From Nitrosomonadales bacterium (GTDB lineage: Bacteria > Pseudomonadota > Gammaproteobacteria > Burkholderiales > Gallionellaceae), in NCBI GenBank assembly GCA_016197305.1, contig JACPVZ010000043.1, positions 1 to 55,827 of the forward strand: a stretch of DNA of 55,827 nucleotides, in the 5' to 3' direction. Position numbers and translations under genes: made by a program. Positions 1 to 55,827 of the stretch are shown here, piece after piece (within the stretch, counting starts at the first letter, position 1; every line of letters begins with the position of its first letter). The notes below the pieces were generated by a model, which saw nothing but the letters and a program-made list of their open reading frames with translations, was not told the DNA's origin and did not search any database.

Positions 1-159
1 GTCAGTCGCGCATTCTGAACCCGTCGTGCGCATTTCAGGACGCGGCCTCGTGCCGCGTTTTGCGTTAGTGCGTTTTATTTCCCCCGGGCGTTTTATTTCA
101 CGGGGTACGCTGCTTTGTGCTTAAATCGCGCCCTGATACACACGCACCGCAAAATCCCC

Positions 160-891
160 ATGGAAAAAGTCAGACTCTCCAAGCGCATGTCCGAGCTCGG
201 CCTGTGCTCACGCCGCGAAGCGGACGGCTATATCGAAAAGGGCTGGGTGGAGGTCGATGGCGAGGTCGTCAGCGAGCTGGGCAGCAAGGTCTTCCCCAAC
301 CAGAAGATCACGCTGCGCACTGCGGCACAGAACACCCAGCAGCAGCGCGTGACCATCCTGCTCAACAAGCCGATCGGCTATGTGTCCGGACAGGCCGAAC
401 ACAATTACAAGCCCGCGATCACCCTGCTGGACGAGTCTACCCATTGGGCTGAAGATGAATCGCCGCTGCGTTTCCACCGCAGCCAGCTGCTGGGGCTGGC
501 TCCGGCGGGACGCCTGGATATCGATTCGCAGGGCTTGCTGGTGCTCACCCAGGATGGCCGCATCGCGAAACGCCTGATCGGCGAGGACTCGACTGTCGAC
601 AAGGAATATCTGGTGCGCGTGCAGGGCAAGCTGGATGACAGCGGCCTGGCCCTGCTGAACCAGGGCTTGAAGCTGGACGGCGAATATCTCAAGCCCGCCA
701 AGGTGAGCTGGCAGAACGAGGATCAGCTGCGTTTCTTGTTGCGCGAAGGCAAGAAGCGTCAGATACGCCGGATGTGCGAACTGGTCGGATTGAAGGTGAC
801 CGGCCTGAAACGGATACGCATCGGCAAGGTCAAGCTCGGCAAGTTACCGTTAGGCCAGTGGCGTTATCTGGGCGAGCACGAACAGTTCTGA
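160..891 (+). CDS. rRNA pseudouridine synthase (RsuA/RluB/E/F family, RluF-like)
   Basis: N-terminal S4-like segment (RLSKRMSELGLCSRREAD), LLNKPIGYVS, catalytic GRLD motif, EGKKRQIRRM; ATG at 160 preferred over the track's GTG at 115. Confidence 0.9.
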   Translation: MEKVRLSKRMSELGLCSRREADGYIEKGWVEVDGEVVSELGSKVFPNQKITLRTAAQNTQQQRVTILLNKPIGYVSGQAEHNYKPAITLLDESTHWAEDESPLRFHRSQLLGLAPAGRLDIDSQGLLVLTQDGRIAKRLIGEDSTVDKEYLVRVQGKLDDSGLALLNQGLKLDGEYLKPAKVSWQNEDQLRFLLREGKKRQIRRMCELVGLKVTGLKRIRIGKVKLGKLPLGQWRYLGEHEQF

Positions 892-916
892 TCGCCAGGC
901 AAGCAGGACGGGGCTG

Positions 917-1759
917 TCAGGACTGCTCGGCGACGTCGTCAGTACGCTCGACCAGCATCGAATACAGTCTGCGACTGTCCGCGCGCAGCACGGTGAACTT
1001 CAATGCGCCGACCTGCAGCTGGTCGCCGCGCTTGGGCAATTGCCCGGCCGTCTTCAACACCAATCCGCCCACCGTGGAATACTCCTCATCGCTGAATTCG
1101 GTGCCGAGCGCCTGGTTGAAATCGTCTATCCCGGTATCCGCCTTGATGCGATAACGCCCTTCGCCATCGGAGATGATATTGTCCTCATCTTCATCGAAGT
1201 CGTATTCGTCTTCGATGTCGCCGACGATCTGCTCCAGCACGTCCTCGATCGTGACCATGCCGGACACACCGCCGTACTCATCCACCACCAGCGCGATGTG
1301 GTTGCGATTGCTGCGGAAATCGCGCAACAGCACATTGAGCCGCTTTGCCTCCGGCACGAACACCGCCGGCCGCAACATGTCGCGCACGTCCATCTCTTCG
1401 CCGGCAAAATAACGCAACAGGTCTTTGGCCAGCAGGATGCCGATGATGTTGTCCTTGTCGCCGTCGATCACCGGGAAACGCGAGTGCGCCGTCTGGATGA
1501 CATAGGGGATGAATTTTTCGACCGATTCGCTGATGTCGATCACATCCATTTGCGCGCGCGGGATCATGATCTCGCGCACCTTGCGCTCCGAGACCTGCAA
1601 CACCCCTTCCATCATCGCCAGCGCATCGGCATCCAGCAGATTTCGCTCGTACGCGGAATGCAGCAGCTCTATCAGCTGGTCGCGGTCTTCCGGTTCGCGC
1701 ATCAGGAATGCGGAAAGCCGCTCGAGCAAACTGGGTTTAATACTTTCGGGGTCGTCCAT
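917..1759 (-). CDS. corC: CBS-pair/CorC_HlyC Mg/Co transport-associated protein
   Basis: HSRFPV and VVDEYGGVSGMVTIEDVLEQIVGDIEDEYD motifs; canonical miaB-phoH-ybeY-corC order. Confidence 0.93.
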   Translation of the reverse strand: MDDPESIKPSLLERLSAFLMREPEDRDQLIELLHSAYERNLLDADALAMMEGVLQVSERKVREIMIPRAQMDVIDISESVEKFIPYVIQTAHSRFPVIDGDKDNIIGILLAKDLLRYFAGEEMDVRDMLRPAVFVPEAKRLNVLLRDFRSNRNHIALVVDEYGGVSGMVTIEDVLEQIVGDIEDEYDFDEDEDNIISDGEGRYRIKADTGIDDFNQALGTEFSDEEYSTVGGLVLKTAGQLPKRGDQLQVGALKFTVLRADSRRLYSMLVERTDDVAEQS

Positions 1760-2249
1760 TTTTCTTGCTTGGGGTCGAATAAGGGTTGGGACGGCGCAAT
1801 TTTAACATCAGCGCGACTTCCAATGCTTCCATCTGCTCTGCATCGCGATCGTTTTCGTGATCGTAGCCCTGCAAATGCAAGGCGGCGTGTATCACCATGT
1901 GCGCGTAATGATCGGACAAAGCCTTGCCCTGCTCCATGGCCTCGCGCTCCACAACTGGCGCGCAGATGATGATATCTCCATACAGCGCACCGGCATCGCC
2001 GGATATCAGCCCGGCGTCGTCGTAGATGAAGGTCAGCACATTGGTCGCGTAATCCTTGCCGCGGTAATTCCTGTTCAGCTCGCGCCCCTCGGCCTCATCA
2101 ACAAAGCGCAGCGTCATGCCTGCATCGCACTGCAAGGCGGCCTGAACCCAGCGTCGCAACTGCGGGCGCGACGGCAGACGCTGCGCCGCACTGGCATATT
2201 GCACGCTCAGCGACAATTCATGCCGCTCTGTTTTTTTCATATCGCTCAT
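1737..2249 (-). CDS. ybeY: rRNA maturation endoribonuclease YbeY
   Basis: LNRNYRGKDYATNVLTF and H-x3-H-x5-H zinc motif (HAALHLQGYDH). Confidence 0.93.
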   Translation of the reverse strand: MSDMKKTERHELSLSVQYASAAQRLPSRPQLRRWVQAALQCDAGMTLRFVDEAEGRELNRNYRGKDYATNVLTFIYDDAGLISGDAGALYGDIIICAPVVEREAMEQGKALSDHYAHMVIHAALHLQGYDHENDRDAEQMEALEVALMLKLRRPNPYSTPSKKNGRPRKY

Positions 2250-3183
2250 AGGCCGTCACTATCTTCTGCACCAGCGGGTGGCGCACCACGTCTTCCGCGA
2301 GGAATTCGCTGAACGCGATGCCGCGCACATCCTGCAACACCGTGCGCGCCTCGACCAAACCGCTCTTCTGCCCGCGCGCCAGATCGATCTGGGTCACGTC
2401 GCCGGTGATCACGGCCTTGCTGCCGAAGCCGATCCGGGTCAGGAACATCTTCATCTGTTCCGGCGTGGTGTTCTGCGCCTCGTCGAGTATCACGAAGGAA
2501 TGGTTCAGCGTGCGCCCCCGCATATAGGCCAGCGGCGCGATCTCTATCATGCCGCGCTCGAATGCACGGCTGACTTTCTCCAGCCCCATCAGGTCGTACA
2601 GCGCGTCATATAACGGCCGCAGATAGGGATCGACTTTCTGCGCCAGATCGCCGGGCAGGAAACCGAGCTTCTCTCCGGCCTCGACCGCGGGGCGCACCAG
2701 CACCAGCCGGCGCACGGCTTCACGCTGCAGCGCATCCACCGCACAAGCCACCGCCAGATAGGTCTTGCCGGTGCCTGCCGGACCGATGCCGAACGTGATG
2801 TCGTGTTCCTGTATCGCCTGCAGATAGCTGTTCTGGCGCGGCGTGCGGCCGCGTATCTCGGCCTTGCGCGTCATCAGCAACGGCACCGAGTCGCTGCCGG
2901 GCTGCGGCTCGGTGCGCCACTTCATCGCCTCGATCAGCCCCAGCTGCAGGCGCTCCAGGGAGATATCGTGTTTCGCTTCGACATAGAAATCCTGCAACAC
3001 TTGCCGGGCAAGTTGCGCCTGCTCGCCCTCCACGGTGAAATGCTCGCCGCGCCGCGCAATGCTGACCTCCAGCGCAGTCTCGATCTGGCGCAGGTTCTCG
3101 TCGAATGGCCCGCACAACCGCGCCAGCCGCTGGTTATCCAAGGGCTCAAGGGCAAATTGCAAGGTGTCCGCCTGAGCGCTCAA
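2218..3183 (-). CDS. phoH: PhoH-family ATPase (YbeZ)
   Basis: Walker [41 protein letters not shown]. Confidence 0.95.
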
Positions 3184-4514
3184 GCCGCACCCGCAATCAA
3201 TTCGCCGCGCAAGGTATGGCGAACCACCCGGGTGATCTTCACCTCGGCGAACCGCCCTATCAGCCCTGCCGAGCCGGGGAAATTCACTACGCGATTGTTG
3301 TCGGTGCGCCCGGCCAGCTCATGCGCATCCTTCTTGGACACGTCCTCGATCAACACCCGCTGCACGGTGCCCAGCATCGCCTGCGCGACAGCCTCTTCCT
3401 GGGCGTTGATGCGATCCTGCAACATCTTCAAACGCGCCGCCTTGACCTCGTGCGGCGTGTCGTCGCGCAACTCCGCAGCCGGCGTGCCCGGACGCGGGCT
3501 GTACAGATAGCTGAAACTGACATCGAAGCCGATCTCGTCGATCAATTTCATCGTCGCCGCGAAATCCTGCTCTGTCTCCCCGGGAAAACCGACGATGAAA
3601 TCCGAGGTGATGCAGATGTCGGGACGCGCGGCGCGCACCCTGCGTATGATCGATTTGTATTCCAGCACGGTGTGGCCGCGCTTCATCGCCGCCAATATCC
3701 GGTCCGACCCGGACTGCACCGGCAGATGCAGATGGCTGACCAGCTTGGGGGTGCTCGCGTACACATCGATCAAGCGCTGCGTCATCTCCTTGGGATGCGA
3801 GGTGGTAAAACGCAACCGTTCCACCCCGTCGAGCGCGGCGACCGCCTGCAACAGATAGGCGAAATCCACCGCATCGCCATCCTCGCTGTCGCCGCGATAG
3901 GCATTCACGTTCTGCCCGAGCAGCGTGATCTCCTTGACGCCTTGCGCCACCAGCTCGCGCACATCGCGCAGCACATCGTCCAAGGGGCGCGACACCTCTT
4001 CACCGCGCGTATAGGGCACCACGCAGAAAGTGCAGTACTTGCTGCAGCCCTCCATGATGGAGACAAAGGCCGAGCCGGAACTGGTTTGCGGATTGGGCAA
4101 ATGATCGAATTTTTCGATTTCGGGGAAACCGATATCGACCTGCGCACTGCCGCTGTCCTTGCGCGCCTGGATCAACTGCGGCAAACGGTGCAAGGTCTGC
4201 GGCCCGAACACCACATCCACATAGGGCGCACGCCTGACGATCGTTTCGCCTTCCTGGCTCGCGACGCATCCGCCCACGCCGATGATCAGGTCGGGATTGG
4301 CCAGCTTCAGCGGACGCACCCGCCCGAGATCCGAGAACACCTTTTCCTCGGCCTTCTCGCGTATCGAACAGGTATTGAACAGGATGACATCGGCCTCTTC
4401 CGGACTGTCTGTCTGCACCATGCCCTCACGAGCGCCCAACAGGTCAGCCATCTTGCCCGAGTCATACTCATTCATCTGGCAGCCGTAAGTTTTGATATAG
4501 AGTTTTTTCGACAC
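3180..4514 (-). CDS. miaB: tRNA-2-methylthio-N6-dimethylallyladenosine synthase
   Basis: [12 protein letters not shown]-terminus, NTCSIREKA, radical SAM CxxxCxxC (CSKYCTFC), C-terminal TRAM domain. Confidence 0.97.
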
Positions 4515-4709
4515 GTTGCAATGATACCTAATTTGAACAGCCTGCTAATCTACCTTGAATCGCACACCAGAAACCAGCACAACTTCAGCGCCGGGAAAAT
4601 TTCCTATCCCGTATTTTATTTACGTGTATTCCCGACAAAATCACTTATATAATAAGTCCCACTTTAGTCAACTATCGGCTGACCAAAGCAACCAAAGGGA
4701 GAAAACAGC

Positions 4710-4805
4710 ATGGCTATTATCGCAACCGTAGCAGCAGTATTTACCGCATCACTCGCAGTCGGTTTTTCCATCTGGATGGTGATCCAGCTTTTCAAAAGCA
4801 ACTAA
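4710..4805 (+). CDS. Small hydrophobic membrane peptide, copy 1 (31 aa, MAIIATVAAVFTASLAVGFSIWMVIQLFKSN)
   Basis: Hand-translated ATG4710..TAA4805; purine-rich RBS AAAGGGAGAAAA upstream; TATAAT at 4648-4653; 17/31 identical to the copy at 4999. Confidence 0.75.
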   Translation: MAIIATVAAVFTASLAVGFSIWMVIQLFKSN

Positions 4806-4998
4806 ACGCTCAACCTAGGCTGGTTCTTTAGCCCCCTGACGTTTTTTTACTTCCTGCCTTTTCTAGGCTTTGTCTGCGTTTAAAAGCGCCGGGCGTATTT
4901 ACCTAGGGAAATTGTTTGCTGTAAAAAAAAATTGTGCTAGGATTCGCCCCATCAGTTTCTAGTAGTTGTGTTCAATCTAGTTCTCTTGGGAGGGAAAA

Positions 4999-5094
4999 AT
5001 GGCAATTATCGCAACGATTTGTTCCGTGGGTACCGCATTGGCAGCGCTTCTGTTTTCCTTGTGGCTGGTAAAAGAACTGTTTACAAGCCGCTAA
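4999..5094 (+). CDS. Small hydrophobic membrane peptide, copy 2 (31 aa, MAIIATICSVGTALAALLFSLWLVKELFTSR)
   Basis: Hand-translated ATG4999..TAA5094; GGGAGGGAAAA RBS; TTGCTG-N16-TAGGAT promoter-like boxes at 4916-4943; same length as copy 1, ungapped alignment. Confidence 0.75.
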   Translation: MAIIATICSVGTALAALLFSLWLVKELFTSR

Positions 5095-5112
5095 ACAAAA
5101 CAAGCGCCAAAC

Positions 5113-5139
5113 AAAAAACCAGCCTAGGCTGGTTTTTTT
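5113..5139. terminator. Bidirectional intrinsic terminator between small ORF 2 and tRNA-Met
   Basis: AAAAAACCAGCCTAGGCTGGTTTTTTT: hairpin flanked by A-run and T-run. Confidence 0.8.
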
Positions 5140-5142
5140 ATT

Positions 5143-5219
5143 TGGTGGTGATAGGTGGATTTGAACCACCGACCTCAGCGTTATGAGTGCTGCGCTCTAA
5201 CCACCTGAGCTATATCACC
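5143..5219 (-). tRNA. tRNA-Met (CAT), elongator type
   Basis: Reverse complement GGTGATATAGCTCAGGTGGTTAGAGCGCAGCACTCATAACGCTGAGGTCGGTGGTTCAAATCCACCTATCACCACCA; 77 nt, CAT anticodon, paired 1:72, encoded CCA. Confidence 0.92.
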
Positions 5220-5258
5220 GCAAAGAGCGCGGCATTCTCCAGATTTAGCCCATCCTTG

Positions 5259-5999
5259 TCAACCACCCTGTTTCGTTCCGGTGCATGGGATGTTGTTGAT
5301 CACGCTGCCGGCAAAATCCTTCTGCAATGCGGCAAGCTTGCTGGCGACCGCATTGTCCACTCCCTGCAACACAAAGATCGTCGCCTTGAGCTTGCTGGCG
5401 CGCTCGCCTATCTGTGCGCTGCGCACATCCTTGGCACGCAACGCATCCACAAATTTTTGCGCCGCCTCCTGGGTCTTGAATACCCCGAGCGAAATGGCGT
5501 TCAGCCACGGCCCCGCATCCGGCACCACGAAAAATTCCTCGACCCCCCTAGCCTTGAGCTGCGCCAATTTCTGGCTGATTGCGGCCTTGTCCTTGAGCGG
5601 CGGAATATAGACCCAGTAACCGATGTTGTGTTCTATCTGGCGCTGGCCCAGCTTGTTGCCCAGCTGCATCGCCGAGAGTGCGGTCGTGGCGCGGGTCAGG
5701 TCGTTTCCGGAAAAATCACCCCACTCCAGACACACCAGATTATTCGCCTTGGGTTCGGCAGCATTCGATTTTACCGTCGGGGGCGCGGCTTCCGCGATCG
5801 TAGCCGTGGCCTGTGGCGCAGACCCCGGCACAGCCCGATCGGGCGAGCCTGACGCAGGGTTCAACAGGCGGATTTTTTCTTCATTCAAAGCCGCCTGCGC
5901 CACAGGCTGCGGCCCCTCGGTGAGGGGAAACCCGCCCCAACGCATCACTGCGAAGAAGGTCACATTGACCAGCAGAACTATCCAGAACAAGGCTTTCAT
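5259..5999 (-). CDS. SPOR-domain protein
   Basis: N-terminal TM anchor, Pro/Ala linker, CLEWG, YWVYIPP and NAISLGVF motifs; usual position after coaX in betaproteobacteria. Confidence 0.8.
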   Translation of the reverse strand: MKALFWIVLLVNVTFFAVMRWGGFPLTEGPQPVAQAALNEEKIRLLNPASGSPDRAVPGSAPQATATIAEAAPPTVKSNAAEPKANNLVCLEWGDFSGNDLTRATTALSAMQLGNKLGQRQIEHNIGYWVYIPPLKDKAAISQKLAQLKARGVEEFFVVPDAGPWLNAISLGVFKTQEAAQKFVDALRAKDVRSAQIGERASKLKATIFVLQGVDNAVASKLAALQKDFAGSVINNIPCTGTKQGG

Positions 6000-6721
6000 C
6001 ACGTTTTTGTTTCCTGTGCGATTAACCACACCCCCTGCAACACCAAGTTATCTGTCACGCGCAACGGCAGCTTCAGATGCGGCCGCAACAATCCTGCCGC
6101 GCCGCCGCTGAGCAATACCGGTGCCGCATCATCACCAAGCAAGGCATACTGCCGCTCTATCGCCCCGCAGCTGGCCTGTATCGACCCGCTGAATATCGCC
6201 GCAGCGGTATCCTGCGGAAACGGCTGATAACCGCCTTGGGCCATGCTCAGCTGCGCGGCCGCCTCGCTCAGGCTGCGCTGCATCAATTCCACCCCGGGCA
6301 AGATCAGGCCGCCGATAAATTCCCCCTGGCCCGACAACGCATCGACGGTCGTTGCCGTACCGCAATTTACCACCAGACAAGCGCCCCGCACCAGATGCCA
6401 GGCCGCAAGCAGCGCAGCCCAGCGATCGCAGCCCAATTGTTCGGGCTGAGTATAACCATTGCTCACGCCGCATTGCACCGAGCGTGCCGTGATGAACCGC
6501 GGCTTCCAGCAGCGGGCCTCGCAGCCTGCTCGAATGTGCTGCGCGACCGCTTCGCCTGCCACGTTGCACACCCAAACCTCCTGTATTTCGGGCAAGCCGG
6601 CAAAGTATTGCGGCAATTCGTCGGCCTGCCGCGATGGCAACTCATCCACGGCCGGCCACACATCGCCCGACACCCGTGCCAATTTGATACGCGTATTGCC
6701 TGCATCGATCAACAGCATCAT
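5999..6721 (-). CDS. coaX: Type III pantothenate kinase
   Basis: LLIDAGNTRIK, LGCDRW, GTATTVD, GGLILPG; ATG overlaps birA stop. Confidence 0.93.
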   Translation of the reverse strand: MMLLIDAGNTRIKLARVSGDVWPAVDELPSRQADELPQYFAGLPEIQEVWVCNVAGEAVAQHIRAGCEARCWKPRFITARSVQCGVSNGYTQPEQLGCDRWAALLAAWHLVRGACLVVNCGTATTVDALSGQGEFIGGLILPGVELMQRSLSEAAAQLSMAQGGYQPFPQDTAAAIFSGSIQASCGAIERQYALLGDDAAPVLLSGGAAGLLRPHLKLPLRVTDNLVLQGVWLIAQETKT

Positions 6722-7707
6722 CGCTGCAACGCCTCGATTTCCCCGGAGTTCACCAGCTGCATGCCCTGCTCCGTTTCCAGACGCAACTCGCCGCGGGCAG
6801 TCACCCCGCGCGCCACTCCTTGCACCATAGCACCGTCTCCGATGCGCACACGGACCGGTCGATTCTGGTACAGATGGTGGCGCTCCCATTCCTGCTGCAT
6901 CGCCGCAAATCCCTCCTGCTCAAACTCCTGCAACACGCCGGCCAACTCCTGCAGCAAACTCGCCAACAGCCGCGCCCGGCTCGGTGGCGACACGCACACA
7001 TCGGTTACGGCGCTGGCTGCCTGGTCGATCCTGTCTTGCATGCTCATCGGCAGAGCACAGTTCAAACCGATACCTATCACCACGGCGCTGGGGCCCAGCA
7101 TATCGCCCTGTGCCTCGATCAGCACTCCCGCCAGCTTCCCCTGTTCCGACAAGATGTCGTTCGGCCACTTCAGGTATACACCTTGCGCGCCCCATCTGCG
7201 CAAGGCACGTACCACAGCCACACCCACCGCCAGACTCAACCCCGACAGTTTATGTACCGCGCAATCAAAACGCCACAGCAATGAAAACGTCAAGGAACCG
7301 CCCAACCCGGAATGCCAGGTGCGCCCCATCCGCCCCCGTCCTGCAGTTTGCAGTTCGACCGCCAGCACACTCCCGCTTGGCGCGCCCAGCGCGGCCCTTT
7401 GCAGCAACAGGCTATTGCTGGATGCCGCCTGGGGCAATATCTCGATGGCGAATTTCGCGGCATCCCTGTCCAGACAGGCCAGCACTTCGCCTGCCTGCAG
7501 AGGCTGCCACGGCTGGGCGAGCCGGTATCCGCGGCCGCGGATGCGTTGCACCGGCACTCCACAATCAGCCATATTGCCGAGCGCATTGCACACGCTGGCA
7601 CGCGAAATTCCCAATTGGCTGGCCAGCATTTCGCCAGAATGGAATTCACCATCCGCCAAAAGATGCAGCAATTGCCAGATGCGTGGCCATGCAATGCCTG
7701 TCGTCAT
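6718..7707 (-). CDS. birA: Bifunctional biotin-protein ligase / repressor
   Basis: N-terminal HTH (FHSGEMLASQLGISRASV), QTAGRGRMGRTW, KWPND, KLAGVLIE. Confidence 0.95.
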   Translation of the reverse strand: MTTGIAWPRIWQLLHLLADGEFHSGEMLASQLGISRASVCNALGNMADCGVPVQRIRGRGYRLAQPWQPLQAGEVLACLDRDAAKFAIEILPQAASSNSLLLQRAALGAPSGSVLAVELQTAGRGRMGRTWHSGLGGSLTFSLLWRFDCAVHKLSGLSLAVGVAVVRALRRWGAQGVYLKWPNDILSEQGKLAGVLIEAQGDMLGPSAVVIGIGLNCALPMSMQDRIDQAASAVTDVCVSPPSRARLLASLLQELAGVLQEFEQEGFAAMQQEWERHHLYQNRPVRVRIGDGAMVQGVARGVTARGELRLETEQGMQLVNSGEIEALQR

Positions 7708-8790
7708 TGCGGCATTTCGTTTTCCGTGGATGGTGCAATCTCCATAAAACGCACGATCTCCTCACGTTTGTTCATGGCGTCCTGATAACCCAATTCAATC
7801 AGCGCACGGCAGTACTTTCCCTCGGACAGCAAATAGCTCACCAGCGTTGTCCCGCTGTGTTGCGCCACCCCTGCCACCCTGAACAACAAACGTATCGTCC
7901 AGGGCAATTCATCGATGAATCGTTCGGCAATTTTTTCGATGGGCTGGCTGGGCAGGATGGACAAAATATCGACATGCTGCAGTTTGACCTGTTCGCGCTG
8001 CTCCTCGGTCATCACGGCCACCATGCTGTTGATACGCTGCACGCGCTCCAGCGCCTTGCCGGGGTTGATCCGCCTTTGCCTCCGCGTTGACGCCGATCAA
8101 CAGTATGCGCGTCGCCCCCAGATGCAAAGCCGAACTGATCGGTGCGACCTGGCGTATCGACCCGTCCCCGAAATACTCGCGATTGATCCTGATCGCGGGG
8201 AAGAAAAACGGCAAGGCCGCGGATGCAAGCAGATGTCTGTTCTCGATACGTGTCGGCACCCCGACTCGCCGCGCACGCCGCCACGGAACGATCTCCTCGA
8301 CGCCCTGGTAAAATGCAACGGAATGCCCAGACCCATAGCCCGACGCATTGATGCTCAACGCATACAAAAAACCCGCATCGATGCTCTGCTGGATCATTTC
8401 GCAAGGCATGATCTCGTCCAGCAGATCGATCATCGGGGAGTTGTCCAGCAGCGAGATCTGCTTGAGCCTGTTTATTCCCAGCGCGCTTAACAGCAATCCG
8501 GCCAGCCATATCACCGCATTGTTGAATACCCCGACGACGTCGGTCCGGTAGACCTGCTCGGCACGAAAGTTCTTCCAGATGTTGTCCAGATAGCGCACGC
8601 CCTTGCGGAAGCTCTGCGCGTTGACTGCCAGCGTGGCGGCATTGAGCGCCCCCGCCGAACTGCCGCAAATGACCGGGAAAGGATTGTGAGCGCGCCGCGG
8701 CAAAAACTCGGCAATCGCCTTGAGCACCCCGACCTGATAGGCGGCGCGTGCGCCACCGCCGGTCAGGATCAAGCCTATGCGTTTTTCCAT
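7704..8790 (-). pseudogene. Patatin-like phospholipase, split by an apparent deletion/frameshift near 8052
   Basis: GGGARAAYQVG, GSSAG and DGS motifs in 8790..~8053; the C-terminal part (LERVQRINS..LVSYLLSE..LIELGYQDA) continues in another frame to 7704. Confidence 0.8.
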
Positions 8791-8797
8791 CCGGGGA

Positions 8798-9034
8798 TTA
8801 CCCTACTTCCGCATGCACCGATTCCAAGGCGTCTTTCAGCGTTTCCTCGGGCAGCGCATTCAGCGCTTCCGACAACATCTCCGCAGCCTCGACCACCGAT
8901 CCCGGCAGGGTGGCGGCGTCGGTATTGGCCACCAGCACCGCCGCCGCCCCTACCACTTTGAGCAGCCTTGCGCGTTCGCTCATCAGCATTTCGATTTCCT
9001 TGCTCAACAAGGCGACTTCCTGTTTGTTCATCAT
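8798..9034 (-). CDS. Small helical hypothetical protein
   Basis: 78 aa ORF with GGAG RBS filling the gap between maeB and the patatin gene, same strand. Confidence 0.75.
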   Translation of the reverse strand: MMNKQEVALLSKEIEMLMSERARLLKVVGAAAVLVANTDAATLPGSVVEAAEMLSEALNALPEETLKDALESVHAEVG

Positions 9035-9040
9035 ACTCTC

Positions 9041-11311
9041 CTAGTGTGTCTTGACGCCGGCCACGGCCAGCGCGCTCATATTGACAATTCGGCGCACCGT
9101 CGCTGTTGAAGTCAGGATATGCACCGACTTGTTCGCCCCCAGCAGGATAGACCCGATGGTGATGCCATCACCCGCGGTAATCTTGAGCAGGTTATACGCG
9201 ATGTTGGCCGCGTCGAGATTGGGCATGATCAGCAGGTTGGCCTCGCCCTTCAAGCGCGAATCGGGGAATATCTGCATGCGCAGGCTTTCCGACAGGGCTG
9301 CATCGCCATGCATCTCGCCTTCCACTTCCAGTTCCGGAGCCCGCCTTTCCAGCAGCTCGCGGGCCGCGCTCATCTTGCGCGCCGAGGCGTTTTCATGGCT
9401 GCCGAAATTCGAATGTGACAACAGCGCGACTTTGGGCACCAGGCCAAAACGGCGCACCTCTTCCGCAGCCAGCAGTGTCATCTCGGCGATCTGCTCGGAT
9501 GTCGGATCCAGGTTCACGTGTGTGTCGCAGATGAACAGCGTATGCCCCGGCAACATCAGAATATTCATCGCCGCATACACATTCGCCCCGGGGTGCTGGC
9601 CTATCACCTCGTCGATATAACGCAAGTGGCGCAAGGGTTGCGAAACGGTTCCGCACAGCATCGCATCGGCGGAATTCATCCGCACCAGCATCGACGCGAT
9701 CAGCGTATTGCGGCGGCGCATCTCGCGCTTGGCGGAATCCAGCGTGACGCCCCTGCGCTGCATCAGGCGGTGATATTCGTTGCAGTAATCGCGATAACGG
9801 TGATCGCTTTCCGGATTCACTAATTCAAAATGCTCGCCGGCGCGAATGCGCAGCCCGAGCTTGGCAATCCGCTGCTCGACGACCGCCGGGCGCCCCACCA
9901 GGATAGGGTGGGCGATGCCCTCGTCCACCACCGTTTGCACCGCATGCAGCACGCGCAGATCCTCACCTTCCGCATACACCAGCCGTTTCGGGTTCTTCTT
10001 CGCGATATCGAACACCGGCTTCATCAGCATGTTCGAGTGATAGATGAATTGCGACAACTGTTCGCGGTAGCCCGCCATGTCGGCGATCGGCCTGCTGGCC
10101 ACACCGCTGTCCATTGCCGCCTGAGCCACGGCAGGGGCGATGCGCGTGATCAGGCGCGGGTCGAACGGCTTGGGTATCAAATGCTCCGCGCCGAAGCTCA
10201 GGCTTTCTTCACCATATACCGCGGCCACCGCATCGGACTGCTCGGCCTCGGCCAGCTCGGCGATCGCATACACTGCCGCGCGCTTCATCTCCTCATTGAT
10301 CGTCGAGGCGCCGACATCGAGCGCCCCGCGGAAGATGTATGGGAAACACAGCGCGTTGTTCACCTGATTCGGATAATCGGAACGCCCCGTCGCCATGATG
10401 GCATCGCTACGCACCGCCCTGACCTGCTCCGGCAGAATCTCCGGCGTCGGATTGGCCAGTGCGAAGATCAGCGGCCGGTCTGCCATCAGCTTGACCATCT
10501 CCGGCTTCAGCACCCCGCCTGCCGACAATCCCAGGAACGCGTCCGCACCGGCAATGACTTCGCCCAATGTGCGTGCTGATGTCCCCACCGCGTAGCGCGC
10601 CTTGTTGTCGTCCATCTCCTCGGTACGTCCCTTGTAGACGACACCCTTGATGTCGGTGACGACGATGTTCTCCATGCGCACCCCGAGGCTGACCAGCATG
10701 TCCAGGCAGGCCAGCGCGGCAGCCCCTGCGCCGCTGACGACCAGCTTGATCCTGGCGATGTCTTTACCTACCACCTTGAGCCCATTCAACAAGGCCGCGC
10801 CGACGATGATTGCGGTGCCGTGCTGATCGTCGTGAAACACCGGGATATGCATGCGCTCGCGCAGCTTGCGTTCGATGTAGAAACATTCCGGCGCCTTGAT
10901 GTCCTCCAGATTGATGCCGCCGAAGGTCGGCTCCAGCGCGGCGATGATATCCACCAGCTTGTCCGGGTCGCGCTCGGCTATCTCCAGATCGAACACGTCG
11001 ATGCCGGCGAACTTCTTGAACAGCACGCCCTTTCCTTCCATCACCGGCTTGGCTGCCAGCGGGCCGATTGCACCGAGGCCGAGGACGGCCGTGCCATTGC
11101 TGATCACAGCCACCAGATTACCGCGTGCCGTCAGCGTGCGCGCCTGCCCCGGATCGCGCACGATCTCCTCACAGGCTGCCGCCACCCCAGGGGAATAGGC
11201 CAGTGCCAGGTCGCGTTGGGTAATCATCGGCTTGGTCGCGTTGACCGAAATCTTTCCGGCCGGAGCCTGGCGGTGATATTGCAGCGCGGCCTCGCGCAAT
11301 TGCTCGTCCAT
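9041..11311 (-). CDS. maeB: NADP-dependent malic enzyme with PTA-like C-terminal domain
   Basis: [51 protein letters not shown]; C-terminal [22 protein letters not shown]. Confidence 0.96.
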
Positions 11312-11506
11312 CTTGTACCTCGTAATATGCGAATTGCGCGGCGATTATAGCGCAGCGTCACTGCGGCGCGGCGCGCCTGATGGATTAGTTTGTGCCGAAT
11401 TTGTCCCGGCCAGCACTGCCGCAATGAACTTTTTTGCTGGATTTTGTCGCCTCTCGCATGCCGGCAATTTGCTAGAATGCGCAACTTTTTCCGGCAAGCA
11501 CCGTTG

Positions 11507-12319
11507 ATGGAACCGATAACCCTGACTGGCGGAGAACGCGCCGTACTGCTGATACACGGCCTGCAAAGCAGCCCGGCCGAATTACAGCCGCTGGCCAAGC
11601 GGCTACATCAGGCCGGATATACGGTGCATCTCCCGCATATACGCGGCTATGGTTTCGAGCACGGTGACGATCCTCGCTCCGTCACCCACTGGCAGGACTG
11701 GCACAGCAAGGTGCTGGCCGAATTCCATACCCTCAAGCAAAGGCACCACAGCGTTGCCGTCGGAGGGCTATGCATAGGCGCCGTCCTGTCGCTCAGCATC
11801 GCCGCCGAGCTGGGCGACGAAGTCGCCGCGCTGTCGCTGCTATCCACCACCCTGTGGTATGACGGCTGGAGCATGCCCTGGTATCGCTTCATGCGTTACG
11901 TCGGCTATTATTCTCCGGCACGCTACCTGTATAAGTGGAGAGAGCGCGAGCCGTTCGGACTGAAAAATGCCCAGCTACGCAAATGGATAGCACGCGAAAT
12001 GAGCCATAGCGACGCGTCCATGGTGGGCGCTTCCACGCTGAATCTGCCTGCGATTCAGGAAGCCGAGCGGTTAATAAAGTCAGTCAAGACTTCGCTGCAC
12101 CGCATCTCCGCCCCGGCGCTGATCATTCATGCCGAGGAAGACGATGTGGCCACGCCGCGTAGCGCACGCCATGTGGCAGCTCACATCGGTTCCACAAAAG
12201 TGGAAAGCATCTTGCTGCACGACAGCTACCACATGATCACGATCGACAACGAGCGCGAACGGGTCGCCGCGGAAACCATCCGTTTCTTTAATTCGGCCAT
12301 GCCTGAAGCCAGTTCATAA
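11507..12319 (+). CDS. Alpha/beta hydrolase (carboxylesterase Est/YvaK-like) with Cys in the nucleophile elbow
   Basis: VLLIHGL oxyanion motif, GGLCIGA elbow, acid (HAEEDDV) and His (DSYHMIT). Confidence 0.85.
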   Translation: MEPITLTGGERAVLLIHGLQSSPAELQPLAKRLHQAGYTVHLPHIRGYGFEHGDDPRSVTHWQDWHSKVLAEFHTLKQRHHSVAVGGLCIGAVLSLSIAAELGDEVAALSLLSTTLWYDGWSMPWYRFMRYVGYYSPARYLYKWREREPFGLKNAQLRKWIAREMSHSDASMVGASTLNLPAIQEAERLIKSVKTSLHRISAPALIIHAEEDDVATPRSARHVAAHIGSTKVESILLHDSYHMITIDNERERVAAETIRFFNSAMPEASS

Positions 12320-12327
12320 TCGATTTC

Positions 12328-12336
12328 TGATATAAT
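12328..12336 (+). promoter_or_regulatory. Extended -10 promoter element upstream of acp-fabF
   Basis: TGATATAAT matches TGnTATAAT, about 30 nt before the ACP start. Confidence 0.55.
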
Positions 12337-12367
12337 CCGCACCGGATTAACTCTACAAGCACCAGAC

Positions 12368-12616
12368 ATGAGCTCCCTGCAAACCATACAGCGCATGATG
12401 GTCGAACAATTCGACCTCAAACTCGAAGACCTCAACCCGGATGCTCAACTGGAAAAGCTGGGGCTGGACTCATTGTCCGTGATCGAATTCATGTTCAATC
12501 TTGAAGACGAATTGAAGATCAAGCTGCCCGACGAGCGCGTCGAGCTCAAGACCATAGGCGATGTGGTCGCCCTGCTGGACAAGATCATCGCCGAGCAAAA
12601 AGGCTCGGCACAATAA
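12368..12616 (+). CDS. Acyl carrier protein (accessory paralog)
   Basis: 82 aa, acidic, LGLDSL phosphopantetheine serine motif. Confidence 0.93.
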   Translation: MSSLQTIQRMMVEQFDLKLEDLNPDAQLEKLGLDSLSVIEFMFNLEDELKIKLPDERVELKTIGDVVALLDKIIAEQKGSAQ

Positions 12617-12628
12617 TAGCCGCAACAT

Positions 12629-13873
12629 ATGGCTAAGCGAGTTGTCATCACCGGACTCGGCATCATCTCCCCGGTCGGCAAAGACCCGGCAGCTTTTTTC
12701 AACAACCTGATGGCCGGAAGATCCGGCATCAAACACCTTCGAACCGGTTTCGTCGAGCAGCTCTCCATCCGAATCGGCGCACCGGTGGAAGACTTCGACC
12801 CCGCCGCGCACTTCTCCAAGATTCAGCTCACCGGCATCGAACGATTCAGCCAGTTTGCACTGGTGGCTGCCGAGCAGGCCGTTCAGGACGCACAACTGGA
12901 ATTGAGCCCGTGCGAACTCCAGCGTGCCGGGGTATACATGGGCTCCTGCCTGGGTGGTGCGAGCACCCTCGAAGACGGCTATATCCAGGTACTCCAGCAT
13001 CCCAGCCCACGGGTCAAGCCGCTCAGCGTGCTGCTCAGCATGAACAATGCGGCAGCCTCGCAGCTATCGATCAAATATCACCTGCAAGGCCCGAACATCA
13101 CCTATGCCACCGCCTGCTCCTCGTCGGCCATCGCGATCGGCGAGGCCTATCGCCAGATCAAACACGGCTACGCCGAGGTGATGCTGGCCGGCGGCTCGGA
13201 AGCCATGCTCACACTCGGCGCGATGAAGGCCTGGGAAGCATTGCACACCCTGGCTCACGAAGACCCCCACGATGCGGGCGCCTCCTGCAAACCGTTCGCC
13301 AAGAACCGCAGCGGACTGGTGCTCGGTGAAGGCGCCGCGGTGCTGGTGCTGGAAGAAGCCGAGCGTGCCCTCAGGCGCGGCGCCAGGATTTATGCGGAAC
13401 TGGCCGGATACGACTGCTCGTCCGATGCCAGCCACATCACCAAACCTGATGCCCGCGGGCAGACCCGCACCATGCTGAATGCCTTGCGCGACGCCGGCCT
13501 GCAACCGCAGGACATCCATTACATCAATGCTCACGGCACCGCCACACAGGCCGGAGACATCGAGGAGACGAAAGCGATCAAGCAGGTGTTCGGCACTCAC
13601 GCTCCCCATGTCCCGGTCAGCTCCACCAAATCCATGCATGGCCACCTGATGGGCGCAACTGGTGCGGTGGAGTTCATGGCCGCCGTGCTGGCACTCCACC
13701 ACAATGCGGTCCCGCCGACGATCAACCTGCTCGACGCAGATCCCGAGTGCGACCTGGACTATGTCCCCAATCAGGGGCGCCACGGCATCCCGCTCAATGC
13801 GGTGATGTCCAATTCATTCGCATTCGGCGGAAGCAACGCGGTATTGATCGCACAGCGCCTCCGCAACCGCTAA
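12629..13873 (+). CDS. fabF: Beta-ketoacyl-ACP synthase II-type (FabF family) paralog
   Basis: RVVITGLG, TACSSS (catalytic Cys), YINAHGTAT, KSMHGHLMGA, SNSFAFGGSN; Cys-His-His triad intact. Confidence 0.9.
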   Translation: MAKRVVITGLGIISPVGKDPAAFFNNLMAGRSGIKHLRTGFVEQLSIRIGAPVEDFDPAAHFSKIQLTGIERFSQFALVAAEQAVQDAQLELSPCELQRAGVYMGSCLGGASTLEDGYIQVLQHPSPRVKPLSVLLSMNNAAASQLSIKYHLQGPNITYATACSSSAIAIGEAYRQIKHGYAEVMLAGGSEAMLTLGAMKAWEALHTLAHEDPHDAGASCKPFAKNRSGLVLGEGAAVLVLEEAERALRRGARIYAELAGYDCSSDASHITKPDARGQTRTMLNALRDAGLQPQDIHYINAHGTATQAGDIEETKAIKQVFGTHAPHVPVSSTKSMHGHLMGATGAVEFMAAVLALHHNAVPPTINLLDADPECDLDYVPNQGRHGIPLNAVMSNSFAFGGSNAVLIAQRLRNR

Positions 13874-14061
13874 ACCCCATCTCTCGAATTACTTGCGCCC
13901 ATTCACGTGGTCGCCGCACCGATGCACAAGTCACACACCGGCTCTGCGCCGCATACCGAAAACCCCGCCATCAAGAATTTCCCAACAGAAGTTTCCCGAT
14001 ACTTGGAAATCCTGTGGTGGTGCTTTATAAAACTTCCCGGCACGACAAGACATTACAAAAT

Positions 14062-14077
14062 TGGCACACTATGTGCA
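14062..14077 (+). promoter_or_regulatory. Putative sigma54 (-24/-12) promoter
   Basis: TGGCAC-ACTAT-GTGCA with correct GG/GC spacing, in an AT-rich intergenic region upstream of the 14227 ORF. Confidence 0.55.
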
Positions 14078-14226
14078 TAGTGGGAACAGATAGGCTATTT
14101 TAGGAATCGGTCATTCCACGGGCGCTGTGGCTCAGATGATTTTTGAAGGCCGAAAATTACATAAATAAAACTGTGGCTAAATTTTCTTTATACCCGGCCA
14201 GTCAATTGAAATCTGATAGTCGAGCA

Positions 14227-14760
14227 ATGCTACGGAAACATAATAATAAAAAAATCTGCTACGCAGTCGGTAGTGCGTTATCGTTTTTTTTATCCATCGC
14301 TATTGTCAATGCTACCCCGGTAGCTGCAGATCAAAATCTCGAAAAAAAGCTACGGAAAGCACCCGATCTCAGCCCGGCTTTGGATGACGTCAAATATATG
14401 CGCATTGCAGTGCTTGCCGGTGACCAGCTACCTGAGCTTGAAAAACGAAAAAACGAAGTCATACGCACCTACAAAAAATGGACCGCCTTGAAGTCATCCG
14501 CTGACGCCGCCGGCAATCCCGCCAGACTCAAGGAAACAGACGATGCCGCACAGGCTTATTCACAAGCCAACCTGTCCTTTGTCAGTCTGCAAAAGGAAAT
14601 CCTGGTAAAAAGCGGCATCGTCACCGACGATGTGGTTTTATCCGACTTGGTTAATGCACTCAATGCGGTTGCGCCATCCGCTGCGGGCTCCAAAGCCCCC
14701 AAGCAGCCTAATCACACACCGAACAAAACCCGCACCGAGACTCCCGGCATGCCCCGCTGA
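14227..14760 (+). CDS. Hypothetical exported helical protein
   Basis: Basic N-terminus plus hydrophobic stretch ending VNA (signal-peptide-like); lower GC than flanks; start uncertain (14143 or 14227). Confidence 0.7.
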   Translation: MLRKHNNKKICYAVGSALSFFLSIAIVNATPVAADQNLEKKLRKAPDLSPALDDVKYMRIAVLAGDQLPELEKRKNEVIRTYKKWTALKSSADAAGNPARLKETDDAAQAYSQANLSFVSLQKEILVKSGIVTDDVVLSDLVNALNAVAPSAAGSKAPKQPNHTPNKTRTETPGMPR

Positions 14761-14796
14761 TCCCAACCGGCTCTCACCGCCCCTCGCGGCGGGACG

Positions 14797-17700
14797 TTAC
14801 CCGCGCATCCCGGCCAGCATTTTTTCCAGCCGTTTCACTGACACAATCACCGGCGTTTTCAGTTCCTGTGCAAACAGCGATACGCGCAACTCCTGCAGCA
14901 ACCAGGCAAATTCCTCCACTTGCGAATTGGGCTTGCCCTGTTGTGCCTGCCGCAGTTTTTGCCAAGCTTGCAACAGCGGCTGCATCTGCGCCATGCACTG
15001 CACATCACGCGCCGGATTACTGCGCAATTTTTCGATGCGCAGACCGATCGCCTTCAGATAGCGCGGCACATGCTGCAATCGCTCATATGGGGTATCGGCG
15101 ATGAAACGCTTATGCAGCAACCACTCGATCTGGGCGCGCACATCCTGGCCCGCCTGGTTGTGCGCCTTGAGTTGCGGCAGACTCTTTTGCACCGCCTGAT
15201 ATTCGACCAGCACATTGCCCACTAGCCGCGCGATCTCCTGCGCGACCAGCAGCAGGCGGTTCTTGGCCTCTTTGCCTCGCGCGTTGAATTCCGCCTCGTT
15301 CGAAGGCAACGGGTCGTTCAGGCAACAACGCTCGAAAGTCATCGCCAGTATCTGCTGCTGCAATTCCTGTTGCGTGCCGCCAAAAGGGGAATTGGGCGTC
15401 ATGAACAGCATGCCCAGCCGCTGCGCATCGGGCAGGTTCTTTTCCAGATATTTCACCTGTTCCTTCAAAAGCAGCATGAACAAACGGCGCAAACCGCCCC
15501 GATGCGCAACACATGCAGCCTCACGGGTGTCGAACGCACGCATCACCACCGCATCGCCTTCATCCACCAAGCCGTTGAACAGTGTGACGCTCTGTCCGGC
15601 GCGTTTTACCTCTCTTGTTTCGGCGAAGTTCCCGAATGTCCATGAGGTGTAGCGTTGCTCGGAAGCTGCCTCGCCCTCCTTGCCTTCGGTCGCTGCAACA
15701 ATCGCCGGTGCTGCACGCGGTGCAATCTCGCTGTGCAGCTGGACAAAGTTACGCGACATGCCCAGCTGCCGGCCATGTTCATCGAGCACGCGGTAATTCA
15801 TCAGCAGATGGGGCGGCAACTGCTCGATACGGAATGCCTCCAACGGCACATCGACCTGCTTCTGCTCGCGAATGTAGCGCGCCAGTGCAGGCAACAGCGG
15901 CGCGTTCGCAGGCTGTATCTCACGGCAGAACGCCGCGGCGAATTCCGGCACCGGCACCAAATGACGGCGCAGCCGTTGTGGCAAGGTCTTGATCAACTGC
16001 GTCACCTTCTCCGCAAGCAGGCCCGGTATCAGCCATTCGCAACGCGTCGCACTGACCTGATTGATCAGCGCCAGCGGCACTGTCAGGGTGATGCCGTCAT
16101 CGTGCTTGCCCGGCGCGAAGTTATAAGCCAGCGCGAAACTGACGCTGCCTATCTTCATCTGCGGCGGGAATTGCTCGGTGGTAATACCCGCGGCCTGGTG
16201 GCGCATCAGGTCGTCTTTTTTCAGATAGAGCAGTTTCGCATCGTCGCGCTCGGCCTCTTTGCGCCATGCCTCGAAGCTCGCTCCGTTGTGGACATGCGCG
16301 GGAATACGGCTGTCGTAAAAAGAGAAAATCAGTTCTTCATCGACCAGCACATCGGGGCGACGCGCCTTGTGCTCCAGGGCTTCGATGTCGGCGATCAGCT
16401 TCTGGTTGTGCGCGAAAAACGGCGCTCGCGCTTCGAACTCGCCACCGGCCAATGCCTGACGGATGAACACCTCGCGCGATTCCGCGGCATTCATCGGGCC
16501 GTAATGCACGCGCTTCTTCGCGTTAAGCAACAAGCCGTACAGGGTGCTTCGCTCATAGGCCACCACCTGCGCGGCCTTTTTCTCCCAGTGAGGATCGTAA
16601 TAATGACGCTTGATCAGATGAGCCCCCACCTCTTCCAGCCACTCCGGTTCTATGCGCGCCACGCAGCGTGCATAGAGCCGGTGTGTCTCGATCAGCTCGC
16701 CGGCCATCACCCATTTGGCGCCTTTTTTCGCCAGCACCGAATTCGAGGCGAGCAGGAACTTGATGCCGCGCGCGCCCAGATACTCGTTGCCTTCCACCCC
16801 TTTCATGCCGATATTGCCGAGCAGGCCGCACAGCAAGGCTTTGTGGATCTGCTCGTAAGTCGCCGGCTGCTCGTTCCCGCGCATGCCCATCTCGGCGACC
16901 TGCGTATGCAACTGCTGATGCAGTTCGCGCCACTCGCGCAAGCGCAGCGGTGACAGGAAACCCCTGCGGCACTCTTCCGACAGCAAGCGGTTGGATTGCT
17001 TGTGCGCCATCGCCTGCTCGAACCATGCCCAAATTTTCAGATAGGCCAGAAAATCGGAGCGCTCGTCGGCGAAACGCTTGTGTGCGGCATCCGCCGCCTC
17101 CTGCCGTTCCAGCGGCCGATCGCGCGGGTCCTGTACCGACAGTGCGCTGGCGATGATCAGTATCTCGGTCAGGCAGTGATATTGCCGCCCGGCCAGCAAC
17201 AGCCGCGCGACTTTAGGGTCAAGCGGCAGCCTGGCCAATTCCTGGCCCAGCTTGGTAAGTTGACGCGCCTCGTCAATCGCGCCCAGCTCCCCGAGCAACT
17301 GATAACCATCCGCGATCATCCGCGGCGTAGGCGGCTCGATGAACGGGAATTCGCTCACCTCACCCAACTCCAACGCGCTCATGCGCAGGATGACCGTAGC
17401 AAGCGACACGCGGAATATTTCCGGATCGGTGAATTCCGGACGCTGCAGAAAATCGTCCTCTTCATACAAGCGGATGCATACGCCGCTCATCACCCGCCCG
17501 CACCGGCCGGCACGCTGATTTGCTGCGGCGCGCGAGATTTTTTCGATGTGCAGCTGCTCGACCTTCTGCCGGATGCTGTAGCGATTCACCCGCGCCAAGC
17601 CGCAATCGATCACATAGCCGATGTTGGGCACAGTGAGCGACGTCTCCGCGACATTGGTTGCCAGCACCACACGGCGCTGCCCGCCGACCTTGAACACCCG

Positions 17701-18585
17701 GTCCTGCTCCGCCGCCGACAACCTGGAAAAAAGCGGCAACACCTCGATACCCCCATGACGCATACTTGGGGCATGATGCTTGCGCAACGTTTCGGCGGTG
17801 TCGCGTATCTCGCGCTCGCCCGGCAGGAACACCAGCACGTCGCCACGCAATCCGCCCGCCGCCAACTCATCCAGCGCATGACTCACCGCCTGTGGCACAT
17901 CCTGCGCCTCGCCTTCATCGCTGACCTGTAATGGCCTGTAGCGCATCTCGACCGGATAGCTGCGCCCCGACACTTCGATCACCACCGCGCCGAAATGTTT
18001 GGCAAAACGCTCGGCATCCAGCGTCGCAGAAGTGATGATGAGCTTGAGATCGGGACGGCGCGGCAACAACTGTTTGAGATAGCCCAGCAAGAAATCGATG
18101 TTCAGGCTGCGCTCGTGCGCCTCGTCGATGATCAGCGTATCGTAATTTTTCAGCAGCGGATCGCTGTGTATCTCGGCCAGCAGAATGCCATCCGTCATCA
18201 GCTTGACACTGGTATCGGGCGACACTTTGTCGTGAAAGCGCACCTTGTAACCGACCACACCGCCCAGCTCCGTCTTCAGTTCCACCGCGATGCGTGTCGC
18301 CACGGTGCGCGCCGCGACCCGGCGCGGCTGGGTATGACCGATACAACCCAGCACCCCTCGCCCCAAACTCAGACATATCTTCGGCAATTGCGTCGTCTTG
18401 CCCGAACCGGTCTCGCCACACACGATCACGACCTGATGCTCACTGATGGCACGCGCCAGATCAGCACGCTTTGCCACCACCGGGAGATCAGCCGGGAATT
18501 CGATCTCGGCAAGCGAATCCAGCCGCGCCTTGCGGCGCAGTGCACTCGCTGATAACTGGGCATTCACACGCAAAAGCAGCCTCAC
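14797..18585 (-). CDS. hrpA: ATP-dependent RNA helicase HrpA
   Basis: GETGSGKTTQLP, DEAH, TSAT, ATNVAETSLTVP, QRAGRCGR; C-terminal ELRVSLFAQEL; exact start uncertain. Confidence 0.96.
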   Translation of the reverse strand: MRLLLRVNAQLSASALRRKARLDSLAEIEFPADLPVVAKRADLARAISEHQVVIVCGETGSGKTTQLPKICLSLGRGVLGCIGHTQPRRVAARTVATRIAVELKTELGGVVGYKVRFHDKVSPDTSVKLMTDGILLAEIHSDPLLKNYDTLIIDEAHERSLNIDFLLGYLKQLLPRRPDLKLIITSATLDAERFAKHFGAVVIEVSGRSYPVEMRYRPLQVSDEGEAQDVPQAVSHALDELAAGGLRGDVLVFLPGEREIRDTAETLRKHHAPSMRHGGIEVLPLFSRLSAAEQDRVFKVGGQRRVVLATNVAETSLTVPNIGYVIDCGLARVNRYSIRQKVEQLHIEKISRAAANQRAGRCGRVMSGVCIRLYEEDDFLQRPEFTDPEIFRVSLATVILRMSALELGEVSEFPFIEPPTPRMIADGYQLLGELGAIDEARQLTKLGQELARLPLDPKVARLLLAGRQYHCLTEILIIASALSVQDPRDRPLERQEAADAAHKRFADERSDFLAYLKIWAWFEQAMAHKQSNRLLSEECRRGFLSPLRLREWRELHQQLHTQVAEMGMRGNEQPATYEQIHKALLCGLLGNIGMKGVEGNEYLGARGIKFLLASNSVLAKKGAKWVMAGELIETHRLYARCVARIEPEWLEEVGAHLIKRHYYDPHWEKKAAQVVAYERSTLYGLLLNAKKRVHYGPMNAAESREVFIRQALAGGEFEARAPFFAHNQKLIADIEALEHKARRPDVLVDEELIFSFYDSRIPAHVHNGASFEAWRKEAERDDAKLLYLKKDDLMRHQAAGITTEQFPPQMKIGSVSFALAYNFAPGKHDDGITLTVPLALINQVSATRCEWLIPGLLAEKVTQLIKTLPQRLRRHLVPVPEFAAAFCREIQPANAPLLPALARYIREQKQVDVPLEAFRIEQLPPHLLMNYRVLDEHGRQLGMSRNFVQLHSEIAPRAAPAIVAATEGKEGEAASEQRYTSWTFGNFAETREVKRAGQSVTLFNGLVDEGDAVVMRAFDTREAACVAHRGGLRRLFMLLLKEQVKYLEKNLPDAQRLGMLFMTPNSPFGGTQQELQQQILAMTFERCCLNDPLPSNEAEFNARGKEAKNRLLLVAQEIARLVGNVLVEYQAVQKSLPQLKAHNQAGQDVRAQIEWLLHKRFIADTPYERLQHVPRYLKAIGLRIEKLRSNPARDVQCMAQMQPLLQAWQKLRQAQQGKPNSQVEEFAWLLQELRVSLFAQELKTPVIVSVKRLEKMLAGMRG

Positions 18586-18590
18586 TAATG

Positions 18591-18622
18591 AAAAGGGGGA
18601 TTAGCTCCATGCTAATCCCCCC
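18591..18622 (-). terminator. Intrinsic terminator after tRNA-Ile2
   Basis: GGGGGATTAGC-N5-GCTAATCCCCC hairpin followed by TTTT on the minus strand. Confidence 0.8.
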
Positions 18623-18625
18623 GAT

Positions 18626-18702
18626 TGGTGGGTCGTCGCGGACTTGAACCGCGGACCAAAGGATTATGAGTCCTCTGCTCTAACCAACTGAGCTAACGAC
18701 CC
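18626..18702 (-). tRNA. ileX: tRNA-Ile2 (CAT, lysidine-modified)
   Basis: Reverse complement GGGTCGTTAGCTCAGTTGGTTAGAGCAGAGGACTCATAATCCTTTGGTCCGCGGTTCAAGTCCGCGACGACCCACCA; CAT anticodon; position downstream of rpoD is typical of Ile2. Confidence 0.85.
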
Positions 18703-18710
18703 GTAAACGA

Positions 18711-20645
<1,935 letters not shown>

Positions 20646-20775
20646 ATTCAGATTCCCAAATTGCGCCAATCGTGGTTACATACGCCCCATAAGGCCGCAG
20701 AAAAGCGGCGGATTATACCCGATTCCGGCAGATTTTTCCCAACCCTTCCGGAATTTTTCCAACTTCATTAGATGC

Positions 20776-22361
20776 TTAGCCTTGCACGGTAGTTTTACCG
20801 CGCTGCAGCAGCTGCAAGTATTGCTCCCGCTCCGCATTGCTTAACTCGGACAAGCCCTTGGTCTGGAGAGCGCGAAACTGCTGGCGGCGCTGCTCTTCAA
20901 CCAGTTTGTTCATCAGGCCATCAAACTCCGCGAGCACGTCGAATTGCTCACCCCAGCTCAACATATCCGCCTCGGCCGCCGCCAGTGTCGCCGCGTAGGA
21001 TGTGCCCTGAAAGGATTGGCTGACCGCTGCACCGCTCATATCAAACCCGTTCTGCCGCAGCAAATCAAGCAACGCGGCGACCGCCTCGGCCTCAGCACCC
21101 TGATCGCGCCATTCCGGCGGCATTTGTCGAGCCAGCGCGGGCTGGGCGATCAGGCACTGCAGCAGACGGCGCTGTGCCGAGGGCGGCGTGCGCCCTGCTT
21201 TTTGGAAGGCGGGTTTTGACTGCTCGCGCGCAACCGGCCTGACGTCATATAACGCTTCCAGCTCTGCCTGGGATAGGTGGACAAAGGCATCGCCTCTTGG
21301 ATGCGCTGTTCGAATGCAGCCTTGCCGAATTCACGAATGAAGCTGTCGGGATCATGCTCGACCGGCAAAAACAGGAAGCTGATGCGCTTGCCGTCCTGCA
21401 GATAAGGCAAGGCATTCTCCAGCGCGCGCCACGCGGCGCGTTGCCCGGCCTTGTCCCCGTCAAAACAGAACACGACATGCTCACAGAGGCGCAGCAGTTT
21501 TTGCACATGGTAGGGCGTGGTCGCGGTGCCCAGCGTCGCCACGGCATATTCGACACCATGCTGCGCCAGCGCCACCACGTCCATGTAGCCCTCGACGACC
21601 AGCACCCGCTGCTCGCCACGGATCGCCTTCTGCGCCTGGAACAGGCCATACAGCTCGCGCCCTTTTTCAAACAGCGGCGTTTCCGGAGAGTTCAGGTATT
21701 TAGGCTCCCCCTTGTCCAGCACACGCCCGCCAAAACCGATGACCTGCCCGCGCACATTGACGATAGGGAACATGATACGGTCCCGGAAGCGGTCGTAACG
21801 CTTGCCCTCATCGCCGCTGATCACCAGGCCGGTCTCGCTCAGCACCTCGCTCTGATAATCGGCAAACACTGCGGCAAGGTTCTGCCACGCATCCGGCGCG
21901 TAGCCGATACCGAACTTCGCCGCGATTTCGCCGCTGAGCCCGCGTTTTTTAAGGTAATCGATCGCGCGCGGAGAAATCTTGAGTTGCTCACGGTAGTAAC
22001 GCGTGGCGGTTTGCATCACTTCGTACAGGTCCGGCGCGGCCTTTTGGTGATGTTCACCGGCCGCAGAACGCTCATGCGGCACTTCCAGATTGACGCTGCG
22101 CGCCAACTCTTCGATCGCATCGACATACCCCAGCCCGGCATGCTCCATGACAAAGCCGATTGCCGTGCCATGCGCACCGCAACCGAAACAATGATAAAAC
22201 TGCTTGGACTGGCTGACTGTAAACGACGGTGACTTTTCGTTGTGGAAGGGACAGCAGGCTACATAATTCGCACCCGCCTTCTTGAGCGGCACATAGCGCT
22301 CGACCACGTCGACAATATCGAGACGATTGAGCAGATCCTGAATGAAACTTTTTGGAATCAA
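20776..22361 (-). CDS. dnaG: DNA primase, broken near 21272 by an apparent deletion plus frameshift
   Basis: CPFH..CFGC zinc finger, DRFRDRIMFPI, KYLNSPET, EGYMDV, DGDKAG, DPD TOPRIM motifs; the C-terminus resumes in another frame (SQAELEALYDV..MPPEW..) to 20776. Confidence 0.9.
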
Positions 22362-22432
22362 GCCATCACCGCCTTTTCATCGCACCCGGCAGGGGGCCGG
22401 GGGAATGGTTAACGGGGTATTACCCGGAAAGA

Positions 22433-22879
22433 CTACTTGGAGAGTTGCGTCTTGATCAACGCCGACACTTTACCCATGTCGGCACGGCCGGCCAACTTGG
22501 TTTTGAGCACGCCCATCACCTTACCCATATCCTGCGGGCCGGCTGCGCCTGTTACGGCAATTGCCTCGACTATCGCAGCGGTAATTTCGGTTTCGCTGAG
22601 CTGCTGCGGCATGTAGGTGGCCAGCACGCTCATTTCAAACTTTTCGACATCCGCCAGTTCTTGGCGGCCAGCCGCTTCGTATTGGCTGATGGAATCGCGG
22701 CGCTGCTTGTTCATTTTTTCGATGATGGCAACAACATCCGCGTCAGACAATTCGATGCGTTCGTCCACCTCGCGCTGCTTGATCGCAGCGAGCAAAAGAC
22801 GGATAGCCCCGAGACGCGCCGCATCCTTGGCGCGCATCGCGGCTTTCATGTCATCGCTGATTTGTTGCTTGAGACTCAT
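22433..22879 (-). CDS. GatB/YqeY domain protein
   Basis: SLKQQISDDMKAAMRAKD, KQRRDSI, DMGKVMG; sits between rpsU and dnaG. Confidence 0.93.
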   Translation of the reverse strand: MSLKQQISDDMKAAMRAKDAARLGAIRLLLAAIKQREVDERIELSDADVVAIIEKMNKQRRDSISQYEAAGRQELADVEKFEMSVLATYMPQQLSETEITAAIVEAIAVTGAAGPQDMGKVMGVLKTKLAGRADMGKVSALIKTQLSK

Positions 22880-22933
22880 ACCGACACCGACCGCCGCTCC
22901 CAAGCGGGACGCAGCAAATCAGTCCGCCCGTAA

Positions 22934-23146
22934 TTAATAGAGCTTAGGAGGGAGAGTTTGGCTGCGCAGGCGCTTGTAGTGACGCTTCACGGCTGCGGCC
23001 AGCTTGCGCTTACGTTCAGCAGTAGGCTTCTCGTAAAACTCGCGCGCGCGCAAATCGGTCAGCAAACCGGTCTTTTCCACGGAACGCTTGAAACGACGCA
23101 TCGCGACTTCAAACGGCTCATTCTCTTTAACACGTACTGTTGTCAT
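22934..23146 (-). CDS. rpsU: 30S ribosomal protein S21
   Basis: [26 protein letters not shown], 70 aa. Confidence 0.98.
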
Positions 23147-23218
23147 GAACAAACTACCTTTTACCAAAAAATCGAGGGCGCGATTCTAGCAAAACAGGCC
23201 GCCCCTCACAACCTGAAT

Positions 23219-24433
23219 TTAAGCAACCGTAATTCGGGCAAATTTGCGCTTGCCGACCTGCGCTACAACCACTGCACCCGCCTCTAGGCGCAGCGCCTTG
23301 TCGCTGACTTTATCGCTATCCAGCTTCACTCCGCCCTGCTCGATCATGCGCAACGCCTCCGAAGTGCTGGCAACCAAGCCAGCCTGCTTGAGCAGTTGGG
23401 CTATGCCAATACGACCATCCGCACTGGCGACGCTGACTTCCGGCATATCATCCGGCAGCACACCTTGCCTGAAACGCGCTTCGAACTCAGCCAGCGCATC
23501 CACGGCAGCCTGCCTGGAGTGAAAACGCCCAACGATTTCCTGGGCCAGCAGCACTTTGATATCACGCGGGTTACGGCCTTGCGCCACCTCTTCGCGCCAT
23601 TTGGCTATAGTCGCCAGCCCCTCAAAGGACAACAGCTCAAGGTAGCGCCACATCAGCTCGTCGGAAACGGACATCAGCTTGCCGAACATGTCTTGTGGCG
23701 TGTCGGTAATACCCACGTAATTGCCCAACGATTTGGACATTTTGTTGACGCCGTCCAAGCCTTCCAGCAACGGCATCGTGAGTACGCACTGCGCGGGCTG
23801 GCCAAAGTGCTTTTGCAGCTCACGCCCCATCAGCAGATTGAACTTCTGGTCAGTGCCGCCCAGCTCAATGTCTGCCTTGAGCGCGACGGAGTCATAGCCC
23901 TGCACCAACGGATAGATGAATTCGTGGATGGCGATCGGCTGGTTACCCTTATAGCGCTTGGAAAAATCATCCCGTTCCAGCATCTGCGCCACGGTATGAG
24001 TCGCCGCCAACCTGATCAGGTCGACCGCACTGAATTTATCCATCCAGGTGGAATTGAACACGATCTCGGTCTTGTCCGGGTCGAGCACCTTGAACACCTG
24101 CTCACGGTAACTCTGCGCATTTGCGAGCACCTGCTCACGCGATAACGGCGGGCGTGTGGCGTTCTTGCCGGTTGGATCGCCTATCATGCCAGTGAAATCG
24201 CCGATCAGGAACAGCGCGTGATGCCCCAGTTCCTGCAGCTGGCGCATCTTGTTCAGGAGCACGGTGTGACCCAGATGCAGATCCGGCGCAGTAGGATCAA
24301 AACCCGCCTTGACCCGCAGCGGACGGCCCTGTACAAGCTTGAGCTTTAACTCGTTTTCGATCAGTAGCTCATCTGCTCCGCGCCTGATCCGGGACAGCGC
24401 GTCTGAAAATGTCATGTCAGTCATGTCAGTCAT
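23219..24433 (-). CDS. tyrS: Tyrosine--tRNA ligase
   Basis: [27 protein letters not shown]-terminal S4 domain (QVGKRKF); three alternative ATGs in a 9-bp repeat. Confidence 0.97.
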
Positions 24434-24629
24434 CAATTTCAAATACGGAGGGTGGATATTACCGCTCATTCCGATTTTTCTGCCGCCTGTCGGCCATGGC
24501 TTACCATACGGTTTCATCACCCGCCATCCATCAGCCCGATTTTGAGGGGATGGCTATTTCTGGTAGAGTGCGCACCAAATTTAAACATATCCCGTTGCAA
24601 TACCACGCAACAGTTTTAAGGAGGCGCGC

Positions 24630-25931
24630 ATGTTAACCCAAAACTCGCTCAGCCAAGAACGCAAAATGAAATTGCGCTGGTTCGTCACCCTGTCCACCAT
24701 GCCCCTGCTGGGCGTGCTGACCGCATTCGGCCTGGTACCGCAAAGCGATCTGGGCCTGACTTCGACCAAGCTGACCATCGAGGAAATCGCTTTACCCAAA
24801 GTCGCTGCAAACAGTGCCGCCGTGGCCGCCAGCTTCTGGCGCAACGAACGCATGCAACGCGGCGACACCGTAGCCGAACTATTGCAACGCCTGAATATCC
24901 AGGACTCCACCGCAATCGACTACCTGCGCACTGCCGCCGAAGCCGAATCGTTCCGCAAGCTAGGCATAGGCAAAGAAGTACAGGCAGAGACCGATGCGGC
25001 TGGCGGCCTGATCTCTTTACGCTATCTGGGTGACAACGGCGCGCAAACCGTCATTGAAAAAAAAGGGGATGGCTATGCCACACGCACCCAGGCTGCACAG
25101 CTTGAGAAGCGCCTGTTCGTGCGCACCGGCGAAATCAAGACCAGCCTGTATGCCGCGACCGATGCAGCCGGCATGCCGGAAGCTGCCGCGAACCGCCTGA
25201 CCGAAATCTTCAGCGGCGACATCGATTTCCATCATGACTTGCGCCGCGGCGACAAATTCACCGTAGTGTACGAGATGACATACAGCAACGGCGAGCTGAT
25301 CGATGCCGGCCGCATCCAGGCAGCCGAATTCATCAACCAGGGCCATGCCTATCGTGCCGTCTATTTCCAGGGCGACACACCGAACGGCGATTACTACACC
25401 CCGGAAGGCAAGAGCGTACGCAAAGCATTCCTGCGTTCGCCGATCGAGTTTTCCCGTGTCAGCTCGGGCTTCAGCAACTCGCGTTTGCATCCCGTATTGA
25501 ACACTTGGCGTGCACACAAGGGCGTGGATTTTGCCGCCCCGATCGGCACAAAGGTCAAGGTGACTTCGGACGGAGTGGTATCCATGGTCGGCAAGCAGGG
25601 CGGGTATGGCAACGTGGTCATGGTTAACCATCAAGGCCGCTTCACGACGGTGTACGGTCATTTGTCCGCCTATGCCAAAGGCCTGCACAAAGGTCAGCGA
25701 GTCGCCCAAGGTGAGGTGATCGGCTATGTCGGCATGACCGGACTGGCCAGCGGTCCGCATCTGCACTATGAATTCAGGATTGATGGCCAGCAACGCGACC
25801 CGCTGCGTGTTGCGTTGCCAGATGCCCAACCCGTCAGCGCCGCCAACAAAGTTGCCTTCCAGTCTCTGGCCGACAGCTTTGTGGCACGCCTGAACCTGTT
25901 GCGCAACACCAACCTCGCCAAAGTCGATTAA
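24630..25931 (+). CDS. M23 family peptidoglycan DD-endopeptidase (MepM-like)
   Basis: HKGVD, YGHLS and GPHLHYE zinc motifs; tyrS/M23/anmK synteny. Confidence 0.92.
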   Translation: MLTQNSLSQERKMKLRWFVTLSTMPLLGVLTAFGLVPQSDLGLTSTKLTIEEIALPKVAANSAAVAASFWRNERMQRGDTVAELLQRLNIQDSTAIDYLRTAAEAESFRKLGIGKEVQAETDAAGGLISLRYLGDNGAQTVIEKKGDGYATRTQAAQLEKRLFVRTGEIKTSLYAATDAAGMPEAAANRLTEIFSGDIDFHHDLRRGDKFTVVYEMTYSNGELIDAGRIQAAEFINQGHAYRAVYFQGDTPNGDYYTPEGKSVRKAFLRSPIEFSRVSSGFSNSRLHPVLNTWRAHKGVDFAAPIGTKVKVTSDGVVSMVGKQGGYGNVVMVNHQGRFTTVYGHLSAYAKGLHKGQRVAQGEVIGYVGMTGLASGPHLHYEFRIDGQQRDPLRVALPDAQPVSAANKVAFQSLADSFVARLNLLRNTNLAKVD

Positions 25932-25938
25932 GTGGCAC

Positions 25939-27036
25939 GTGCAACGGCCTGAACTCTATATCGGGTTGATGTCGGGCACCAGCTTGGACGGCATCGATGC
26001 CGCCCTTGCTGCATTCAACACCCACCAGCCCCGGTTACTTGCCAAGCACTACCTGCCGTTCGACAGCAAGCTGAGGGACACACTGCTGGCGTTGCATCAG
26101 CCCAGCCATAACGAATTGCACCTGGCGCAACTTGCCGGCAATCAACTGGCCCAACTGTATGCGCAGAGCATCCCACCGCTGCTCTCCCAGGCAGGGATTA
26201 CAGCGACGCAAGTCAATGCCATCGGTTGTCACGGACAAACTATCCGGCACTGTCCGGAGCAGGGCTACACCCTGCAGATCGGCAACGCCGCGCTGCTTGC
26301 CGAACTGACCGGGATTGCAGTGGTCAGCGATTTTCGCAGCCGCGATGTCGCGGCTGGCGGGCAAGGCGCCCCGCTGGTTCCCGCCTTCCACGACAAAGTG
26401 ATGCGCCATCCTACACGCCATCGGGTCATCGTAAATATAGGCGGCATCAGCAACCTGACCAACCTGCCGCCACAAGCCGACACCTCGGGTTTCGATTGCG
26501 GCCCGGGCAATCTGCTGATGGATGCCTGGTGCAGGCGCCATCTGGGGAAAGCCTACGACGACAACGGCAACTGGGCAGCATCTGGGCAGGTACGACCGGC
26601 ATTGCTCAACCACATGCTCGCCGAGCCATTCTTCGACATGCCGCCACCCAAGAGCAGCGGACGCGACCTGTTCAACATGACCTGGCTGCAAAGCCTTCTG
26701 AATGGCGACGAACGTCCCGAGGATGTCCAGGCGACCTTGCTGGAATTGACCGGCCAGTGCATCGCCCAAGCCATCCAGCAATATTGCGCCGGCGCATCCG
26801 AGGTGTATCTGTGCGGAGGCGGAGCCCACAACCAGACCCTGAGCAGCCGCCTGACGAACTTGCTGCCCGGATGCACCGTGCAAAACAGCGACGCTCTCGG
26901 CATCGACAGCAACTACTTGGAAGCGACTGCCTTCGCCTGGCTCGCGCAACAGACCCTGCTCGGGCAGCCGGCCAATCTGCCGCTGGTCACCGGCGCAAAA
27001 CACCCCTGTGTGCTGGGTGCTATCCATCCCGCATGA
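25939..27036 (+). CDS. anmK: Anhydro-N-acetylmuramic acid kinase
   Basis: GLMSGTSLDGID, HGQTIRH, GGQGAPLVP, DCGPGN, KSSGRDLF. Confidence 0.96.
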   Translation: MQRPELYIGLMSGTSLDGIDAALAAFNTHQPRLLAKHYLPFDSKLRDTLLALHQPSHNELHLAQLAGNQLAQLYAQSIPPLLSQAGITATQVNAIGCHGQTIRHCPEQGYTLQIGNAALLAELTGIAVVSDFRSRDVAAGGQGAPLVPAFHDKVMRHPTRHRVIVNIGGISNLTNLPPQADTSGFDCGPGNLLMDAWCRRHLGKAYDDNGNWAASGQVRPALLNHMLAEPFFDMPPPKSSGRDLFNMTWLQSLLNGDERPEDVQATLLELTGQCIAQAIQQYCAGASEVYLCGGGAHNQTLSSRLTNLLPGCTVQNSDALGIDSNYLEATAFAWLAQQTLLGQPANLPLVTGAKHPCVLGAIHPA

Positions 27037-27041
27037 AAGCA

Positions 27042-27064
27042 AACGGGGCGCTGAGCGCCCCGTT
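27042..27064. terminator. Hairpin between convergent anmK and erpA
   Basis: AACGGGGCGC-TGA-GCGCCCCGTT perfect inverted repeat. Confidence 0.7.
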
Positions 27065-27087
27065 GAGACTCACAACCGGCCTAGGCT

Positions 27088-27441
27088 CTATACAGAGAAC
27101 GACGAACCGCAACCGCAGGTTGTGGTGGCATTCGGATTCTTGATGACGAACTGCGAACCTTCCAGACCTTCCTGGTAATCGATCTCCGCACCGACCAGAT
27201 ACTGGAAACTCATAGGATCGATCAACAGCTGCACACCGTTCTTGTCGAGTACGGTGTCGTCCTCATTCGCCACTTCGTCAAAAGTGAAGCCATATTGAAA
27301 ACCGGAACAGCCGCCGCCGCTGACAAAGACGCGCAGCTTGAGATCGGAATTGCCTTCTTCGGAGATCAATTCCTTTACCTTGTTGGCCGCGTTGTCGGTA
27401 AACAACAACGGGTCTTGCACTTCAGTCATCGCATTCATCAT
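27088..27441 (-). CDS. erpA: Fe-S cluster insertion protein ErpA
   Basis: [11 protein letters not shown] and TTCGCGSSF. Confidence 0.95.
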
Positions 27442-27457
27442 GTTCTCCTTAATAAAT

Positions 27458-27865
27458 TTATTCGGCGCTGCTTAGTTTGAAGGCCACCACCTTATCCTGA
27501 GCGGCGACACTGCTATGGATCAGCCTGCCCTCGACAATCGCACCCAGCTGGATTTCCAGCGTCTTGTAATGCACGTCACCGTTGACCTTGGCCTTGCTTT
27601 GAAGTTCCAGGTATTCGCTGGCGCTTACCGGGCCGGTAATCGTGCCGTTGACGACCAGATGGGTGACATTCACCTCGCCATCGACTCGCGCATGCTCGCT
27701 CAACACCAACGTACTCGGCTTGCCTGGCGCTGCGATGACATTGCCGTTCACATGCCCGTCTATGCGCATGCCGCCGGTAAAATTCAGATCGCCCTCGATC
27801 GTGGTTCCAGCCCCAATCAGCGAATCGATGCGATTCTGCGGCTTGCTCGCTTTTTTACTAAACAT
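27458..27865 (-). CDS. Bactofilin (polymer-forming cytoskeletal protein)
   Basis: [29 protein letters not shown] beta-helix pattern. Confidence 0.9.
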
Positions 27866-27879
27866 GACTGACTCCTTGC

Positions 27880-28620
27880 CTAAGAGAGGTTCACACTCTG
27901 CCGCAGCCTGGGCTCGGGTGCGCCCTGTTCAAAAACGCGCACTTGCACGCTTTCCAAATGCACATCCTCCGGCAACCGGATGCTTTGCTCAATGCGCTGA
28001 TAATACTTGAAACTGAGCTGAAATTGGGCATTTTCTGGCGCCGCCTGAGGGAATACCCGCGTCGCCTTCACACCGTCTTGCACCACCGATGCGATCAGCT
28101 GGTAGCTGCCGCTGAACACCTTGGCACGCTGCCCGCTCTGTACCAGCAGCATGCGCACATGATATTCCCCGGGCATCGTGTCCCGCTCCAGCTTCAGGCG
28201 ATGTAGCGCCAACTCCCCCTCTTTGCCGCGAGTTGCAGTGAGGTTCTGAAAAAATGCCAGATCCTCCTGCAATCGTGCGCTTTCTTCGGCCTGGCTCTTG
28301 AGCTGCTTGGCCGCCTCCTGATTGCTGGCCTGCTCGATCTGAATCTGCCGCTCATACTTGGCCACTTGGCTGCTGAGCGACGCATTCTCGTCCGTGAGCC
28401 TGGCAACCTGGTCGCGCAATTTGGCCAATTCCTCTTGTGCCTGCCCGCGGTGAAAACCCGCCAATTCCAGCCCGCTGCCATAGGCCCACCATGCCAGCGC
28501 CAATGCTCCCAGCACAAAGGGAAACACCAGGCTCCAGCGCAAATACCAGGCGATATGCGGACGCACCGACAATTTCGGCGCCGAAATACCAAAGCTGCGT
28601 TTAACGCGCTGCCACATCAT
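27880..28620 (-). CDS. DUF6776-like membrane-anchored coiled-coil protein
   Basis: TM segment, coiled coil, EDLAFF and FKYYQ motifs; argC-X-bactofilin-erpA synteny. Confidence 0.75.
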   Translation of the reverse strand: MMWQRVKRSFGISAPKLSVRPHIAWYLRWSLVFPFVLGALALAWWAYGSGLELAGFHRGQAQEELAKLRDQVARLTDENASLSSQVAKYERQIQIEQASNQEAAKQLKSQAEESARLQEDLAFFQNLTATRGKEGELALHRLKLERDTMPGEYHVRMLLVQSGQRAKVFSGSYQLIASVVQDGVKATRVFPQAAPENAQFQLSFKYYQRIEQSIRLPEDVHLESVQVRVFEQGAPEPRLRQSVNLS

Positions 28621-29648
28621 CAAGGCAACAACGGGAGGTTGTTGATCGCCGTCGATTCCGGCAGTCCGCACATGATGTTCATGTTTTGCACCGCCTGACC
28701 CGCAGCCCCTTTCACCAGATTGTCGATCACCGACAACACCACGACCGTATCACCGCCTTGCGGCCTGTGCACCGCGATACGGCAGCAATTGGCCCCGCGT
28801 ACCGAACGCGTCTCGGGATGACTGCCGGCAGGCATCACGTCCACACATGGCTCTCCTGCATAACGCTGCTCGAACAACGCCTGCAGATCCACCTCTCGTG
28901 TCAGCTTGCCGTACAGCGTGGCATGGATGCCCCGTATCATCGGAGTGAGATGCGGCACGAAGGTCAGCCCGACCGGTTTGCCATGCACCCTGGACAATCC
29001 CTGCCTGATCTCCGGCAGATGCCTATGTCCCGGCACGCCATAAGCCTTGAAATTATCCGCAGCCTCGGAGAACAAAGTGGCGATCTCCGCTTTACGCCCG
29101 GCCCCGGACACGCCGGACTTCGCATCCGCGATCAAACTGCCCGCTTCAATCACGCCGGCTTCGAGCAGCGGTATGAAACCCAACTGCACTGCGGTCGGAT
29201 AACACCCCGGATTGGCGACCAAACGCGCCTTTTTGATCTGTTCACGATTCACTTCCGGCAGGCCGTACACCGCCTCGCCCACCAGATCCGGACAGGCGTG
29301 CGTCATGCCATACCACTTCTCCCATTCGGCAATATCCTTGATACGGAAATCAGCCGCCAGGTCGATCACCTTCACTCCGGCATCCAGCAATGCCCGTGTC
29401 TGCTGCATCGCGATGCCATTCGGGGTGGCAAAAAACACCAGATCGCATTGCGCCAGATGCGCCTGATCCGGATGGGTAAACGGCAAATCCACATAACCGC
29501 GCAGACTGGGGAACATCTGACTGACCGGCATACCTGCATCGGCACGTGAAGTAATCACTTGCAACTCAACCTGCGGATGCGCGGCCAACAAGCGCAGCAA
29601 CTCGACTCCGGTATAGCCAGTTCCACCGACAATTCCGACTTTGATCAT
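28620..29648 (-). CDS. argC: N-acetyl-gamma-glutamyl-phosphate reductase
   Basis: [37 protein letters not shown]. Confidence 0.97.
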
Positions 29649-29728
29649 CGCATTTTCCCTTAAACAACGCTCCGCATCATACAACAAACGCAGAGGCTAA
29701 AGATTCCAGCAGTGCTCCGCCCACCAAT

Positions 29729-29756
29729 GCAAAAGCCGCCCAAGGGCGGCTTTTGC
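29729..29756. terminator. Intrinsic terminator of rplM-rpsI
   Basis: GCAAAAGCCGCCC-AA-GGGCGGCTTTTGC. Confidence 0.85.
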
Positions 29757-29790
29757 AGCATATCCAAGCACCCTCGCAGGCACCGGACAG

Positions 29791-30183
29791 TTAACGCTTG
29801 GAGAACTGTTTCCTGCGACGTGCTTTGCGCAGACCGACCTTCTTACGTTCCACTTCACGCGCATCGCGAGTCACCAGACCTGCGTGCTTCAATGCCGGTT
29901 TGAAATCGGCGTTGTAATCGATCAACGCACGGGTGATGCCATGACGCACCGCACCAGCCTGCCCCGCTTCACCGCCACCGGTCACGTTCACCATGATGTC
30001 GAACTTGCCCAGCGTATCGGTCAGAGTCAGCGGCTGGCGCACGATCATGCGACCCGTCTCACGAGAGAAGAACACGTCCACCGGCTTGTCGTTCACGACG
30101 ATATCGCCCTTGCCTGGCTTGATGAACACACGTGCCACCGCGCTCTTGCGACGACCAGTTCCGTAGTTATAAGTAACGCTCAT
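29791..30183 (-). CDS. rpsI: 30S ribosomal protein S9
   Basis: [32 protein letters not shown]. Confidence 0.98.
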
Positions 30184-30185
30184 GA

Positions 30186-30623
30186 TTACGCCCTCAACAA
30201 ATTAACTGGTTTGGGTTGCTGCGCCTCGTGCGGATGCGCCGGGCCTGCATAGACCTTCATCTTGCGCAACATCGCATAGCCCAACGGCCCTTTTGGCAAC
30301 ATGCCCTTAACCGCTTTTTCCAGCACACGGCTAGGATGACGTGCCTGCAACTTCGCGAAGTTGGTGGTGTACAGGCCGCCCGGATAAGTCGTATGGCGGT
30401 GGTACAGCTTGGCTTCGGTCTTGTTACCTGTCACGCGCAGCTTGTCCGCATTGACCACGACGACGAAATCGCCGGTGTCGACGTGCGGTGTGTAGATCGC
30501 CTTGTGCTTGCCACGCAAACGCGCAGCGATCTGTGCAGCCAGACGGCCCAGCACTTGATCTGCAGCGTCAACCAGAAGCCAGTCATGCTGGACTTCATGG
30601 GCTTTAGCGGAAAATGTTTTCAT
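30186..30623 (-). CDS. rplM: 50S ribosomal protein L13
   Basis: [36 protein letters not shown]. Confidence 0.98.
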
Positions 30624-30816
30624 AGCCACAATTCCTAAAAATTCAATAAGTAAACCTCGAAGGGCGCGCATTCTATTTCAGCCCACCCACCACTGTCAAA
30701 CGCTATTTCACGTTCCATGCCCGCCTCCGCCCAGACCACACATTTATCACGGGATTTCAGCAACATACCTGAAAGGCGTTAAGATGGAAGCGTTCCCGCC
30801 ATTTTGAATTTCACCC

Positions 30817-31584
30817 ATGTCCTGGTTCATCACCAATTTCATCGCCGCCTTCCTGTTGCCGCCGCTCAACCTGCTGCTCATATCCGCATTGAGCCTTTTG
30901 CTGTGGCATCGCCGCCCCATCCTGGCACGCTGGCTGCTCGCCGCCTCGCTTGCCCTGCTCTGGATCGCATCCACCCCTTTTTTCGCCGAGGGCGGCCTGC
31001 ATCTGCTGGAGAGGCAGACCGCCGCGCTCGGTGAACTTCCTCCGTCCGCCGACGCGATCGTGATACTCGGCGGCGGCAGCTATATCAATGCGCCCGAATA
31101 TGCGGGGCAGGACACCGTCAGCGAAGCCACGCTGGTTCGCCTGCGTTATGGTGCGACGCTACAGCGCAAAACCGGCAAACCTATCCTCGTGACTGGCGGC
31201 GCCCCGTTGGGCAACAGCCTTTCCGAGGCACAACAAATGCGCAGTGCCCTGGAACAGGATTTTCAAGCGCCGGTGCGCTGGACCGAGGACAGCTCGGACA
31301 ACACACTGGAGAATGCACGCTACTCGTTCCAGGCGCTGCAAAAGGCCGGCATTCGTAAAATCTATCTGGTCACCCACGCCTGGCACATGCCGCGCTCAGC
31401 CGAGACTTTCCGTCGCGTCGGCTTCGAAGTCGTCGAAGCGCCCACGGCATTTACCACACGCCACCGTCTCGACATGCTGGCCTTTCTACCTCGTGCCGAA
31501 GCGTTGCGCGACAGCAAAATTTTTGTGCACGAGCTCATCGGACTGGCCTGGTATCGGTTAAGATCATCCATCTCCAACACTTAG
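30817..31584 (+). CDS. YdcF/ElyC family (DUF218) protein
   Basis: Two N-terminal TMs, AIVILGGG, VTGG, NTLENA, LVTHAWHMPRS, HELIGL. Confidence 0.9.
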   Translation: MSWFITNFIAAFLLPPLNLLLISALSLLLWHRRPILARWLLAASLALLWIASTPFFAEGGLHLLERQTAALGELPPSADAIVILGGGSYINAPEYAGQDTVSEATLVRLRYGATLQRKTGKPILVTGGAPLGNSLSEAQQMRSALEQDFQAPVRWTEDSSDNTLENARYSFQALQKAGIRKIYLVTHAWHMPRSAETFRRVGFEVVEAPTAFTTRHRLDMLAFLPRAEALRDSKIFVHELIGLAWYRLRSSISNT

Positions 31585-31599
31585 CACGCAGGGAGCAAC

Positions 31600-32019
31600 A
31601 TGAAAGCACGCGTCAAATGGGTCGAGCAGGTTTCGTTTCTGGGCGAGTCTGAAAGTGGTCACGCCGTCTTGATGGATGGCGCCCCGGCAGCGGGAGGACG
31701 GAATCTCGGCCCGCGCCCGATGGAAATGCTGCTGCTGGGTGCCGGCGGCTGCACCAGCTTCGACGTGATCAGCATCCTGAAGAAAAGCCGTCAGGCCGTG
31801 ACCGACTGTTATGTCGAACTGGAAGCCGAACGCGCCGAGACCGACCCCAAGGTGTTCACCAAGATCCACATGCATTTCGTGGTCACAGGTAAAGATATCA
31901 AACCGGAAGTGGTCGAAAAGGCCATCAAGCTGTCTGCCGAAAAATACTGCTCTGCCTCCATCATGCTGGGCGCAACCGCCGCAGTGACGCACGATTTTGA
32001 GGTGATACAAGAGGCGTAA
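31600..32019 (+). CDS. OsmC family protein (YhfA-like)
   Basis: GPRPMEMLLLGAGGCT and SAEKYCSAS. Confidence 0.92.
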   Translation: MKARVKWVEQVSFLGESESGHAVLMDGAPAAGGRNLGPRPMEMLLLGAGGCTSFDVISILKKSRQAVTDCYVELEAERAETDPKVFTKIHMHFVVTGKDIKPEVVEKAIKLSAEKYCSASIMLGATAAVTHDFEVIQEA

Positions 32020-32026
32020 TACCAAT

Positions 32027-32102
32027 CGTAGGGGCGTATGGCAATACGCCCATCGTGGCATACCGGAACGTCAAAGAGGACGTATTGCCATACATCCCTA
32101 CG
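32027..32102. repeat. REP doublet (GTAG family, REPIN-like)
   Basis: CGTAGGGGCGTATGGCAATACGCCC and an inverted copy (22/25 match) between convergent genes. Confidence 0.75.
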
Positions 32103-32729
32103 TCACACCCAATAGGCAGTGCCGGTCATCACCTTGCTGTTCAGCTGCATCGCAGCCTGCACCGGCTGAGGCAACTCGGCGCCGCCCAGTGAAGTCGCCA
32201 TATCGGCATGGCTCACCTCATCGGTATACATCTGCGCGACGATGGCCCGGCTCTTTTCATCCTGAGCCGGCAATTTTTCCAAATGACTTTGCAAATGACG
32301 ACCGACTTGCCGCTCGGTCTCGGCGAGAAAACCGAGGTTCCATTTATCCCCCATCAGCCCGGCGACCGCGCCGATCGCCAGTGACCCTGTGTACCAGAAC
32401 GGATTCAACAGGCTGAGATGTCCGCCCAGCTCATGCACGCGCCGGGCGGTCCAGGCCAGATGCTCGGTCTCTTCCTGCGCCGCCTGCAGCAGCGTCTTTT
32501 GCACCACCGGATCGCGCGCCGTCAGCGCCTGCCCCTGATACAAGGCCTGCGCACAGATCTCGCCGCTGTGATTGACGCGCATCAGCGCCGCGGCACGTTT
32601 CTTCTCGGCATCGTCCATCGCGGCTTCAGGCAGGTCGGTGTCAGGATGGGGGCGCGCACTGTGCGCCTGACTGAACAGTGTACGCAGCCCCTTATCGAAT
32701 TCAATGATCAAACTGTCCAGATTCAACAT
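32103..32729 (-). CDS. coq7: Di-iron ubiquinone biosynthesis monooxygenase
   Basis: MRVNHSGEICAQALYQGQ, EETEH, ETERQV, DEVSH. Confidence 0.95.
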   Translation of the reverse strand: MLNLDSLIIEFDKGLRTLFSQAHSARPHPDTDLPEAAMDDAEKKRAAALMRVNHSGEICAQALYQGQALTARDPVVQKTLLQAAQEETEHLAWTARRVHELGGHLSLLNPFWYTGSLAIGAVAGLMGDKWNLGFLAETERQVGRHLQSHLEKLPAQDEKSRAIVAQMYTDEVSHADMATSLGGAELPQPVQAAMQLNSKVMTGTAYWV

Positions 32730-32749
32730 GACTCTCTCCCGGCTGACGA

Positions 32750-33538
32750 TCAGGCAAACACCTTGGCCAATTCTACACCCGGATCCGTCGCACGCATGAA
32801 CGCCTCGCCGACCAGGAAGGCATGCACGCCATGGCTGCGCATCAGCTGCACATCCGCGGCGTTGAGGATGCCGCTTTCAGTGACCACGATGCGCCCGTGC
32901 GGCATGCGCGGCAACAAGTCCAGCGTGGTTTGCAGACTCACCTCGAAAGTGCGCAGATTGCGGTTGTTTACGCCGATCAAGGGTGTAGTCAACTGCAACG
33001 CGGTATCCAGCTCTGCACCGTCATGCACCTCCACCAGCACTGCCATGCCCAGACTGTGCGCCAATGCCTCGAAGGCCTGCATCTGCGCCAGATCCAGCGC
33101 GGACGCAATCAACAGGATTGCATCCGCGCCCATCGCCCGCGCCTGATAGATCTGATACTCGTCCACGATGAAATCCTTGCGCAGCACCGGCAAGTCACAT
33201 GCCCCACGCGCCTGCTGCAGATAGGCGGCGCTGCCCTGAAAGAATTGCTCGTCGGTCAGCACCGACAGGCAGGCCGCACCATGCCGCGCATAACTTTGTG
33301 CGATCTCGGCCGGACGGAAATCCGCGCGCAGCACGCCCTTGCTCGGGCTGGCCTTTTTGATCTCGGCGATCACCGCCGCCTGCCCGGCAGCGATCTTGCC
33401 CCGTATCGCCCCGACGAAATCACGCGCAGCCACTGCCTGCTCGGCCTCGGCACGGACTGCAGCCAGCGACTTGATTGCTTGTGCAGCAGCCACTTCCTGC
33501 GCTTTCACGGCGAGTATTTTGTTGAGTATGTCTGACAT
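32750..33538 (-). CDS. trpC: Indole-3-glycerol phosphate synthase
   Basis: [42 protein letters not shown]. Confidence 0.97.
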
Positions 33539-33618
33539 CGCTGCATCTGCATTTAAGAAAGGCGCGCATTTTAGCACTTGGGGTAAAATGCGCCTCACCA
33601 CAAAATACCTGGAACATC

Positions 33619-34878
33619 ATGCACAGCATCAAACAATACATGCAGAGAGTCGGACAGGCGGCACGCTCGGCTGCCAGACTGATGGCGCAGGCAGACACGG
33701 CGACCAAGAATCGCGCGCTGGAAGCCATTGCTACAGCCATTCTGGACAATATGGCGCAGCTGATCACCGAAAACGCCAAGGACGTGGCCGCCGCGAAAAC
33801 ACACGACCTGGATGCCGCTTCGGTGGACAGACTCACGCTGACCGAGAAGACCATACGCGGCATGGCCGAGGGACTGCAACAGATCGCCACGCTGCCCGAC
33901 CTGATCGGCGCGATCAGCGACATGAGCTACCGACCCTCCGGCATCCAGGTCGGCAAGATGCGCGTGCCGCTCGGCGTAATCGGCATCATCTATGAATCTC
34001 GCCCCAATGTGACAGCGGATGCCGCCGGGCTGTGCCTGAAATCGGGCAATGCCGCAATCTTGCGCGGCGGATCGGAAGCCCTGCATTCCAATCAGGCCAT
34101 CGCCGCCTGTGTGCATGCCGGGCTGCGCGCCGCAGGCTTGCCCGAGACTGCGGTACAAGTCGTGAGCACCACCGACCGCGCGGCGGTGGGCGAACTGATC
34201 ACGATGAAGGAATACGTGGACGTGATCGTGCCGCGCGGCGGCAAGGGCCTGATCGAGCGCATCTCCGCAGAAGCCAGGGTGCCGGTCATCAAGCACCTGC
34301 ACGGCGTCTGCCATGTATATATCGACGACGAGGCCGACCTCGCGAAAGCCATCCGCATCGCCGACAACGCCAAGACCCATCGTTACGGCGTGTGCAATGC
34401 GATGGAGACCCTGCTGGTAAACGCAAACATCGCGGCCAAGGTATTGCCCGAATTGTGCAAGATCTACCTCGACAAGGGCGTGGAACTGCGCGGCGACGAG
34501 GTGGCACGCAAGCTGGTCGCGCAGATGAAGGCCGCGACCGAGGAAGACTGGCACACCGAATATCTCGCGCCTATCCTGAGCATCAAGGTGGTCGCCGACC
34601 TGGACGAAGCCATCGCGCACATCGCCACCTATGGCTCGCAGCACACCGACAGCATCGTCACCGAGAACTACAGCAAGGCGATGCGCTTCCTGCGCGAAGT
34701 GGATTCCAGCAGCGTGATGGTGAATGCCTCGACGCGCTTTGCCGACGGCTTCGAATATGGCTTGGGCGCCGAGATCGGCATTTCCACCGACAAGATCCAT
34801 GCGCGCGGTCCGGTCGGACTGGAAGGCCTGACGTCGCAGAAGTACATCGTGCTGGGCAGCGGGCAGATTCGTGTTTAG
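33619..34878 (+). CDS. proA: Gamma-glutamyl phosphate reductase
   Basis: [43 protein letters not shown]. Confidence 0.97.
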
Positions 34879-34893
34879 CCATCGACAGATGTG

Positions 34894-34954
34894 TGTAGGA
34901 GCCAGCTTGCTGGCGAAAATAGACATCATGTTCGCCAGCAAGCTGGCTCCTACA
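34894..34954. repeat. REP doublet (GTAG family), perfect 24-bp inverted repeat
   Basis: TGTAGGAGCCAGCTTGCTGGCGAA - 13 nt - TTCGCCAGCAAGCTGGCTCCTACA. Confidence 0.85.
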
Positions 34955-35023
34955 ATTAAACCCCGTTCAATTTAATCCGCGCGATCTGCGGATCAATGTT
35001 TTAACTATTTAGGGAAAATCAAT

Positions 35024-36787
35024 ATGAGCCAAACCATCGAAGTCACAGTGCCGGACATCGGCGATTTCAAGGACGTTGCCGTCATCGAAGTGTTTGTCAA
35101 AGCCGGTGACTCGGTAGAGGCCGAGCAATCGCTGATCACGTTGGAAACGGACAAGGCCGCGATGGAAGTGCCCAGCCCGGCCGCCGGGATCGTGAAGGCG
35201 CTCAAGGTCAAGGTCGGCGACAAGGTCTCGAAGGGCTCGCTGATCCTGCAGCTGGAAAGCAGCGCAGCCGCTGTAGCTCCTGCTGCAAAACCTGCCGCCA
35301 GCGCACCCACTTCTCAAGCCGCACCGGCAGTTGCACCGCACGCTGCACCGTCACCCGCGACCAAAGTAACTAAAGGTGATATCCATGCTGAGGTCGTCGT
35401 GCTTGGCGCAGGCCCCGGCGGCTATACCGCGGCGTTCCGCGCGGCCGACCTCGGCAAGCAGGTGGTGCTGATCGAGAAGCACGCCAGCCTCGGCGGCGTG
35501 TGCCTGAACGTCGGTTGCATCCCGTCCAAGGCACTGCTGCATGTCGCCAAGGTGATCAGCGAAGCGGAAGAAGTCGCGCATCACGGCGTGACATTCGCCA
35601 AGCCCAAGATCGACATCGACCAGATCCGCAGCTGGAAAGAAAGCGTGATCGGCAAGCTCACCGGCGGCCTCAGCGCACTGGCCAAACAGCGTAAGGTGCA
35701 AGTGGTGCGCGGCACCGCAAAGTTCACTTCGCCGAATAGCATCGCGGTGCAAACCGCCGAGGGCGAGAAAATCGTCAGTTTCGATACTGCGATCATCGCT
35801 GCCGGTTCCAGCGTGGCGCGCATCCCCGGCTTCCCTTACGACGATCCGCGCATCATCGACTCCACCGGCGCGCTGCAACTGCAGGACGTGCCCAAGCGCA
35901 TGCTGATCATCGGCGGCGGCATCATCGGCCTGGAAATGGCCACGGTGTACGACGCACTGGGCAGCAAGATCAGCGTCGTGGAGCTGGCCGACGGCCTGAT
36001 CCCCGGCGCGGATCGCGACATGGTGCGGCCGCTGCACAAGCGCATCGAGAAGCGTTACGAGGCGATCTACCTGAAGACCAAGGTCAACAAGATCGAAGCG
36101 ACCAAGCAAGGACTGAAAGTGCATTTCGAAGGCGAACAGGCGCCCGAACCCCAACTCTATGACCGCGTGCTGATGGCGGTCGGCCGCCGCCCCAATGGCC
36201 GCGAGATCGGTGCGGAGGCCGCCGGCGTGACGGTCAACGAGCGCGGCTTCATCCCGGTGAACATCCAGATGCGCACCAACGTGCCGCACATTTACGCGAT
36301 CGGCGACATCGTCGGCGACCCGATGCTGGCGCACAAGGCGGTGCATGAAGGCAAGGTGGCGGCGGAAGTCATCGCCGGGCACCACGCCGCGTTCGAGCCG
36401 CTGACCATTCCATCGGTGGCCTACACCGACCCGGAGATCGCATGGATGGGACTGACCGAGACACAGGCCAAGGCGAAAGGCATCGAATACGAGCGCGCCA
36501 ACTTCCCATGGGCCGCTTCCGGCCGCGCGCTGTCCGTCGGCCGCGAAGAGGGCGCGACCAAGTTGCTGCTCGACCCCAAGACGCGCCGCATCCTGGGTGC
36601 GGGCATCGTCGGGGTGAATGCCGGCGAACTGATCGCCGAGGCGGTGCTGGCGCTGGAGATGGGTGCGGACATGGAAGACATCGGCCTGACGATACACCCC
36701 CACCCCACCCTGTCGGAGACGCTGGGCTTTGCGGCAGAGATCGCCGAAGGCAGCATCACCGACCTGTACATGCCGAAGAAAAAGTAA
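35024..36787 (+). CDS. lpdA: Dihydrolipoyl dehydrogenase with N-terminal lipoyl domain
   Basis: VPDIGD..ETDKA lipoyl domain, Ala/Pro linker, [24 protein letters not shown]. Confidence 0.96.
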
Positions 36788-36792
36788 GACTC

Positions 36793-36830
36793 CCTGTGCA
36801 GCGCCCCAGCAAGCAAGGACGCTGCACAGG
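36793..36830 (+). other. Intergenic hairpin after lpdA
   Basis: CCTGTGCAGCG..CGCTGCACAGG 11-bp inverted repeat, no T-run. Confidence 0.45.
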
Positions 36831-36848
36831 CAACCAAGGAGACCCGTC

Positions 36849-37655
36849 ATGTTCAAACATCATTTCATTCATGGTGTAGCTGCCGTATTTTTGACGCTCT
36901 CTTCGGCACAAGCAGTCGCCCTCGATCTGGGCAGCCTGGTCAACAAGGAGCAACTCGACAAGCTGAAGGGCGAGGCCGCAGGCAAGCCGGCCGCTCCAGC
37001 GGCAACACCCGCAGCAGTTCCAAGCGGCATCGGACTGGACAAGTTCAGCAACAAGGACCAGATCGGCAGCCTGAAACAGGCGCTGACCCAGGGCGCGGAA
37101 ACCGCGGTCGCCAATCTCGCCAAGGAGAACGGTTATCTCGGCAATCCCAAAGTGCGCATCCCTCTGCCGGAAAGCCTGCAAAAAGTGGATGGTGCGCTGC
37201 GCAAATTCGGCATGGGGAAATATGCCGACGAACTGGTCACCTCGATGAATCATGCCGCCGAAGCCGCGGTGCCGGAGGCGAAGGCGCTTCTGGTCGGCGC
37301 AGTCAAGAACATGACGATCGCAGATGCCAAGGGCATCCTCACCGGAAGCGAGGATGCCGCGACGCAATATTTCCGCAAGAACACCGAGGCTGCGCTGTCG
37401 GGAAAATTCAAGCCCATCGTCAACAAGTCGATGCAGAAGGTCAAGGTCGCCGAAAAATACGACCAGTTCGCCGGCAAGGGCGTGAAGTTCGGCCTGGTGA
37501 ACGAACAGGATGCCAAGCTCGACGACTACATCACCCGCAAGGCGATGGACGGTTTGTTCCTGATGATGGCTGAACAGGAAAAAGCGATACGCGCGAACCC
37601 GCTGGAAGCGACCGGCAACCTGGCGAAAAAGATCTTCTCGGCGATCAAGTTCTAA
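36849..37655 (+). CDS. DUF4197 family exported protein
   Basis: Signal peptide, GSLKQAL, GYLGNPKVRIPLP, MNHAAEAA, DAATQYF, EKAIRANP. Confidence 0.88.
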   Translation: MFKHHFIHGVAAVFLTLSSAQAVALDLGSLVNKEQLDKLKGEAAGKPAAPAATPAAVPSGIGLDKFSNKDQIGSLKQALTQGAETAVANLAKENGYLGNPKVRIPLPESLQKVDGALRKFGMGKYADELVTSMNHAAEAAVPEAKALLVGAVKNMTIADAKGILTGSEDAATQYFRKNTEAALSGKFKPIVNKSMQKVKVAEKYDQFAGKGVKFGLVNEQDAKLDDYITRKAMDGLFLMMAEQEKAIRANPLEATGNLAKKIFSAIKF

Positions 37656-37668
37656 CGCTCACTTTCGC

Positions 37669-38064
37669 ATGAGCGAGACCGCCAGCCTCTACTCGCTGTT
37701 CATCAGCAGCTTCCTCGCGGCCACGCTGTTGCCGGGCGGCTCGGAGGCGGTGCTGTTCGGCGTGCTCAAGGCTTATCCGGAAACGCTGTGGAGCACGCTG
37801 ATCATCGCCACGATCGGCAACACGCTGGGCGGCATGGTGAGCTTCGGCATGGGCTGGCTGCTGCCGCAGACCCAACAGCTCAAGCACGTGGAGAAACTGC
37901 GCCACTACGGGACGCCCGCACTGCTGCTTGCCTGGGTGCCGCTGATCGGCGATGCGCTGTGCCTGACGGCCGGCTGGCTGCGCCTGAACTGGTGGCAGGC
38001 GGCGCTGTTCATGGCTCTGGGGAAGTTCTTGCGCTATATGGCGATAGGCGTCGCGATTACCTGA
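37669..38064 (+). CDS. YqaA/DedA (VTT domain) membrane protein
   Basis: FLAATLLPGGSE, GNTLG, LLLAWVPLIGD, GKFLRY. Confidence 0.9.
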   Translation: MSETASLYSLFISSFLAATLLPGGSEAVLFGVLKAYPETLWSTLIIATIGNTLGGMVSFGMGWLLPQTQQLKHVEKLRHYGTPALLLAWVPLIGDALCLTAGWLRLNWWQAALFMALGKFLRYMAIGVAIT

Positions 38065-38095
38065 ACGAGCATACGGCTTCCCGCCCGGCCGTATT

Positions 38096-38524
38096 TCAGT
38101 GAGAAGAGGATTTGCCCACGTTTGATTTCCAGAATTTGCTCAGCAGCATCCGCCCCCGGGATTTGCTATCGCCGCTTTCCAGCCAATCCGCCTGGGACAG
38201 CTGATCGATCACGGTTTTGGAATGACTGGCGCAGGCCATCGACCAATCCGCGAACTCTCTGGAATGTATAGGTGTTTTGGCCAGCTGAATCAAGCCACGG
38301 TGGCGACGGTCCTTTTTTATCAGCTCGTAAACTTCGAGCAACCCTGCCTCATCGCCTTCCAGATATTGCATGAACGTGCCATGGCAATACAGCAACAAAC
38401 CGGTGATGTTTTTTTGTTCGTTCCGTCGCCTGGCCGCAAGCAGGATATGTTCGATATCGCCTTCCGTCATCGGATGCGATGCCGTGCTCAGGTACACGAT
38501 CGCTGTAAGCTTGTCGGTATTCAC
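38096..38524 (-). CDS. Stand-alone short BLUF blue-light sensor
   Basis: IVYLS, ARRRN..ITGLL, FMQYLEG, DRRH, REFADWSM; Tyr, Gln, Trp and Met all present; GTG start. Confidence 0.9.
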   Translation of the reverse strand: MNTDKLTAIVYLSTASHPMTEGDIEHILLAARRRNEQKNITGLLLYCHGTFMQYLEGDEAGLLEVYELIKKDRRHRGLIQLAKTPIHSREFADWSMACASHSKTVIDQLSQADWLESGDSKSRGRMLLSKFWKSNVGKSSSH

Positions 38525-38596
38525 GTTTTCAACAATTGCGAATCAACATCTGGTTAGGCTTTCCTGAAATCAGGGGCTCCGGGGGAATGTTCTCCG

Positions 38597-38788
38597 TCAG
38601 GCCGTCACGCTGATATTTGTGCCGATAGTCTGGCCGCTGGTATTGACGGTTGGTCCGATAGCCGCAACTTTGGCCGCGCCGTCGTCGCGGTCGCCGTCGT
38701 TCTCGCGCTCGCCACGCACTTCCGGAGCGCTCTGCTGAACGCGGTTCAACTGTGTATAGCTGTTGATTGAAACAGAGCTGACTGCCAT
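38597..38788 (-). CDS. Small low-complexity hypothetical protein (63 aa)
   Basis: AAGGA RBS and upstream TATAAT; ENDGDRDD core and C-terminal PTVNTSGQTIGTNISVTA. Confidence 0.6.
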   Translation of the reverse strand: MAVSSVSINSYTQLNRVQQSAPEVRGERENDGDRDDGAAKVAAIGPTVNTSGQTIGTNISVTA

Positions 38789-39041
38789 GGCTTTCATCCT
38801 TCAATTGATTGGGCACTGCTGCGCATTATAGCTGCGTCGCCGGTTTGGCGGGCAAATGCCCCCGTAAGGCAGGCAATCTGCTATAAAGTTGCATCCCATA
38901 CAAAAATCCTCACCAGTCCGGCAGGCAGGCCGGTGCCCCAAGGGGCTCAACGCATGCCTGGCACGTTGTGCATCGCTCCAACCAGCCCCCTTGAAACAGG
39001 ATACCCATATCCCAATTTCCGAAAACCAAAGGAGAACCGTC

Positions 39042-40172
39042 ATGACCATGAAGACATCCCCGATTCGCACCCGCCTGCTGCGCAACCTGTTCGCGGCAAC
39101 GATGGGCATCGTCTCGCTAGGTTTGTTGCTATCGCTGATTCCAAGCGCGGATGGCGCAGATGCAACGCCGCGCCCGATCACGCCACGCGGCGAACTGGCA
39201 GCGGATGAACAGGCCACGATCCATCTGTTCGAGAATTCCCGCGACTCGGTGGTCTACATCACCACCCGTGCACAGGTGCAGGACTTCTGGTCGCGCAACA
39301 TCTTCTCGGTCCCGCGCGGCACCGGATCGGGCTTCATCTGGGACGAAGCCGGCCATGTGGTCACCAACTACCATGTCATCGAGAATGCCAGCGAAGCCAC
39401 GATCAGGCTGGCCAACGGCAAGGACTACACCGCCAGCCTGGTAGGCGTCAGCCCGACGCACGACATCGCCGTGCTCAAAATAAAAGTTAGCCACAAGAGC
39501 TCGCCGCCGCTGCCGATCGGCACCAGCCACGATCTGAAGGTCGGGCAAAAGGTCTATGCGATCGGCAACCCGTTCGGCCTGGACTGGACGCTGACCAATG
39601 GCATCGTCTCCGCGCTGGACCGCTCGCTGACCGAAGAAAACGGCGTGACAGTCGAACATCTGATCCAGACCAATGCGGCGATCAACCCGGGCAATTCCGG
39701 GGGCCCGCTGCTCGATTCCGCCGGGCGACTGATCGGCATCAACACCGCGATCTACAGTCCGAGCGGCGCCAGTGCCGGCATCGGCTTCGCAGTACCGGTA
39801 GACACCGTGAACCGCGTCGTGCCGCAATTGATACGCAACGGCAAATACACACGTGCCGCACTGGGCATCGATATCGACGAGGACCTCAACCGGCGCTTGA
39901 CCGCGATGCTGGACATCAAGGGTATCGTGATCCTGCGCGTACCCTCCGGTTCATCAGCCGCGGCGGCCGGATTGACCGGGGTCAGCGCCACACGGAATGG
40001 CAACATCATACCCGGCGACATCATCACCGCGATCGAAGGAAAACCGGTGGAGAGCGTGAGCAAGCTGATTGCGCGCCTGGATGATTTCGCGGTAGGCGAC
40101 AAGGTCAGGGTCACCGTGATGCGTCAGGGGAAAAGCCGTGAGGTACAGGTGACGCTACAGGCGGGAGGATGA
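39042..40172 (+). CDS. Trypsin-like serine protease with PDZ domain (HtrA/DegP/HhoA family)
   Basis: GTGSGF, TNYHV, DIAVL, AINPGNSGGPL, one C-terminal PDZ; AAGGAG RBS. Confidence 0.93.
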   Translation: MTMKTSPIRTRLLRNLFAATMGIVSLGLLLSLIPSADGADATPRPITPRGELAADEQATIHLFENSRDSVVYITTRAQVQDFWSRNIFSVPRGTGSGFIWDEAGHVVTNYHVIENASEATIRLANGKDYTASLVGVSPTHDIAVLKIKVSHKSSPPLPIGTSHDLKVGQKVYAIGNPFGLDWTLTNGIVSALDRSLTEENGVTVEHLIQTNAAINPGNSGGPLLDSAGRLIGINTAIYSPSGASAGIGFAVPVDTVNRVVPQLIRNGKYTRAALGIDIDEDLNRRLTAMLDIKGIVILRVPSGSSAAAAGLTGVSATRNGNIIPGDIITAIEGKPVESVSKLIARLDDFAVGDKVRVTVMRQGKSREVQVTLQAGG

Positions 40173-40192
40173 CGCAAAACCTCTAGCGACGC

Positions 40193-40840
40193 TCACTCGA
40201 CCGATTCCATCGGCGCCCTGGACAAATGAGTCTGGCCATCCCAAACCTCCAGATGCCAGCCTTGCCCATCGCCACCCGGAAGATCGCAGCGGAACCAGTT
40301 CAGCGCACAGTTGGGAATGGCGAAATCGCGCGGGGCATGCAGCGCCCTGCCGGTCGCCTTGCGGTACACGATGTCCAGCACACCCGCATGACAGACCACG
40401 GCGATAGTCTGGCCGCTGTGCTGCCTGACCATCCACTCGACCGCCTCGGTCACGCGCTGCGCAAGCCCCAGCAGGCTTTCACCGGTCTCGAAACCGTAGT
40501 TCAGATCGCGCCCCTTGTAATGCGCATAGGCCTCGGGATAGCGCTGCGCGGCCTCATCCGCGGTGAGCCCCTGGAATATCCCGAAATGACGTTCGCGCAG
40601 TTGCGCTAATTTTATGACCTCAAGACCGCCTCTTGCCGCGACCGCCTGCGCGGTATCGAACGCACGGCTCAGGTCGCTGCTGTAGATCGCGCTGAAATCG
40701 TAATGGGCCGAATTGGCCGCCATCGCCTGCGCCTGCGCATGCCCGGTCTCGTTGAGCGGGATGTCGGTCTGGCCCTGGATGCGCCTGGTCGCATTCCAGT
40801 CGGTCTCGCCGTGGCGGATGAGGCAGATACGGGTAGACAT
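40193..40840 (-). CDS. Histidine phosphatase superfamily protein (GpmB-like)
   Basis: LIRHGETDWN, SSDLSRA, LRERHFG, GES, VCHAG. Confidence 0.9.
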   Translation of the reverse strand: MSTRICLIRHGETDWNATRRIQGQTDIPLNETGHAQAQAMAANSAHYDFSAIYSSDLSRAFDTAQAVAARGGLEVIKLAQLRERHFGIFQGLTADEAAQRYPEAYAHYKGRDLNYGFETGESLLGLAQRVTEAVEWMVRQHSGQTIAVVCHAGVLDIVYRKATGRALHAPRDFAIPNCALNWFRCDLPGGDGQGWHLEVWDGQTHLSRAPMESVE

Positions 40841-40958
40841 GGTCGTATCAGATTATCATGGAACTAATTTTTCTGTTGTCAGCCCAATCGGCTCCTTGAA
40901 AAAAAGCTCCCAGCGAACCATCATCCATCCCTGACTAAAGGCAATCGAAAAAGATCCC

Positions 40959-41939
40959 ATGCGCCACCTTGTTCTCAAAATCCTATTGATCGGCATGATT
41001 TTATTTGGATGCGGCATAACCATTCAAGCAAATGCCGAACTTGCCGAGCCTCAAAACATGCCGAAATCACGCGCTACAACGAACCAGTCTCAAACGACAG
41101 TGAAACCCGGCACAACATTTGTCGATTGCGAAAATTGCCCGGAGATGGTCGTTATCCCCGCGGGGGAATTCATGATGGGCTCGAAAAACGCCGAAACCGG
41201 ACGCCAGGGCAATGAATCACCGGCTCATCAAGTAGGCATAGCAAGGCCATTCGCGCTCGGAAAATTCGAAATCACCCGGAAGCAATTCGCATTATTTGTT
41301 AACGAAACCGGGTATACCCTGACCCCAGGATGCTGGGCGATAGAAGGCGGAAAATACACGGATAGCGAGGTGCTGAACTGGCGCGACACCGGCTATCCCC
41401 AACAGGATGACCACCCTGCCGCATGCATCAGCTGGAACGACGCAAAAGCCTACACCGAGTGGCTGTCTCAAAAGACCGGCAAGAATTATCGGCTGCCTAG
41501 TGAGGCCGAGTGGGAATATGCAGCACGAGGCAATACCACCTCAGCACGTTACTGGGGAGACAATCCGGATCAAGCCTGTGACTATGCAAATGTGATGGAC
41601 AAGACCGGCAGGACTATTGTCCCCGGCGTGCAGTGGGGACACGACTGTGCAGATGGTTTCGCTTATACCGCCCCAGTGGGCGGCAAGAAACCGAATCCGT
41701 TTGGGTTATATGACATGCTGGGAAATGTCTGGGAATGGACAGCAGACCGTTACCACGACAACTACAACGGTGCGCCCGATAACGGCAGCGCTTGGACGAA
41801 CGGTGGCAAGGATCGCGTGCTTCGTGGCGGCTCCTGGCTAAACAGGGACGCTCATGTTCGCGCCGCCGAACGTAATCCGGATGAGGCGACCGATCACGAC
41901 AACTTCACCGGCTTTCGTGTCGCCAGAACACTTCCATGA
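40959..41939 (+). CDS. Exported FGE-sulfatase (SUMF1-like) domain protein
   Basis: CPEMVVIPAGEFMMGS, RLPSEAEWEYAAR, NPFGLYDMLGNVWEW, RGGSW, GFRVA; signal peptide. Confidence 0.9.
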   Translation: MRHLVLKILLIGMILFGCGITIQANAELAEPQNMPKSRATTNQSQTTVKPGTTFVDCENCPEMVVIPAGEFMMGSKNAETGRQGNESPAHQVGIARPFALGKFEITRKQFALFVNETGYTLTPGCWAIEGGKYTDSEVLNWRDTGYPQQDDHPAACISWNDAKAYTEWLSQKTGKNYRLPSEAEWEYAARGNTTSARYWGDNPDQACDYANVMDKTGRTIVPGVQWGHDCADGFAYTAPVGGKKPNPFGLYDMLGNVWEWTADRYHDNYNGAPDNGSAWTNGGKDRVLRGGSWLNRDAHVRAAERNPDEATDHDNFTGFRVARTLP

Positions 41940-41957
41940 CCTGGAGGATCAATAACC

Positions 41958-42209
41958 TCAGCGCCATAGTAGTGCGCGGCGTCTGGAACAGGACCAACCG
42001 TGCCAGAAACAGCCGTCCACAAACACAACAATCCGCTCGCGCCTGAATGTGAAATCCGGTTTGCCTATCAGTTTCTGGTTGCGCCGCCAGCCGGTGATGC
42101 CGTGCTCGCGGAAAATTTCGATCAGGCGCAACTCCGTCGCTTTGTTGCCGCGCGAGCGGATCAGCGACATCACTTCGGAACGCTTTTGTTTGCTCCAAAT
42201 ATCGCTCAA
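41958..42209 (-). pseudogene. vsr: Very short patch repair endonuclease, C-terminally truncated
   Basis: D..KRSEVMSLIRS, GKPDF, VFVDGCFWHG, then similarity is lost and a stop follows at 83 aa (Vsr is normally ~130-155 aa). Confidence 0.8.
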
Positions 42210-42229
42210 AACTTCACCGGCTCAACCAT

Positions 42230-43543
42230 TCACGTATGCCGGTAGCTCGGTCTCTTCGATGAAATTTCTTCATCAAAAAATTCGCGGAAGGTGATGACGT
42301 TGGTCTTGCCGCTGTAGCACGTCTCTTTCGATTTTTTCAGGGACTCGGGAACTACCAGATGGATGCCCTGATCGCTCATGTCATCAATTGCAGCCGCAGA
42401 GACGCGGTCATCGACGGTTGCCAAGAACAGCGCACAGTTAAATTTTTCCATCGCCACCTGTTTCCAGCGCTCGCGCAGCGTGGTTTTTGCCGAAAGCACC
42501 AGCGCTTCCTCGAACGCCCTTTTTTTGGCCCTCAGCACCACAAGGCTGGGCAGCACAAAATCGGGACGGCGACCTCCTGTTACCGCCTGCTCTTCAAAAG
42601 CAATCTTGCCATCGCGGAGCAGCCTTGCGATGTGCTGCTCAAACGAGCGGCCTGCGCGTGATTTTCGGTGCTGGCTGGCGCTCAGGAAAGTTGCGTCCAA
42701 ATCGGGGAAGCCGCGCACAACCGAAGAAACAATATCTGTTCCACCGCTGGTGATAATTCGGATTACCTCGGCAGCGCGGTAGCGCCGCTCCGCGCGCTTA
42801 TAAAGCGAATACTCGATGTCCCGGCTAATCTTCATGATGGCATCGCCAGGGTTTGGCATTTCGTATGGACTCAAATCGCCGAGCTGTTGTTGCTGTAGAA
42901 AAACACGCTGAGCTTCTGCCGCCAATATTTCCGGTGCTGGCATCTTTGAAACAGTGGCTATGAAGGCTGCTAAAGATCCTTTTTTGAGTGCGGCACTCAA
43001 TTCATCCACCAGTTGTTCGGTTTCATCTTTTTGGATTTGCAGTGCTTCAGCCGGATCAAAGAGCCCGTAGTGGAAGTCGGCTCTCAGGTCAAACATCGCC
43101 TCCAGCAGTTCTACCTCCTCGGAAGCCGAGTCAACAATCATGAACCAGTGTTGAATTTCATCGACTGGTTCGCGCAGAATGCCGCCTATCATCAATGATG
43201 CAGGTGTAAGCCCGGCAAACTCACCTTTTGGCACACCCGTAAAATGCATCTCCGGGCCCTTGTTCGAGTAATGCTTTAAATTCGATGTCTTGATTTCACC
43301 TGTTGCTGGCCAAATATTTTTGAGCTGCGATTCGAAAATATGGGGCTTGTTCGGATTGATGTTTTTGAGTTGTGGAAAGAAACCAGACTCCCGTATGGCA
43401 TGTGGGATATACACGCCGTTTTGGTGCCCATTCTTGCTGCCGTCAGCCCAGCCACAATCATTTCTGGAAAGCTTTTTAATTAGCAACTGGCGGCTTTTGC
43501 CTATCCATTCTTGAATGTCACTCCACTGATTGGCAATTGTCAT
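42230..43543 (-). CDS. EcoRII-like type IIE restriction endonuclease
   Basis: N-terminal IKKLSRND..GHQNGVYIP resembles the EcoRII effector domain; C-terminal RKSRAGRSFE..PDF..SAKTTLRERWKQ resembles the EcoRII catalytic domain. Confidence 0.85.
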   Translation of the reverse strand: MTIANQWSDIQEWIGKSRQLLIKKLSRNDCGWADGSKNGHQNGVYIPHAIRESGFFPQLKNINPNKPHIFESQLKNIWPATGEIKTSNLKHYSNKGPEMHFTGVPKGEFAGLTPASLMIGGILREPVDEIQHWFMIVDSASEEVELLEAMFDLRADFHYGLFDPAEALQIQKDETEQLVDELSAALKKGSLAAFIATVSKMPAPEILAAEAQRVFLQQQQLGDLSPYEMPNPGDAIMKISRDIEYSLYKRAERRYRAAEVIRIITSGGTDIVSSVVRGFPDLDATFLSASQHRKSRAGRSFEQHIARLLRDGKIAFEEQAVTGGRRPDFVLPSLVVLRAKKRAFEEALVLSAKTTLRERWKQVAMEKFNCALFLATVDDRVSAAAIDDMSDQGIHLVVPESLKKSKETCYSGKTNVITFREFFDEEISSKRPSYRHT

Positions 43544-43578
43544 TTAACGTCCTCGGGTATTTCCGAAAAAGCAAACCA

Positions 43579-43860
43579 TCATGCATCAAGCTGGTTACCG
43601 AAAGCCTTCATGAAAATCGGATATGCAGCTTCAATCATTTTTTCGTGCCCCAATTTTTCATCAAGCTTGTTTAGCACGAAGCGCAATTCGTTTACCTCGT
43701 CAGTTGAAAACATCCGCTCGCCGCTTGAGATGCAAATAATATCGGCAGGATCATCCTCGGGATGGAAAAGAAGCTTGCTGCATTGCATCTCCGAGAACCA
43801 CAACAATGCGCCATCAAAAGTTGTGTCGTGAAGTTTCGGAATACGTGACTGTGTGTTCAT
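43579..43860 (-). CDS. Small acidic hypothetical protein inside the R-M operon (93 aa)
   Basis: AAAGGAG RBS, co-oriented with the M and R genes, LLFHPEDDPADII motif. Confidence 0.75.
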   Translation of the reverse strand: MNTQSRIPKLHDTTFDGALLWFSEMQCSKLLFHPEDDPADIICISSGERMFSTDEVNELRFVLNKLDEKLGHEKMIEAAYPIFMKAFGNQLDA

Positions 43861-43870
43861 GATTTCTCCT

Positions 43871-45145
43871 TTAACGGGTTGCATAACGAAGGGGAGTTTT
43901 AGTTTCCAAGATACCAGGTTCCAGCATTGGTTGCATCAACTTTGCTACATGAGCCATAACATCAACAACAACAGAATTTCCAAATTGTTTGTAAGCGCGA
44001 GTATCCGACACCGGAATCCTGAACGTGTCGGGATAGCCCATCAGCCGCGCACATTCTCTGGGCGTGAGTCGGCGCGGGTTTTTGCGCGTGCCCTGATACA
44101 CGAGGATTTCCGAGCCGTCCTTGTAGTAGCGCGCCGATAAAGTGCGGGCAACGTCTGTGGGTTTGACCAAGCCAAAACCGAAGCCGTTGCCCTTGAGGCG
44201 GTGCTTCTCGGCATAGTTCTGCAAGTACAGCCAGAGATTGTCGGTGAGGGTGTATTTGTCCTGCACTTTCTTTTTCTTGTGGTCGAAGAATCTTCCCTCG
44301 TCCCACTGCAAGACCGACTCGCTGCCGTCGGTGCGGTGCAGGATGTCCTTGAGTGTATGTGCGCCCTTCGGTGGCAGCGGCAGCGCGTCGAAATCGAAGG
44401 CGACCGGCTCGCGGAAGCCTGCGATAAGGATACGCTCGCGGTGTTGCGGGACGAAGTGCGCGCCGTCTATGACACGGTAGTGGATGTGGTAGCCGAGGTC
44501 GTGGGTCAGGGTGCGGCGGATGACGTCGAAGGTGCGGCCTTTGTCGTGCGAGACGAGGTTCTTGACGTTCTCCAGCAGGAAGGCGCGCGGGCGTTTTGCC
44601 TCGATGATGCGCGCCACGTCGAAGAACAGCGTGCCCTGTGTTTCGCAGGCGAAACCGTGCTTCTTGCCCAGCGCGTTTTTCTTCGACACTCCGGCAATCG
44701 AAAATGGCTGACAGGGGAAACCGGCCAGCAGCACGTCGTGATCGGGAATGTCGGCGGCATCCACTTGGGTGATGTCTCCGGCGATGGGATGACGGTCGCG
44801 GAAATTTTCCGCGTAAGTTTTTTGCGCGTAGCTGTCCCATTCGCTGGTGAACACGCAGCGCCCGCCTATGCCCTCGAACGCCTTGCGAATGCCGCCGATG
44901 CCCGCGAACAGGTCGATGAAATCAAATGCGCCTGCGGGACTTTCTTCCCCGAACGGCAGCAGTTGCTGCAGAGCGTGCGCGAGGTAGGCGGGCGGGTTGG
45001 TTTGCCGCGCTTCCCATCGGCTGACAGTGCGGACACCTACGCCGAGATGCTTGGCGATGGCGGCTTGAGTATGGTGTTTGCGGGCTTCGGCGAGATAGGC
45101 CAGCGCGGCATCTTGGTCGCTGACTAGGGTTAAGGCGGCATTCAT
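43871..45145 (-). CDS. dcm: C5-cytosine DNA methyltransferase (Dcm/M.EcoRII type) with N-terminal HTH
   Basis: [50 protein letters not shown]; [23 protein letters not shown]. Confidence 0.92.
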
Positions 45146-45155
45146 GGCGATTTAT

Positions 45156-45215
45156 TGTCCGAAAAAGTATCTGGGAATTTTTGCGGACAGTATGTCATTT
45201 TTTATTCCCAGTCAA
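45156..45215 (-). promoter_or_regulatory. sigma70 promoter of the methylase operon with overlapping inverted repeats (candidate operator)
   Basis: Minus strand TTGACT-N17-TACTGT (45215-45187); GGACA-GTA-TGTCA at 45185-45197; TGTCCGAAAAA..TTTTTGCGGACA at 45156-45189. Confidence 0.6.
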
Positions 45216-45242
45216 GATTTGGCTATCTATCACATACCTTAC

Positions 45243-46703
45243 TTACTTCCCCTGCAACATCCGCAAACCCCAGCCCACGCCGAACCCGGTCACGTCGCCC
45301 GCCACGCTGCCCAGCCCGCCCTCGCAGCGGCTGGCGGACAGGTCCACATGCAGCCACGGCACGTCGTGTTCGATGAAACGCTTCAGGAAGCGCGCCGCGA
45401 GGATGTGGTCGGCTTCACCATCCAGCGTGCATTGCTTGATGTCGGCGACCTTGGAATCCAGCGCGGGCTCGTAGTCATCGTCCATCGGGAAGGCACACAG
45501 CCGCTCGCCGCTTTGCTGCCCGGCCGCCACGGCCTGTTGCAGCAATGCATCGCGGTTGCCCAATATCCCTGAATAGCGCGCGCCCAGCGCCACCGCCATG
45601 CTGCCGGTGAGGGTGGCGAAGTCGATCAGCAGGTTTGGCTTCTCGCGCGAGGCGAGTGTAAGCGTGTCGGCCAGCACCATGCGGCCTTCGGCATCGGTGT
45701 GCATTACTTCGATGGTAGTGCCGTTCAGCGCCTTGACGATGTCGTTCTGCTTGTAGGCTTTCGGGCTGATGTGGTTCTGCGCGATCGCCAGCCAGCAGTC
45801 GATATTGACCGGCAGCTTCTGTTGCGTCGCGGCGAGCAGAATGCCGAGCGCGACTGCCGAACCGTTCATGTCCTCGTGCATGCCGTGCATGTAGCGCGCG
45901 GGCTTGAGGTTGTGGCCGCCGGTGTCGAAGCAGATGCCCTTGCCGACCAGCGCCACGGTCTGTTTCGCCTTCGGGTGCTTATAGGTCAGATGTACGATCG
46001 CGGCATCTTCGTCATGGCTGCCCTGCGCCACCGCGACGAACGCGCCCGCGCCCATCTTGCGCAGCGCCTTCAGGTCGAATTCCCTGAGTTGCCAGCCGTT
46101 CTGTTTGGCGAGTTCCTTGACGCGCTTGCGGTACAGGCCGGGCGTGAGCTCATTGGGCGGCTGCACGGTCAGCGTGCGGCACAGCAGATTGCCTTCGGCC
46201 TGTGCCTTGAGCGCGTCGAATATTTTCTTGTCGGAACAACCGTACAGCGCGATCTTTTGCAGCGGCTTGCGCTGGTCGGATTTTTTCTTGTGCAGCGGCA
46301 GCGGCGCGCCGTTGATCCATGCCGCATATACCGCCGCCTCGGCGGCCTGTTGGCGCTGCGCATCGTCGCCCTGCACGACGATGGTCACGCCGACCGGTTG
46401 TTCGTCCAGCAGCAACTGCATCGCCTTGCGCGCCTGGGTCTGCACCGCGAAATTGGTCTTGCCGAAATCCACCATCGCCCAGGCGATCAAGCTGCCGTCG
46501 GCGGCATTGGCGGCAACCGGCGTGTTGGCGAATTCCTCCACCTTGATGTCGCGGCGCTTAAGCACGGCGGCAAGCAGGTCGCGGTGCGGGATATCCCTGG
46601 GCAGTGCCTTGCTCTTCGGCACCAGCACCAGCAGGTGGGATGCCTTCGGGGCTGATTTCTGTGTCTGCGGCAGGGTCGGTGTGGCGATCAATTGTGCTAG
46701 CAT
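45243..46703 (-). CDS. M17 leucyl aminopeptidase family protein
   Basis: [40 protein letters not shown]. Confidence 0.9.
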
Positions 46704-46760
46704 TACGTCCTCGGAAGTCACTCAATGCCGCGATTATACGGGCAATCAACACCAGAAATT

Positions 46761-47551
<791 letters not shown>

Positions 47552-47555
<4 letters not shown>

Positions 47556-48040
47556 CCACGATCTCCATCATCGTCGCGATGTCGAAAAATCGCACCATCG
47601 GCGTGAACAACACCCTGCCCTGGCATATCCCCGCCGACCTGCAGCGCTTCAAACAGCTGACGATGGGGCAGCACATCATCATGGGGCGCAAGACCGACTA
47701 TTCGATCGGCAAGCCGTTGCCGGGGCGCACCAGCGTGGTCGTGTCGCGCGACCGTGCGTTGAGATTGGCCGGGTGCACCGTCGTGCATTCGTTGCCGTTG
47801 GCGATTGCAGCCTGTGCGCGTGATCTGCAGACTTTCGTGATCGGCGGCGCGGACATCTATGCCCAGACGCTGGATCTGGCCGAGACGCTGTATGTCACCG
47901 AAATTCAAAAGGACGTAATCGGGGACGCGGCGTTCCCGGAGATCGACACTTCCGCATGGCAGGAGGTATCGCGCGAGATACATTATCAAGAGATGCCCGA
48001 AGCGCTGGAATACCACTTCGTCACCTATCGCCGCAAATAA
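47552..48040 (+). CDS. folA: Dihydrofolate reductase
   Basis: [35 protein letters not shown]; ATG overlaps thyA stop. Confidence 0.95.
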
Positions 48041-48049
48041 CGTCCGCCG

Positions 48050-49126
48050 ATGAAATATCTCAAGTCGGAATTCCCCATTGCGATCGCGCTGATCGTGCTC
48101 GCGCTCGGTTTCGTGCTCGAACACAGTGCTGCCGAACATGGCGGCATGATGCTGTGGGGACTGTTGCTGATTATCCTCGCCGCGATCATCGGTGTCGCGT
48201 TCCGCATCGCCCATCATGCCGAAGTGCTGGCCATGCGCTTCGGCGAGCCCTATGGCACACTGATCCTCACACTCGCGGCGGTTTCGGTGGAGGTGGTGAT
48301 CCTGGTGGTGGTGCTGATGGGCGAACCGAACCCGACACTGGCGCGCGACACGGTGTTCGCCGCGGTGATGTTCGACATCAACGGAATCCTCGGCCTGGCC
48401 GCCATCGTCGGCGGACTGAAACACGGCAGCAGCAAGTACAACGTGGATTCGGCCAACTCTTTCATCGCGATGCTGCTGGTCGCGATCGGCATCGGCATGT
48501 TCATTCCGGATTTCGTGCCGGAAGCGCAATGGCAGATCTACTCGGTCTTTTCCATCGGCATCATGGCGATCATGTATCTGGCCTTCCTGCGCTTGCAGAC
48601 GGTGGAGCACCGCAAGTTTTTCGAGTATTCCGCCGAGACCGACGAAGAAGCGCACGATGCGGCGCATAGCCCGAATGCGCTGCACGTCGGAGCGATGCTG
48701 GGCGCAATCGTGCTGGTCGGACTACTCTCGGAGGTGCTGTCGGTGCTGCTGGACGCCGGGCTCTCCGGCAGCAGCCTGCCGAAAGCGATTCCCGCCGTGC
48801 TGGTGGCGCTGATCTCCGCCAGCCCGGAGATTCTCACCGCACTCCGGGCCGCACAACAGGACCGCATGCAAACCACGGTGAACATCGCGCTGGGCGCCTC
48901 ATTGGCCACCGTGCTGCTGACGCTGCCGGTGATCGAAACGATTGCACTGTTCAGCGGTGATCGCATCGAGATGGCGCTGACCCCGCTGCAAGCCGGGATG
49001 TTATTGCTCACCTTCATGACGGTGATGAACAACCTGCACGACGGCGAGACCAATGCCATCGAAGGCATCAGCCACTTCGCGTTGTTCGCAGCGTTTATCG
49101 CGCTGGTGACGATGGGGCTGATTTAG
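48050..49126 (+). CDS. chaA: Ca2+(Na+)/H+ antiporter, ChaA/CaCA family
   Basis: HHAEVLA..GEPYGTLILTLA..EV, LARDT, SPE..ALRAA, NIALGASLAT; many TM segments. Confidence 0.85.
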   Translation: MKYLKSEFPIAIALIVLALGFVLEHSAAEHGGMMLWGLLLIILAAIIGVAFRIAHHAEVLAMRFGEPYGTLILTLAAVSVEVVILVVVLMGEPNPTLARDTVFAAVMFDINGILGLAAIVGGLKHGSSKYNVDSANSFIAMLLVAIGIGMFIPDFVPEAQWQIYSVFSIGIMAIMYLAFLRLQTVEHRKFFEYSAETDEEAHDAAHSPNALHVGAMLGAIVLVGLLSEVLSVLLDAGLSGSSLPKAIPAVLVALISASPEILTALRAAQQDRMQTTVNIALGASLATVLLTLPVIETIALFSGDRIEMALTPLQAGMLLLTFMTVMNNLHDGETNAIEGISHFALFAAFIALVTMGLI

Positions 49127-49191
49127 AGCGCAAGTCATGCGGCGCGGCACAACGGGTGCCGGACCGCCGCTTCATGCAAGCCGCCCGGAAA

Positions 49192-50427
49192 TCACACGCG
49201 GCAATCCCGCCCGATTATCAGGCGCTCCTGACAAAGCCGCTCTTGCCACCTTTCGAGCCAGCCGGGCACGTCCTCGGCAGGCATCGGCTCCGCGATGAAA
49301 CTGCCCTGAGCAAAATCACAGCCTGTCAGGCGCAACATGTCCCAGTCCGCAATATCTTCGACACCCACTGCGGCGACTTGCAGCTTCAGCTGCCTGGCGA
49401 CAGCCAGATTTGCGTCAAATTTCGCCTTCACCCTGGTATCGGTCGAAAGGCCGTGCACCAGACTCCTGTCGACCTTCAGCTCATCGACGGGCAGGCCGGT
49501 CAATTGCATCAGTGAAGAATAGCCGGTGCCGAACTCGTCGATCGACAGCCTGAAACGCTTCAAGTGCAATCGCGTCAGCGTTTCCAGCGGCGCGCGCAGA
49601 TCGTGCATCGGCAGCCAGCCTTCCGCCACCTCCAGCATCACGTTCTGCGGATCCATGCCGGATGCAGCGGTGAGCCTGCCCACCGTATCGGCGAATTCCA
49701 GTGAATCCAGGTTGTGCACCGAAACGTTGACCGCCAGCTGCAGCGCCAGCCCCTTGTCCGCCCAGGATTTGGCATGAGACAGCGCGTTTTCCAGCACCAC
49801 GTCCGTCAGGTCGTGTATCAGCCCGAATGATTCGGCCACGCCGAGAAACTTGCGGGGATACACCATGCCATCCTGGGGATTATGCCAGCGCGCCAGCGAT
49901 TCCATCCCCACCACTTCACCGCTGGACAGCGACACCTTGGGCTGGTAGTAATTGATCAGTTCGCCGTTGGCGATCGCGGCACGCAACTCGTCTGCACTAT
50001 GAGCCTCCTTGCTGGATCGCTGGCTGCTCTGGCGCGACAACGGGAATTTCTTCAGCAGCTCTGCCAGGCCTTCCGCAGTCACCGGTTTACGCAGCCTTCC
50101 CAGCACCGGGATTTTATGCGCACGCACCAATCTTTCGCTGGCCAGCAGCAACTGTTCATCCTCGCCGCTCATCAGAATCAGGCTGCCGGCATAGCGGTGT
50201 TCGACCAAGTGGCGAACAAACTCCACGCCATCCATGCCGGGCATGTTCAAATCCAGCAGGATCAGCTCGGGACGCTCTCTTGGATTGTCGACCAGTTCCA
50301 GTGCCGCACGTCCGTTGTCGCGCGTCACGACGGATGTACCCCCCTCCCGTTCCAGCAGATGCTGAACCAGGTTGAGGATGAAGGTGTCATCATCCAGCAC
50401 CAGTATTCTATTTTTGAATGCGTTCAT
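49192..50427 (-). CDS. Response regulator REC-EAL (RocR-like) with a degenerate EAL domain
   Basis: ILVLDD..LLDLNMPGMDG..KP receiver; YYQPKV, ESLARW, IDEFGTGYSS, ELKVD, AVGVED, AQG. Confidence 0.9.
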   Translation of the reverse strand: MNAFKNRILVLDDDTFILNLVQHLLEREGGTSVVTRDNGRAALELVDNPRERPELILLDLNMPGMDGVEFVRHLVEHRYAGSLILMSGEDEQLLLASERLVRAHKIPVLGRLRKPVTAEGLAELLKKFPLSRQSSQRSSKEAHSADELRAAIANGELINYYQPKVSLSSGEVVGMESLARWHNPQDGMVYPRKFLGVAESFGLIHDLTDVVLENALSHAKSWADKGLALQLAVNVSVHNLDSLEFADTVGRLTAASGMDPQNVMLEVAEGWLPMHDLRAPLETLTRLHLKRFRLSIDEFGTGYSSLMQLTGLPVDELKVDRSLVHGLSTDTRVKAKFDANLAVARQLKLQVAAVGVEDIADWDMLRLTGCDFAQGSFIAEPMPAEDVPGWLERWQERLCQERLIIGRDCRV

Positions 50428-50516
50428 ATTGAACCTACCCCCACCTTGGCCAATGCAGGTGTTAACCCGCATCGATTGTACCTCTAAAGCGGCTCCGGCA
50501 ATCCGCAACAGCAAGC

Positions 50517-53500
50517 CTAATAGTTTTCGATGCGCTGTTTGACGCTGGAAAACTCCTGCTCGAATTTCGGCAACAGCTCGGCCAGCGCCTGGCCATCCCC
50601 GGCCTTGCCAGCCTGCTCGATGGCCGCGCACAAATCCCCCAGCGGCATGGCCCCGACCGAACGTGCCGAAGACTTGAGCTTATGCGCAATGGCGCCCACC
50701 TCGGCGGTATTGCCCGCAGCACAGGCATTGCGCAGCGCTGCCGCGATCCTGACGGCACTGCCGTGAAAATCCGTAAGGAAGCGGCGGATCAGCACGGCAT
50801 CATCCCCCACCAGCCGCTTGAGCACGCTCACATCGAGATGCATCGGATAGGACGATACCGGCATCGTCGTTACGGCGGCCATCCTGCCTTTGCTGGCCGC
50901 ATCGGGCAGCCATTTCTCCAGGATCGCTTTCAGGCTGAACAATTGCACCGGCTTGGTCAGGTAGTCGTCCATCCCCACTGCGCGACAGTGATCCTCCTCG
51001 CCCTTGATCACGTTCGCAGTAAAAGCGATGATCGGAATCCGGCCATGCCCGTTCTCGCTGGTACGTATCGCCGCGGTCAATTCATAACCATCCATCTCGG
51101 GCATATGCAGATCGGCAAGCAGCAGATTGTAATCGCCGCTCTGCCACAGCTTCAGCGCCTCTCGTCCATTGTCGGCAATATCGGCGGTATAGCCGAGCGA
51201 CATCAGCTGCCGTGCGATGACTTTCCGGTTGATATCGTTGTCTTCGGCTACCAGAACCAGGCTGTGTTGACGGCGCGCCTCTTCCCTGGACAGCAACGGC
51301 AAGGTGATTCCATCCTCCTGCGGCATCTCCACAACATCCTGCAGCGCAAAACCCGCGGCCTGCGCCACCGCATCCAGGAAGGCCTGGCGGTTCATCACCT
51401 CGGCATCCAGCTCGACCAAATCCGGCGTGACGCGCTTTTCGCCATAATGCCGGTTGTGCTTGATCACCACGAAGCGCAGCTCCAGGTTTGGCCTGTCCTG
51501 GGATGCCATACGCAGCTCGTCGACAGGAGGCGGCGCACCCGCGGCATCGATCACAATGACGCACAAGCCGGGCGGGTGATGTTCTATCCATGCACGCGCA
51601 GCCGCCGAACTCCTGGCTCGCTCCACCAGGACGCTCGCTCGTTTGAGATAGACGGCGAGATCTTCAGCCAGCCCCTCGCCCAACACCAGGCAAGACAATC
51701 CGGCCAACCTCGATGGCGCTTCCGGCACATCGGGTTGCCCTTGCAACCTTGTAAACGGCAAATGCACGCTGAACAACGCCCCCTCGCCGGGAGCGCTCTG
51801 CAGCGTGATCTGGCCGCCCATCATACCGGCCAACTGCCGTGAAATCGCCAGGCCCAGCCCGGTCCCGCCAAAATCCCTAGTCGCGCCAGAGTCCGCCTGG
51901 GTAAACGGAGTGAACAGCTTTTTCTGGGTCGCCTCGTCTATGCCGATACCATTATCGAGCACGCGAAACTCCAGCGTGACCTGCTGTCCATCATCGGCGA
52001 CCAGCAGGCTGCGCACCGACACCTTGCCCTGATACAGCATGCCGCCGGAAAACTTGATCGCATTATTGGTCAGATTGATCAGTATCTGGCGCAACCGGCC
52101 CGCATCGCCCAGCAGCAGCGCAGGGATCGCGGGATCGGTGAACAGCGTCAACTCCACGCCCCTCCTGACCGCCAGGGCATCCAGCGTCCGGCACACCTCT
52201 TCGACGGTCCCGGCAACCGACATGGCCTCATTCTCGACCTGCAGCTTGCCCGCCTCGATCTTGGAGAAGTCGAGGATATCGTTGATCACGCCCAGCAGGG
52301 AAAAAGCCGAATCATGTATGACACGCACCATCTCCGTCTGAGTACGGTTCAGGTTGCTCTGCTGCAACAGCTCGGTCATGCCGATCACGCCGTTCATCGG
52401 TGTGCGTATCTCATGGCTCACGGTGGCGAGGAATGCCGATTTTGCCTGGTTGGCGCGCTCTGCATCGTGGCGGCTCTGCTCCAGGTCTGCGGTGCGCATC
52501 GCCACTTTCTGCTCAAGCTGCTCATTGAGCTGACGCAATGACTCTTCGATCTGCTTGCGCTCGGTGATATCCGTGATAAACCCGTGCCACAGCACCGATC
52601 CGTCGGCTTCGCGTTGCGGCAACGCATTGCCGAACAGCCAGAGGACTTTGCCATCATTGAACCTGATTCTGGCCTCATGGTGCCACGGCGACAGGTCGCG
52701 TGCCGACACCCTGATGGACTCCAGCGTCGCAGGCAAATCCTCGGGAAGCACCAGCGCAAACACCGGTGCGGCATCCTCGCGCACCTGTTCCGGGCTGACC
52801 CTGAAGATTTCGTGGATTGCATCGCTGGCGAACGGGAAACAGAAGCCGCCATCGGGACGCATGCGGAACTGATAGACCATACCCGGCACACGGCTGGCGA
52901 TTTTCTGCAACCGCTCCAATGCCTCCTGCCAGTTGATCTCCGCTTCCTTGCGCGCAGTGACATCCTGCGCCGTACCGGTCATGCGCACGACTTTTCCGGC
53001 GTCATCAAAGATCACTTCGCCGCAACTATGCACATGGCGCACCGTGCCATCCGGCCACACTACACGATGCTCGAAGTCATATGACTGTCCCTTGAGCATC
53101 GCATGCTGGAGGATACTTTCCACCTTGGCCAGGTCGTCTGGGTGTATCCCTTTGCGGAAAAGCGCATAGCTGGGCGTGACGCTTTGCGGCTCCAGACCCC
53201 AGATACGGAAGTACTCATCGGACCAGAGCAATTTCGCCGACTGCGCGCTCCAGACCGAACTGCCCAGATGGGCGACCTGCTGCGCCTGCCGCAAACGCTC
53301 TTCGCTCTGCCCCAGCACCCGTTCGCGATTCACCGCCTCGATGCGCAGCTGGATGATCTCGTTAAAACTGGCGCCCACGCGCGCAGCATTCGCGACAATG
53401 GCGAACATATACAGCAAGCCCATCGTGCCCATGGCCAGTGGAATGGCTCCGCCTTCCGCCCAGAAACAGACGATCAGCGGCAGCAGCGTCGGCACGATAA

Positions 53501-53954
53501 AACCACGCGTGGAAATCCGGTCCACACCCAAGGAGGTGATGGCCCCCGAACTTAACCCGGCGAGCACAAAGGCAAGGAACACCTGATGCGGCACATCGCC
53601 GGACGGGAACAGCATCACCGTGCCTGCCCCCCAGGCGATCCCGGTTGCGATGGCGACCATACGGAAGCGCCGCATCCAGTGCCACGAGGAGTTCTTGGCA
53701 TCCTGTCCGCCGCGCCGCCAGGCCAGCAGCAACAGCGTTCTGACCGACAACACCGAGCCGATCAGCAGCCCCCACAGCAGCAATTTATCCTGCGCGATGA
53801 CGGATGCCTGCACGACGCCCAGCATCAGCGCCAGCAGCGCGTTGATGACGATCGCGGCAGGCAGACTGGCATATAACAACCTGGTCTGTTCCGCCAGCAA
53901 TGCCTGTTCCTGCACCGCGCTGTCACCGAGACGTTGTCGTCGCATCCCCATCAT
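50517..53954 (-). CDS. Membrane hybrid sensor histidine kinase (TM-PAS-PAS-HisKA-HATPase-pseudoREC-REC-Hpt)
   Basis: About five TMs, two PAS/PAC units, SHEIRTPMNG H-box, NAIKF, DNGIG, GGTGLGL, AEDN..DLHMPEMDG, AHKLKSS Hpt. Confidence 0.93.
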   Translation of the reverse strand: MMGMRRQRLGDSAVQEQALLAEQTRLLYASLPAAIVINALLALMLGVVQASVIAQDKLLLWGLLIGSVLSVRTLLLLAWRRGGQDAKNSSWHWMRRFRMVAIATGIAWGAGTVMLFPSGDVPHQVFLAFVLAGLSSGAITSLGVDRISTRGFIVPTLLPLIVCFWAEGGAIPLAMGTMGLLYMFAIVANAARVGASFNEIIQLRIEAVNRERVLGQSEERLRQAQQVAHLGSSVWSAQSAKLLWSDEYFRIWGLEPQSVTPSYALFRKGIHPDDLAKVESILQHAMLKGQSYDFEHRVVWPDGTVRHVHSCGEVIFDDAGKVVRMTGTAQDVTARKEAEINWQEALERLQKIASRVPGMVYQFRMRPDGGFCFPFASDAIHEIFRVSPEQVREDAAPVFALVLPEDLPATLESIRVSARDLSPWHHEARIRFNDGKVLWLFGNALPQREADGSVLWHGFITDITERKQIEESLRQLNEQLEQKVAMRTADLEQSRHDAERANQAKSAFLATVSHEIRTPMNGVIGMTELLQQSNLNRTQTEMVRVIHDSAFSLLGVINDILDFSKIEAGKLQVENEAMSVAGTVEEVCRTLDALAVRRGVELTLFTDPAIPALLLGDAGRLRQILINLTNNAIKFSGGMLYQGKVSVRSLLVADDGQQVTLEFRVLDNGIGIDEATQKKLFTPFTQADSGATRDFGGTGLGLAISRQLAGMMGGQITLQSAPGEGALFSVHLPFTRLQGQPDVPEAPSRLAGLSCLVLGEGLAEDLAVYLKRASVLVERARSSAAARAWIEHHPPGLCVIVIDAAGAPPPVDELRMASQDRPNLELRFVVIKHNRHYGEKRVTPDLVELDAEVMNRQAFLDAVAQAAGFALQDVVEMPQEDGITLPLLSREEARRQHSLVLVAEDNDINRKVIARQLMSLGYTADIADNGREALKLWQSGDYNLLLADLHMPEMDGYELTAAIRTSENGHGRIPIIAFTANVIKGEEDHCRAVGMDDYLTKPVQLFSLKAILEKWLPDAASKGRMAAVTTMPVSSYPMHLDVSVLKRLVGDDAVLIRRFLTDFHGSAVRIAAALRNACAAGNTAEVGAIAHKLKSSARSVGAMPLGDLCAAIEQAGKAGDGQALAELLPKFEQEFSSVKQRIENY

Positions 53955-54013
53955 CCAGCGGATCTAGATATCACCAGAACTACAGGCAAGCACATCGTTA
54001 CCGACGCACAGGA

Positions 54014-55827
54014 TCAGCGCACGCAATCCACGAAGTAGCGTTTCTCTCCATCGATCTCTTCGGCCACCAGCCCGTGGATATCGGTCTCGAAACCGGGCAG
54101 CTTCTGGTTGAAGTCACGCGCAAACCTGAGGTAATCGACGATGGTCTTGTTGAATATCTCGCCGGGAATCAGCAGCGGGATCCCCGGCGGATAGGGCGTC
54201 AGCAGCACCGCGGTGATACGCCCTTCCAGCTGGTCGATCTCGACACGCTCGATCTCGTCATGCGCCATCCTGGCGAACGCATCGGAAGGCTTCATCGCCG
54301 GCTGCATGTCCGACAGATACATCTCGGTGGTCATGCGCGCGACGTTGTGTGTCTTGTAGGCATCGTGGATCTGCTGGCACAGATCGCGCAGGCCGACGCG
54401 TTCGTATTGCGGGAATCTCGCCGCGAACTCGGGCAGGATGCGCCAGATCGGCTGATTCTTGTCGTAATCGTCCTTGAACTGCTGCAATGCGGTCAGCAGC
54501 GTGTTCCAGCGCCCCTTGGTGATGCCGATCGTGAACATGATGAAGAACGAGTACAGCCCACATTTCTCGACAATCACGCCGTGCTCGGACAGGTATTTGG
54601 TCACCATGGACGCGGGGATGCCGCCCTCCGCGAAATCGCCGTCCACATCCAGCCCCGGCGTGATGATGGTCGCCTTGATCGGGTCGAGCATGTTGAAGCC
54701 CTCGGCCAGCGCGCCAAAGCCGTGCCACTTGTCGGAAGCCTTGAGCACCCAGTCCTCGCGCGAACCGACGCCCTCTTCGGCGAGGTCGTCCGGCCCCCAC
54801 ACCTTGAACCACCAGTCCATGCCGAACTCTTCGTCCACCTTGCGCATCGCGCGGCGGAAATCCAGCGCTTCGGCGATCGACTCCTCGACCAGGGCGGTGC
54901 CGCCCGGCGGCTCCATCATCGCCGCCGCCACGTCGCACGAGGCGATGATCGCGTACTGCGGGCTGGTCGAGGTGTGCATCAGGTAGGCTTCGTTGAAAAT
55001 GTGCTTGTTCAGCTTGCGGCTCTCCGATTCGCGCACCAGGATCTGCGATGCCTGCGACAAGCCCGCCAGCAGCTTGTGGGTGGACTGCGTCGCGAAGATC
55101 ATCGACTCCTTGGCGCGCGGCCGGTATTTCCCGATCGCATGCATGTCCTTGTAGAACTCGTGGAACGCCGCATGCGGCAGCCACGCCTCGTCGAAATGCA
55201 GCGTGTCGATATGCCCGTCCAGCATCTGCTTCAGCATCTCGACGTTGTACACCACGCCATCGTAAGTGCTCTGCGTGATGGTCAGGATGCGCGGCTTCTT
55301 GGTCTTGTCCTTGATGAACGGATTCGCGTTGATTTTCTTCTGGATGCTGTCCGGCTCGAATTCGGACTTCGGGATAGGCCCGATGATGCCGTAATGGTTG
55401 CGCGTCGGCGTCAGGAACACCGGCACCGCCCCGGTCATCATGATCGAATGCAGTATCGATTTGTGGCAGTTGCGGTCCACGACGACGATGTCGTCCGGCG
55501 CGACGGTCGAGTGCCACACGATCTTGTTCGAGGTCGAAGTGCCGTTGGTGACGAAGAACAGATGGTCCGAATTGAAGATGCGCGCCGCATTGCGCTCCGA
55601 GGCCGCCACCGGCCCGGTATGGTCGAGCAACTGCCCCAGCTCGTCGACCGCGTTGCACACGTCGGCACGCAGCATGTTCTCGCCGAAGAACTGGTGGAAC
55701 ATCTGCCCCACCGGCGACTTCAGGAATGCCACGCCGCCGGAGTGCCCGGGACAGTGCCAGGAATAGGAGCCGTCCTGTGCGTAGTGTAACAGCGCGCGGA
55801 AGAACGGCGGCGCCAGCGAATCCAGGT
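54014..55827 (-). CDS. Arginine/lysine/ornithine decarboxylase (5' end outside window)
   Basis: HCPGHSGG, NGTSTSNK, DRNCHKS, HFDEAW, STHK PLP lysine, TSTSP, PYPPGIP; frame stays open to the window edge. Confidence 0.93.
   Translation of the reverse strand, partial: LDSLAPPFFRALLHYAQDGSYSWHCPGHSGGVAFLKSPVGQMFHQFFGENMLRADVCNAVDELGQLLDHTGPVAASERNAARIFNSDHLFFVTNGTSTSNKIVWHSTVAPDDIVVVDRNCHKSILHSIMMTGAVPVFLTPTRNHYGIIGPIPKSEFEPDSIQKKINANPFIKDKTKKPRILTITQSTYDGVVYNVEMLKQMLDGHIDTLHFDEAWLPHAAFHEFYKDMHAIGKYRPRAKESMIFATQSTHKLLAGLSQASQILVRESESRKLNKHIFNEAYLMHTSTSPQYAIIASCDVAAAMMEPPGGTALVEESIAEALDFRRAMRKVDEEFGMDWWFKVWGPDDLAEEGVGSREDWVLKASDKWHGFGALAEGFNMLDPIKATIITPGLDVDGDFAEGGIPASMVTKYLSEHGVIVEKCGLYSFFIMFTIGITKGRWNTLLTALQQFKDDYDKNQPIWRILPEFAARFPQYERVGLRDLCQQIHDAYKTHNVARMTTEMYLSDMQPAMKPSDAFARMAHDEIERVEIDQLEGRITAVLLTPYPPGIPLLIPGEIFNKTIVDYLRFARDFNQKLPGFETDIHGLVAEEIDGEKRYFVDCVR

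Follow-up and report, generated by a model that had tools for sequence, protein, structure and literature searches.

Paired 31-residue membrane peptides beside miaB in Gallionellaceae are inherited with one type of cbb3 oxidase

What is the function of a 31-codon gene that stands in two tandem copies between miaB and a tRNA gene? The question was raised by a reading of the bare sequence of a 55,827-nt stretch of DNA (here, the window) from a Nitrosomonadales bacterium of the family Gallionellaceae, which pointed to two paralogous hydrophobic peptides and suggested an unannotated small-protein family, possibly a new type I toxin-antitoxin pair. Gallionellaceae are major freshwater and groundwater iron oxidizers and rely on high-affinity cbb3 oxidases at low oxygen. 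As described below, retention, loss, and regain of the gene go hand in hand with those of a particular cbb3 oxidase type, and for this reason we favor a helper of the oxidase rather than a toxin.

The locus and its small-protein family

Both open reading frames (ORFs) are where they had been placed, with the lengths and translations given for them, in a gap between a divergent miaB and a convergent tRNA-Met gene. The gap is AT-rich, with 43% GC compared to 59% for the genome. Its features and neighbors are as follows.

3180..4514, minus strand: miaB, tRNA methylthiotransferase, divergent neighbor (Pfam UPF0004/Radical_SAM/TRAM)
4623..4653, plus strand: predicted promoter of copy A, with an upstream motif at 4623-4636, a poor -35, and a -10 at 4648-4653 (conservation in tandem first copies)
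4697..4701, plus strand: Shine-Dalgarno of copy A (sequence)
4710..4805, plus strand: copy A, 96 nt, 31-aa single-helix membrane protein (profile E 3e-16; hydropathy 2.16 over 19 aa)
4811..4829, plus strand: degenerate terminator core (17/19 nt of the core after copy B), within a duplicated unit (repeat family D2)
4915..4943, plus strand: predicted sigma-70 promoter of copy B, with a -35-like hexamer, an A-tract, and an extended -10 at 4933-4943 (conserved in relatives)
4988..4993, plus strand: Shine-Dalgarno of copy B (sequence)
4999..5094, plus strand: copy B, 96 nt, 31-aa single-helix membrane protein (profile E 1e-17)
5113..5138, no strand assigned: hairpin resembling an intrinsic terminator, with A and T runs on its flanks (hairpin prediction, repeat analysis)
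5143..5219, minus strand: tRNA-Met(CAT), convergent neighbor (ARAGORN, Rfam)

A second tRNA-Met(CAT) gene lies elsewhere in the window (18626-18702, minus strand).

Copies A and B align without gaps and are identical at 17/31 residues and 60/96 nucleotides. The differences fall 11/8/17 on the three codon positions, and at 7 of the 17 identical residues the synonymous codon is switched, so that the silent differences remarked on at the outset are indeed there. There is no third copy in the assembly, since among 29,734 ORFs of 24 to 42 aa in the whole genome, the runner-up scored 66, compared to about 227 for A and B.

Each copy had also been credited with a ribosome binding site (RBS) and promoter-like boxes of its own. 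The Shine-Dalgarno elements are listed above, and the boxes are conserved in the first, second, and single copies of relatives; a generic sigma-70 scan of the window called no plus-strand promoter for either ORF. Second and single copies have in common an extended -10 promoter, 43 to 72 nt before the ATG, which precedes 42/45 second copies and 49/49 single copies in relatives; it is this copy B type that single-copy genomes retain. First copies have a different type of promoter, with a conserved upstream motif, longer leaders, and a -10 box that, in a looser pattern, precedes 41 of 44. The distance from the -10 to the ATG is 46 to 61 nt in second copies (leaders of about 50 nt) and 56 to 95 nt in first copies. 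The motif at 4623-4636, in its strict form, occurs once in the genome and overlaps the -35 region; the copy A promoter likely needs an activator, for which this motif is a possible site. A run of T's follows 43/45 second copies, and the hairpin at 5113-5138 is a predicted terminator for both copy B and the convergent tRNA gene. A motif that ccoN and the peptide genes have in common around the RBS was considered and dropped, being present in only 34 to 48 of 141 sequences.

The search for homologs in Nitrosomonadales that the initial reading had called for was productive. A 22-row profile found members with the reading frame preserved in 216/317 Gallionellaceae genomes and 11/18 genera, with no real match in an order-wide sample of 244 genomes from other families; two weak matches outside Gallionellaceae lay within long shadow frames and were discarded. 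Within the window's genus, homologs were found upstream of miaB in 15/24 loci (our own counted), and two of the nine miaB loci lacking one had little or no upstream DNA. Homolog records that name a taxon are mostly assigned to Gallionella, Sideroxydans, Ferrigenium, or Gallionellaceae. The 141 distinct coding sequences all encode 29 to 35 aa; 137 of them start with ATG, and 140 have a Shine-Dalgarno-like motif. Selection on the protein, which had been suspected from the codon differences and for which a dN/dS below 1 had been proposed as the check, is evident in the pN/pS ratio; 46 close pairs gave 0.135 and 225 pairs gave 0.188 (the two closest bins), values for sequences chosen by a protein profile and hence biased toward intact copies. 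For the window pair itself, the pN/pS of A and B was 0.31/0.67. The most conserved residues in the 141 sequences are F19 (140), W22 (133), A5 (130), and G11 (129); helical periodicity of the conservation was not significant (P 0.24). The predicted fold of a homolog is one helix, residues 3 to 29, with a pLDDT of 91.5.

The idea of an unannotated family held in one respect, as no Pfam, NCBIfam, or PADLOC family model significantly matched the window ORFs or family members, and failed in another, as members are already deposited as the hypothetical proteins Slit_0456/0457 and Galf_0592/0593. PHROGs gave nothing for the window ORFs and only weak matches to uncharacterized families for three homologs. 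A PDB sequence search yielded two weak matches (E 0.29 and 0.99) with the 22-row profile and none with a 67-row profile, a Foldseek structure search found no match, and the ESM Atlas returned only unnamed clusters at 0.84-0.85. Among 1.84 billion representatives there were 79 matches of 29 to 95 aa. We considered whether the longer ones were fused or extended forms and rejected this; they represent this peptide lengthened upstream, except for one that is lengthened downstream. In the literature searched, no paper used the tags Slit_0456/0457/0415 or Galf_0592/0593, and no description of the family was found (Slit_0415 is a second small ORF, discussed below). Peptides this small are easily missed in proteomes. 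Within the accessible parts of the supplements to PMC8788666 (one short file), PMC9731265, PMC11228373, and PMC12442390, there was nothing on these genes, and in the accessible supplements to PMC12016527, the proteome table of Sideroxydans lithotrophicus ES-1 lists CcoN (Slit_0411) and lacks Slit_0456/0457 and Slit_0415. Contigs from RNA runs covered a relative's locus, and three of them span the peptides, miaB, and the flanks; as such contigs carry no information on strand, level, or transcript ends, they say nothing about expression of the peptides. Taken together, these data support an undescribed family of single-helix membrane proteins, restricted to Gallionellaceae and under purifying selection.

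Presence, decay, and relocation follow one cbb3 oxidase

We compared the distribution of the peptide with that of CcoN in 184 genomes of the family that were at least 90% complete, our own excluded. CcoN was called close at 78% identity or more to the reference, split matches included; other matches were more distant. The peptide was found in 129/135 genomes with close CcoN, compared to 2/49 without, and in the window's genus in 75/77 compared to 0/12. Most exceptions have a ready explanation. In two of the close-CcoN genomes without peptide (G165 and G228), CcoN falls outside the peptide-associated clade; three others (G298, G312, and G328) gave no miaB match, which suggests that the peptide locus is probably unassembled; in G004, the contig ends at miaB. 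The two peptide-positive genomes without any CcoN match are fragmented assemblies of 110 and 260 contigs. Five incomplete genomes tested next all matched the pattern; among five further peptide-positive incomplete genomes (83 to 87% complete), three had no close CcoN, and the contigs of these three were short or ended near the locus. Since miaB was not found in 10/30 peptide-negative genomes, some absences of the peptide may reflect loss of the locus. Five near-complete genomes (G207, G215, G208, G041, and G046), two of them single contigs, lacked a match to miaB at E values up to 1e-100; miaB may truly have been lost in some Gallionellaceae lineages. Outside Gallionellaceae, the identity of CcoN does not exceed 66%, and no peptide was found.

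Related genomes are not independent, and Fisher P values computed from such counts therefore overstate the significance; for this reason, we built a tree of MiaB (64 rows) in addition to one of CcoN (29 rows), both quick single-gene trees. In the CcoN tree, all sequences from peptide-bearing genomes form one clade with a support of 95. In the MiaB tree, loss or replacement of the oxidase together with lack of the peptide occurs on at least five separate branches within peptide-positive groups. The gene has left traces at miaB in some genomes: in G089 and G090, promoter, RBS, first codons, and terminator are kept around a broken ORF, and in G165, whose oxidase comes from another clade, an eroded promoter and terminator remain. 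The opposite change is seen in G021, which is nested in a clade that lost both; it again carries close CcoN and the peptide, 2 kb apart, with nothing at miaB, and has regained the gene beside ccoN.

The decayed remnants upstream of miaB in which promoter and terminator are left (L124, L127, L132, and L004) belong to genomes in which the oxidase was lost or replaced or the gene had moved.

The position of the gene was examined in the same light. Synteny at miaB, another check proposed initially, was found at most loci: in the genome collection, 45 of 61 are at miaB or its SPOR neighbor, 13 are at cco genes, and 3 are elsewhere. A set of 40 further regions, mostly from single-copy genomes and partly overlapping with the 61, has 25 in the miaB context, 7 at cco genes (one of which counts only as being within 5 kb of ccoN), and 8 elsewhere. 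The miaB side is the commonest address and probably the ancestral one, and miaB is not the functional partner. Relocated copies at cco genes occur in three settings. In many genomes of three genera, the peptide gene stands head-to-head with a DsbD_2 gene, which itself mostly precedes ccoN, probably as the result of a single event that spread sideways; in G060 and G056, it comes immediately before ccoN in the same orientation; in G016, it is tail-to-tail with ccoG-ccoH-DsbD_2, and the miaB copy has decayed. About eight other non-miaB settings lie away from cco genes, and in two of these the neighbors flank cco genes elsewhere. Even beside ccoN, the relocated gene keeps its own promoters and terminator.

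Two observations concern these neighborhoods. CcoN of the peptide-bearing DsbD_2-ccoNOQP block (L168, L161, L215, and L216) is 91 to 96% identical across three genera, suggesting horizontal transfer of the whole oxidase module. Separately, two unnamed membrane-protein genes (L043:3382-4588, L051, L052, and L206) border on cco genes in one genome, and in genus g34 they immediately follow the peptide; they match no Pfam or NCBIfam family above cut-off and are possible further cbb3-linked genes.

How specific is the association? Controls were run in 80 genomes, 43 peptide-positive and 37 negative. Cytochrome c1, ACIII ActD, and a Cyc2-like motif were each present in 12/12 double-negative genomes of the genus; among the 43 peptide-positive genomes, 7 lacked cytochrome c1, 20 lacked ActD, and 2 lacked the Cyc2-like motif. 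The DsbD_2 gene was found in 43/43 peptide-positive genomes (one weakly) and in 0/12 double negatives of the genus; because it tracks the peptide too, we attribute the signal to the ccoNOQP system and its assembly genes taken together. It is this one cbb3 system that the peptide follows in its presence, decay, regain, and relocation.

The window's own assembly, which is 80% complete, gave no match to ccoN, ccoO, ccoP, ccoG, or ccoH. It does hold a full-length DsbD_2 gene, 70% identical, on a contig (C14) that runs past serS and breaks within an mltF-like gene. The gene order in G073 is serS, mltF-like gene, tRNA-Ser, ccoN; as the contig breaks just where this relative carries ccoN, our cco operon likely lies in an assembly gap, with recent loss of the operon as a possible alternative. 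The same genome encodes, at C160:3468-4790 on the minus strand (L242), a divergent heme-copper oxidase subunit I that is not CcoN and falls far below the CtaD and SoxB cut-offs.

Possible roles of the peptides

We think it probable that the peptides bind the ccoNOQP-type (proximal) cbb3 oxidase as a small accessory subunit, stabilizing it or helping to assemble it. A small partner like CydX was the other option in the sequence-only reading, and the co-occurrence and co-decay of the gene with the oxidase clade fit it. Basic residues of the family are confined to the C-end, and by the positive-inside rule the helix would insert N-out/C-in; it could then pack against the oxidase via the conserved A5, G11/T12, F19, W22, and Q/E26. 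We further suppose that copies A and B, whose conserved promoters are of different types, provide alternative forms of the peptide for different conditions. CcoN residues that set the clade apart, being fixed within it and changed in CcoN from elsewhere, are concentrated at 1-21 and 426-461 (the N terminus and near the C-terminal helix), which we take as only a lead to a binding site. Prediction of a CcoN-peptide complex (both from G060, with alignments) scored 0.00 in two runs with controls not folded, and we count it neither for nor against binding.

The partner could instead be the assembly machinery, with the peptide serving cbb3 biogenesis without joining the oxidase, as a partner of the membrane protein DsbD_2, of Sco, or of CcoG/H/I/S when copper or heme is delivered. 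In favor of this, DsbD_2 goes with the peptide just as closely within the genus, and it is the neighbor most often acquired by relocated copies, most of which are head-to-head with it (in G054 with ccoN 62 kb off); yet G310 and G311 keep a close DsbD_2 (70 to 72% identical) and have a CcoN of another clade and no peptide at miaB, which favors the oxidase itself, and the gene directly upstream of ccoN in G060 and G056 has DsbD_2 17 kb away in G060. We regard a role in biogenesis alone as somewhat unlikely. MgrB and AcrZ are small regulators of their partners, and a peptide tied to the oxidase might likewise tune its activity or turnover or relay electron flux to a sensor kinase. Such a role would suit a gene that keeps its own promoters and terminator beside ccoN and has two paralogs with different conserved promoter types, and the accessible part of PMC8788666 describes proximal and distal oxidases of ES-1 that are expressed differently on Fe(II) and thiosulfate. 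On the other hand, the gene accompanies the CcoN clade almost universally and has extended -10 promoters that look constitutive, both of which suit a structural role; an FNR-type box is not conserved upstream (0 to 1 mismatches in 5/138 upstream regions), and no sensor gene is among the recurring neighbors, leaving regulation quite improbable.

Ldr/Ibs/Fst-type toxins are small and hydrophobic, with a basic C-end and tandem intergenic copies, and the peptides resemble them in these features, which speaks for the initial suggestion of a type I toxin, here one restrained by antisense RNA. Computational searches for the antisense partner did not support the suggestion. Antisense -35/-10 sites are present in 18/45 tandem loci, compared to 17.0 in shuffles, and an antisense extended -10 in 7/45, compared to 14.9 in shuffles and 43 on the sense strand; antisense terminators are found in 0/45 spacers, and tRNA is the only Rfam match above gathering score. 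Nor is the RBS sequestered, the unpaired probability being 0.43 versus 0.39 in shuffled context (40 of the 141 sequences), and the leader is short, about 50 nt in the second-copy type. There was no plasmid or phage match and none in Pfam, NCBIfam, or PADLOC; the gene is inherited vertically at one fixed locus and decays upon oxidase loss. A toxin is thus very unlikely. We give equally little credence to membership in another respiratory complex (bc1, ACIII, or Cyc2) and to a role in helping miaB or tRNA-Met, for which a weak PetN match (E 1.7, far below cut-off) and the conserved position beside miaB might be cited: bc1, ACIII, and the Cyc2-like motif persist in all 12 double negatives of the genus, and miaB is kept where the peptide gene has been deleted, often directly against tRNA-Met.

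These results illustrate how a gene of only 31 codons, missed by family and fold searches, can be assigned a function from co-loss and from the remnants of its pseudogenes.

Comparison with known small proteins

For a small accessory subunit of a cbb3 oxidase, the closest parallel is CcoM of Pseudomonas stutzeri. In the accessible part of PMC4742706, CcoM is described as a 36-aa helix, encoded far from ccoNOP, that contacts CcoN helices VIII, IX, and XI and is needed for stability and not for activity. The peptide resembles it in being one helix of 30-odd residues, predicted N-out/C-in, with a basic C-end and its own promoter remote from ccoNOP. In a register set by eye, T12/F19/M23/F28 of the peptide match the spacing of T13/F20/F24/W29 of CcoM, a T-x6-F-x3-(M/F) pattern in which F19 is present in 140/141 sequences and the position of CcoM M17 is mostly Ala (position 16). 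Unlike CcoM, the peptide has no conserved ANR/FNR box and often comes as two paralogs. The CcoM model NF041600 matched neither of the two ORFs at E up to 10 nor the 22 members at E up to 1, and a six-frame search of our genome with it gave only weak matches elsewhere.

As a separate observation, the CcoN residue corresponding to P. stutzeri M287, a CcoM contact in helix VIII, is Ala in Gallionellaceae proximal CcoN (L047 and relatives).

A second single-helix ORF, of 34 to 45 aa, is present between ccoP and ccoG in Gallionellaceae cco operons and is deposited as hypothetical, e.g., Slit_0415. Examples are as follows.

L146:1889-2002, minus strand: operon CcoM-like ORF
L155:7440-7559, plus strand: operon CcoM-like ORF
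L161:7481-7597, plus strand: operon CcoM-like ORF
L149:3888-3989, plus strand: operon CcoM-like ORF

It was found in 44/80 genomes, among them 38/43 peptide-positives and 0/12 double negatives, and one member weakly matches NF041600 (E 0.011, below cut-off). This ORF is likely the CcoM counterpart, and since it may fill the CcoM groove, the peptide may bind elsewhere on the oxidase. Homology of the peptide to the operon ORF was considered and rejected: profile comparison gave a probability of 3.6%, none at that sensitivity. One can envision an oxidase with two extra subunits, the operon CcoM-like helix and the remote peptide at a new site, in which A and B would be exchangeable isoforms under separate promoters that retune it to oxygen or electron donor. 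Condition-specific isoforms of cytochrome oxidase subunits in mitochondria would be the counterpart; we consider this full scheme unlikely. Another 36-aa hydrophobic ORF with an RBS, matching no family, was seen near the distant-type ccoNO of G012 (L154:2236-2343, minus strand).

Our findings give two overlooked small-protein families a testable job in the cbb3 oxidase, with named copies in cultured strains (Slit_0456/0457, Galf_0592/0593, and, for the operon ORF, Slit_0415). An oxidase expressed or solved from its operon alone could miss a part encoded elsewhere.

Other small proteins invite comparison as well. The type I toxins (Ldr, Ibs, Fst, TisB, and ZorO) have size, hydrophobicity, and tandem intergenic copies in common with the peptide, which differs from them in its lack of an antisense partner signal, its short leader, and an inheritance tied to the oxidase. 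CcoY (Cj1485, 33 aa) and CcoX of Campylobacter jejuni support full cbb3 activity, as stated in the accessible part of PMC8267372; they too are very small single-helix proteins but are encoded in the cco operon, and no family model matched here. Among other cbb3 small helices, the accessible part of PMC7876108 names CcoH and the cytochrome cy anchor. CcoQ, CcoS, and CcoH are likewise single-helix proteins, serving as cbb3 subunits or assembly factors, but they are longer and encoded in the operon, and the same loci carry them as distinct genes; the CcoS model matches 1/22 members below cut-off (E 0.07). Finally, CydX (in bd oxidase) and subunit IIa (in ba3 oxidase), both named in the accessible part of PMC4742706, are small helices that stabilize or activate a terminal oxidase; they belong to different oxidase families, and the peptide matches no family model. 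The Gallionellaceae peptide, although not a member of the CcoM family, most likely works like CcoM or CydX.
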